Source: Podarcis pityusensis (lineage: Eukaryota). From it: a stretch of DNA of 64,000 nt. Made by a program: the position numbers and the translations under genes. This document shows positions 1 to 64,000 of this stretch, piece by piece; the first letter of the stretch is position 1; every line of letters begins with the position of its first letter. The stretch lies in the NCBI GenBank assembly GCA_964106645.2, contig OZ067050.1. The stretch is one strand, 5' to 3'. Below the pieces are notes generated by a model. The model worked only from the letters and a program-made list of their open reading frames with translations. It had not been told where the DNA came from and made no database searches.

Positions 1-1426
1 GTAAGGTTGCTCTCACATGTAGAGGTCTACGCTTGAACACATGTAAACAGATACAAAATTGTCACACTTTTACTCTTAAGTTACCAGTAACATCTTCTGA
101 AGCACACATAAAACGTTGCCTCAAAACGCACGATGCTGCCTGTAAACATGCCTGCCCTCATATTCAAACACACCACTTCATTCACACATGCACAAATACC
201 TAAGTGCACACTCAAATCTGTGTACAGTCACCTCCACTCACAAAGAAACATACACAAGGGAATAGTGGGTATTGCAGTCCTCTCTTGTGCATTCACACAC
301 ATCCTTAATTTGAACAAAAAAAAAGATCACACCAACATAAATATCACATACACACACTTGATTGCATATTCATTATTTTCATATAAGGCTGATTCACACA
401 TGCACACGTCAGTTGATTTCTTATCACTTGATGAGAGACAGGCAGCTGAATGTGTGAATGCTCCATTGAAAAATATTGCATTTGAGGTGGAGTCACCAAG
501 TGATCAGTTGTGCATGAAGGAACCAGCTCTGAGATACCAACTGTCCGTCTCTTAGGTGCCTTTTAGAATGCACAGCCAGAGCCAAGTAGACACACCATCA
601 ACATAGCTATGGCTGTGGTCCTTTGCATTCATCTGGGAGAAGGAGATACAAAACAGGGTGCAGTTTATTTCTGAGTAAACTGAGCACAGGATCACGTTGC
701 CGGGCTTACAGCATAGTGTTCTCCACACAAAGAATACAAAGTCATTTCAGAACACTCATGCTGCGACACACACACACACACACACTATGCATACCATGTC
801 ATCCCAACACAGAGATCCCTGCACACACTCACAACACATGGATCCATCCTCAATTACAGATTTCTTCATATACAAATTCTGCTCGCACCTATAGTTACTT
901 ACTACACCCTTACACACAATACATACATTTAAACCCACATACTCATTTCTGCACCCAAACTCATCACATGCATGTATCACTGCAAACAGACACAGGCCAT
1001 TTCCCTTACACACAAACCCACCATATAAACCCATTTTAAGATAGGCAGAAATGCATTGCCCCGTATGTCACTTCCTATCTTAACCAGCGTAATCCTACCT
1101 AAAGAGACCCATTACTCTCTGTACATGCATCTCCATCTAAACAGTTTTCAATGAAGGAAGAACCCAAACGTCAACTTTTTAATTAAAACAAAAGCCCCTG
1201 AATCCAACTTTTCAAAACTTCCATTCTAACATTGATTTATTTGTTTGAGGGATAGTTTTAAAGAACTAAACATTAAGGTCCTGTAGATGCATTTTTAATG
1301 CAATAACATGTTCATTTGCTGAATTTAGAATGCATTACATATTAATTTTCAAAAATCACTAAATTCAAAAGTATCCATAACAGTATTTAGTTATTGCATT
1401 GATTTCCTGACTCCCCTTCTTCCGAA

Positions 1427-1500
1427 GATTCCTGCACTGCAGGCAGTTGGACTAAATAACCCTCATGGTCCCTTCCAGCTACAATTCTACGATTCTATGA
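1427..1500 (+). mobile_element. CR1-type 3' end fragment
   Basis: GTTGGACTA..GGTCCCTTCCA..ATTCTACGATTCTATGA terminal octamer repeats. Confidence 0.7.
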
Positions 1501-1601
1501 TGAAACCTAAGGTGGTATACACACACAGGCTCCCACCCTGGCCTTGGCCCAAATCGAGATCAGTCTTCATTTCACCTGGGCAGGCTGCATTATGTGTCTA
1601 G

Positions 1602-1602
<1 letters not shown>

Positions 1603-1636
<34 letters not shown>
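1603..1636. repeat. (AAT)n microsatellite
   Basis: Direct reading. Confidence 0.95.
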
Positions 1637-4613
1637 GGTGGGTGTTTGTTTGTTTTTAAAAAGAATAATATGAATTTAGAGGGCAAGGGAAATGCAGGCA
1701 AAATTGGGTCAGGAGAAATTGTTTGAGAATCTATTTTTTCCTCCACATGTATTTTAAGTCTCTATTATGCACTCATGCAAACCCTCCCACATTCTTTCTC
1801 TCTCACTAGTTTCTCCTTCCCACTCCACTCCACTTTCCCTACTTCTTCATCTCACAGCCCAGGAAATTGGATGGTGCGGCAATAGTGCTGGAGAAGAGAC
1901 ATTTGCCTCCTCACCTGCCTAAAGCCAAGCCAATTCTCTCTTTTGTACTGAGAAACATTGCACAGCCACACAGAAACACACAGTCCCCCTCTGCAATGAC
2001 ACAAGAGTACAGGAGAGGGGGGTGTTGGGACTGGGTGAGCTACAGGCCAAGGAGGTTCCTTGGAGATGGCCAAGGGTTGTAGCCAAAGCTGGTTCTTCTC
2101 AGTGCAGACCACTGAAATGAATAGGCATGATTAACTTAGGCCCACGAATTCTAGTAGGTCTGCTCTGAGTACAGCTAGCACTGGCCATACTGGTAATCCC
2201 CAGTGTAAAACTTCATGTGCAGGAAAGGGGAGAAGGAAGAACTGGAGGGGAGGATGGATAGGTCAGGGGGGACTATAGAGAGGGAAGCAGAGGCCATAAG
2301 GAGGAGGAAGTAGCCATGGGGGGAGGGCAAACAGTGGGGCACTGAAATTTCAAGGGATAGCATGGGATAGAGGGTGAACTGGGGTGACCCACCAATGGGA
2401 GTATAGGAGAGCAACCACAGCTAGGAGGGAGAGAGGAGATTTAGGGGGAGGAACCCCACAAGAAAAGTGTGGGTGCACTGGGGTCAAAAGTCATGTGGGA
2501 GAAAGTGGGGGCAAGGAGAAGACTGAAGGGGTCCTAAAGGTGGAGGAGAGCATAGAGGCTACCTAGCCCCTCAGCTTCAGGAAGATCATCATCAGGGTCC
2601 GTAGAGAAGTCAGCAAGGGAAGCCGGGTCCACTGCAGGAGGCAGGATCTGGCCGAAGATAGGAGGAGGAGCTGAGAGAGAACCAGAGTCAAGTGGGGCAA
2701 GAGTGGGGAGTCATGGGGCAGATAGGTTTCTACCTAGAAGAGAGAAAGGAATTGGTTCGTTAGTGTAAAGGGGGGGGGGGAGAGTCGGAGCCCAGCAGGT
2801 GCAGCAGTATGGGGAGAGGGCTGGGAGTCGGAAGTGGGGGAAGTGGGAACTGGAGGAGATAGCAAGGAAGGAGGGAGGGAGGGAGGGAGGGAGGGAGGAG
2901 GGGGTCAGTGGAGAAGGAAAACTGGCTGGTGGCCAAGAGAGGGAGAGATGAATTGGGAAGCGGTCAATGGCAGCAGAAGGACAGTGCAGAAGCAGTAGAT
3001 TTAGTCTCCCTTCGAGAGGAAGGGGACGTTGAAGAAAGGGGGCGAAGTGAAGGAGAAGCAAAAAGAGGGGGGGGTCTGGGAAGATGGGGCAGGAGGCAAG
3101 GAAGGAGAGAGAGAGAGAGAGAGAGAGGGAAGGAAGGGTGCTAGAGGGGTGGAACGAGTCGATATAAAAGTGAGCAGGGTGCTAAGATTGGGTGGGTAGT
3201 TCTCGTGGTGAAAGAGATGGGGAGAGGGGACAGAAGAGGCCCCTGAATGAGAATAAGTGGCATTTCTCCTACACGTGAAGCTCAGGCGAGCATCTATTTT
3301 GCCACCGTTACACTTTGAGTGTGGAGATTGCAGAGCTGCTTCCAAACTTAATGTGGTAAAGGGGCAAACTAGGATCTGCCTGATTTCTGTGCAATGAGGG
3401 AGATATGAGGGCAAGTCTCCATGCAGGAAAAGTGTGTGTGAAGTGACCCTAGGCTAAGCAGAGGATGGAGGGGGGAAAGGCAGAAGTTCCCAGGGAAAGA
3501 AGGACAGCCATAAGAGAGTAGAGAAGGGAGATGTGGCAACACATGGAAGCAGGGAAGGAGGGGAGACCATGAAGAAGGAAGAAAGGAGAAGAGGAAGAGG
3601 GTTGATGAGGAAGACAAAGTCAGCAGAAGAAAGGAAAGGGGTAGAAGGAGGGAAGGATGTGAGGCTGTGACAGAGAAGAAATGAATGAAGGGTGAGAATG
3701 AATGGAGGACAGAAAAGAGGGGAGAGAGGGAGGCCAGAGAGATGAATGGGTATCCTAGGACTTGGAGATAATGATGGCAGATCTGCATGGACAGGCACTT
3801 GGAGAGGATAATGGAGCGCCAGGGGTGATGGCATGAAGCCTGCAGTGAAGGACTGCCGTGATGGTCCACAGGGGTCGAAAAACGATGGTGGCAGAGGGCT
3901 GTGGAGGGAACTGAAAAAGAGAAGGGGATGCAGAGGGCAGGAGGGAGGGGGAGAGAGAGATGGGGGGGTAGAAGGAGGGAAGGCTGTGTGTGAGGATGGA
4001 AGAGATGGAGTGGGAGTGACAGAAAGAGGAGAGAGTGATAATGGCAGAGGGATGCAGTGGCAATGTCGGTCATTACGAGAGGGATGGGAGGAAGGAGAGT
4101 GGAGAAGCGTACATGGTGGGATGGGGAGGGCGAAGGCGTAACGCAGCAGGGAGCGCGAGTGGCCAAGAAGCGCCATGGAGGGAGCGAGAGGAAGGAGGGG
4201 TGAGGATGGCAGGGGCCACGGGGCGCGGACAATGGAAAGGACGGCGGTCCGAGCGGAGTGTCGGCGTGCGGATGGATGGATGGTGGGACGGGAGCGATGG
4301 AGGGCAGCGAGCGGAGGGAGAGCGGCCGAGGCTGCGGAGGGCTGTGGCGGAGCAGCCGTCCGCACTCACCTTCCCTGTCCCTTTCTCTCTCTCTCTCTGT
4401 CCCTCTCTTTCGCAGACCCCGGCGCTGCGCCGCGGGCTCTTTCTCTGCCAACTCCTGCCTCCTCCTCCTGCTGCTGCTGCTACTGCGCCCGCCCCGTCTA
4501 GAAAGAGCCTCGCCCCCCTCCCCTCTTGGCCGCGCTCCCTCCTGCCTTCTCCTTTCCCCGCGGCAGGAGGGGTGGGGGGAGAGGGGGTGGGCCGAGGAGG
4601 AGGAGGGGCCAGG

Positions 4614-4637
4614 ATGACGCCTCGCGCCCTGATTTGA
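4614..4637 (+). promoter_or_regulatory. Short upstream ORF (MTPRALI*) in the putative 5' UTR
   Basis: aggATGACGCCTCGCGCCCTGATTTGA, with A at -3; ends 49 nt before the main AUG. TSS position unknown. Confidence 0.5.
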
Positions 4638-4686
4638 CACCTGCGCACCGTCGGGGGGCGGCCCCCCGCCTCGGCCCGCGCCGCCG

Positions 4687-5286
4687 ATGCTGAGCTCAGT
4701 GTGCGTCTCCTCTTTCCGCGGGCGCAAGTCTGGGAACAAGCCGCCGTCCAAGTCATGTTTGAAAGGGGAGATGGGCCGGAACGAAGACAACGACAAGATA
4801 GTCATCAACGTGGGCGGCATCCGGCATGAGACGTACCGCAGCACCCTCAAGACCCTGCCGGGCACGCGGCTGTCGTGGCTCACCGAGCCCGACGCCTGCA
4901 GCAACTTCGACTACGACCCCAAGGCCGACGAGTTCTTCTTCGACCGGCACCCGCAGGTCTTCGCCTACGTGCTCAACTACTACCGCACGGGGAAGCTGCA
5001 CTGCCCGGCCGACGTGTGCGGGCCCCTCTTCGAGGAGGAGCTGGCCTTCTGGGGCATCGACGAGACCGACGTGGAAGCCTGCTGCTGGATGAACTACCGG
5101 CAGCACCGCGACGCCGAGGAGGCCCTCGACAGCTTCGAGACGCCCGAGAGCCAGGACGATGAGGAGAGCGGAGACCTCAAGCGCCACTGCCTGCAGGAGG
5201 ACGGGCGCAAGCTGGGCCGGTGGGCCGCCATGCAGCCCAAGGTGTGGGCGCTCTTCGAGGACCCCTACTCCTCCAGGATGGCCAGG
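4687..5286 (+). CDS. KCNC3: KCNC3 (Kv3.3) coding exon 1: N-terminal inactivation peptide and T1/BTB tetramerisation domain
   Basis: Translation [13 protein letters not shown]...[14 protein letters not shown]...EFFFDRHP...DVEACCWM...[14 protein letters not shown]. 600 nt, ending at AGG|GTGAGT (phase 0) at the conserved Kv3 junction. [28 protein letters not shown] and DVEACC favour Kv3.3 over Kv3.1/3.2/3.4. Confidence 0.95.
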
Positions 5287-8200
5287 GTGAGTAGCGCGGG
5301 GCTGGGGGCTTGGGGCACCCACCCGCTCACCTAGATGCTTCCTCGGGCTCACCTGATGTGGGCAGCATGGAGGAGCAGGATAGAGATACCTATGGCTGCT
5401 GCTGCTGCTATTGCTGTTAGCATCGTGACTACTAGCATTGAGGCTCTTGTCCCCACTAGTGGCACAGGGGAAGGCAAGCAGGGGAGCGGGGAGGCAGGGT
5501 CCCTGCCCCCAGGAACTTACAGATCTAAATGTTGACAAGAGGAGTCAGGGGAGAGTAGCAGAATAGGGGCAAGCATAGTTAAGGCTGGCAGAAGTTAATC
5601 CCACTCTGTTCATTGGGGCTTATTGCCAAGGAAGTGCAGAAAGGTTTGAGGGCAGCCTTGGTTTGTGTAGGGGAGAGGAGAGGCGAGCATCCTAGCTTTT
5701 CTCTCCCTCCCTTACACTGAGTCAGGTCCCAGGTGCATTTAGCCCAGAATGACTACTCCGACAGGAGATGGCTTTGCAAGGTCTCAGGCAGGGTCTTCCT
5801 CAGTCCTGCTACTTTTCACTTGGAGAGGGAAAAATTAAAGCTGGGACCGTCTGAGTCCAAAGCATGAGCTCTGCCTCCCTGAACTGAGTTCGTTCTCTCA
5901 GTCTCTGGTTATGGCTGGAGGTGGGACAGAGTAAGCAGGAGAAATTTCTCTTTAAATGTTCTTTTGCTTGTTTCGCAATTGTCCCTTGGCTCTGTTCAAC
6001 AGCAGGCCTTCTAGCCTTCTTCTTTGCTGTAAACCCTGACAACTTCCCAAAGAAACCTCCCCCCCCCCCGATATTGTACTTTTAAGAGAAAGGGGTGCAA
6101 GGGGCAGGTGGAAAAGGTGAGATGTAAATAGTCAAGAGTGGAGGTGCAGGCTAATGTTGGAGGTGCAGTTGAGATGTGCAAGACTTGTCCCAAGCAAAAT
6201 GGGCAGTGCCACAATGCGCAGACTAGCGCAGAGGGACTGGTGTGCAAGGGTCCATGTGCAATGCTTGGTAAGCATGGATGGATGTGGAAATGTGGCGGGG
6301 GGGGAGAGAGAAGGATGTGTGAGTGGCACTAGGTGCTGGAGGTGAAGGCAGATTATGCAGTAGAAAAGATGAGGTTGCCAGTCTGAGTGTGCAAACAGAA
6401 CAGACTGAGAAATGGAGATGTTCTGCAGGCAGGGATGTTTTTCAGGAGCTGATGGCACCAGTCACATCTTAGGCACACACAAGCGATGTGCACCGTGCAC
6501 TGAAGTGCCCTGTAGAGAGAACATATAATAAGTCAGATGCTGCAAACAGACATCTAGAAGAAGGAATGGTTGGCTGGGAGAATACAGAATGTGGAAGGGA
6601 GAATGGTGCAGGTTTCAGAGGTGTGCAAGGGCACTGGAAGAGGTGCACTCAGCCATGTTGAGGCATGAAAAATGTTGCAGAAAATAGGAGAGGTTAATGT
6701 GCAGGCTAAGAGGGGGTGACTGAATGAGCCTGAATGATAGAGAGGGGCAGTGATTCCGGTTCAGAGAAAGCGTACAAGAGACCCAAGTGTGAGAAATGGA
6801 ACTCTAAGGAGAAAGGAGCATGAGGAAAGGAAGGGGGATCATGCAAGGAATGCTGCTGGTGGCAGTGAAAACGGGGTGCAAGAAAAAAAAGTTGAGCTCA
6901 AGAGTTGAGCACCACGGGACACGAGCGTGCGAATGAGTGTAGTAGTGTGTAGCAGCAGGAGGATCCAGACACGCATGCGCTGGGCTTATGACTTGCTTAT
7001 CGGTGTCAGGGTGAATGCCTTGATCTCCAGCAGGAGGTGCTGCTAAAACAGCTCCAAGTCCTTTCTTCACTGTCCCCCAAAATAAGGTCCCCTGTCCTCC
7101 TCCTCTCTGGTCTCCCCCATCCCCTCCACACACAGTTTATCTCAGGTCTCACTTGCGCCCTTCCTGAATTTTGGAATCCTCTGGTCTCACTGCAGTTTTG
7201 CGTAGTCCCCCCGCCCCCACTGCATGCCCCACTGCCAAATCTAGGGATCTTTCATTTTCTCTCCATTCAGCCCAAATCGACATCATCTATCCAGGGAGAA
7301 ACTCCAGATCTCCTCCCCCAATCTTCAGCAATGCAGTTCTGAATTGGCTCCCCCCCCCCCTTCCCAGTGTGCTTGAATAATGCTGCTCAAAACTGCCCCC
7401 TTCCCAGACACTGCAGTTTAGAATCCCCCATCCTGCACTGCACCCCCAAATATCACTCCCCTTACTGCATCCCCCCCGTTCTTTTCCCCTTTTCTTTTTT
7501 TAGCCTATGCAGCTAAAGCCTTTCCTGTATAACTTCTTTTTGCAGAGCAGCTGAAAGGGGGGGGTAATGAAAGACTGCTGCTTGTTCTCTCTCTCCTTCC
7601 CCCCCACCCCCGGCAACCCCTCCAGCATTACCTCTAGGACAATATTAGTGCTTTGCTATCTCTAGAACTGCAGAGCCAGCGGGTTGAGAAGGGGGGGGGA
7701 GGGGGCACCGCAGTGCAGTGTGGAAGCCCCAGAGTTTGCAGTGCAAAGCCGGCATTCTGCAATCCATTCCCCCTCCCCTCGCCCCAGGCAGCTGTTCTCA
7801 AGGGTGCAAGGCCTGTCCGGTCCCTTTATTCAGCCCCCCCTTCCTCCCCCATGCAGTTGGGAATGCAGCCAGAAAAAGTTACAGCAGGGAGGAAGAGAGG
7901 GCAGGAGTGTTGGGGAGCAGGGAAAGGAGGGGGTTTGCTGGCAGTGGGAGCCAAGAAACCAACGGGACTATGAGGCAATGCTGCATTCAGGTGGACATCA
8001 CGTCAGGGATTCCATAAACAGAGGAGCTGGTTGAGAACCGAAGCCAGCATCTCCCCACTACCAGCCGATATAACGGTGGCTCCCCACTTAATGCATTTAC
8101 AGAAATGGCATATGTGTGCTATAACTACAGTAGCGACCCCTCCCCCCCGCAACCTTCTCTCTTTGGGCATTTGTGCATGAATAAGAGAAAGACGCAAATC

Positions 8201-9367
8201 AGTACTGAAGTTTGCAAAGTTGGGGGGGGGAGTTGAGGTTCATGCCCCAAGCACAGTGTTTGAATTACCTGCTTATGAAAAAGGATGCGAAGAGATTGGC
8301 CCCCATCCACCACTATCCTCGCCATTCAGGCAGGCAGAAGGAAAGAATATGGACTGGGGAAGAGGAAATAGAAAACCATATCGGTGGACAGCATAGTGAA
8401 TAGATTGATGGGCCAAAATGCACTTCTGAATAATGCTTCTCCAATACGCAAAGACACATTTGCTTCGTTTTCGTTCACTCTGCACACACCAGCATGCATA
8501 TTTTATAGTGATGCATAGGCAGGCTGGGGCTACAAAATCTGTACCAGAGCATATTTGTTAGCTGCATCTAAGTCCCTACATATCAGAGAGGGGTAAAGTA
8601 TGTGCGTTGAGAGAACAAATAGACAATGATTGAATAAAGACACACACGGAGATCCTCTTCTTCCTCTCCTTCCCAGATCTTTTCACACCACAATCGTTCT
8701 TTTTAAGTTTGGCTTTTCTTTATCAGTTTGCACCTTCTTTTAAACTGGACTGCGTCCCAACGTTGATCCTGGAAGCACTTCAAGTCCCTTCATGGTATAT
8801 AGACAAGGAAAAAGTTCCAGAGGGGCAGCTGCATTAATGTGGTGCACCAAATATAAACCAAGAGGCAACCTTAAAAGTTTTGTCACGGGCTCAACGGCAG
8901 TTCCTTGAGTAATTATGTATAATCATGTATATATTCCCATTTGTGTGGGTAGAGAAACACATTATATAACATAATTTGATTAAACCCAATGTAATTCCGA
9001 GCGTGTTTGCTTGGAAGTTCAGTGGGACTTTGCAGCTAGCAAATGTGCTCAGGGTTGCAGTCTCAAATTGTCATTTGTAGTGTACAAATGGCGCTTACTC
9101 ATAAATTAAAGACAAAGTGCAGGTATGTGTACATATGCCTGTATGCAAATGGAAAGCATAAATATATGTGCTCACGACTGTTATTTCCCTTTACATTTCT
9201 CCCAACACTACTATTTTGTACTTTAACCACGTTTGAAGTATGGCATGAGAGTTTATTTCTTCATTAGCTGTGTGGACAGCAAACTCATACGTATACTCAC
9301 AGCTACATAACAATTAGGGGGAATATCACAGGCAAAGCAGCTTCATCTTTGTAATAAGGTTCCTGTA

Positions 9368-9422
9368 TATTATATTATACATTATATTATATTATATTAT
9401 ATTATATTATATTATGATATAT
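9368..9422. repeat. (ATATT)n microsatellite
   Basis: Direct reading. Confidence 0.9.
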
Positions 9423-11692
9423 TTTTAGGTATACATGCACGAGGGAACAAAGTATGGCCACGTAACTCAGACAAGCCTGTTTTCAGTACACAAAGGGTTA
9501 TATGGAATAAATGGGGAATGTGTTCTTTCAGGGAGCATGTTTAAAATGATGAAAATCAGATAAGTATCATTTACCACTGCATGCATTTTTAACGCCCAGA
9601 TCCTTGTTCAGGGCAAATCTGCACTTTTTAATCAAATTGGGAACTAGGAACCCAGACTTCAGCATCATATAAAATGGATGATTTTTTTCTTTTCCTGCCA
9701 GCCTTGCAAGGGAAGTTCTGAGTTAAAACCCAATATACCCTTCTCTGTAATCAGCTATAAAGTTGAACCTTGGACCAAAAAAGGTTGATGCATCCAAAGT
9801 ATTTGTGTCTGTCCAGCAGACTGAGAGCCAGTACCAGCTTCTGCGCTAAGGGAATTTATTTTTAACCAAGTTCACCTCTGCCTCTCCATCCCATCCTCAC
9901 CTGTGATGTGCAAACATTGCTTTTATTCTTGAGGCTGAAAGAGAAGGCAAAGTCTTTTTGTCCTATAGGAGGCACTAGAGAGACAGTGCCAACACTGCAA
10001 CAGAGCCGAGTCTTTCTTTTATCCTTTTAGCAAACTCTGCACAAATTTCCGTGTCCCTTTGCTGGAGATCCTTGCTGTGCCCCCTTCCCTTTCATATTAA
10101 TTCTCTGGCTTTCGTCTTCCCTGCATGATTAGCAAGCCAGTGCAGAAATTCTGGTTCAGCTTCTTAGGGAATTCAAAGGAGAGTAGATATGTGGGGGAAG
10201 GGAGGGGGGAGAGAGGATTTTTTTTTTTAAAAAAAGGCTTTTAATGACTCTTGTGAATAATGACTGCAGAAAGGGAACAGATTCCAGATGCTGGCAAGAG
10301 CCAGCTACAAAGGGTGGCTTCTCTTATTTATTACAATGTGGGGCTCAAGCATCTCAATTTTCTAGTCTCCCCTTGTGCTAGTTTAAACACCTCCTCACTC
10401 AGAGAGTTCTGGCATTCAGCAGCCCAATTCAAATTTGCCAGCCTCCATTCTTGTCCCAAAGGCTACAGAAGTTCTGGTCCTGAACACCATTTTAACCCAC
10501 AAGCCCATCTCCTTCTCCAATGAATCTAGGAGACCTAGTTGCCAGCTCTCACTGTTTTAACCTCCTAGACTCAACACTCCTCTAATTCAACTACCCCTAT
10601 CCCAGTATATCCACTCCCCTGATTTAAAAAACCAGCAGTTCTAGAGCAGTTCTCATATTTCCCCCTGCAAATCCAACTTCTTTCATGGCAATTGGGGAAT
10701 TGTCATTGCCATTGTCCCTCCTCATTTCACGCTCCTGGAGCCTTATCTGCTACCTACTCGGTGACCCAGTAAATCTCCCCTTGTATTCCCTAGAGTCACT
10801 CTTTGTCCCCCAAATCAAGAGTCCTGCCATGTAATTCTGCCTCTGCTCTTAAACCACTAAACTCAGTGGGTCAAAATTTCAGATATCCAGTTAACTGAAT
10901 ACGGATTCATAGTGCAGGTTAGAGCGGTAGGTACTCTTAAAGCCTTCTGTCCACTCAATTTCCTTCCAAGACCAAGATGATCCTGGCTTTGCACGTACAT
11001 ACATACGCACGCACACATCCCAACTCAGTAATTCCAGTCTTTCCACAGAAGCTCTTGCATATTCTTTCAAACATGCATTCTCACACTCTATCACTTTTGA
11101 TCCTGTGTGACCTCAGTGGTGCCATCTGTGCCCCACTCAGAATGAAAGGAAGCCCTCTTCCTGCCCCGCCAATGCAGCAGGACTGGCTTACTGCATTTCA
11201 AAATAAGTGAAGATACACATTGCCATCTAAACAGGGACCCCATGTGGGACCGCACTGTCCACAATCTTAACTTACTTCACTGCACCGCCGTGTGGCTTTG
11301 CTCAATAACTCAGCAATCCGAGCATCCCATTCCTTCCCTACTTTCTGTCAATCTGTAGACTCACCCCCTGCTTTCAGTTCACAGAGCCCAAACATCTTTA
11401 CTGTCCGTTTGGTCCTCTCTCCTCACTATCTGACCCCTCTACATACCCTTCACAGAAACCCCTGGAATTTCAGAAACCTCTCTTGCCAAATCACACTTTA
11501 CTCCTTTTCATCAACTTTTCCTCTGAAAATCATGGGTGCCTGGGGGTCCCTGAGCAATCCTTTACCCACAGCTCTCCACAGGAAGCAAATCCCACCCCCA
11601 CTCCCCCTCCAGTATTGTGGAAAGATGCCCACTTTTACCCCAGGCGCTGAAGGACTATTGCGGTTTAATCCATTCCCTCCCCTTCATTCCTT

Positions 11693-11713
11693 GCCGCTCT
11701 CCATGGTACTGAA
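11693..11713 (-). promoter_or_regulatory. RE1/NRSE (REST-binding) element in intron 1
   Basis: Minus strand reads TTCAGTACCATGGAGAGCGGC versus consensus TTCAGCACCACGGACAGCGCC. Canonical half-site spacing with commonly tolerated variants; host is a neuronal gene. Confidence 0.75.
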
Positions 11714-11758
11714 CTGCAGTGTTACATCCAGTAATAGCGGCAGCAAAGGGAGAGAATT

Positions 11759-11762
11759 CACA

Positions 11763-11807
<45 letters not shown>
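11759..11807. repeat. Compound (CA)n(GA)n microsatellite
   Basis: Direct reading. Confidence 0.95.
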
Positions 11808-11810
<3 letters not shown>

Positions 11811-12899
11811 TCTCCCTGCCTGTAAGAATAGAGGTTATTCTATGATGCTATGTATAGAGAGAGGAAGAAAATGATAGAACTGGAGAGAAAATTAATAAAT
11901 TAGTACACTGTGTCAGGTGGGGCGCGGTGTTGACATACATAATGTCCAGTTCAGCCATTAATACTCTGAAGAAAGGGCCAAAGCACTGCAGCCTCGGGTG
12001 CCCCCTTTTTTTAAAAAAAAAAAAGGCTGGCATTGAGGTGTGTGCATTTGAGAGCAAGGTCGTTTGAGCATCTTTACTTAGTTGCATAATAGTTTAATGT
12101 GACACAGATTTCACATGAGAGGGGCGAAGAGGGGGTGAGGGAGCTGAAAGATGGGGTGAGAAAGGATGACAGCCAAGGCCATATATATATCGGGAAGTCT
12201 GCCTTGCTTTATGAGCTCCTGGGCCCCTTATTGTGCCCAGGCAGAAGGATGTATGTGTGGTAGACTTTGGAAAGAGCAGCAAGACCATAATATGGGAATA
12301 GTGAGGAGACTGGACAAGGGAGAGGCTGTCTTAGCCTTCTCCACAAAAATGCTGACTTCTGTTCAATAAATAAACTCCAGGACCCCAGACTTGAAACCGG
12401 TCTGCTAAATTCCCTCGTCCTCCGCTGCCTCTCCAGTGGCCTTTATGCCCCTCCCCATTTTTCTCCCCTTCCAGAAGGGAGCTAAATCACAGCTTGTTTT
12501 CTACCTCTGGCCTGAAATCAACCTTAAGTCTTTCCCCTCTCAACACTCCTTCCTCAGTTTTTTCTCCATCCTTCAGCCTCTGACCCCTGCCCATAAACCC
12601 ATGCCTTCCCCCCTCTCCTTTTTGCTGATAATGTATCTGCTAACCTTCACCTCACAGATTTTTCTCAGCACCTTTTTCTTTACCTCACAGTTCTTTCTTG
12701 ACCTCCATTCCCCAGTTTTCTTCTTATCATGCTCCCTGCATTAAGCCGAACTTTGTTCCAAAACACCTTCTCCAAACCATTCCGCTCACTGTGTTCTCAC
12801 TGCCAGCCCTCTCTGCTGCTCCCCACTTGTGAGACACTTGCAGCAGTCATCACCTTACTCTAGAGCTTCCTCGATGAGGGGGGAAAGAATGAAATGCAT

Positions 12900-13330
12900 A
12901 ACTCCGATGAAGCGGACTCTCTCGTCCAGAAAACCTTACGCCATGGAAAAAAAGAAGTGTTGATTTTTCAGGGGCCACACGATGCAGCAACAGACTGACA
13001 TGGCCAGCCCCGTGAAACATGAAAACAAGAAGCACTCCAAAATAATTTCAAAATCCACATTAGGGCAATACCTTTATTAGGTCAACCAAAATATTACAAA
13101 CCGCATGCAAGCTTTCTCCAGAACCTTTCCTTTTCATGTGTCTCCAAAGTAAGTGATCTGATGAGGGTTGCAGCATAAGGCCCCTTCTGCACCCTTCATA
13201 TGCATGCCGTTGTTTGAAGTTCAACTTATCTCTAAAACTACCCATATCTGCTATATCGGCTTATTGTGCCTACCTCCACTTTCAAATATCTTTGCTGGAA
13301 ACAGATCTGACACCGGTTATCCTCAGGACG
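12900..13330. mobile_element. Degraded Penelope-like fragments
   Basis: Decayed hammerhead CCGATGAAGCGGAC..GTCCAGAAAACCTTACGCC, and GGCAATACCTTTATTAGGTCAACC..CAAGCTTTC. Confidence 0.45.
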
Positions 13331-13758
13331 TCATTGCAGCCTGAATCACAGTCCTCTGCAATGACCTAACTTGTTACAATGCCCCTTTATATAACTTCCA
13401 TCCATACAATATTAAGTTAATACTATTAACCAATCCCTCTGTGTGTGCGTGTGTGTGTGTGTGTGCAAGAGGCAGGGAGGGGTTACTTGCTCTTCTTTGA
13501 CATCTTTCATCATACCGTATCTGCCCATCTCAAGGGTCTAAAATAAGCGTCCTGCCACTTCCCTCCACAAATCTCACTCTGTGCCCCCGAGTACCCAGGA
13601 GTCTTGTGCTTCCAAAGCCCACCCTGTTCTAAACCTCAACCAATACTTCTATTGCTATTCCCAGAGGTCCCAGACATCCCGTCTGCTCCAGACCATGACA
13701 GACTCTCCTCCTCCGGGAACCCAGCTGTTCTAGATCCACGGCAGCCCTTGCTTTATAC

Positions 13759-13902
13759 CAGGAGTAGCTACCGTGGTGTGCTCCACCTGATTTGGACCAC
13801 AGCTCCCAACAGCCTCAGCCAGCATGGCCAATGGTCAGGGATGATGCATGTTGTAGTAAAAAAAACCCCACACATTTGGAGTGCATCACATTGGTTACCC
13901 TG
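13759..13902. mobile_element. Older related hAT MITE copy
   Basis: CAGG...CCCTG ends; shared core CAGCTCCCA..CAGCATGGCCAATGGTCAGGGATGATG..TTGTAGT. Confidence 0.6.
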
Positions 13903-14541
13903 CTTTAACTCAATAAACCCCATGCTTCTCCCTGAATAGCTAGCATTCTCCTTGAATAAGTAGCTCTTCCCTTCCCTGCCCACCTCTGGCAATCCTTTCC
14001 CTTTCTGAATGCAGAAGTCCTGCACCAAAGGACAGCTCTCTTGCAAGTTCCACATTCATAGGTAACTTTGGCTTTGCAAGGAGTAGAAAGACCAGTGAGA
14101 GCTGACTTTCTCTTCTGCTGCTCAGAAGAAGAGGTGGGCTGCTGATGTGGTGCAGTTAAGTAACTTTGGACTTAGGGGGAGAGTCCTCTTAAGGTGGCAA
14201 TGTGTATGACTTCACCTACTTCCAAATTTAGTCAGCCGGCTGTGCTGTGTCTGAGTCCCTGCTACTCATTCTGCTGAGTGGGCCCCTGGACTTCTGCCCC
14301 AAAGTCCAGCCACTGAAGGTGCCTTGCATAATGTCCAGGGAACACCTCGTAACATTTGCTGGATTTGTGATAATAATTTGCCCCCATCAGATGTCCAGTT
14401 TGTAGAGTAGAAGCTTTGAACAGCCAAGGGGGAGAGCCAAAGTCATCTCAGGGTAACGGTGGCGGCCAAACCATGACTCTTCCAGGGACCAGAATAACAT
14501 GTCCTCCGTTTTCTTTTTCTTGACTTTGTGCCCACCACCAG

Positions 14542-14542
<1 letters not shown>

Positions 14543-14577
<35 letters not shown>
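14543..14577. repeat. (CA)n microsatellite
   Basis: Direct reading. Confidence 0.95.
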
Positions 14578-14579
<2 letters not shown>

Positions 14580-15724
14580 TTCCTTTACTTCTCACCCCTA
14601 CTGGATTCCCCATCTGCTACTTCAATATGCTCCCTCATTCATTTCAGGCAAAAGGGGCTATTTCTGTGCTGACGGAAGGACAGCTGGATCCCAACCCAGA
14701 GGGGTGGGGGCAGGATTGGGTTTGACAGGGTGGTGGATAGACAAAACCTCTATCTTTTCAAACAGGGTCCTAATAGGTTGGATGGAGAACTGGAGACTTA
14801 GGATTTGGGGGCTATTTGGAAGAAGAGAAGCTCAGAAGGTGGAAAGAAGGTGCTAGTAAGGTCTTCTCTTCCTGGCGTTTCCATTAATTCTCTGTGTCTG
14901 ACCTTGCATCAGTCCGCCCCGCACCAGAAAAATAAATTTAAAAATGGTCCAGAATCAGATATATGAATAATATTTCTTCTCTCTCCCATGTATTCTGCCC
15001 TGAACTCCATTTGCTGACACACACCATCTTTCCCAGGAGGCATAATTCATTATTTCTACCAAAATGAATTGGGACTCCCAGAGCTGCTAAAAGGGGGACC
15101 CATATAGCTGTCTTCCTCATTAGTTTGTGTGTGTGTGTGTGTTGGAGATAATGGCTGTAAAATGGTGCATGTGTGGGGAGGAGGAGGGTGTACAGAGAAG
15201 AAGGCATCACCAACCCAATATATCCAGCAGCTGGGAATATTATATGAGAGAACAACTCAAGACTCTGGAAGTGAGTCACCAATGCTAGATGGTCCCCAGG
15301 AACGTTGCTTTCCTTTGGGATCTCAAAAGGCCTCCCTCCCTTCCCTCCCCACCTTGGAGAAAAATGATAGACCTAAAACACACACACAAAAATCAAGATC
15401 AGAGCATCAGTTCCATCTATCCTCTATACTTTCTGTTTATTCATCTATCCAATCACTGCTTTCTCTTTCTCTTCTCCTCCCTCCTCCCATGCCTTGTCCT
15501 GTGCTTCCTGGATCCCTTGGCTTGTCCATTCTTCTCCTCCTCCTTTCTCTCTCTCTCTCTCTCTCCCCCCCCCCCCACTTCCTGGGCACCGCACTGCGCT
15601 TCAAAAGAGATTCTAGGGTTTGTGTGCAGAAACTGCTGACGGGACGGGAATTCTGTGCAGTGCAGAGATCCAGCGAGTGGAAGAGAAAGCAGAGAGATTG
15701 CTTTGCAGAAGGAGATGGGGATAT

Positions 15725-15725
<1 letters not shown>

Positions 15726-15758
<33 letters not shown>
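15726..15758. repeat. (GT)n microsatellite
   Basis: Direct reading. Confidence 0.95.
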
Positions 15759-15761
<3 letters not shown>

Positions 15762-17451
15762 ATGCACACACACTCACACACATCCATAGTTAAATGTGTT
15801 AGTGTGGAGTGTGTGTACACATATGTGTGAGCAAGAAAGTGTTCCTGCATCGCACAAGGCTATATGATCTCTGTGTTGGGACATGCATGCTAAGTGTGTG
15901 CATAAAGATACATGGGGCTATCTGTATCTGTGTACATCATGCCCAACTGCATGTACATGCATGGAAGTATGTGGGTATGTATGGGTGCAAGAAGTGTTGC
16001 CTGGGAAAGTCATGTTTCATGCAAGTGTAGAAGCATGTTTGGATGTGCTCAAATTGAACAGTCATTTGCTATGTGCATAATAACAAAAGATCGTGTGTGT
16101 GTGTGTGTGTGTGTGTGTGCAGATCAGGGCTACCTCTATAAAGATCTACATATTTATGAAAAGTATATATAACATGATCTATAGAATATATGCCTATGTA
16201 AATCTGCACACAATGTATACTGAATGACTTGTGTGCCTATTTGTGCGTATTTATGTTTGAATGTGCACACATGCTGAGTTTTGGTTGCAGATTAGTCTGC
16301 AACTAAACCAGCTTAAATCTAATTGAAATCAGTAGATACGGCATAAGCTCATTAAGCAATGAGCTTGTTTAGGTGGACTTGCATGGTGGTATGTGTACAA
16401 CCGCAGATGCATGTGCATCCCTGATTGTGTGTTCAGGAAGGGATAGGAGTGCAGTGAAAGGAATGCATGAGGGTGTGTTACTTTGTGTGCAAACGCACAT
16501 TAGGGTCTGTGTATCTACAGGCCTGCAAAAGAGCACAGCACTGAGTGTGCTCAGTTGGACTGCCTGCGGTTGGGAGAAAATGGATGGAAGTTGTGTGTGT
16601 GTACATATGTGCAAGGCATGTATATGTGTGCAGGGTGAACACGCAAAGGAATGCCAGGTACAAAAGGGCAGGTAGCTTCTTGTATACACATGAGGAACAG
16701 CTCTTTGCTGTGTGCATTGACACAAGGTCTATGGGAGAGCATGTGTAGGTCAGTGTAGGTGCACAGATGTTGCCCAGTTGTGGAGGAATGGCTGAGCAAA
16801 TGGAGGGGCAGACATGCATGCCCTTATGTAAGGAATCTGTCTCTGAGGACAGCAGTTGGGTTGTGCTTCCAGTGACAAAGCATTTTGTGGTAATGTGGCA
16901 ACTGTGTGTGTGTGTGTACCCAATGGGAAATGTGAATGAATTACAGAATTTTCTGTGGTAAGTCTATGTGCAGGAAAGCACATGACTGCTTGCATCATTG
17001 CTTCCCTTCATGGGTTTTAGCAAGGCACCGGAGTGGGGGAACGGTGTAACAGAAGGTGTCTGGGTGCTGAGCATCCGGCACAATCCTGAAGCCTCAGCAG
17101 AAACCTCCTAGCGCTCTTTATTCATTAATCAGAATGCAGATGTTAAGACTGTTTAAAAGCTCACTGGTGGGAATATTGCATGAAATAAGTAAAAAAACCC
17201 AAAAAAACGAACAAACAGGAGGAGGAAGAAGGGGAAAGGGTTTCCCCTCCCCTTCTCGCATCAAAGTTTTGCTGTGAAAATTGGGAAGAGAATGGCAATC
17301 AAGCCCCCTACTCAGTCCCAAAGTTTCGGAGACACTTACAGACAGGGTTATTTTTTTTCTTTTCTTTTTCTCATCTATAATTTCTCATCTGTAAAAAAAA
17401 CAATAATGATGATCTGCCCTAATAGGGCTGTGAGAGGCTCAAGGGTAACAC

Positions 17452-17591
17452 CAGGGAAGCGGAACCTGGTGCCCTCCACATTTCGTTAATTCCCATCTTC
17501 CATCAGTTCCAGCCAGAATAGACGGGGATCAGGAATGGTGGGAGTCGGAGTCCGAAAAGCATGTGGGAAGGCCACACATTTCCCATCCCTG
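17452..17591. mobile_element. Older related hAT MITE copy
   Basis: CAGGG..GCCCTCCA...GGTGGGAGT..GGCCACACATTTCCCATCCCTG. Confidence 0.55.
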
Positions 17592-17804
17592 CCTTATCTT
17601 CACCAAAGGCAACTCAAATCTTACCCTGAGGAAAAACAGTTTTTGCAGCCTACGTACTTCATGCAAATCAGGGAATAACTGCAGTCATAAGGTCCACAGA
17701 GTTGCTTTCTTAAAATTCAGGATGAGAATCTTAGGGTATTGAATGACCACTATGCCGGTTTTCAAATCCTGTGCTTCTAAGGTACAACTGCAGTCATATG
17801 GGAT

Positions 17805-18030
17805 ATTTATTTGATTGCAATAATATGTTATTTTTTTCCTCCAAGGAGCACAGGGAAGCATGCATGCACCTCACCACCACAAACTATGTATTCTCGCAGG
17901 GAACCTATGAAATAGATTAGGCTGAGAGGTAGCAATGGACCCAAAGTCACCCAGTGGGTTTCTTGGCTGAGGAGGGATTTGAATCCAGGTCCCCCTTTAT
18001 TTCAAGTCCAAACTTTGGCCTTATGCCACA
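17805..18030 (-). mobile_element. Squam3-like SINE (diverged)
   Basis: Reverse-oriented hallmarks TTCCTCCAAGGAGC, TTAGGCTGAGAG, CCCAAAGTCACCCAGTG and GGGATTTGAATCCAGG. Confidence 0.6.
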
Positions 18031-18134
18031 TTGAGAATGTATATGTGCCACACTGTGATGTATCCTTGCATACAGACCCAATTAAGAGTTACGGTAATAG
18101 CAGTAGCAATTTTATATATAAAATCTCATTGGCC

Positions 18135-18330
18135 GAGAGAGCCAGTGTGGAACAGTGGATTGCGTGATTAGGGAGACCTGGGTTCAAACTCCTGCTCAAC
18201 CATGAATTTCAGTAGGCCATCTTGCTACCTAATCTACCATACAGGGTTGTTGTGGATAAAGCATGAAGGAAGAGAAAGAGATGTGTCGCCCTAAGCCCTT
18301 TGGAAGAAGAACAGGATAAAAATGTAATAA
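18135..18330 (+). mobile_element. Squam3-like tRNA-derived SINE (diverged)
   Basis: GAGAGCCAGTGTGG...GGGAGACCTGGGTTCAAA...CAGGGTTGTTGTGGATAAA...AAATGTAATAA. Confidence 0.7.
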
Positions 18331-18356
18331 GCAGCTGCTCCTGAAGAACAGTAATA

Positions 18357-18701
18357 GATGCGGGTGGCGCTGTGGGTAAAACCTCAGTGCCTAGGACTTG
18401 CTGATCGTAAGGTCGGCGGTTCGAATCCCCGCGGCGGGGTGAGCTCCCGTCGTTCGGTCCCAGCTCCTGCCCACCTAGCAGTTCGAAAGCACCCCTAAGT
18501 GCAAGTAGATAAATAGGTACCGCTTTATAGCGGGAAGGTAAACGGCGGGTGCTGGCTCACCAGTGCAGCTTTGTCACGCTGGCCACGTGACTGGGAGGTG
18601 TTCTCAGACGGCGCCGGCTTCCGGCCTCTTGAGTGAGATGAGCGCACAACCCTAGAGTCGGTCACGACTGGCCCGTGTGGGGAGGGGTACCTTTACCTTT
18701 A
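18357..18701 (+). mobile_element. Sauria SINE (tRNA-derived head, BovB-type ACCTTT tail), near full length and young
   Basis: GCGGGTGGCGCTGTGGG (A box), GGTTCGAATCC (B box), CCTAGCAGTTCGAAAGCAC core, 3' GTACCTTTACCTTTA. CpGs retained. Confidence 0.88.
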
Positions 18702-18709
18702 AGACAGCG

Positions 18710-18833
18710 TCAGCTCTCAAGATGTTTCTGGACTTCAGCTCCCATCATCCCTGATTATTGGCCAATGGTGGCTGAAGCTGATGGTTGCCAGAAGTCACAG
18801 CAAAACCTGCAGTGCCAGGTTTCCCCACTCCTG
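18710..18833. mobile_element. Older related hAT MITE copy adjacent to the Sauria SINE
   Basis: AGATGTT..GGACTTCAGCTCCCATCATCCCTGA..TTGGCCA..TTCCCCACTCCTG. Confidence 0.55.
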
Positions 18834-18969
18834 ATTTAAAAGGTGGTTAGACAAATTCATGGAGGATAAGGCTAGCAATGCCTACTAGTAACGATAGGCC
18901 AGTGGAACTTCCATTGAGTATGCCACTGAACATCAGGTGCTGGGGAGCTCATGGTGTTGTGTTCATAAA

Positions 18970-19160
18970 GGACAGCCCATACTTCAGTGGTGGAGCTATG
19001 GCAAAAGTCCCAGGTTCAATCAAATTGACAAATGTCTCAGCTGGCAGGTGCTGGGAAAGAGTTTCTGCCTGAGACCTTGGAGGGCCATGGACAGTAAGGG
19101 CAGTCAGTAATGGACTAAAGATCAATAGCCCTGACGGACCTGGTGTAAGTTACCTTTATA
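18970..19160 (+). mobile_element. Old tRNA-derived squamate SINE
   Basis: CTTCAGTGGTGGAGC..GTCCCAGGTTCAATC..GCTGGGAAAGA..TGCCTGAGACCTTGGAG; similar to the copy at 46725-46870. Confidence 0.5.
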
Positions 19161-19766
19161 GGCTGCAGAAATGTAAGTCGATAATTGTTTATCATTTATG
19201 ATTTGTCACTTTCCCTACTCTAACTGTCTTAAGCCTATTCTACTCATACAGTACAATGAGGTGCTAGAAAGGACTGCAAGGGGTGTGGGGGATGGAATAC
19301 TATTTTTAAATGCTCCAGTTTCACCCCCCCCCTTTAAAAAACCCAAAACCTTCTTGCAAGCAGGCAACTAGATCATCAGAAGCTGGACTACTTTTCTACT
19401 TGCAAGGATTAAAACAAACAAACAAGGGGAACATCTAAAAATGTGACCGTAATCTCTCACACTAGTGAAATCCAGTCCAGCCTACAACCCCCAAGTCTTA
19501 GCTTTGCCTGCATGCCTTTCCACTTGTTGGCATAGAGAATAAGAAAAGAAAAGGGGATATCTGCCTTCTGCCAGGAGCATACTCTGTTTTCGTTTGCCAT
19601 GTGGGTGGGTAGGGATGGATGCTTAAGCACAAATGGGTTCCTTTGGTAGGGGATGCTGTTCCTTCTCTGTCTAGTCTTTTCCAAGAATGCATGAGCACTA
19701 ATGGCTTTCTTCCCCATCCTCCCCTGTTACACTCCCTCTTTCCCCATGCCCTGCCTCTCTCTCCAG

Positions 19767-20700
19767 TATGTGGCCTTTGCCTCGCTCTTCTTCATCCTCA
19801 TCTCCATCACCACCTTCTGCCTGGAGACCCACGAGGCTTTCAACCACATCACAAACAAGACAGAGGTCATACAGTCAGAGAACGGCACCACCGTAAAGGT
19901 GGACTTTGAGATGGAGACAGAGCCATTCCTCACCTACGTGGAAGGGATGTGTGTCATCTGGTTTACCTTTGAGTTCCTCATGCGTGTCATCTTTTGCCCA
20001 GACAAGCTGGAGTTCATCAAGAGCACCCTCAACATCATCGACTTTGTGGCCATCCTGCCCTTCTACCTGGAAGTGGGCCTCAGTGGCCTCTCGTCCAAAG
20101 CGGCCAAGGACGTGCTGGGCTTCCTGAGGGTGGTAAGATTTGTCCGGATCCTAAGGATCTTCAAGCTGACAAGGCATTTCGTAGGGCTGAGAGTCCTAGG
20201 CCACACATTGAGAGCCAGTACCAATGAGTTCTTGCTCCTCATCATCTTCCTGGCCCTGGGGGTCTTGATCTTTGCCACCATGATCTACTACGCCGAAAGG
20301 ATCGGGGCTGACCCAGACGACATCACAGGCAGCAAGCACACCACCTTCAAGAACATCCCCATTGGGTTCTGGTGGGCGGTGGTCACCATGACGACTTTGG
20401 GCTACGGTGACATGTACCCCGAGACCTGGTCAGGCATGTTGGTGGGAGCACTGTGCGCCTTGGCTGGCGTGCTGACCATTGCCATGCCCGTGCCCGTCAT
20501 CGTCAACAACTTTGGCATGTATTATTCGCTGGCCATGGCCAAGCAGAAACTACCAAAGAAAAAGAACAAGCACATCCCACGAGCCCCCCAGCCTGGGTCG
20601 CCCAACTACTGCAAACCGGACATGCAGTCCCCACATCGCAGCAACCAGGGCGACTCATGCCCCCTTGCTCAAGAGGAGATCATCGAGATCAACAGGGCAG
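19767..20700 (+). CDS. KCNC3: KCNC3 coding exon 2: S1-S6, pore (TTLGYGD), proximal C-terminus
   Basis: Acceptor ctctctctccag|TAT. Encodes YVAFASLFF...S4 [18 protein letters not shown]...TTLGYGD...PVPVIV...[16 protein letters not shown]...EINRA. Donor G|GTAAGG; 934 nt, phase 1. N-glycosylation sequons NKT and NGT in the S1-S2 loop. Confidence 0.97.
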
Positions 20701-21261
20701 GTAAGGTGGGGGTGGGAAACACCCTGAGGGCAGAAATGGCTAAAAATGCAAACTATTTGCATAAACAGTCTCCTAATCTGGCAGCTTTGAAATTTTCTTC
20801 CGTTTGGGTTCCTCTTTCCACACTGAGTTACATACTGAGGAACTGCTGTTAGGAGGTTGCCCCAGAGCCTATGCACACTGAAGAGGATTCTTGGGCATCT
20901 TAGAGAGTGCGCTCTCATTGTTCCCCTCCATGTGAAACTGAGAGTTACCCTTAGAATGCATCCTGTACACCTCTTTGCACTGCAGAGGAAGGTTGGTAGT
21001 CATGGGCAAGCTGTCCTTCAGGAAAGTTTGTCCATAGCTCATTTGCTAATTATTATTTTTTCAAAAAAATAAGCTGTTCTGCTGTAAGCCACTTGTGTAA
21101 AAAAGGACAAACAAATTTAAGTAATAAATAAAATAATAATAAAATGAATAAAATACTTCCAGGCCTCCTTTCCAAGTCTTGCTGAACCTCAATTTGTTTG
21201 CTCTATGCATCCCACAGCTGTCTCCATACGGTAGGTTAGGATTCCAGCACCCTCCCTGAGA

Positions 21262-21378
21262 TCAGAAGATCAAGGACGGTGTGAGTCATCTACTCCAACC
21301 CCCTGCAATGCAGGAATCTTTTGCCCAATGTGGGGCTTGAACCTCAACCCTGAGTCTCATGCTCTACTGACTGAGTTA
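21262..21378 (-). mobile_element. tRNA-Lys-derived SINE with CR1-type tail
   Basis: 21323-21378 is the reverse complement of a tRNA-Lys(CTT)-like sequence missing its anticodon region. It is joined to the CR1 3' motif CATCTA.TCCAACCCCCTGCAATGCAGGAAT. Confidence 0.65.
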
Positions 21379-21444
21379 TGTTAGTAGAGTTTTGTCAGTG
21401 CCATCAGTAAACTCTCTTTGAGGTTAAACCCTAATGAATCCCAG

Positions 21445-21830
21445 ACATGTAAGAAGAGCCCTGCTGGATCAAACCAAAATCCATCTAGTACAGAATCCTG
21501 TTTCCCAGAGTGGTCAGCCAGATGGCTTCAGGAGGCTATAACCAGGACATGCAGGCAAGAGACTTCCCCCAGTTTAACCTCCTCCACAACACAGTGTGTG
21601 GTATCCAATGGGATACTGCATCTGAACACAGCACTTTTAAATTCTTCTGTCATTGCCAATAGGCCATTGATAGAAACATCCTCCTCCATGAATTTGTCCT
21701 ATCGTCTTTTAAAGCCATCAAAGCCAGAGGCCATCAGCACATCTTGTGGCAGCATATTTCATAAAGTGATCTTACATTTTGTAAATAAACAGTTTGCTTT
21801 CTCTGTCCCTGAATCAACTGCTAATCGATT
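21445..21830 (-). mobile_element. Degraded CR1-type LINE 3' region
   Basis: TAAGAAGAGCCCTGCTGGATCA..CCATCTAGT..ATCCTGTT and TCCTCCATGAATTTGTC..TTTTAAAGCCATC. Confidence 0.55.
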
Positions 21831-24134
21831 TCAGGTCTCGGTCTCTCTCTCTTACACACACACACCCACCCACCCACCCACCCACACACACACACCGCTC
21901 AAGTTCTAGTAAAATGGGAGAAGGAGAAACGAAATCTCTGTAGATAATTTCACCACATTATTCTGTGGAACATAGTTTGAAAACTGCTATTCTAATCCAA
22001 CCTGAACCTTGGAATAATTCTTCAACCAACTCATCCCTGCTGCTTCTGACAGCAGCTAATACAATCAGTAGCATGGGAAACAGCAATTTTAAATTCAAAT
22101 AATAGTCTCCTAGAAACGTGGAGGATATTATTGTGTCACATTCTTTTCCTTGTCTGATGCTTTGCTGCATCGGGTGCTTCTCCCTCCATGCCTTACAGTC
22201 TCTATAGCACAGTTTCTGCCCTTGTGATAGATGTAATATAAGAGAAAGGCTAGAGGAAAGTGAAGCACGTTCCCTCTAAACAAGCTGGTTGACTGTTACC
22301 TGGTATAGTTTCAGTGGAGTCAGTTTATACATTGCTCTGCCAGCCATTCCAGTGTACAACAATCAAGAGCAGACAGCTTGTGCCATATACACATGTGTGT
22401 GAACCAGCACTGTGATTCCAGTTTATGATGTGCACCGCTCAAGTGCCACACATATGCAGAAACCTAAACTCAGTGAGGAATTCAGCATCCAGGGACTCTG
22501 CTTTATTTCTCTAAGCAGGTTTCCAGCCCTTAACAATTACAGAGAGATGCGGAAAAAACGCTTTGAAATTTCAGAAGTCTTTCCAGCATCCCAAAGAGGG
22601 GTCCTGTGCTCCCTTTCTTGCTCTTTGCCCTTCCCAATAAGCAGAAGAGGAAGCAGAGTAAATTTCATTAAACAAAATAGATAAGGAAAGATCTATAGCT
22701 CGTACTTTGTTGATGATATGAAAAAAGAGTACAGACTAAACACAGCTCTACTGTTACTTATTCATAAATAATATTAAACCCACCTTATCTAATGAACCCA
22801 GTACTGCTGCTTATGACTGATACAGATCTCACAGTTAAAATAATAAGCTACAGTATCCCCCCCCCCCTTTATGACGAACCTTTAGGGTAGGAGTTTCCTT
22901 TTCCCATTTTACACATAGCTGAGCCTAAGCCATAGCAGCTTGCCCAAGGCCACACAAATCTGTGAGAAGGACAGAATCACAGGGCTCCTAGAATCAAAAC
23001 CAGTTATTGATTCACTGGCTCAAAATCCAGCTGCCAGTGTCTTAAAATTGTATCTCATCCCCCCCTCCCATTGATTGGCCAAAGTTCACTGGTGTGACTG
23101 TGGATGAGCAGACTCCCTTGGCCATTAGATATGGGGGGAAAGCCAGAAATGTGAGTCAATACATTTTGTAGCTAAAATATTTTGCAATCTGAACAAGCAG
23201 TCTTTCTAGTGGGTTGTATCCCATTGGTCAGATCTGTCAGTCCTCCAAGCTGCTACTCTTATAATGGCACCAAAATCGGCTGTCCTGAGACCGCCACCTC
23301 TCTTTACCTCATAGTATGCCTGTGTCAGAAATGAGCCAAGATTACACCACATCACCTGATATAAAAAGCAGGAGGAGAGTTAGTAGGGCCAAGTTTTGAC
23401 TGGAGATGAGGAAGCTCCCACTGGATTGATATAATGGATCTTGGACAGGAGATAGGTTATATTAAGAGGCAGAGTTTTACTAAGGCAAAGGCTGTAATGT
23501 TGGCAAATGAAACTCTTTCTCCTAACTGTCTTCCTCTCTTTGCTTTGTATACAGCCCTGCACTTTACCTTTTGATATAAGGGAGGTAGTAAGCTAACAAT
23601 ATCACAGAGGCAAGGAATGCTCCACGGGTATTTTTAGGAGACCTGGGCTCAAATCTTTGCTTAGCGTCGAAGTCACCAAGGGGATGGGGCCAAGTCATTA
23701 AGTTTCTGTCTCAGTTCTTCTAACTGTCAAATGAGAATACCAATTGAAATGAGGATTTTAAGTGCTATGTTGTGATTATCTGGATAGTGCGGTGGTTTTC
23801 AAACTCTCTTCACAGAAACATGGGCATTCCTCAGAAGCTTATTGGTAAGAAGCTTTGAAAACTTGTCCACCGTTAGCAGTCCTCCTCTGCAGTGTGCGGC
23901 TGAAGGAGAGTTTGTGTGTGTTTTGACTGGTTCTCTAGGCATTGATGAGGTCAGGCATTTTGCAGAGACCTCAGGGCTCATTTCATTTATTTATTTCATT
24001 TACTGTATATCCCACCTTTTTCCATTATGAAACCCAAGGCAGCATCCATGGCGTGCCCAGGTGGATTTCCCAGCAGACCTAGCTCTATTGAGACCCTGAG
24101 CTGGTTTAAATAATCATTTCCTCTCCTTATTTGC

Positions 24135-24272
24135 TCTGTGAGGGCAATAGGGGCCTCTTAACAACTCTTAGTACCCTTAACAAATTACAGCCCCCAGGAT
24201 TCTTTGGAGGAAACCATGACTGTTTAAAATGGTTACGATACTTCTTTAAATGTATACTGCAGATGAGGCCTC
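24135..24272. mobile_element. MITE fragment (DNA transposon)
   Basis: AACAACTCT..CCCTTAACAAATTACA..CCCAGGATTCTTTGG..CCATGACTGTTTAAA..TTTAAATGTATA..GCAGATG. Confidence 0.5.
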
Positions 24273-27200
24273 AGTTGACCCCCTCACTTAACAGCATTTT
24301 GCTGTATAACAAAAACCTTTTTGGTTTTTTATATTGGTATTTATTTATTTTTTGCTTTCCAATGCTTTTGTTTTATCAGCTACACCTGTCTTATTTTATT
24401 ATCTCTGGTTGTATATATTTGACTGTATCCAGTGCTCAGAGTACACCCTCTGCAATTAATGACCATTTCTTACTTAGGTCCATCCATTTCAATAGGTCTG
24501 CTTTGAGTATTGGATACAACCTACTGTATTTCCTAGAACATTAATATTTTATAGTGGATTTCAATTGTTGTTAGCCGTCCTAAGTAGTATGTAAGTGCTA
24601 GAAGGGCAAGATCTAAATGTTCAAGGCAAATCACAACCCTTGTAGCTTTCTGAAAAGCTAAGGATACCATCCCAAAAGCAAAGGAGAGAAGCCCCCTCCT
24701 TCTGTAATCTAAGCACCACAGGGCCTGAATACTAGCAAAGGTACCACTTCGCTTTTCTTGGAGCACCCAAGACCAGAGACTACACAATAACATTCTCAAA
24801 TCACCTCTTCCAGATTAAGGGGGACCAACTAAGGGTGCCTTGTGCAAACTCCCCCCAGAATCCTGAAGCTGGAACTGCATCCTAAAGTGCATTCTCAGTT
24901 CATCTGGAGCAATGCCAAATCCCTGCAAGGGTAACCAGCATCCTTCACAAACCATGCATGCCCCCTAGAATGCATCCCAGAATCCTTTGCAATGCAGAGG
25001 GGTTTGGCAGCAGACCAACGGATGCTGCTGCCAGGGTTCTCTGGGGTCAGCAAGTTTGAAAGCCAGTGGCCTTAATCTCTCTTTCTTCATCCCAGTTTCC
25101 TCCCTTGGGTTTTTAGCTGCTGATTCTTTGTTGTGGTGCAAAAGCTGCTTCTCCCTTTGCATGAAAAGACCTGATCTAGCTGTTTTTCAGGGTAAGGATG
25201 TCTAGGGTAGCCCATCTCTGGCTGTGGATTAACTTTGTCCTTCCAAAATGACTCATATGCCTACATCGAAGGGCCTGTTTTGGCAACTTAAGCCACATTT
25301 GATCAAGAATTATTATTTTCTTCTTCTACGGAGGGATGGGGGTGGAGAGGAGGAGGAGGAGGCAAGCTTGGCAGCTATGCTAGGATTTAGATGATTTAGA
25401 AGTACTGGAACATTTCATTTTGATTTACATATAAAATTGATCCACTAGCCGTTTATCGGAAAAGGCACTGAGAATCAGGACTGAAGGGCGTTTGCCAATA
25501 CATACGTCGCCCTCCTATTTCCTCTCCTCTTTGAGCAGAGTAGAGCATCTGTGAAGATTCCCTGGCATTGCTTGCTCTTACAGAGTTAAGGAGGTGACTC
25601 TTGCCTGCATTTCTGCATGTGGAAAGAGCATCCCAAATACCCAAGATACACTAGGGCTCAAGTAGCAGATGGGTCCTCCTATGAGCTGGCAAGGACAATC
25701 AAGTTGTTGGCAGGGAATCCCACAAGGGAGACAGTCATGCACATCCCCAGCAAAGGCTGAGAGCCAGGATGACTGGGTTCCCTAGGAATCAGTGGGCCCA
25801 TCTATGAAGATTTCTGGGCTCTTTCAGAGAGCAGTTGGGGGGGGGGATGAAGAATGTAGGAGCAAGACCTCTTGAGATCTTTTAGAATGACTGAGACTAG
25901 GAAAGTGCTTGTGGCAGGAAAAGATAGGGAAGGCTAATACCTTTGAGCAGAGAAGGCTTGAAAAGGCAGGATGCCTAGTTGACAGCGGATAGTCAGAATT
26001 CATAAGGGGTGCGGCTGAGGAATGGGAATGCAGACAGGCGAGAATTGGACTACAGTCTGAAAAGTATATCACAGTGAAAGCAGCTGACCACTACCCCTTA
26101 CTGCGCATGCACACACACACACACACACACACACAAGTTCTCCTGCTCTTTGGTGGCCATTCACCCAGCAAATCTTCAAAGACAGGCAACAAGGCAGAGG
26201 TGGGGGAAGGTTGCATGCTGTAGGGCCCCCAGGGCTCACGGCCAGTTCCTGCCATCCTCTCCCAAGCGCTCCAGTTGCCCTGGGCCAGAAAGGCCATTTG
26301 CAGCAAGTGCAGTGGAGGAGCAAGGATTCACTTAATTGGACAGGATCTTGGCTATGCATCGAACATGGCAGAGGGAGAAAAGGGGGAGGCCCAGGGGGAT
26401 GTGGTTGCTAGAACATCTCCTAATGCTATCAGGGAGACACATCAGCCTCTGTCTCACTGCATCCCGCCCCCCATCACCCAGTGCACCGTTTTATATCTCC
26501 GCTCCTTGGTAGGAACTTCACATTTCCCACCTCAGTTCCTCACATCCAAGTGTAAGTGCCTTTCTGTCCCCATGGCAACAACTTCCCCGCAACTTCATCA
26601 ACTAGGTTTATGCCCTCACTTCCGTACACCATGCTGGTAAGAGTCTTCCCTCCTGCTGTTCCACCAGTCATATTTCCACAACACTGCCCTTCCCAGGGCT
26701 GGTCAAATACATTTTTCTACCTGAGGCAAAGGGCAAGATGGTGTCCCACCCAAATTGCATATTCGGAAGCAATTCGGAAGTGGGCCGGCAGCTGAAACTT
26801 GCTTCAACACTGATGAGGGCAGCCTAGTGGGTGCATGACAGGTAATGTGGCAGACACATTCCTATTTTAGAGTAGAGGAGAACAACCAAAGGGTTCAGGA
26901 AGAACAGATGGGGGGCTGGTTCCACAGCATCTGCTGGGGTGATTTTGATCTCTGGGCTAGGAAAAGCTTCTTAGGTATTTTCTGTATATAAACAATAGCC
27001 CTACCATGAGGCAGTGGTGGACCTTAAGAAGGGTAGTGTGTCTTGATATAGGGTATGCTCTTCAGGTGCCAAATTGTCCAACCAGCCCCAGTTCTGTTTG
27101 TCAGGCTGCTTTCAAAGGCACAGGAGGAGAGCCAATAAAAAAAAATCTGGCAATCCTTCGGATAGGTTTTCTGTGAAGTACGCAATCCATTTGATTTATT

Positions 27201-27439
27201 TTAAAGCAAAGAAGAGAAGTATGCTTCAGTTTGGAAAAGGGAGTTCATAAATCTTTTATAAAAAAAAAGATGGGAAGGTTCAGGAAGTGGCTGAGCCATG
27301 TGGAGAGGTCTGCTAATTTTGTTCATTGCACTGGCCACTTTTTATTTTTATTATATTATTTCAGCATTTATACCCCACTGTCTATTACAGTCATACCCAA
27401 AGTGGCTTACAAAAGAAAATGTAATGCTACTTATTTCAT

Positions 27440-27612
27440 TTGGGCCTAGTTAGACCACATTTAGAGTACTTAGTTTAGCTCTGGGCACAAGAGTTTAATA
27501 AAGAAGGATGTTGACAACAGATTCTGAGGAGAGCTAGAAAGACGCGAAAGGGCCGAGAAGACAAATCATGCCAGGAAAGGCTAAAGGAACTGAGTATGTT
27601 TAGCCTAGAGCT
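27440..27612 (+). mobile_element. Degraded CR1 ORF2 fragment
   Basis: CTAGTTAGACCACATTTAGAGTAC..AGGCTAAAGGAACTGAGTATGTTTAGCCTAGAG (remnants of LVRPHLEY and RLKEL.MFSL). Confidence 0.6.
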
Positions 27613-29632
27613 GTGGTTTTCAAACTGTTCCTAGAAATCTTTTGCGACATGCGGGGATTCCATGGAGATGTGCAACATTTACTCAGCCAACAAATCAGTG
27701 CGGAAAAAGTCCCTGAGGGCAGCAATATGAAATTCACTAACCTAGGGGGAAAGATCGGGGGGAGAAGAGTATATGCAACAATTGCCAAGTATTAAAAAAT
27801 GTCAGAAAGAGCAGGAGCAGTTGTTCATCCTATTTGCTAGAAAAGAGGCTAAGAAGCAATGGGATTAAATTTAGGAGCTTATCAGATGACTGGGTTTGGG
27901 GTGGATGAACCGTGTTCAATACACATGCAGGTGTTGATTATTAGTGGCACAGGATTCTTTCAGAAATCTTTAAAAAAACCAAAAAACATTATTTGTTTCA
28001 GCACATGATTTTGCCAGCACTCAAACACCATTACTGTGATATTGGGAACATGTGATTTTTCCGTCTACAGTGTGTGAAATTTGATTGTGCAGTGTAATAG
28101 GAACCTGATGGATAAGTTTGCCTGTGACATCACTGAAAGACACATCACCTTCAATAGTTTCCCATGACCTTTCTGAAATTTTGTTTTTAATGTCATTTTT
28201 TTGAAATTAAAGGCTGCACCATGCCAGCAAGGGAGTGTTTCAGTCCTTTATTTTGTATGCAGTAAAGCTCCCTCCTGTCTGCAATATTGTTCCACAATTT
28301 CATGGAGCCTTTCTCTCTCAGAAAAACTGTTCTCTGCAAGAGTGACCCTGTCCCCCTTTCTAGAATAATTGCCTCACAAGATAAGATATAATTATCTATG
28401 TTAACCTACAATAACGTCACCAATTCTACTGATCAAATAATAGGCGTCGTTATCAGAGGGGGAGAACTCCCCTTCTCAAAGTTGTTTGATCAAAACTGAG
28501 AGGCTTGATATGGATCATTATCTTAAATGAGGACAACAAAGATGCTTTTATTAAGGGATAGCAGCTCTTGATATTCACATATCAAAAGGCCATCACAAAA
28601 TGGATATTATTTCAGACTATTGTAGCTCTAGGAATGAAAACCTAAAAAAACCCTCCAAACCCAAATGTTCTTTATCTGTACATTTTTACTTGGTAGCCAC
28701 AACAAGTGTATGAGCTACTTACTATGTTTTCTGTTTGATTAATGAACTGTGCTAAAAATAAAGAATGCCATTTTGTAGCTGCCTTCTTTCAGAACACTTC
28801 TGCACTACGCATTTATTTAATCTATGATTTTCTTCACAGAACCTGAGAAATGTTTTGTAAGAGGTTCCTAGTTCTTCCACATAATACAACTCCCAAGTTT
28901 CCCTTAAGGAGGGAATCACTATTCCTATCACAAGCGACACTCCACATATTACAAGAATCCTCATAATCACATGTTAACAGAGACAACAGTTTCTTCTTTT
29001 TACCCATTTGCTTGAGCAAATCTTAATGTGAGTACAAAAGGGTAGCGAAATAGGTAATCAATTTACATCAACTGAACTTGAATGTGGCCCAAATATAATA
29101 ATAGAAAGTGGAGGAAAGTCCAAAGTTCATTTTCTCAGAAAGGTTTAGCTGACCTGAAGTTTTCAAAACAGTTTAAATCTAGCAAGATTTTTTGAAATTT
29201 TATTTCTACACTTTGGACATTGATCATCATTTATATATTTTAAGGCAATTATGCAAAGCATCAACTTGCTCAATTCAGTAATGTACATCTGATTTGCAGA
29301 GTACGCACTTTAAAAACTTACAGCAGCATTCATTACGATAAAAATGGTGTAAAGAATTGCTGCTAGAAGAAAATTGATTTGATTACAGACAAGCAAATTT
29401 GTGTTTGCCTAAGAATTTGCTCCACCCACCCACACTCCCAAAAAATATTTGTTGTATCTCAGGATGGGAAAGGTAGCTAGGTGGTTGTTTTGTTTTTTGT
29501 CTGTTTTTTGAGCTGGGAATTCTGGGGAAGGCGCAAAGGTACTATTGAGAAGCCAGGAGTCTGAGGTTTCTTCTTACTTGTGCATCACTTCTCTTTTTTC
29601 CAATCTCACCCCTTTCCCTTATCCGTTCACAG

Positions 29633-29827
29633 ATTCCAAGCAGAATGGTGATGCAGCAAATGCAGCATTGGCTAATGAGGACTGCCCCACCATAGACCAG
29701 GCCCTGTCACCTGAGGAGAAGTCACCTGTCACACCTGGCGGTCGGGAACGCTACAACCGTGACCGAGCCTGCTTTCTCCTCTCCACAGGTGACTTTGGTC
29801 AGTCACCTGATGGGAACATCCGAAAAG
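29633..29827 (+). CDS. KCNC3: KCNC3 coding exon 3 (cytoplasmic C-terminus)
   Basis: Acceptor ccgttcacag|AT. Encodes [65 protein letters not shown], resembling mammalian Kv3.3 exon 3. 195 nt, phase 1-1; donor G|GTACAT. Confidence 0.93.
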
Positions 29828-30137
29828 GTACATACATGTGCATACTTTTTGCCCTGTCTCTTTCGCAAGAGCATCTAAACAAGTAGTCCAAGTACGACAT
29901 CTCCCTTTCCCACATCACCACCACCTCCATAACCCTTGTCATAGCAAAACCTCAAATTGCCACATTTCTGAGGTAATAAAAGGCAACTGCTAATGTGTAC
30001 TTTGTTTAAATATAACCCTGTCATGAGGGTTAAAAGGTCATGACAAATTAAAATGAGGCAGATGATGCCCTAGCAACTGGAAGGCCTCAACTTGCCCATC
30101 TTTGCTACCATAGCAACAGCATCCATCGTTCCAAGAA

Positions 30138-30153
30138 CAGCGCCCTCTAGTGC
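30138..30153 (-). promoter_or_regulatory. Candidate CTCF motif
   Basis: Minus strand GCACTAGAGGGCGCTG resembles CCACTAGRGGGCGC; motif match only. Confidence 0.35.
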
Positions 30154-33100
30154 TTCTTTTCAATTGGCAACCAGCCAGCACAATTGATCTTAAGCAATTT
30201 GGGTTCAAATTGGGGAGGGAGAAGTAGGTCCTCCCCTTCCAGCATTCCCAGTTGCTTCCTGTGATTTTCATGACCTCCGAGATTACCAGCTCAGCCCTGT
30301 GTTATGTTCCCTGCACACACACCCAGCTCCATTATCACATCCACTCAACAAATAGATGCTTTTTTGGTCAGCCCTTGCTTTGTGTCAGTCCCCCATCTCC
30401 TTCCATGTTTTCTCCCTTACTTGTATCATTCTGTCCCACAGTGACTGTAGGTGCTCTTCACATTCCTGAAGCTACTATTTTGAAGGAAACAACAGCAGCA
30501 AAGAGTAGACTACCTTATTCTCAGTGACTAGTTGTGATGAAAATCCTACCAGTATTCTCCCTCCTACCCACCCTTGCCCTGCTGTTGTTGTCCTTTGAAT
30601 AGGAAAAAAAACAGACTTTAACCCAACTGACCTGGATTTAAATCCTTACTTAAACATGGACCCCATAAACACCACTCCCCATCTATAAAATGGAAATAGT
30701 AATAATAAGCTACCTTTCAGGAGCGCAGTCAAGAAAGATTATGTTTGCTGTGAGCCTTAGGTAGGATGTAAACCTAAGTGAATAATGAGTCAAATATAAA
30801 TAAGCTGGGGGGTGTTTTCCATTCATTCATTTTGGGGCCATTTCTTGTTTTAAAGCTGCCTGTGCAAACTCTCGAAGTTCAAAATGTGGTTTGACAATTC
30901 TGGGCAATAGTAGTTTCATGAGAAATTGCCACCAATGCAATTAGTGCTTCCACCACCACTCCTCAATTTCTCTTAAAGTGATCTCAAATCTCCAAACTAT
31001 TTCAGGACTCAGGTGAAGCTAAAGAGAGGTTTGTTGGGGGACCAGCTTCAGAATACGAAACTATGCATTTAGAGCTCAATGGAAAATGTTTATGTCCCTA
31101 TAGAACCCAACCTAGAATTTCAGTCTCTCTGCTGAAAAAACACAAATTATGTACTTTAAATAGGATCATTTAAAATTTCAAATATTGTGAAAGTTGGCTA
31201 TAATTGGATAAGGAAGCCAATGCAAGGGGGAGTCTGTACAGGATACAGGGATGAGGAACATGGATAGGATGTGGATAGGATTTCTTCCCTTGTCTGTTGA
31301 CCTGCCCCCATTAGGCTTTGAGAGTTTGTCCTTCTGCACTTTTGTTCCAGAAAGAGGCTTAGGAACTTGTATTTTTTTACAAAAAGGAGGCTGAAAGGAG
31401 GTCAATTTCAGATTTCTGAAAAGTGGTCAGTTTAATAGGTTCTCATAGTCATTTATACATATTAGGATTCCCCCCCCTTTTTAAAAAACAACAACCTTTA
31501 AAACCACATTTCAGTCATCTGCATAGACAGAAAAGCTAGTTAGAGCAGGGCAGTTAGCTATTAACATTGGAAGGCATCATTACAATTTAGAATTTACAGT
31601 TTAAACACTGGACTGCTGTCACTGATCAATCTGATTTCAGTACTGCTGGAAAACCTACCAATAGTTCTTATGAGACCTCTTCCATTTGCAGTCCTCCATC
31701 CTAAATTAGGCGAGAGCCAATCTTAGTTTTGCCCATCTCACTGTGGAAAGGTATGGGAGGACATTGCCCCTCTGGAGAGGAATCAGCAGCAACGTGTGTT
31801 GAGTGTTTTATAACTGCTGGTCTAGCATCTGTCAGAAGCTGATCTTAGCAGCAGGCAGCCTCTCGAACAGGGACAAGGTTGTGCCTGTCACAGCAGGGGA
31901 ACAGGAGGAGGCAGCAAATGAAAGCTGACGAGGTATTTACTTCCACCGAGGGAGAGAACACGACAGATGTTCGAGGTGTTACACAGCAGGGAGAATCGGC
32001 AAGAAGCAGGCAAGGAGCAACTACAGAGAGCTCAAGGGAGCAGCGACTTGTCGGCTTGCCACTTGTCATTAGGTCCAAATCTTGACAATTATCTTTCTGG
32101 TCCACAGCTTTTGAGACATAAAATAGGTTTTGGTATAGGTATGATATTTTACTGGGAAGATTTCATTTGGCATAACAGCATGCAGACCTTTGAATTGCAC
32201 AGAATTATTCATCAAGCAGAATTAAGGTTATCACTTGGTTGAAGAAATTGTAGTCTATCAACCAAGTGAGTTTTAATTAGTCAGCTTGGCATATGATGAC
32301 TAAAACAATAGCTTTGAAGAAAGGAAGTGTACTTCCTTTAGGTTTTGGTGGTGCATGTATATGTTACAGCAGGCACTGGCGAATGGCTTTTCTCAGATGG
32401 TGTTGGTTGTGCACCATTTCAAATTATTATTATTTTAAGAAAAGAGTTGTCTTACTAACTGGCGGTGTCTTTTTAATCAGCTAAAAAGGTTTTTAATTAC
32501 TTAACCAGTTAATCAATTTGCGGTTTCAGTCTTGGGCAGTCAGTGTCAGGAAAAGGAAGCAAAGGGACAACAGGTGCACAACAGAGTTCTTCTTATCTTA
32601 CAAGTCACATGGCTCATATAAATTGATGCAACAGTCAGTTTCCAGCAAAGGGCAGAGTCTCCCAGCTTTCCTGACTAGCAAAACAAGCCTAAGGGCTGAT
32701 CCACACTTACTTTTTGCCCTGTGCCTTCTTGGGCATGGATCTGCACTTTCCCTGTCTAAGAGCTTTTTATTTTCCCCCTACCACTTTCCTCAGGAAAACC
32801 TGCTCCTTAATGCTGAATCAGAACAAACAGCAATTCAGGTTTTCCACAGGATTGTTTTCAGTGGTAAAGGGTGGGTTTTCGCAGGGAAAGTGCTGGGACC
32901 AAAAAAAAAGCACTCAAACATGGAGATTTAAAGCACAGACCTGTGCCTAGAAACGTGACACAAAAGGAAGTCTGGATGAACTCTGAGTTCCACCTGGTCC
33001 CCCAACGCTTATTGGTGAAAATACCAGGACTGTCACCAAGATTAAAGGAAACTCTGATGATGAACTATATGAGTTTTAGCCAATTAATAAATTTAGATTT

Positions 33101-33864
33101 GCACAAATTTGAATATAGGTAAAGCAGTACCTTCTGAAGGGGATTTTTTTATATACATCAGATACGTTTGTATCACAGCAGGTATTTTAGAAGAGAGATT
33201 TTCACATGCATACTATGTGAATATGTGCAATAAAAGTGGAAATGCCTCTTTCAAGTGTGTTTGCAATATGCAATTGTTAAGGATACCTGCATTAAAACTA
33301 ATACCTTTTTTGGGGGATGGGATCTGCTATCTGATTAATCAAAGCACCTTTTTAAACCAAGCAGAGATTTTTATTAAATGATTAATGTAATTGTTTATTG
33401 ATTAAACATTGTAGTGCTTAGGAAGAAATTCATTGCTAATGTGACTGATCTGCCTACAGTTCCCTCCATTTATCTGAAATGGGTAGCAGGGCGTATTTTG
33501 AATCCATCCCTGATATCCTTGCAATTCAATGCATATCTACCTAGAAGCAAGTCTCACTTAGTTCAATGAATGCTGGTTAGTGTTGTCCGTTTTTCAGCCA
33601 AACCTGCATAGGTGCCCCTTTAACTGCTGTTTGTTCTGCAACCATTAGCAATTGATCATGCATAGATGTTTGCCAAAAAAGCTTCACCTGCTGTTTTCTG
33701 TTTATAAAATTTCTGTTAATGGGCCAGAGGGTCCTTCTACACCCACCTCACCTCCGCTGATACTCAATTCTAGCTACTAATGTAAGATTACTGAGGAATA
33801 GGGTCATGAGAGACTGAGAAAGCTATTCCTGAAGTTCAGGAGTAGCCTACTCAAAAATACTTTC

Positions 33865-34015
33865 AAGGAGTCTTGTGACATCTTAAAGACTAACAAATGT
33901 CACTGAGCTCGAGTCCATGAAAGCTTATGCCATAATAAATTTGTTGGAATTTAAGGGACTACAAGACTCTTAAATTGTTTTTGCTGCAAGAGATAATATA
34001 GCTACCCCTCTGGAA
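33865..34015 (+). mobile_element. Degraded Penelope-like terminal fragment
   Basis: Imperfect inverted arms 33868-33898 / 33939-33969 around GTCCATGAAAGCTTATGCC (3' half of a hammerhead). Confidence 0.55.
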
Positions 34016-37000
34016 TTTATAACAAAATACTTCGGGACTTCAAACAGAATCCATCAGTAAAGGTTATGTTTACTGTACTCACAATTACAATGCAAGAACC
34101 CAAGTGCGCTGTTCAGCTAAATGTATTTTGTGTTTAACAAGGTAGCAAATTGTAATTCCCAACCTCTATTTAGTCTTTTGTCCTTTCATAGTCAGTGTTA
34201 GGCTTCAATCAGCTAAACAAACAAACGTACCCCAAAACTTTGTTCTTTTTTTTCTTCAGGTCTTAATTAGAGCCTCAGGCTTTACTCAGTTAATCAACTA
34301 AATATTTGGTTGATTAATGTGGGGACTAGTATTAATTGGTGGAGCTGACAGTAAAGTGCACAATCATATTTTGATCCCAATTGGCTACTGTAATAGTGAG
34401 TAAAAAAGAAAACACTCCTTTTGTTCTACCAAAATGTGTAACAGAGGGAGTTTTAGCAGAATTAGCTGTTTGTATTCTTGCAAGGGAAACTGTCCCTGGT
34501 GAATTTTTTTTTTTAATATCTGCCATCTGATTAAAATAAATCTTTGTTATTATTCATAGGAGTTTTAGTTCATTAATCCATCAATCAAATATTTACATGT
34601 AGGAAAACCAACAGAGCCAAACTTGTCACAGAAGGTATCACCTTGGAAAAGGCATTTTCCCTTTCTCATAAAGGAGGGAATGCAAATGCTAAAATGGTGC
34701 TTACTTTTGGCAGTCTCTCTCTAGATTTACATTAAAGCTAATTTCTAAAAAATTAAAATATGATGCTGAATAGAACAGTGCTTTTGATCAACAAATATTT
34801 GCACCTGATTACCATAGATGGAGTTCAGGGTGTCATAGTGGACAATTTTTGCTTTAATTGGGTAAAGGTCTACCTAGCCTTGTGTGTGCACTAAAGAAAA
34901 TATCTGCCTCTGTTCACTGTATTTGACGCCATTTTCCTTTCTTGGTCCTCCAAGCAAACATGGAGAAGCAGACAGAGTTGTCCCCTCCCCACACTTGGCA
35001 CACTTAAGCCAGTCTCAGTGGTCCCAGATATGCCAGAGTGCATTCTGGGATATCACCTAGGAGCACATGTGTGGGCGGAAATGTCCTTGGCAAAGAGCCA
35101 CAGCAATCTTACCACCAGATTAAAAAGATGTCTGGACAAGCATGAATAAAGCGATGGTGTTATTGAAATACCACTTGGTAATTTATCACATCACAGCCTC
35201 AGGATAAACACGATGCATGAAAAGCAGACTTAAGGCCGCAACCCATTAACCAGGCACTGTGGAGAGAGATCACCTGTTCACTTATATGAGGCTCCTTTTT
35301 GGAGTTAAATGGGTTTTGGATTGCCGGATAAGAGAGAGAGAAGCAAAGGGCCAGAGGGGAGAAAGCCTATTGTTCATAAGCAATTGCTAATTAATCCCAG
35401 TGTATGTAAATTAAAAAAGGAAGGGAAACCATTGCTCTGATGTTCTTGCTTACTAGCTGAAGTATAAAGAGTGCTACGGCACCCTAGAGCCTAACAGTAC
35501 AATCCTAACCACATCCACTCAGAATTAAGTCCTGTTGAGGACTTGGGCTTACTTCCAAGAAAGTGGAGTTAGAATTGGAGCACAACTAGTTTACTGTGGC
35601 GATAGCCTTTTTCATCAGCAGGCTAGTAGTTTTCCGATGTCTTGCCCTGAAAATAGCCCTTTCCATGTCACCTGTTTCCCCCTAGAAGTTCCTGTGCATT
35701 GGCCACAGAACCTCTCTGTGTCGCAGATGGTTCTGGGGGATATCCAAGAACTCCGTATGCTCCAACTGCTTCTGTTTATGATGGACAGCCCCTATTTTGA
35801 GTTAACTGGCCTTGGTAAATCGGTGTCCCTATTTTTGCCTTGTGTGCAGTGCACAACCTACCATATCACTCACTGCAGGTGCTGAGGTATACTTTGGGTT
35901 GTGATCCATTACTAGACAGTTTTGTGATTTCAAATATATCTTTAATCAAAATAACAACCACCTTGTGAAGGTCAAGCTATTGCAGACTAAAGAAATAAAG
36001 CATGCAACAGACAGAGTCTTCATTAACATGCAGTGGAGGGCTCTTTTGAATGAGGAGTATGACAAGCATGTTCCTGTTTTCATCTGTGAAATGCTTGGCA
36101 CCCAATCAGTTCAAACTGGACATCAGCTGGGGCTGTTAAGCCAATCTGTTGCCCCCATGCAAATAGAGAGTACCCTTCTAGAGTGCTTACAGCATCTTTC
36201 GTATGTTTGCAGTTAAGAGATTAGACCAGCTGTTCATCTGGGATTTTAATCTACAAACACATTTTTATAAATACTCAATGTACTGTTCATTTGCATACAC
36301 TTATTAAGCCCTAAGTATGTGAATATTAACTGACGTATGCTTTTAAATCAAATATAACACTCAGGGCAAGACCACTGCTGATTTACTTATCGACATTAAT
36401 AAATCTCAATGCGCACAAACTGTAACAAAATGTTGGAGGTGAGGTTTGAGTCAAGGCACACAGCTACAGAATCTGATTTCAGTAGCAGGGCTCATTCCCG
36501 GAATACATTACAGTAAAATAAATAGAATGTCTGAGCATGTGCAGAGCATCAGTTCCACTGAATAGCTGCACAGTGTTATGCCAGATTTAATATTGGGGAG
36601 CAGAATTTTTAGGGCAGATAGTAGGGGGTGATTTGTGCCCTCGTACCTTTTAGAGATTAAGTGCTCTTTACATCCTAATCCAAATGTATGCAAATTAACA
36701 TGGGAAATAGGCCACTGCTTTGTGCATCATTGTTAATCCAGATGTCTGCAAATGGAAATTTTCTTATTGCATAGCACCAAGGCTAAGCGCACACGCACGC
36801 GCACACACACACACACAATAAAATAAAATTAAAACTTGATATGAAGAGGGAGAGAGATCAAGCCGAGGACTGCTGGGTTAAACATTATGCTAATGTAAAC
36901 GAGGGAGTGGGTCTTTTGTTCAGCATAGTAATCATGTTTCCAATAGGGTGGTGTAGTCCATCCTGTGCCTTGCACTAGTCGCCTATCATATTCCCTGTAG

Positions 37001-37564
37001 CTCAGAATATAATGGATGTTCCTTCATGGGAGGGTAGGGGGAGAGAGAGAGCTGTGTTCCCAGCTGGTGGAAAATTTAGGACATTGGTAGCCTGACCAGC
37101 ATGAGGAGACTGCTGAATACCATCTGCACCACAGAAAAATTCTTAGGCAAGACAGGATGGGGCTGATGGGAGTGAGTCACAGAATCATAGGGTTTTATTT
37201 TGTTTTAAGCTCGTGTGCTGCTGTTTCCTCAGTGCTGCACACCATTATTTTCTGGGTCAGTGCAGCAGGGGAGCATATGCCCGCGCTGCCCAGGGCGGGC
37301 GAGCTCCCGAGGGGTGTGTGGCATGGAGGGTGCCCTCCCAGGTGCGGGATAGCCACTCGGGTGCCCGGAGCAAGCCGTCCATGGCAGACATTCAGCATGC
37401 TGCCCGCCCACGACTCCCAAGCCTCCCCCAAGCTGTCAAAACGAAGGGGAAAGCGGGGAATGGCACCGGCAAAGCGGCGCAGCTCCCCCCCTTACCCCGA
37501 CGGCTTGGGGTAGGCTTGGGAGTCGTGGACGGCATGCCGAATGTTACCCCCCTCACTGTATGTT

Positions 37565-37765
37565 ACTGGCTTTCATTATATTCCACCTTTCCTCTAAGGT
37601 GGTCAAGGCAGCAGTCAAGCCACCCTCATTTTCTTCATCACCACCATCATCATCATCACAAAGTAGGGCTGTGCTGACTAATAGTCACTGGCCCAAGGTG
37701 AACTCATTCTTGAACTGGGATTTGAGGCTTCCCCCATGCCAAGTCCCAACAATAGTACCTTACTG
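37565..37765 (-). mobile_element. Squam3-like SINE fragment
   Basis: CCACCTTTCCTCTAAGG..CACTGGCCCAAGGTGA..GGGATTTGA. Confidence 0.45.
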
Positions 37766-38184
37766 AGGACATTGCTAAATAATTTTGCAGCTCGTTCAGA
37801 TAGATTGGGAATCAAGCAAGCCAGCAAGCAGCAGTGAAAATGATGTGACAGAGATAAGCACCGCTGGAGTCTACTGTCCCAAATCAGGATAAGCGTAGCA
37901 GGAGATCACCTGCCTGTTTTAACAAAAAATTAATTACAAGCCAAGTAATAATAAATAAAATATGCAAGCAGGCTTGTTAGTTAATAATAATAATAATAAT
38001 GCCACATTTATTAAACAACAGCACTATCCAGTCATAATTAAGTAATAATACAGCAATGAAAATTATAGCTGTAGTTTAAAAACAGCTTAGAATGATTGAG
38101 GCAGAAGCCTGCTCTGTCATTAAACATGACATACTAATGGCCCTCCACTTCCTCTCTGAAGGCTGCACAGAGAAGCATTCCCCA

Positions 38185-38320
38185 CCACTTTTATCCTCAT
38201 AAACAACACAGTGAGTTAGGTTAGGCACAGAGATAGCGCCGCCTAGTGAATTCCGTGGTTAAGTGGGGATTTGAACCCAGGTCTCTCTCATCTACGGCAA
38301 GCGTCCTAACCATGACATCA
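38185..38320 (-). mobile_element. Squam3-like SINE fragment
   Basis: TTATCCTCATAAACAAC..GTTAGGTTAGGC..GGGGATTTGAACCCAGGTCTC. Confidence 0.55.
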
Positions 38321-38651
38321 TGCAGATTTACCTCTTAGTGGTAGCGCGTTAGAAGCTAAAAGCTAAAAAAGCAGGACTCCTGAGGGAGGGAAACCCAATG
38401 TATCAGGACAGGTGAGTCTGGGCACCAGGAGTCCTGAGCTCAGGTTGGGAGGTGGGCAAGAGAGGGGTGAGGGGTGGGAGAGGGGTGTTTCACAGCTGTG
38501 CCTTCCTCTACTTCATCACATGCCCATCTTCAGTGCCTCCTCCTCACACATCCTCTGTCTGTTTCTCCTACCCCTTTTCATTTCCATCCATTGCTCCTAC
38601 CCCCTATCCTTCCCCCTCTACCCCACTGCCCACCAAACCCGGGCCCCATAG

Positions 38652-38749
38652 GCGCCCGCCGCCTGCCGCAGCCAGCATCAGACTCCTCTGCCACCTCCTG
38701 GTACCTGCATGACTACAATGCCAACGCGGCCCCCTGGAAGCATGAGTAG
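38652..38749 (+). CDS. KCNC3: KCNC3 alternative C-terminal exon A (GARRLPQPASDSSATSWYLHDYNANAAPWKHE*; exon extends to 38772; ~608 aa isoform)
   Basis: First AG after a long pyrimidine tract (catag|GC), in phase 1. DYNANAAPW resembles the human Kv3.3 tail DLNANAAAW. Donor TG|GTGAGT at 38773. Confidence 0.8.
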
Positions 38750-39202
38750 GATGCCTGGAATGCAGGGAATTGGTGAGTAGGCTCCCCACATCACCCCACT
38801 CCCCACCCCATTACTCACTCTTGCAATTTAGTCCTCCTTGTCGCTTTCCTTCCCTGCAAAACTCGCCACCATTGACCACTTTGAAGCTCCCCTCCTCCAG
38901 CACCTAGAGTTACCAGCTGCATTTCTGGTAGGGCTCAGATGAAGAATAAACCGGTTGAAGCGAGGAACCAAAATGTTCCACCCATAGTTGCATGGACAGG
39001 AAAGCAAAAATGAAAAAATGCCAAGAAAGAAACGGAAGCAGCCATTTTGGGGCTCGTTGGATCCTGCTGGATCACTACTAACCTACATAGCATCTAGCTG
39101 GATCCTCAGGATTTCCCTAGAGGAAGAGGACTGGGCTTTATTGGTTCTCCCTGGTGTGGTGGGCATAGTAATGTCAAAATAAGGCCTCTAAAATAAATAA
39201 AA

Positions 39203-39213
39203 AGATAGATGGT

Positions 39214-39252
<39 letters not shown>

Positions 39253-39270
39253 GATAGATGATAGATAGAT
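39203..39270. repeat. (GATA)n microsatellite
   Basis: Direct reading. Confidence 0.95.
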
Positions 39271-39980
39271 TTGCACATTTATATAGGTTGCAGGTTTCAA
39301 CCCCCCCCCCCCCCGTTAGAGTTGCTGCATTGAAGTTATCTTGGCACAGAATGCTGCTCTCCATTTTTACTGCAGACTACACATAACACTGAGTCTCTGA
39401 GGCAATTCCACCAATGTTACCTGTAGGGCTTAGGGTTTAAGGGAAGCCCTGTTAGATCTTCCCAAATATGGTTTTCCTTCTTCTTTTTCTTCTGCTACTG
39501 CTGCCATTCAGCTGTTCCTTCTGAAGGAGTTCCAGGTGGTCATTCAACACCATCAAAAACGGATTAGAATTCTAGTCAACAGTTTCTAAGCTGCTGATCC
39601 TCTTTTGTCTGTCCTGGTCCTGAATCAACAGCCAATTTCACTGAACGATTTCCAAACTCCAGTATTAGGAAAGAAACTTCTCACATGGCCTGACTTTGGT
39701 ACCTGGCATAGGGCAGAGGCAACTGGCTGGTTCTGCCCCCAGCACCCCCTTCACTTTGGCTCCTGGCAGTGGCACTAGCCTCGTATACCATGCTCACTCG
39801 CTGACTGGCATAACTGACGGCAGGAGTGCTGCTGGGGAAGTGAGTGAGGACATACGAGGGGACGCCCCTTTAGCTCTTGTTGCCTTATAAGTGCACATGC
39901 TGGTGAACACCGTGGAGAGGAGGTGGACCACCCACCCGCCTCTCTCTGGCACTTGCTTGCAGGGGTGTTACACCCTTGGG

Positions 39981-40116
39981 CAGGCATAGGCAAACTCCAG
40001 CCCTCCAGATGTTTGGGACTACAATTCCCATAATCCCTGATCACTGGTCCTGTTAGCTAGGGATGGTGGGAATTGTAGTCCCAAACATCTGGAGGGCCGG
40101 AGTTTGCCTATGCCTG
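39981..40116. mobile_element. Palindromic non-autonomous hAT MITE (136 bp), young
   Basis: TIRs CAGGCATAGGCAAACT / AGTTTGCCTATGCCTG; ~58-bp arms with ~3 mismatches; 8-bp TSD CCCTTGGG / CTCTTGGG. Confidence 0.85.
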
Positions 40117-40187
40117 CTCTTGGGCTTACCTGTTGGTGACATAACGAGCCACTGTCATCAGGCAAACCTGTTCACATGCATGCACAA

Positions 40188-40260
40188 ATCACAGAATCAT
40201 AGAACTGTAGAGTTGGAAGGGACCCTGAGGGACATCTAGTCCAGCCCCCTGCAATGCAGT
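40188..40260 (-). mobile_element. CR1-type 3' end fragment
   Basis: ATCACAGAATCATAGAA..GAGTTGGAAGGGACC..CATCTAGTCCA. Confidence 0.7.
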
Positions 40261-41389
40261 ACTCTCAAGTGAGGGTAGGCACTAGAAGGCATTAAGAAGA
40301 GCCTGCTCAGGCAGCCCCTAAAACCTGGATCCAGCCCCACTTCTCTTGAACCACTTTTTCCACCCCATGCATCAATTTATAAACCCGTATTACTTCAAAT
40401 TTCCATGGAAGGAGGGAGGGCTCTGCCTGTGTGATTTGTGCAAAGCTATTTAGTCCTGCCTTTCTCAAAATCCAAAATGACATGGTGATTGGAATGAACT
40501 GAAACCTGTCCTTGAACAGACACTGCACACAGTTCCCCAGAGGCCCTGCATATGTCTGAAATGCATTTAGCATACAGTTGCACAAAAAACACCCCCTTCA
40601 CTGAGCTGTGAGAAATTCTGGAGGCAGCTCCAGTGGGCTTAATTTCCTTTGGATAGGAAAGCACTGGTAGAGATTCACTAAGAGTGCCTTGGTAATATTT
40701 GTTTGACAAATATACCAGCAGAATATAAGTGGAAGCGAGCAGGCACTGCTACAGGGAGAGAGCATCTTGGGCAACCCCCAGGCTCCATCACTCATTTCAA
40801 TGAACTCCACATAAAAACCCTTTGCTCTGAGCCTTCTGGACTGCTACTTTGTGGTCGCTCGCTCTTTTTACACACATACACACAAACAGCAGTCCCACTG
40901 TTCACCAGAAAAAGCATTACTTTCTCCAAGTTCTGATAGGTATCTCAGGGCGCTTCCAGACTCTCACCATTTTGGGGTAGGATTCAGTCACAAACTGGCA
41001 AATTCAGGCTGTGCAATTATAGTTGATTGGGAAGTCTTGTACAACCAACCTGCTGCCCCACCCCGCCCACCCCCAAAAACGGAAAGTGACAGAAACTGGA
41101 AACTTAGGGATAACACTTGCTTGACACAGCACTATCTATTCTCCCCACAAACAAATCAGGGGGAATGTGCTGATAGCATCTAATCTCTCAAAAAACAAAT
41201 CAGAATAAATGCTCATTAAACAGGTAGTGTAGAAGTGACCTTGTTCAAAGGACCAGAGAAATTCCTCTCCTATCTAGTGGCCTTCTCCTGACTAGTAGCG
41301 TCTGTTGATCAGCCAGCCATTGACCAGTCGTCCTAGACTATTAATGAGAAGTACATTACAATGAAATGCTGATAGGTTGGCGGACCCTG

Positions 41390-41475
41390 TCATAGTATTG
41401 TAGAGTTGGAAGGGACTCCAAGAGTCATCTAGACCCCTAGATCCTTTTCACATGTACTACTGGCAAGCCAGGTCT
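41390..41475 (-). mobile_element. CR1-type fragment
   Basis: TCATAGTATTGTAGAGTTGGAAGGGAC..GTCATCTAG. Confidence 0.55.
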
Positions 41476-42317
41476 ATTATTTTTAAAATCACAAATCAAG
41501 CTTAACAAAGTAAAAAAACAAAAAACGAAGAGCCCCTACCCCAAGGAGCTTACAATCTCAATTTTGACAGTGAGAAGGACAAAGGGGAAAGGCAAGGCAA
41601 GAAAATATGAATGCGAGTATATGCAGTTATGTGTTCTTAGTCCCGCCACTCAATGGGAACATTCTGTATAAGTGTGTACCGGACTGCAGCTTAAGTTTCA
41701 GGTAGGGATGAGGTCCCTAAACCAGGCCCATCATGAAACAGCTCTGAATTCTGTTTGCTTTGAGGGGGGAGCTCTATATTTCTACCCCTTTCCCCACCTT
41801 TCATAACTATAGGCACTCAGCTGTCTTTACAACCCACCCACCCCGGTATCCCATGTGCTTGTGGCTTATTTCATATTATCTGTTTTCATTTTCAGGGCAA
41901 ATATTGCGCCTGTCCACAGAAGGGAACACGATTGGGGGGCCCCATAGCTCTGGATTTGAGGATGCCCATAGAGACACAACAGGGTGGGGATGAGTGCAGG
42001 AGCTGTACTCCACAGCACACACACACACACAGAGTAAATAATCATGCTCAGAAGATGAAACTGAGAAATGGGTGTTGCTGGAGGAGTCAGCAGGGATGGT
42101 GAGGAAGGGGGATGGGGGGAATGAAATGGGAGTGTGGGCTTGATTTGGTGTAAGGCTAGAAGCATAAAAGGAAATAGGGATAGGTTAGCACAAAGGATAA
42201 GTATATTTGAACTGCACAAGGATTTATTAAGATGCTGGGCTCCCCTCGTGTTCTCCCCAAAGATGGGCTGCACCAATATTTGATTCCAATTAATGCCCCA
42301 TTTCATACGTCTTGTAG

Positions 42318-42355
42318 GGTCCACCCTGTATTCTCGTAACGCCCCGACCGCGTGA
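42318..42355 (+). CDS. KCNC3: Candidate KCNC3 alternative 43-nt C-terminal cassette exon (GSTLYSRNAPTA*; exon 42318-42360)
   Basis: Acceptor cttgtag|GG and donor CAG|GTACGT. Phase-1 frame is open to TGA at 42353-42355. Local CpG cluster in a CpG-poor intron. No transcript evidence. Confidence 0.5.
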
Positions 42356-42567
42356 GCCAGGTACGTAACTCGCTCCACACACCTTAGCCTGCTTGTTTTT
42401 TGCACCCAGGGGGAATATATTCCATTTTTCACAGGGAGCCGTTTGGATGAGGCTGACACCTCTTGCAGCCTCACCCCAGCGTCCAATGCATGGGGGTGGG
42501 GTGGGAAAGTGGAGGAGAGCATCAGAAAGAATGCCTTCTTACACCAGACTTGTGAAAAAGACCATTC

Positions 42568-42845
42568 TAGGGTCTCCATACGTCCGGAATTTCCCAGACA
42601 TATCCGGAATGCTGCAGTTGGAAGCAGTGTCCGGGCATAATCTGCTAAAAAAAAATATGTCCAGGAAAATCCGGACGTATGGCAACCTGTGTTGGCACAA
42701 TGTTGTTTTTTGGTGATTTTCCTTAAAAATAGCTCAAAAACATACTTTCTTTTGCGAATTTGCCAAAAGAAAATTATTCAAAAATAAAAATAAATAAATA
42801 AAGCACAACAACCGGATGTTCACTGTTTGAAATATGGCAACCCTA
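42568..42845. mobile_element. Non-autonomous hAT (Tip100-like) element, same family as 54344-54546, opposite orientation
   Basis: TAGGGTCTCCATACG ... GAAATATGGCAACCCTA, with an internal TIR copy CGTATGGCAACC. No TSD evident. Confidence 0.65.
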
Positions 42846-43895
42846 GTTGTTTGCCTGTCTAATCTCCTTTTGTTATCCATCTGTGGTGTTAAAGAAACAA
42901 AGGCATCAATTTAGGTGAAGGTTGTATGCATGGTTGCTTGGATGCAGTTCTTAACTCACCCCAGATGACAAGGTGAATGACTAATTCTGCCTGCCCTTGA
43001 GGTTTCCTAGGATTAGCTACACACTCCCCCATCCCCAGCACCTTGGCCCTTCCTAAACTGCTGTCCAATGGGTCTGGTGCCAAAAAGCCACTATTTCAAA
43101 TCCTGTGGGTGCACTCCTCTCCCTATCTGTAGACAATCTCTACTATCCTGTTTCCTGGTGCAGAGTGCCATGCATATGGAATTGAAACCTATGTGCAAAA
43201 TCCTATTTAAAAGTGTGAAGGAGATAAAGGTGCACCTTTGTTGTGGTTGTAAAATCTAAGTGTGTGTGTGTGTAAGTGCAGAAGAGGTAAGTGTGAAACT
43301 GGGCACCTGGTGAACACGTTCAAAAAGTGCTGCATGCCAGGGAAGCTCTGCTCTCCATCTGCACATGCAAAACCTGGATAAGCAAATGAAAGGAAATGTG
43401 ACAAACACAATCAAAGTGTTTGCACATCTGCATTTGTACCTGTTTGCAGGTGAAGCTTTTTCTGCTCTTGCAAAATGGGCTAAATGTGCAACTTGCTGCT
43501 GGGTTGCACATGGTTATGAAGACTTGCATGTGCAAATAGAAGAGATAAGCTCCGTGTCTCTGAAGTTTTGTTTCACAGAAGTGACTTCTACGTAGGAAAC
43601 ATCTGTGAAGCAATCCTCAGAATGTGCAAATTTGACTCTCATGCAAGTGCTGCCTGTGCCATTGAAAATGCACCTGGCAGCGTGAGGAATGTGCACTTTT
43701 GCACATGCCGTTTTTCTCCCCCTCCTCATTCCCGTTGTGTGCATCAGTAAGCGTGCATCAGTTCCTTGCAAAATTAACCCCCTTTCTCATGCACACAAAG
43801 GAAGTGAACATTGCTCTTTGCCGCTTGCACAACCTGTCCTGCTTAGCATTTTCAGCGCGGTGTGATCAGGTCTCCGTATCTTTCTCTGTCTCCAG

Positions 43896-43912
43896 CTCTG
43901 ATTACCGCCTGA
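43896..43912 (+). CDS. KCNC3: KCNC3 alternative 60-nt C-terminal exon (ALITA*; exon 43896-43955; ~581 aa isoform)
   Basis: Acceptor tttctctgtctccag|CT and donor CAG|GTCAGC. Phase-1 reading is A-L-I-T-A-stop. I recall a mammalian KCNC3 isoform ending ..RKALVTA* (unverified). Confidence 0.65.
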
Positions 43913-44706
43913 GACTGGCTGGGCATGTGAACTCCAGCGCCCCCCCCGGAGGCAGGTCAGCCCTGCTCAATGCTTTCAATCCAATCTCAGCGTGTTGTCA
44001 CTTCTGCTCCTGGGGTGGGCTGCCTGGCAGATGGGAATCCTCAGGGCATCACACTGTGCAATAAGGTCCTTTTTCTCCACCCTGATCAGAGCTGAGTTGG
44101 GAGCACTTGTTCATGCAGGGATCCTTTGTGTAGTGGTGTTGAGATGCAGCTGTCTCCATGGTGGAGCAGCTCTTCCACATGCAGGTAAGCCTCACTGTAA
44201 GGCTTTCATGGGCAGAGAAACTGGGCCTTGCTTTGCAGTAGGTTTAGTGTGATACCCTGAAGAGAAGGCTGGCATCTCTGTATTGCATACTTTAAACATC
44301 TAGTAACATGCTAGTCTGGTAAACAGAGCATGCTGTATAGACACTGCTTATCTGCATGCATGCATAACATAACACATTACATGGCATGTAGTATGCCACA
44401 GGCGTATGTGGTGGCATGTTTTCCATGTGCATGTTATGCAGCATAGTTTCTAAGACATCCTACTCCAACATACAGTGTGCTGCAGAAGTGCACAGCACAT
44501 ATATTGACATGCCACAGACACACAGGGTCACAGGTAGTGTGCTGTAAACGTGGTACATGAAGTTTCACCGTATTCATAAATATGCATACACACCGTTTAT
44601 AACCGTGCTACGTACACAGTACATGCTTGCATTTGTGGTTCATGTGTTAACACACTAGCAACACATACTACGTGCATTCTGATAAGCAGGTCCACACACC
44701 CTACGA

Positions 44707-44843
44707 CAGGCTTCCACAGCCCAGTGCACTCTAGATGCTGTTGGACTACATTTCCCATCATGCTTCACCACTGGCCATGCTGGCTGAGCTATTGGGAGTT
44801 GTAGGCCAGCAGCATCTGGAAGGCACCAGATTGGGGAAGGCTG
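44707..44843. mobile_element. Older related hAT MITE copy
   Basis: CTAGATGCTGTTGGACTACA..TGGGAGTTGTAGGCCAGCAGCATCTGG, internally palindromic. Confidence 0.65.
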
Positions 44844-46724
44844 CACTGTGATACATGCTTGGCCACGGGCAGAATATGCAACCCCCGTTGATGTCATTTT
44901 TGCATACTGCTCCATCAGACATTCTGATTAAATGCATACTATTAATATCCGTACACATATCTGCTCTAGTTCACAGTCTGCATCGTACCCAGTACCATAT
45001 TGTTCCAACACATACATTTTATACATAGTTCATGCTACCAACATAACGCAGTCTGTTGTGACCTCCAAACCCATGCATACATATGTGATTACATGTTATT
45101 CAGCTCCGAGGTGTCCTTTATTATGTACTCCGATGGCAGATCAGTGACATGTAAGTATCTATTTATATCTTTATTTGTTTTTGTGTATATAGGCTTTTCT
45201 TAGAGAGGCTCCAGCTGTGTGTTGTCTGCACTGTAAACTGCAGTCCCTTCCCTTGGAAGCTGCTGTGACTGAACACACCACATGTAGTGATCACCTTCTG
45301 CCCCTAGGTGCCACATAGGATGCCACGAGGGCACTTACCTGTCCCCTTTCCACACATAATATGCTAAGCAACTATGTTACAGTTCAAAACAGGCTCAATT
45401 CCCATGCATCTCGTCCCCCTGGCCTGTTTTAAGAGGAATGCAAGCACGGTGTACATGTTTTTGCTTGTGTTGCATGCCTAGCTTTGTGGGGAACCTATCT
45501 GTGAGCATGTAATGGGGGGCAGTGAGGATTTCTGCTTCCTAGGGAAACAGAGGAGAGATGTAGGAAAGGATATAGGGTGGAGCAGCAGGAAGCCAGGCTA
45601 GGATTCTCCAGAGAATGAAAAGCATATAGTCAGTTCCCCACAGTACAAGATCAGCTTATATGAAAGACTATTTGCTACTTTTTTTTCTAATTATGTTTAC
45701 AAAAAACCTACCACAATCTTTAAATGGCAATCATGTAAGCCAAGCCAGTATTATTATTGGCAATGCTAATTTCAGGAGGGGTTTTTTTTGAGGGGGGAGC
45801 AGTCCCTTGGGCAAGACATTCTCAGTGCTCCCATCAGCCAAACAGGCCCACTTTGTTCTGCTTGCCACTGTTCCCACTGCCTATTTCCTGGCCTCTCCCT
45901 CTGTGCCCAATTCACAGCACTTTCCAGAGGGAAAGGGCAAAACATGCAGAGGTTACTGCAGAGGCATGTAGAGGTTCTCCTCACCCATATAAGGTAGATG
46001 AACAGGCTGCATCAACAGCAGAGAGGAGGAGCAGTCAGGCTAGGAGGTTCTGAGAGTCAACAGTGGCAACCCTTGACAGCAGCCCTAATTATTACGGAAA
46101 AGTTTAACCTTTTCCTGCTTTGCTGTGGTCTTGACAAAAAGTGTTCCTTTGAAGCTGCTCTTTGCAGGAAGAAGAAACTGGGGCAAATGGGAGATTTCTT
46201 CACAGTGCGGTACAGTCCCAGTTTCAGAGGCAGGATTCCCCCTCCCTCCACAGCTGCTGCGGTTCTAAACATGATCAGCTCCCTCCAGCTGATGCTAAGA
46301 GTTTTGTTTTGTTTTTAAAGGCTGAATGTTAAATGCAAAGAGGCATCCATTTAAGGTCACGTCTCGTTTGGCCCTCAGCAAGTTCAGTTTCAGCTAACAG
46401 CTCATGCTCTTCAAGACTGAGGCCACAGAGCTTCCAGTTAAGGAATGCTTTGGCTTAGAATTATAATTGTGGGATAATGTTTCCAAGTTCAACATGGAAG
46501 ATCGAGCCTGAGACTGGTTGTAGAAGGTAACATTGATTTGGGAGATGGTCAAGAATGGTGGTATGACACACAGGCAGGCACAGGCTGACTGACAGCCCAA
46601 GGAACCCAAACCAGGGTTGGCAGCTTTGCACAGCTTTCTGGGATATTTTGTCCGCATGTGGCATCTGAAGCTTGCTGAGCTGATAGCTACAACCCTGCCC
46701 TCTAGCAATCTAGAGCAGCAGCAC

Positions 46725-46870
46725 TGGGGAAGGGTTATAGTTCAGTGATAGAGCACAAGCATTGTGTGCAGAACATCCCAGATTCAATTCCTTTAATTTT
46801 CAGGTGGCAAGTCTGATAAAGACTTCGGCCTGAAACCTTGGAGAACTAATGGCAATTAGAGTAAGACAGT
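46725..46870 (+). mobile_element. Old tRNA-derived squamate SINE
   Basis: ATAGTTCAGTGATAGAGCA..TCCCAGATTCAATTCC..GCCTGAAACCTTGGAGA. Confidence 0.5.
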
Positions 46871-47357
46871 GGCTATGTTTGAACATCAGCCAGTGGCTCC
46901 ATAAACCTTCATAAATTTGGCTTAATGTCATTTAACAAGCTGGGATCTGCTCAGCCAAAATTATCTTGGTTTGTTAATCAGCATCAAGACTAGAGTTCCT
47001 TGCTTCAGACCTAACAGGGAACTTTTGGTAAAAGCAAAATCTTTGCCAAATCCCAGGGCATGAAGGAAAGGTCGAAGGAGAAGCACCAGGCCACAGTGCG
47101 CAGCCACAGCTTCATTGAATGTATGAAGCCATCAACAAATCTCCAGATGTGGCCAGTGCTGAGCTAAGAGGACCAAGAATCTAGTATATCAGGCATATGA
47201 AGTGTAGCAGAGGGCAGCTCCCTCCTCTAGCATGCTGCTATGGTTGCTAGTGCCAGAGTCCCTACTGTGAGAGAGTCAGGGCCTTAACTTGACCTGTGTT
47301 CCTCTTCCCCCGTTCACCCCTTTCACTTCTCTCCTTTCCCCACAGCGCTTCCAACAG

Positions 47358-47479
47358 GCTATGAGAAGTCCCACAGCCTGAACAGCATTGCTGGACTGCG
47401 CCTGTCTCCGGCGCCCACTCCTTTCGGCTCGCCTGGTTCCGTCCGACGTCCCCGCTCGCCCATCCCTTCCATCCTATAG
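47358..47479 (+). CDS. KCNC3: KCNC3 C-terminal exon ([40 protein letters not shown]; ~616 aa isoform; alternative acceptor at 47346 adds ALPT)
   Basis: Long pyrimidine tract, then cacag|CGCTTCCAACAG|GC, both phase 1. Clearly homologous to the GYEKSRSL...PSIL tails of Kv3.2b and rodent Kv3.3. Not in the ORF track. Confidence 0.88.
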
Positions 47480-49190
47480 AGACGCACCAGGGATGCTTGG
47501 GGTTAGCTTGTATGTTCGTTTATTTTTTAAAAAAATATATAGAGAAGAAAAAGAAAAAAAATAAGGTAATGCCAAAAAAAAAAGGAAAAAGAAAACAAAG
47601 GCGGTCAAATGCATTGGAACAAGTAAAACACAGGAGGCATCTCACAGGTGATGTTGCACTAAAGTTTGCACTTTCTGGAGTGTCCATGAGAATCCCGAGG
47701 CCTGAAGCCTTCTGTTCCCGTGGCTATGGATCAAGAGTGGGGCTTAAATAATTTACCGGCGGGAGGGTGAATGCGGGGGGCTGGCTTGCTCAGAAAATCC
47801 AAATACTCCGAAGAGGAGGAGGTCACTGAGAGATGGACACTGCAGGAAAGGGGCTCTGGCCCTCCTCTCTGGGTTGCCTGCATTTCTCCCCCTCTTCAAC
47901 CTCACTAGAGTGCACGATTTTTCTCTGGCCCTGGCTTTGCGCTTTATTTCTCTCCCTTTAGTGCTCTTCCCCTTTTCATCATCTTACTCAGGACTGCAAT
48001 GAGCCATAGAGCTTAGTGACAAACTTCCTTGGACTTCTCTCTCTCTCTCTCTCTCTCTCTCTAACACTGTAATCTGTTTTCAGTCTACCAATCTCCATAA
48101 AACATATTTCCAAGTGTCAAAACTATCCACACTTTAGATATCCACCCAGTCTTTCTCTCTCTCTGTCTCTTTCTCTCTCTCTTCTTCCTTACTTACTGAG
48201 CAATTCTGATTCTTTGAACACATGGACACTCCACCGTCTCCCTGGAGAAGGCCACCCCACCCATCTGCCTTTGGCCTTCTATTATCTTTCCTTGGAATTG
48301 TTCTCTTTTGTGCATGGATCTTCCATCAATCACAAGCAATAAGGTCAAGTGCTCCCTTCTGCCTGATGCATGATAATGACTTTCCTATGATGTAGATATT
48401 CCAAGAACACTCAAGTTCCTACAGATGAAGGAGCTGAGGGCAGGCATGGAAACCAGAATGTGGTTGGGGAGCAGGAAATTCCAGGATTTGACTGGGTCTG
48501 AAGGAGAAAGCTTAAGAGACCCAGCCTTCTTCCTTCACGTCTCCCCGCCCCACTTCTCTTCTGTTCCTTTTTTCGTTTTCCGCACACAGAAAAGAAAACG
48601 GTAATGGAGCACTCCTTGTTATGGTGAGTGCTTTCACTGTGATTTTTTTCCTGATTCCATCCGAAGCTGGGATGGAGTGGCGCTTTGATCTGATTGCAAA
48701 AAAAAAAAAAAGGAGCGGGGAGAAATAAAGACTCAACAACAACAAAAATGAAATGCAGGAAAACAAAAATAAACCTATTTTTCAGCAGATATATATATAT
48801 ATATAGAACAACAGGATCAGAACATTTGTTGGCGACCATGTGTGGGGAAATATTTCACCTGTAAGCTTCTCCTGGAGCAACAGAATATGGGGACACATTA
48901 TTTAGCAGCAGAGTACGGGACATATTATTTTTCAAAGCAATGCTGCTGAGACAGACAAAATAAAAGCTTAAGGAATAGTGTCGCCGAGCTAAACTATTTA
49001 GAATCTGCATTTTCCAAGCCAGCATGTATTTGCATGTGATACTGTAAGCGACAATATTTAATGTTATATGCAAAAACAAAAGAAAAAAACAACAACACAA
49101 AAAAAGAACAACTACAACAAGAGAGAGAGGTATACTTTCCTTCTGGACTTGCAATGCCCTGCAACAATAAAAATCACCAAATTTAGCCAG
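47480..49190 (+). other. KCNC3: Probable 3' UTR following the GYEK..PSIL exon
   Basis: Follows TAG at 47477-47479. Repeat-poor with A-rich tracts; AATAAA near 48724, 48768, 48959 and 49166. True end unknown. Confidence 0.5.
48036..48062. repeat. (CT)n microsatellite in the putative 3' UTR
   Basis: Direct reading. Confidence 0.9.
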
Positions 49191-52100
49191 TGCCCTCTCC
49201 CCTGACCTGTTCCCATCCCGCAAGGGGGTTGGAGGCACCACACATTGTAGGAGCCTGGTGTATCCTAAAGGGCTTTTTCCTTCCCTGGGTGTGGGATTAT
49301 TGATGGCGGCAAGGAGAGCTCTCTGTCACAGAGCAGAATTCAAAAGCCTCGTGTTTGTAAGAAAATGTTTATAAATCTGAAACAATGCAAGAGGGAGGAG
49401 AATGTTGTGCACACTGTCAACTCATATAAGTAAGCCCCAGAGGAAAAGACAGGACGCAGCAAGGCTGGGGATTTATTATGTGAGTGTTCAGAGAGTTGGC
49501 CCAGCAGGACTGCAAAAAGCAGTGGTTTTGAAGGGTGGCCAAGCTGAAAACAGGAAGTGAGAGATGCTCTGATGTGTTGCAAACTCCATACATAGAGGCA
49601 TTCTCTGTAGCTGATGTATTTTGGTGAAAGAATTCTATTTTGTCAGTGGGGTATAATACAGAGTGGTATGTTCCCTTTGTAGATGTTCTGGAAGATGGGA
49701 ATCTTCAGTGCCTCAGCTACCATTAAAAACCGGTTCCCCAAGCAATTAGCAGTTGTAAAAGAGGAAAAAACAAACAAACAGCAAAGCACCACCGCTTGTT
49801 TGAAAAGTATAGGACCAATTTGACTGAATATTTTTTTAGGTGTGTTAAGATTTGCAAATTTGCACAGCTCCAGTTTTTCCAATTAATGCACTTTTGAAAA
49901 ATGTAAAACTATGTTTTGTAAGAGGCTTAGGAAACGAAGAATGAACTGTTGGAAGATGTATCCTTACAGTTTTTAAAGAGAATTCCTCAACTTGGAAGTG
50001 GTTCTGGAGCTTGACTGAGCCAGTGATGGAGGCAGGGTGACCCCTGTGGCAGCCAAAATATTTTGTGTGTGGTCTGAAAGTGAGCTTAATAGGGGAGGAT
50101 TCTGTCCTCAACCTTGTTGCTTGTTCCATAAGCAGTCTTAAAAGTCGCTCTCTAGGAACGAATATTATGCGTAGCTGAAGTGATTGGTATCCCATAGTTC
50201 AATGCTGATCCTCTTGCTTCTTGTTGGCAGGCCTTGCATTCACAGGGTAAAGACATTCATATCCTTGATGGCTGATGTGTGATAGCCAGAGTTGCACAAA
50301 AACAAGCTATCTTGTGGTTATGAAATGGCAGCTGGTAGGCACTGGCCAAACTGATTTATACGTTAACCATTATTTACTCCATGTAAAGCCTGTGCTAAAT
50401 GCATCACATCTTCATCAGCATCTGATTAGCCTTATGGAGTACAGAGCTGGTCTATTAAATGTTGACCTTAAAGGTCATAGATACCTTGTTGTCATTAAAC
50501 TTATCAACACCAGTAGCTGCATATCATTGTGGTGGCCAAGTGATCAGCTCTCAGAGAGCTTAGAAACCTTTCCCTTTCCACCACTACACATTTGATAAAA
50601 CATGTTTATTTGTTTATTTAAAATATTTCTGTCCCAACTTTCTATCTCTCCCAACAGGATGCCCTGGCAGCTAACAAAAGTTACAGTACCACTGTAAAAA
50701 TTCAAGAGCAAGATATGTTAAAAGAACATGTAGTTCATTTCTCTTATGCTAACCAGACAGGAGCAAACTCATTTAGTTCAGACAGTGGGTGCTTAACCCA
50801 TAGTCTGTGTCAAGCTATCCATAGTAAACAGTTACCAGTTCTTGACCAGTTGAAGAAGCTACCTACCATTCACATTTAAGAGGTAAAATGACAAATACTC
50901 TTCTCTTATGCCTTCTATACTTTGGTTCTCGTAACTAGTAGAAGTTCAAAATCTCCTCTTACTCATCATTGTAGCAGTATAAGTAGCCTGCTTTTTGTAG
51001 TTTAAGCTTATTACTCAAAGCATTTGGTCTGCTGTTGCCAAAGCTACATTTGTACCCATAAAGACTTTAGAAACCTTTGTGTTAAATGAGGAGCAATAAG
51101 ACAAGCTAAAAGGAAACGGAAGAAGGCAACAGCATGTCCATTGAGAGAAGGACAGTGGAGACAAGACTTCATTCAGACAATCATATCTCAGCCAGATAAA
51201 TCAAAATATGAATGAGGCTTGTGTCTGCACATGCAACCCCTTCCTCCATTCTCAGAGTATTGTAGTTAAACTTGGAAGCCTTCAATTATTAACTGTATTT
51301 TTCCATTTCATTTGAACCAAACCAAGACATTATCATTATCATGTTCAGGACAGGACAGGACCTTAAGTCACCTTCAAACCATGGTTTAAGATCATGGCTT
51401 GTTCCAAGCCTGGTGACCATAGTTTCCCAGTTTAGATGAAGTAGGAAATTGTGGTTGATTCACAATTTCATGGCTTATTGTGGCACACCAACAGTGCAAA
51501 AACAGAGGCAAAATGCTTGTGTACATCTTGGCTTATTTAGCAGAGATATGATTGTCCAATGTCAGCACTGGCTATTTTATTAGACTTTTGTCTGCATTGT
51601 ACCCAGTTGTAACATTTTTTCACAGTCCAAATTGATCAAAGGAGTTATCTCATGTGAAAGTAACTTCTTTTTAATGCCCATAAAATAGCTCTCTTATAGA
51701 TATAACCAAGGGGCTTCTGGGACTGATTTGAGGGTGTGGGAAGTCAGCCAACCTGAGAATCAATGACAGTCATGTGAATGAACCAGTTCCCCATTATTCT
51801 GAACTTGGAAAATCAGGTTTGTTCTGTGGTTAGTTAAAAAAACCCAGGACCAAACTATGCTTTAAAATCCTGGTTTATTAACTACCTGTTAGGCAAAATC
51901 ACAGATTCCCAAATTTGGAAATAATGGGGAACTGTAACTAGTTCAAAAGTGGAAGTTTTTATCTTCTTTTTGTGCATGCAGAAAATGAAGAGAGGGGAGG
52001 ACTGGGTGTGCTAGCTTGAGCTTTGTGCAGGCTTGCTCTCATAACAACAAGCCATTGTTTGCTATCATACCTAGATCGGACATGGGAATGCATTTATGAC

Positions 52101-52399
52101 AAATTATATCAGTTTATACCAATTAAACTCTCATAGCTCATAGGCACAAAAACTCTTTCCTGGAAATTGCAGTTGATTGTAAGGTTATTGGAAATTCTGT
52201 GTTAAGAGATCCTTATAAATCTTCCTCCATCTCTCAGTGCTATTGTCCCTAGGTTTCTTGGGGATTATGAACGAATATTAAGCCAGTTCCGGTCTGTGGG
52301 GTGAATGTTTAGTTTGTTTTGTTTTGTTTTAATATCTCAGCCTTGATAATCCAGCTAAAGATAATCTGAATTTAGGCTAACATAGTTAAAACATCCGTA

Positions 52400-53140
52400 A
52401 ATAAAATATAAGAAAACAATAATATGAAATATAACCCCAACAATAGCAGCTTAAACACTTCAGTATAAAAACCGAAAGCCTGTTGAACTAAAACTGTCTT
52501 CACTGCCCATCTGGAGGCTAATAAAGATGGAGCTGAGCTGTCTTTCCTTGGGAAGAGTGCACTCCAGAGTCCTTGTATTACAGCAGAGAAGACCTTTCTC
52601 ATTGTGTCCACCTGCTGCACATCCAACAGTATGCCCCATAATTCAGAATGGCCATTGGGCACCTGCTATTTCTTATATGTGTGTGTGTTTGATTTCCAGA
52701 CCACCTTTAGGGCCCTCTATTAAGGCAGCTACTAATTTATAAAACTCAATATATCACTGAAGTCAGAAACATATCAAAATTCCATAAAGCAGCAAAGTCT
52801 GTTTAAACAGCCTTGCATATTAACCTTTAAAATATTTAAAAATATTTCTAGCCAAGATAAATCCAATTTAAAACATCAGTACTCAATATCTGTCAAAAGG
52901 AAACAACTTAAAGCAAATTGGTCTTTGGAACCCATTTGAAGGCATCCCACAAGCATTGGGGCCTCAACAAAAGAGGCACTAACCCTCATGCCACCAACCT
53001 AATCAGTCTCACTGACCAGGAGGGCCTTTGTAAATTACGGTAATCTCAGAGTTTGTATAGGTGAAAGTGCTAATTCAGTTAACTGGTCCTCAAACCATTA
53101 CAGCTTTAATGGTCAGTATCAAGTCTGAATAAATTTAACC
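52400..53140 (-). mobile_element. Degraded L2-like LINE fragments
   Basis: AAAGCCTG..AAAACTGTCTTCACTGCCCATCTGGAGG..CAGCAGAGAAGACC and related blocks; heavily decayed. Confidence 0.4.
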
Positions 53141-54343
53141 AGCCCAAAGTCAATTAAAAGAGCCTTCCCAGTTGAAGGATGGATAAAAGCATTGTCTGAT
53201 GCAACCAAAACGTTGCCACACATTGTTTACATGTTTCTAACACGCACCCTGAAATACATACTCTTAGTTTGTTTCTTATAATCTATTATGTTTGCAAAAG
53301 GATTTCAGGGCAAATGACAAAACACAGCATAACATCCATTAGTCAGCTGATTTTAATGGTATTCATAGAGATTCTAGTTGTCCTTAATATTAGGGTCTTG
53401 TTGTGTCGAATACGTTCATTATGTGCTAGCCTAGGGATTATTTACTTCCTCATAGGTAATTTAGGTTACAATTGTTCCTTTGGTCTAGTTAAGAGTGGAA
53501 GTTCTGTTGAAATCAGTGGGGCTATATTCCTATTAAATGTATTTCAGGATTAGAGCCGTGTTTTGTAGTTTGCGTAAACATCTCCTGATCTTGCTAACTA
53601 TGCTCTCTCATCTTCATCAGCATGTGATTGGCTTCTCAGCATCACATGCTATTGAAATCATTCCATCGGTAGAATGCTGCCGTGATACTAGCAAATGCCA
53701 GCAGTGACATATAAGGCCTAGTTTACATCAAGGTGGTCAATCTGTATCTGCGCTGTACCAGTTAAGATTGCAAATTGGGGCTTCCTTGAATTAATGCCAC
53801 ATACAACAAAATAAATAAATCCAATAGCATAGAAAATTAGATGTCAAGGAAATGGGTTCTTCTAACCAATATAGGTCCTTGATGCTAGTTACATATCTGT
53901 GTGCAGCATTATTATTATTTTAGAGACGACCATTCAATTATGTGTCCCATTCCCTGCAGTCCAGAATGCTACAACCATTGTGAGAACTACCCATCAGATG
54001 TTCATAGAGGCAGTAATTCAAAGGACCATTTTCCTCAATGATCTTTCAAATCTCATAATTCTACTACCCTGGTTAGCAACTAGGTAGGACTACTTTAGGA
54101 AGGGAATAAGGAGTGTTGGGCCAATGCTTACATTCCTTAAAAGTGGACTGTGAGCATGTTCTGTTAGTACCAATGCCACTTTCTTTACACATTTTATGAC
54201 TTTAGGTTGCCTCTGTTCATCCTTCAGGGGGCTGGACTTGACCCAGAAATGTCCAGTTACTGACCCCTGTTCTTTGTTTTCATCTAATTCTTATTGAGAA
54301 AGGACCCTTGAGTCCAATAACAGGACCTTGGTTAGCTGAACCC

Positions 54344-54546
54344 TAGGGTTGCCATATTTCAAAAAGTGAAAACCTGGACACAAAAGTTGAGCTATTTTTA
54401 AGGAAATTTGCCAAAATCTACATTTCTGACAAGGGTTGCCATACATCTGGATTTTCCCTGACATTTGAGCAATTTCTGCCCAGACGCTGTTTCCGATGGC
54501 CAAATACCGACTATGTCCAAGAAATTCCAGAGGTATGGCAGCCCTA
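54344..54546. mobile_element. Non-autonomous hAT (Tip100-like) element
   Basis: TIRs TAGGGTTGCCATA / TATGGCAGCCCTA; 8-bp TSD CTGAACCC / CTGAATCC. Confidence 0.75.
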
Positions 54547-55952
54547 CTGAATCCTAACCTCTGAACTTGAGGACTTTGTGGCCTGTATTCTTTAATGCAG
54601 TTTGTTCTTTAATGCAGAATAGTAAAACCCAGTGTTATTGAAAGTACACATATTGGCCTGTAGGGTTGTGTGTGATTAACTATTTCACTCTGATTATTCC
54701 CCCCCCCCCCATTTTCTTAAGAGCTACCACTCCCTATTTGGAAACCTACCCATCTCACATACTATGCAAACATTTCCCCTGCTTCTGTGGAGGCACATAC
54801 ATCCCACTCCTCCCCAAGAATCCTATCTAACCTCAACCTGTAACCCCCCCCCTCCCCAGATAGTGGAAGCTCTTTATGCAACGATTCCTATGCAAAAATA
54901 AATAAAAAATAAATAGCTGGCTAGATTCAGGAGAGTGATTGGGAGCCCCTCTCCTCTGGCAAATTTGGGAGAGGGGTTAATTAATGCAAGCTCCTGTCTA
55001 AAATAAAATTCCCTTTGCGGTGCATTTTCCTCCTACCCACATCCGGGCTGGGACAATGGGGGGCAGTTTGTTAAGTTGGTCATATTGACCAAGATTTCCC
55101 TTTAAAGGACACACAGAGTCCCATATTAAGTTGATTTAATAAATGTCCAGGTGTGTAACTGAGATAATGGGGTGGGGAGGCATTTGAGGGAAGGGGTGTG
55201 TTGACTAAGGCCGCAATCCTGTGGATTCTTACTAGGGAGTAGGGCCCATTAAACACAATGAGATTTCTAAGTAAACATACTTCAGACCCTGCTATACAAG
55301 TCTGCTCCCCTTTGATGTGGTGCCCTGTGCCACTCTACAATATTGATACCCTAAAACATAACTAACAAACAACAAGCCAGTGTGCATTCTAACCTGCAGG
55401 TGCTCCTGCAGCAGACGGCCGCCTTTATACATCATGGTAACTATAGATTTTCTAGAAATGACTCCCCACCACCACTTTAAAAGTTATATATGTAGGAGAG
55501 GAACGGGACTGGTTAGCCTTGGGACTTCTGTGTGTGTTGCATTTCTGCACTTTAAATCCTGCCTCCCACTCACCTATCAGGGTTAATGGGCAATTTCCTT
55601 TCACAACATTTTCATTTGTTGTAACTGGTTTCCTTCCTTTGTATGGTTTGGTTTGGCTGGTTTGTTGGAGCTGATCTTCATGTTCATGAAGTACAGCTCT
55701 CCTGGACTATACCACTTCAGAATACAGTGGGGGGTTTTCAGGGGGGCGGGTCACAGTTTGCATAGGCTCATAAACAGCCACTGATTCATCTGGGATGAGT
55801 ACAATTGTCTCCAGGTGAGCAGTGGGGGAGGAAATTTGTGCAAACTGGATTGAAATAGGTTCTTTGCTTTTTCAGTCTGTAGATGGCTTACATGACTATG
55901 CATGAACATGACCGCTAATATTTATTTGTTGATAGTAAACTTTGTGGAGTTG

Positions 55953-56193
55953 CAGTTACAGATAGGTAGCCGTGTTGGTCTGCCATAGTCAAAACAAAAA
56001 AATTCCTTCCAGTAGCACCTTAAAGACCAACTAAGTTAGTTCTCGGTTATACCCCTCCCCACCTTCTCACTATATAGAAGGATCTGGCAACTTCTGTTTC
56101 AGTGTATCTGAAGAAGTGTGCTTGCACACGAAAGCTCATACCAAGAACTAACTTAGTTGGTCTTTAAGGTGCTACTGGAAGGAATTTTTTTGT
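55953..56193 (+). mobile_element. Penelope-like element terminal fragment with inverted pseudo-LTR segment
   Basis: 12-bp direct repeat TTTGTGGAGTTG at 55941-55952 and 56194-56205. Perfect 54-bp inverted repeat 55990-56043 / 56144-56197. Contains TTAGTTGGTCTTTAAGGTGCTAC and a hammerhead motif, typical of reptile PLE ends. Confidence 0.78.
56104..56141 (+). ncRNA. Minimal type I hammerhead ribozyme motif
   Basis: GTAT-CTGAAGA-A-GTGTGC(TT)GCACAC-GAAA-GC-TC-ATAC: stem I GUAU/AUAC, core CUGANGA, stem II, GAAA, palindromic mini stem III (AGCU), UC cleavage site. Confidence 0.72.
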
Positions 56194-59100
56194 TTTGTGG
56201 AGTTGGTTTGCCAGTTTGAATGCTCCCCAATTTTAAAAATTGTGTATCTGTAGAAAACTAACATGTCAAGGAGAAGACAAGCCTAGAATCAGCAACATGC
56301 TAGCTTTCTGTGGATAATTTTTATTTTGTTTTATTTATACCAGTCAAGCATTCTGAAGTAGTACAAGCTATCCTGCATCCTGAAATGGTGGAGTCCCATT
56401 AGAGCTGTACCACATGTGTTTTGCAAATTGGTTCTGAATGCAGAGACTGAGATAATGTTATAACAGCATCTCTACCCAAAAGTACCACAGACCCCACCTA
56501 GTAATATTGTCACTTTATTTGTATGTTCTCCTTTTGGGGTAGTTTCTTCCCTGCCCAGATGAAGAAACATAATTTTTCTATGAAAAAAATTGTAACAGCA
56601 ACATCAATGTTGCTCTCACATTCAGTATGTTAATTTTAGTAGAATCGTTTTCTCTTTTTTAGTATTTCTTTAGAAAGCATTTGACACATGGCAATAGAAA
56701 TATGTTTTTTGCAGCTTCAAAATACCTTGATTTCTTTTCAATTTAAATAATTTTGGTTTCTAAATTCATTTTGTGCAATACAGGGCTCATCCAGACTTCT
56801 GTTTGCCCCACTGCTTTCCCCTGGGGAAACCCAGGCCTAGTGCTTGATCTTTAGCACTCAGTTTGAGCACCTTTCTGGGCAGCAGAAGACAAGCAGAAGT
56901 GTGGATGAGCCCATAGTTGAGTTGCCAAAAAAACAACCCCTGCATTTTTAGGGAAAAAATGATTCATGCATTTGAGTTGCCAAAAAAATGAAGAAAGAAT
57001 GTGGTTTTTTACTATAAAATATATATTCCAGGACACGGGGGAAATTAATAAAAAATAAAATGTGACCCCTTTTTGTAAGAAATATGGGGAAATGCTAGTT
57101 GGCATTGATATTTTCCACATGCAGAATGCTACCAGCTCTCATTTTTGCTTCAAAAACCAAAACGTGTATGCAATTTTTCAAATTTTTGACATTTCTGACC
57201 CCCCCCCCTTCTCCAAAGCAGAACAAAACAATCAAATTCAAGCAAGTTTAAGGTGTTTACACCTCCCCTGAGATTTTCAGGGTGGGGAATAAGTTATGAT
57301 TTAAGAAATAATTTTTTAACTTGAGACATGTTGTGTTTTATTTTCAGTGTGCAAGAAGAGATGAAGAATGTTGTTTTATAAACTTGCACATAAAATATTC
57401 ATAAATATGGAGGGTTGGAAATTTTAAAATTTGAAGAATGTCATGGGTTTTGAACAAGCTTCTACTATTATAAAAAAAAAATCTGATTTGTTTTGGTTTT
57501 CATCCAAGCCAGACTGAGATGTTGTATAGAAGAGTATTGATGAAGAGCAGCCTAGTGGGGGCCGAGTTGTGAAGGAACCATCTGGCATCTGCTTAGGGTA
57601 GCATGCAGCCCATAACTGAAAATGTCCAGCTCAACAAAGACTATGGGGTTAATGGTGTCTTACATCAGTATTTCACCTGCATACCCATGTGTTTAACTGG
57701 GTACAGAAAATGCGCTTGTGGTAGTTGTTTGCTGAGCGTTCTTTGTGTATGCTTGCCCGCAGGGCTTCTTTTGGCCAGAGCTCAGAAACTTTCCAGAGCA
57801 CAGCTTTGGAACACAAAAATCAGTAACACCTCTGAGGATGCACGGAGTGCCTTCCCTTCACTACTAACTACAATCCATCTCCAATAATCTGGGAGCTTCT
57901 GAGTCAGAGGGTGAGGCTTTTGAGAAGGCTTGTGCCCTGGCACATCTTTTTTTAGGAGCTTATTTTAGAAAGCTTGCATGACAAATCTGTAGGTTGGTAC
58001 AATGTGTATCAAGGTGAGAGTGCTTGTAGGGAGAGGGTGTCCTTCATGAAATCTATGAGCCCCACTCACTGACTTAACTTTAGCCAAAACATGCCCCACA
58101 GTTATTGTAAAAGGTAAGGAGCCAGGCCCCCAGCCTCCCTGTAATTCAAGCACTGTGTAGCCAAACAAACAGGAGAGACACAGTCTAAAGGCCTAAGGAA
58201 GACTTCATATGTTAACAGAGAAGTGAAGCGCTAAAGCTCTCTGAGAATCATCCTCTGCCCTCCACATGTTTTATTTCAAAGTCCTAGTCAGAAGTATGGG
58301 AGCTTTGGATGATGAACTGGCAAGGGAAAGGCACCCTGTACATGTTCAGAGGAATTATTCGCTTCAACTAGTACCTGCAGTAGAAAAAAACCAACACCCT
58401 TCCAGCTAGAGCATTATAGGAGAGGAGTGAATCCCAAGGCCAGATCTCCAGCTCAAGGTGAACAGGCTCAAGCACTAATGTGAATGTGAGTAAATGTCCC
58501 CAGGGAGTGCATGTGGTGGTTGTGAGGTGGTTCTAGGTTCTAGGTTTGTGTGTTATTGGCCTAAAGATGGATGCTAACAGTTACCCACTAAGAGTGTGCA
58601 AGAATTTCCACTGTATGGTCATAAGGTAGAAACAGCCCAGGACTTTGTGTCTGAAGCAGAAAATCCAAATGGTTCCTTCACCCCATGATTGTGAAAATAG
58701 TAAAATAAATAATTGACAACATATTGGTATTTATCTATGTGCCAGAATGTGCTGACTGCCTTGTCCTACGGGTGGTAGTTAGAAGCAGGTCTTGTAGCGA
58801 CGAAGCATAAAACTGACCATGAATGATGACTGAAATTTCTCATGCAAATCTCTGCATTTGATTGAATATGGGCATTAGTGGAATAGTCCATTTGATCTTT
58901 TAGCCATTAGTGTAGGAGTAATTTGTATTTATGTCACTCTTTAGAAGGAAAGTAGTCTTTCAAGTCTTCAATGGCAGACTAGACTACATCTATCCAATTT
59001 GATCTATTAAGTTCACCCAGTAGCTGGAAACAGTTCTGATCAAAGGTGGGCTGTTTTTATTCAACATCCTTTAGCTCTGCCAAACTATGCCCTGCGTCTG

Positions 59101-60594
59101 TGTGCCTGTGCAACTGTCTGGGTGTGTCTGCTACAAGACAATCTCTCCTTACCTTTGCTAAGCTGGATACCTGCATCTAGGTGCATCCCCAAGGTGGGTG
59201 GTGGGAGGGGGGGAAATATACATGGATAAAACCCTGATTCATTCTGGAGGTACAGGGGACAGAGTGCCCTATTCTCTTGCAAATGGTAGGGGTGATTGAG
59301 GCCTTGGAAGGGGAGGGGAGAGTAGACAGCAGGTGCTTGAGGGGGGCTCCTACCTTTCAGCACTGCTTTTCCCCAATGCTGGATTAAATTGGGAGCAAGG
59401 GTGAGACATGGAGGAAAGACGGGTGATTTCAGACTCAGGTTGGGTGTGGGCGGGGGGAGTGGAAATGTGGTTTTGCCCCATGTTGGTGGGGGTGTGGCTT
59501 ATTGGGGGGAAGGTTGATTATGTTTGGCAGAGGATGGTGCCAAAAGAGGGGAAGGAGGGGTGGGCTCAGGGATGGTGGGGGAGGGACACAGAGCTATTTT
59601 TTCAAGCAGATGTAATATAATAATTATAATAATAAAATTTAGAAAGTGATGCTATTTTTTCACAAATCCCTCTTTTTCCCTCTTCCAGTTGCCACAGCAA
59701 CATTTTTAAAAGTCCTGTACTGGAGGCATAAGGATTTCCCACGGGGCCAATCGAGGGAGAGAGGACCACTGAAAATGTAGGGGGTGAAGGAAGAGTATTA
59801 TTTTGCCAAAAATAATAATATGTAAGAGAAAGATTTCTTTGTGGTTTTCAAAGCGTTCTTCTCCCAAATGTGAGTGATCTTTTTTCTGCTCACACTGAGC
59901 AAAAATATTAAATCATGTCAGTTGCTCAAGAGGAACAAAACAAACAAACTTTTATAATTTTTTTTAGTCACCCAAAACTTTTCACTCTCTGAAAATGTGC
60001 AATTTGACTTTAAAAAAACAACAAAAAACTTTATTTACGCTCAATCCCAAAACTGAAACTTTAATATGGAATGCTATATTTTAATGCCTTGAAACTTGAA
60101 ATTATTTTTTACTACTTTGTCATTATAGGTGACCAAAATAAATAAACTAGACCTGAAAAAAATTTTTAAATCCTGAACATTAAGTTTTCAGGAATTTCAG
60201 TGTTTAAAAAAAAAACAACCAACAACATTTCTTTGATCATTCCAAAAAGAAATTGGACAGGAAAATTTCAAACAGTTCAAGAGAGAATTGTAAATGTGGG
60301 GGAGATGAACATTTCTCTGACACACACAACAGAAATGCCAGGGTCTTTATTCTACCCGACACCCCGTGGTATTTCCTTCCTTCACATGCAATTCATGTGC
60401 CAAAATGTTTTGAATTCTCAAATGAATGTTGAACTGTTAAGTGTTGGGAGGCATTTGGTGGGACTGGAGGGTCAATGGGGACAACATACACACTTGTATT
60501 AATGTGCCGAACCCCTTATCCCTTCTGTCTTTGTTTCATTCTTTATTTCTTCATGCTTCTCCACCTCCCGCACAGCCTCATTCTTCCTTCATTC

Positions 60595-60992
60595 TAGAGG
60601 AGCAGCCCTATTAGACTGTTGCAGCAAAACCAAACCAACCAAGAGTCTTGTTGTGGCACCTTAAAAACTCAATATAAGTTCACTATAAATTCATGTCTTT
60701 AGTTTCAGTAATCCCGATTAACTGTCATGGGCTTCCCCCAAAAGAATCCCAAGAAATTTTAGCTTGGTGAGACTATTCCACCCGACTCTTGTACTTTCAT
60801 TACTACAATTTCCCAAGACAGAGGGGAAGATTATTAAACTAGTTTCTGTCTTTGGTGTAGATAAGAGCTAACAAATTTATTGTGATGGATGCTTTCTAAT
60901 TAAACAGGGCGGTCGCCTGTACAAGTTCCTGCTGCAATAAACTGTTGTCTTTAAGGTGTCACAAGAATAAGATTCTTTGTTATTGTTTTGCT
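60595..60992. mobile_element. Degraded Penelope-like fragment interrupted by a MITE-like insert
   Basis: AAGAGTCTTG..GGCACCTTAAA and GTCTTTAAGGTGTCACAAGA form inverted remnants. The interior resembles the MITE at 24135-24270. Confidence 0.4.
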
Positions 60993-61721
60993 AGGTCACA
61001 CAGCCTCCTTATTGTCCTCTTGACAGGAAATTATTTCTAAGAATTTAAATTTTGCTCATTCATTCCATTCACATCCAAACCATTCTCGGTTCCAACGAAA
61101 TAAGCAAAGTATATTCTCTTTCCACTCCCTCCCCGCACCCCAACTTGCCTTTCAAAGGACTTGAAGATGAAAAGACAAGACAAGAACACAGGCTTAGAAA
61201 AAAAAACCCACAAGTGAGGAACTGGTGACTTGCCTCTGCCCAGCTCTGGGCACTGGTATCTGTGGAAGGAAACAGACTGTTCCACATATAAGTATTCCTA
61301 GCTAGATGGGCACCTGCATGTGCAACTAAGTGTTCCACGTGCAGTTCTGTCCTTGGATCTGGTAGGAGAACCTTTTTTAAAAAGCTAACATCCCAATGAT
61401 TGACTGCTTTGGAGGGGGAGCATGGATTCACTTACCCTTCCATGCCAAATAGCAAATTGGTAGGGTTTCTCGTTCTGCTTTTAAGAGCTGAATGTGCACA
61501 GCCCCATCTATGCACATGCTCCAGGGGATCCCACAGAACAACTTCTGGCAAAATGCATCAAGAGTTTGCAATCCTGTGTGTGCACAGAAATTGTGTCTGT
61601 CTGTGTATATACATATGCACACAGACGTACACAAGCATAGGGCAAAGTTTCTGCACACGCATACATACTTGCGCACACAGGGGTAATAATAAAAGAGTAC
61701 AGTTGCAGTTTGCATGGATAA

Positions 61722-61740
61722 TCTCTCTCTCTCTCTCTCA

Positions 61741-61771
<31 letters not shown>
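61722..61771. repeat. Compound (CT)n(CA)n microsatellite
   Basis: Direct reading. Confidence 0.9.
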
Positions 61772-61780
<9 letters not shown>

Positions 61781-64000
61781 CAGTACTAGAGACCCATGTG
61801 AGAAAGCATCCCCTGTTTTTCAGAAAGGCAACAATCACATTGGCAGTGAGCACATAAGCATAGGTAATAACTTCCACACAACCATTTCTCCAAATAAACA
61901 TACATTCCAAAAGATGTGCACACCATCAGAAAACAAAAGTGGTTTGCATACACATCGTGTCTCACCAAAGCTATCAGCACATAGGGCCCCTCCAGAAATT
62001 CTTTTTATTGCTCATTCATGACAATTTGTGCCCCTGATGCTATTAAGGCAGTCACACGTGATCCCGCTTTCAGTATTGTTTGTCCCGACAAAGATTTTGT
62101 GTGCAGTCACACTGCTTCATTTCAAGCAGTGCATAGCTTGTAACTTCCTCCTGAAATCCCATAGCTTTCTATACCCCAAGCGTTCTGGTTTATTTTTGTC
62201 CCAGCTTTGTTGCATGATTGCCCTTTTGGCCAGCAATAATGTGGTAACATTGGGGAAGCATTGCAGAGCAAACTAAAGCAGAATAAACCTACCACTAATG
62301 CACTATTGTGTCAAGAACATGTTGCAGAACATACCCACAATAAAAACAACCATCTGGAGGGTCCCTATATGTTATATAAAGCAGCCCAAACGAATTTAAC
62401 TGCTATTATAGCTGCTCCCAAGATTCCCGGGTTGATACTTTTTGATGTGTTGAATGTTCACAGTTTGACCTTCTCAATAGGGTTTCCAGCTTTTTCAACT
62501 ATTCTCTCTAGCTGTGCCCTAAACAATAGCTTGATCAGCAACTGGCAGGCAGCAGGGTGGCCACATGTCAGACTTTACAGAAAATATTCCTCTATTTGGA
62601 GGGATGTCTAGTCCTAGTTCAAAGCTTTTTAAAAATCCTAATAAGGAAAGCAGCAAGGGCCTTGAAGTGGCTGGTCAATTTTTAACACCTGGACAGAAAA
62701 CTCAGCAGGCACATGGGTCATGGTCTTCCTAATTTTGGTGAGATATGTTGTATTTAGATTTAAGTTATAGTAATTATTTCTAAATTTGCATCTATATATC
62801 TAAAGTAGCAGTTTTAAATTTAAACAAACCTATACATACCCCTTTTGTCCTCTGTTTTGGACAACATATAAGGGCCCACCCTAGCAAGCAATAACATTTA
62901 TGTCCATAATTACCAGTGCCAACTGAAAATTTGGAAATCCAACTTACTTAGCTGCTGTTAAAAAATCACTTGTTGAAGGAAAGGGGTTTTTTTAAAGAAG
63001 CAACTAATTTGCATTTGCAGTGTAATAAATGTATTGTCTAGATGACCTGCATAAACTGGTTTCTCTGTCATGGCTTCCCACACTGTCAGCTGAGTAGAGT
63101 AAGAAGAGGCCAAAGCTCTCTTAACAGAAATAAAAAATTAGTAGCCTCTTCAAAGTACAGTTCTCTGAGGTCCATGGAAGAAGCCATGGCCATTAAACCT
63201 ATTTATTACTGGTTTAGGTTGTAATACAGATGTGTCCCCTAGGGATATACTTGAAGAAACATTCATGACTGGGTAATCCACACTCAGTATTCACACACTG
63301 GGCAACACACAGAAGTGTGTAGCCCATGCATTTACGCACAAACCAGCACATCTATGCAAAGCATGGGCTGATGGCGCTCACACTTGCCCACATAATTCTG
63401 ACTCACATTCTCAGGGCATATCCACACTATAATTTTTTTAAATCAGTTATAACAAAGATTCAGATGTCATGGCAACCTCCAACGAATTCTGGGAACCGTA
63501 GTTTGGTGAGGGTGCCGAGACTTCTTTGTTAGAGATCCTTAGCCCCCCACATAAAACTCCAGTTCTCGGGGTCCCCTGGGGAGGCAGGTGTTGATAATGC
63601 CCACTCTCAACACAGATATAAAGAAAGCATATATATACCTGTACACCCACAGTCAGAGAGTAGCAGGACCCCACAATATGCAAACCATCTAGCCGGACAT
63701 GTGCACCACATCACCACAACCGCATCAGTCCCACACTTTGCAGCTGTTTCTTGTGGGCCATTGAGTTTTCCCATTGCTGGGCTGGGCTACGGGGACAGAA
63801 AGGCAGCCATTTTGGACTGCAATACAAGGAGGCAACGTTGCTCCTCTTTCAGAGACTTTTATGCTGCTCCCTCCATCGCACACATGCTCTCCCTTGTGGA
63901 AGAGCTACCGCCAGGTCAATCTCATACAGAAAGCAATAAACCAGCCCCCATTGCCAGCCTGTCCCAATAAGGGAGAGGCTCTCTGTACACAGCAATGCAC

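Follow-up and report, generated by a model that had tools for sequence, protein, structure and literature searches.

A recent head-to-head Penelope-like element insertion, likely within a long KCNC3 3' UTR, bears a minimal hammerhead that is most probably an uncut passenger

The window analyzed here, a 64,000-nucleotide stretch of DNA from Podarcis pityusensis, carries exons of KCNC3 at 4687-5286, 19764-20741, 29632-29829, and 47345-47479, with an inserted element 8.5 kb beyond the stop codon. A preliminary description of the sequence had named KCNC3 as the host gene of this insert, and both tblastn and a tree support the orthology, exon 2 clustering with KCNC3 proteins (97/92 support, 17 of 26 rows). 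The features of the locus are given below; positions within the element are counted from the first G of hammerhead stem I as +1.

47345..47479, plus strand: final coding exon of KCNC3, with the stop codon at 47477-47479, assigned to the ortholog by tblastn with P0001 (97.7%) and by a tree
47480..61600, with its end beyond 61600, presumptive plus strand: probable long KCNC3 3' UTR (contigs of runs X15 and X17)
55941..55952, plus strand: left copy of a 12-bp target-site duplication, single copy in organisms B, C, and E
55953..56047, minus strand: 5'-truncated Penelope-like element (PLE) piece with tail and without the hammerhead, element approximately +37 to +130
55990..56197, plus strand: fold-back with perfect 54-bp arms, where two pieces overlap head to head
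56049..56193, plus strand: inverted, tail-less pLTR piece bearing the hammerhead, element approximately -54 to +90
56071..56078, plus strand: pLTR TATA-like box with a putative promoter role, the pile of copy 5' ends lying about 30 nt downstream
56104..56141, plus strand: minimal type I hammerhead motif, predicted cut after 56137
56194..56205, plus strand: right copy of the target-site duplication, of which the first 4 nt match the element too

The insert comprises 241 bp between identical 12-mers (55941-55952 and 56194-56205), and its longest perfect inverted repeat measures 54 bp (55990-56043 and 56144-56197, or 58 bp if one mismatch is allowed) around a 100-nt loop; recomputation returned exactly the dimensions first reported. 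The right arm extends 4 nt into the right duplication through microhomology, leaving the right boundary ambiguous by 4 nt. Two pieces of the same pLTR-ORF junction make up the insert, joined head to head, and the 54-bp hairpin arises because they overlap. The plus-strand piece is identical over 145/145 nt to 34 of the 147 other loci examined (chosen by similarity, some overlapping), and the minus-strand piece has one mismatch in 95 relative to its nearest copies. The predicted folding energy of the 265-nt stretch is -124.8 kcal/mol (z = -12.8), a stability equalled by none of 200 shuffles.

The loop of the fold-back holds a complete minimal hammerhead at the position first described, every element of which could be located:

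56104-56107, plus strand: 5' strand of the 4-bp stem I, all pairs standard
56108-56114, plus strand: CUGAAGA of the hammerhead core
56115, plus strand: extra A between core and stem II
56116-56129, plus strand: stem II, the G56116-C56129 pair being G10.1-C11.1
56130-56133, plus strand: GAAA of the hammerhead core
56134-56135, plus strand: GC, part of mini stem III
56133-56136, plus strand: palindromic AGCU mini stem III, U16.1 being 56136
56137, plus strand: C17, the predicted cut site
56138-56141, plus strand: AUAC, 3' strand of stem I

The core is intact throughout (C3-U4-G5-A6-N7-G8-A9, G12-A13-A14, and U16.1-H17), and the motif combines an extra base past A9 with G10.1-C11.1, a palindromic mini stem III, and a short stem I. 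With 6+6 pairing, no more than 2 nt would remain for the loop of stem II; a monomer is accordingly limited to 5 bp with a 4-nt loop, while all six pairs can form between two molecules. The motif fits the description of minimal hammerheads in the accessible text of PMC4209133, where such motifs are reported in fish and reptiles. An Infernal search with Rfam models, proposed at the outset as a check, did not return it: none of the 11 hits at E <= 5 was a hammerhead; the models expect a stem III. The best Rfam hit, the mir-559 microRNA, scored 54 bits against a cut-off of 95 bits and was set aside, as any long perfect hairpin would match. A covariation test on the 100 relaxed-core matches listed of 8,688 found one family throughout, with single changes only.

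The parent of the insert was recovered as a pLTR-ORF-pLTR partial tandem in all six fetched loci (L051-L056), with a unit of 3,010 bp, pLTRs 94-96% identical to the insert, and a 951-codon open frame. This frame matches RVT_1 at 46.2 bits (cut-off 29.6) with YIDD at 592; the GIY-YIG domain scores 21.8 bits in the full ORF, just below its cut-off of 22.6, but reaches 26.6 and 25.1 bits when shorter copies are scored. The suspected Penelope-type origin is thereby borne out, and the sequence of the parent is that of an active EN+ PLE. A C-X2-5-CxxC linker between reverse transcriptase and endonuclease marks Neptune and Nematis in the part of PMC8557442 available, and the parent ORF carries a CxxxxCxxC linker at residues 811-819. 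The linker being common to both clades, the parent is probably assigned to Neptune over Nematis by host range, Neptune and Poseidon occurring in vertebrates according to the portion of bioRxiv 2026.07.22.740005 that could be consulted. A non-LTR retrozyme or SINE family was considered and rejected: the full 241 bp was matched by the insert locus only among the 40 candidates scored out of 966, and ends differ from copy to copy, with no fixed unit. When a full-length copy was searched against the window by BLAST, no further family member appeared in it.

The exact 34-nt core occurs 5,037 times in the genome of 1.5 Gb, against none for its reversed control, and the relaxed core 8,688 times (control 5), giving a probability of 0.19 of at least one core per 64-kb window. 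The motif is thus no chance sequence, yet an ordinary genomic feature. Typical layout was assessed in 88 loci. The tail has 3,006 exact matches, and 91 among the first 100 in the list fall in 90 loci, from which two duplicates were removed; the sample comes entirely from contig C1 and is skewed to a young subfamily. An adjacent inverted piece was present in 63 of these 88 tail-selected loci, ending at +81..+99 in 49 of the 63, and 46 of the 63 had a duplication of at least 11 bp, with a mode of 12 bp (24 loci). Short fold-backs devoid of an ORF made up 47 of the 88, and in two a whole hammerhead was left in the loop as it is here, an uncommon subclass. The inverted layout itself is already published (PMC3846280 and the Fig. 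2 legend of PMC8557442, as far as their accessible parts go). The insert is therefore a young PLE fold-back stump of known type with its family's standard minimal hammerhead.

Its youth, claimed from the outset, is supported by the 99-100% identity of its pieces to other copies and by an empty site in relatives. DNA contigs of X3 (organism B) and X8 (organism C) join 55940 directly to 56194, as do the probable-RNA contigs of X15 (organism E) and X17 (organism C), which proves the target-site duplication; the insertion, absent in organisms B, C, and E, is not conserved. Within the insert-bearing species (organism A), contigs of X1 span both filled junctions. In X2, from a different sample and study of the same species, one contig stops at 55952 and another begins with 18 unplaced letters ahead of 56194. 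Contigs built from 31-mers overlap by 30 letters, and 18 plus 12 gives just this number, consistent with an empty allele. The search for an empty site thus succeeded in three related organisms, and the contig ends suggest that the insertion is likely polymorphic within the species too, with an empty haplotype in the second individual.

The preliminary description supposed that KCNC3 transcription might reach the insert through a long 3' UTR or through an intron ending at 59689. The latter is not supported, an X15 contig being unbroken over 59585-61600 and no joint at 59689 appearing among the joints listed from relatives' contigs. The former is probable: in organism E, X15 reaches every one of the 30 bins of 46600-61600, at a depth of 1.3 in the intron-only bin, 4-11 as far as 54 kb, 21 just ahead of the site, 23-29 past it, and 49 at 59.6-61.6 kb. 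This rightward rise is in keeping with a poly(A) bias of the reads and a transcript on the plus strand whose end lies past 61600. Coverage by X17 (organism C) is thin and shows no gradient; it extends to 28 of the 30 bins, the first two being missed. The RNA status of X15 and X17 is a guess, their contigs are strandless, and organisms E and C lack the insert; RNA coverage, one of the checks originally suggested, accordingly amounts to relatives' probable-RNA contigs that cross the site, with the strand presumed. On these contigs, the insertion likely lies inside a KCNC3 3' UTR of 14 kb or more. No paper on a long KCNC3 UTR was found in the literature outside subscription journals.

That the site lies outside KCNC3 RNA altogether, with the gene ending at an AATAAA at 48.7-49.2 kb and the relatives' coverage reflecting DNA carry-over or another transcript, is a doubtful reading but one to be taken seriously. 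Four AATAAA lie at 48724-49166, X15 and X17 are RNA by guess and strandless, and X17 is patchy, shows no gradient, and has zero depth on the last coding exon. The climb of X15 from 4 to 49 from left to right, with 1.3 in the intron-only bin, is however unlike DNA. As to another transcript, TBC1D17, the closest gene on the minus strand, has its stop at about 82,070 (extended window coordinates), some 20 kb to the right of 61600, and AATAAA about 2 kb past that stop at 80,034 and 79,730, so read-through from it is less likely. Were the site outside the mRNA, the neutrality of the insert would only be strengthened.

Whether the ribozyme would cut is a separate matter. It had been pictured as a hairpin-presented hammerhead, a view that folding predictions do not support. 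In the context of the insert, the hammerhead-shaped fold has P = 1.4e-5 at a penalty of 6.9 kcal/mol, with stem I pairs at 1e-4, while in the native leader (RNA from the likely native start) it has P = 4-5e-3 at a cost of 3.3-3.4 kcal/mol; the fold is thus predicted to be about 300-fold rarer in the insert, by nearest-neighbor folding that disregards tertiary contacts and protein help. Removal of the left arm with the upstream 55 nt kept still leaves a cost of 7.6 kcal/mol, indicating that the hammerhead faces competition from the upstream pLTR bases as well as from the arm; the extended arm is predicted to pair with the 3' strand of stem I, and the upstream bases with the core. Cleavage at the insert hammerhead is unlikely on these predictions.

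The family as a whole points the same way. Copy 5' ends fall at the cut site (+32..+38) in 3 of 150 cases, with 3.9 expected from the +5..+104 rate, and at -2..+4 in 40 of 150, about 30 nt past the TATA-like box at what is likely the transcription start. Insertion templates therefore appear, from the ends of copies, to be uncut RNAs starting just ahead of the hammerhead, and the tally agrees with the uncut-template result obtained in vitro. The possibility that the tailed piece of the insert, which starts 2 nt past the cut, began at a ribozyme cut was rejected, as there is no excess of ends at +32..+38. A common spliced exon as the source of the pile at -2..+4 is disfavored, the letters ahead of 56104 differing between contigs (agreement 0.40-0.41), in a test that would overlook a very short exon.

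Published activities are likewise low. Single minimal hammerheads are inactive and dimers weak in the accessible text of PMC4209133, and a review gives very low rates for minimal hammerheads, dimers included (PMC6765202, consulted in part). One of nine Xenopus retrozyme dimers was cleaved (bioRxiv 2026.07.22.740005, available portion). The anole PLE hammerhead cuts only with the PLE protein, in vitro, is dispensable for insertion, and leaves no RNA-seq ends, according to the accessible sections of PMC11167929. Main texts of the literature outside subscription journals yielded no account in which a PLE hammerhead acts on the UTR of a lizard host.

Against this background, the insert could still function within the KCNC3 3' UTR as a self-cleaving site that requires a dimer or a protein and is partnered by PLE leader RNAs or by a second KCNC3 molecule through stem II and AGCU, with the cut removing the poly(A) end of the long isoform. 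The core is intact, the location is probably in the UTR, two isolated 38-nt motifs co-fold through stems I and II and AGCU at -25.7 kcal/mol, family RNA is expressed, and protein-assisted cleavage has been obtained in vitro for an anole PLE (PMC11167929, in part). Set against these are the in-context fold probability, copy ends that, in the native element too, are no more frequent than expected at the cut site, the low dimer rates of the published texts as available, and relatives that lack the insert; we consider such a site, and a regulatory cut of KCNC3 RNA by the insert generally, very unlikely. The narrower proposal that PLE leader RNA and PLE protein cut KCNC3 mRNA in trans, at a segregating, intact split-type hammerhead in a 3' UTR of more than 14 kb, is at least as improbable. 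If it were true, an active retrotransposon family would down-tune any host transcript bearing a sense-oriented stump, of which thousands are present, and the KCNC3 locus would be a natural heterozygous test. Alternatively, the fate of KCNC3 RNA could be altered by the long perfect duplex (through A-to-I editing, dsRNA-binding proteins, or Dicer) or by the pLTR piece, which carries its TATA-like box in sense. RNAs can be affected by inverted repeats in their 3' UTRs, the 54-58-bp duplex dominates the predicted fold, and the TATA-like box and likely start site lie in sense; similar hairpins in 47 of the 88 sampled copies mean, however, that this insert is not singled out. We think such an effect unlikely, if somewhat more plausible than a regulatory cut, and any effect on KCNC3 RNA is more likely to come from the duplex than from the ribozyme.

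The true RNA runs X21 and X23, from organism C, contain family RNA of either strand, at a depth of 13-53 on insert bins that derives from other copies; no piled ends were seen in these runs, a weak result, as the unique flanks and the KCNC3 exon are barely covered. Counting against the view of the hammerhead as an uncut passenger are the probable transcription of the site, the perfect core, and the existence of trans partners as family RNA.

We favor, with considerable confidence, a recent two-piece head-to-head insertion of a Neptune-type PLE, likely in a long KCNC3 3' UTR, whose hammerhead is most likely an uncut passenger; the insert is likely neutral. Under this scheme, the GIY-YIG endonuclease likely makes a 12-nt staggered cut at the target, and the reverse transcriptase would copy uncut pLTR RNA from both target ends by a putative double priming, starting at its two usual sites (about +130, which gives the tail, and about +90), with the two short cDNAs then joined head to head. 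The parental ribozyme would occupy the extreme 5' end of the likely transcript and need a second copy, paired through the palindromic AGCU stem III and the near-palindromic stem II, and probably the PLE protein too; that of the insert has no partner in cis and is predicted to misfold. As a single locus, this is one among thousands of PLE stumps. Its probable location in a mature KCNC3 mRNA and its probable segregation nonetheless offer a natural allelic test, in heterozygous brain RNA, of whether the minimal hammerheads of PLEs ever cleave the transcripts of a host in vivo.

Domesticated vertebrate hammerheads include those of the rodent Clec2 3' UTR and the amniote intronic HH9 and HH10, which are conserved across species and cleave as monomers. 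The insert shares with them a hammerhead motif sense to a host gene, but is lineage-specific, likely polymorphic, and without a monomeric stem III; a domesticated regulatory ribozyme was rejected as a description of it, given its absence in organisms B, C, and E and an active fold disfavored at P = 1.4e-5. Metazoan PLE minimal hammerheads, on which Lunse et al. reportedly worked in 2017, are closer in form. Those described in the accessible text of PMC4209133 are, like the insert motif, of type I with a short stem I, an extra nucleotide between 9 and 10.1, G10.1-C11.1, a palindromic 15.2-16.2, and no loop 3. Stem II is 5-6 bp and near-palindromic in the insert, in contrast to 7-8 bp in Schistosoma, and the insert hammerhead, unlike the metazoan PLE minimal hammerheads, is solitary and within a host transcript.

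In its architecture, the insert resembles the inverted-pLTR insertions of Adineta Pen2a_Av (PMC3846280; scheme in PMC8557442), with which it shares, in the parts of these papers available, a head-to-head 5'-truncated copy, a one-sided tail of 30-40 bp, a short target duplication, and a hammerhead in the pLTR. It differs in that both of its pieces are too short for any ORF and that only one of them bears a complete hammerhead, which lies in the loop. The green anole element Poseidon_Ac, as portrayed in the accessible sections of PMC11167929, is like the insert family a squamate PLE with a hammerhead at the pLTR-ORF junction, uncut RNA as template, and two reverse-transcription starts that make the tail. 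The insert family is set apart from it by the Cys linker of Neptune/Nematis and by first ATGs at +98 and +137, past the hammerhead. The two 3' ends of the insert nevertheless fit the two reverse-transcription starts described for the anole element in the same sections (PMC11167929).

The KCNC3 ortholog probably has a 3' UTR of at least 14 kb that spans window 47480-61600 and extends beyond it. Across this interval read depth climbs from left to right, from 4 to 49, in X15, a run presumed to be RNA that yields strandless contigs and comes from a relative with an empty insertion site. Squamate orthologs of the gene carry the database label 'KCNC1-like', yet they group with KCNC3. Two alternative C-terminal exons match the Anolis protein isoform P0004:

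38652-38774, KCNC3 alternative C-terminal exon, 90% match
42317-42352, KCNC3 alternative C-terminal exon, 100% match

Another small inverted-repeat element lies at window 56783-56912 (23-bp arms, 84-nt spacer); DNA depth indicates that it is multi-copy, and it is also found in relatives.

To the right (loci L035-L037), in extended window coordinates, are the following:

82,076-96,736, minus strand, TBC1D17, the right-hand neighbour gene
92740-93119, antisense to TBC1D17, older copy of the Penelope-like element (PLE) repeat, or pLTR, 87% identical, near the end of L036
99,066, plus strand, exon

The older copy sits within a TBC1D17 intron, and the exon resembles AKT1S1.

In a family-wide tally, the 5' ends of 40 of 150 PLE copies fall at -2 to +4 relative to the first G of hammerhead stem I (+1), corresponding to window 56101-56107. 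This pile lies about 30 nt 3' of a TATA-like box, exactly at the hammerhead start, and is likely to mark the transcription start; the site also resembles a splice acceptor. Elsewhere in the genome, six full-length copies (L051-L056) retain an open 951-codon frame, and the family is probably active. At a further locus, L057 (G000:C1:6051938-6052119), three hammerheads, spaced 74 bp apart in direct tandem, adjoin an inverted piece; L057 would be a better natural dimer substrate than the insert at window 55953-56193.
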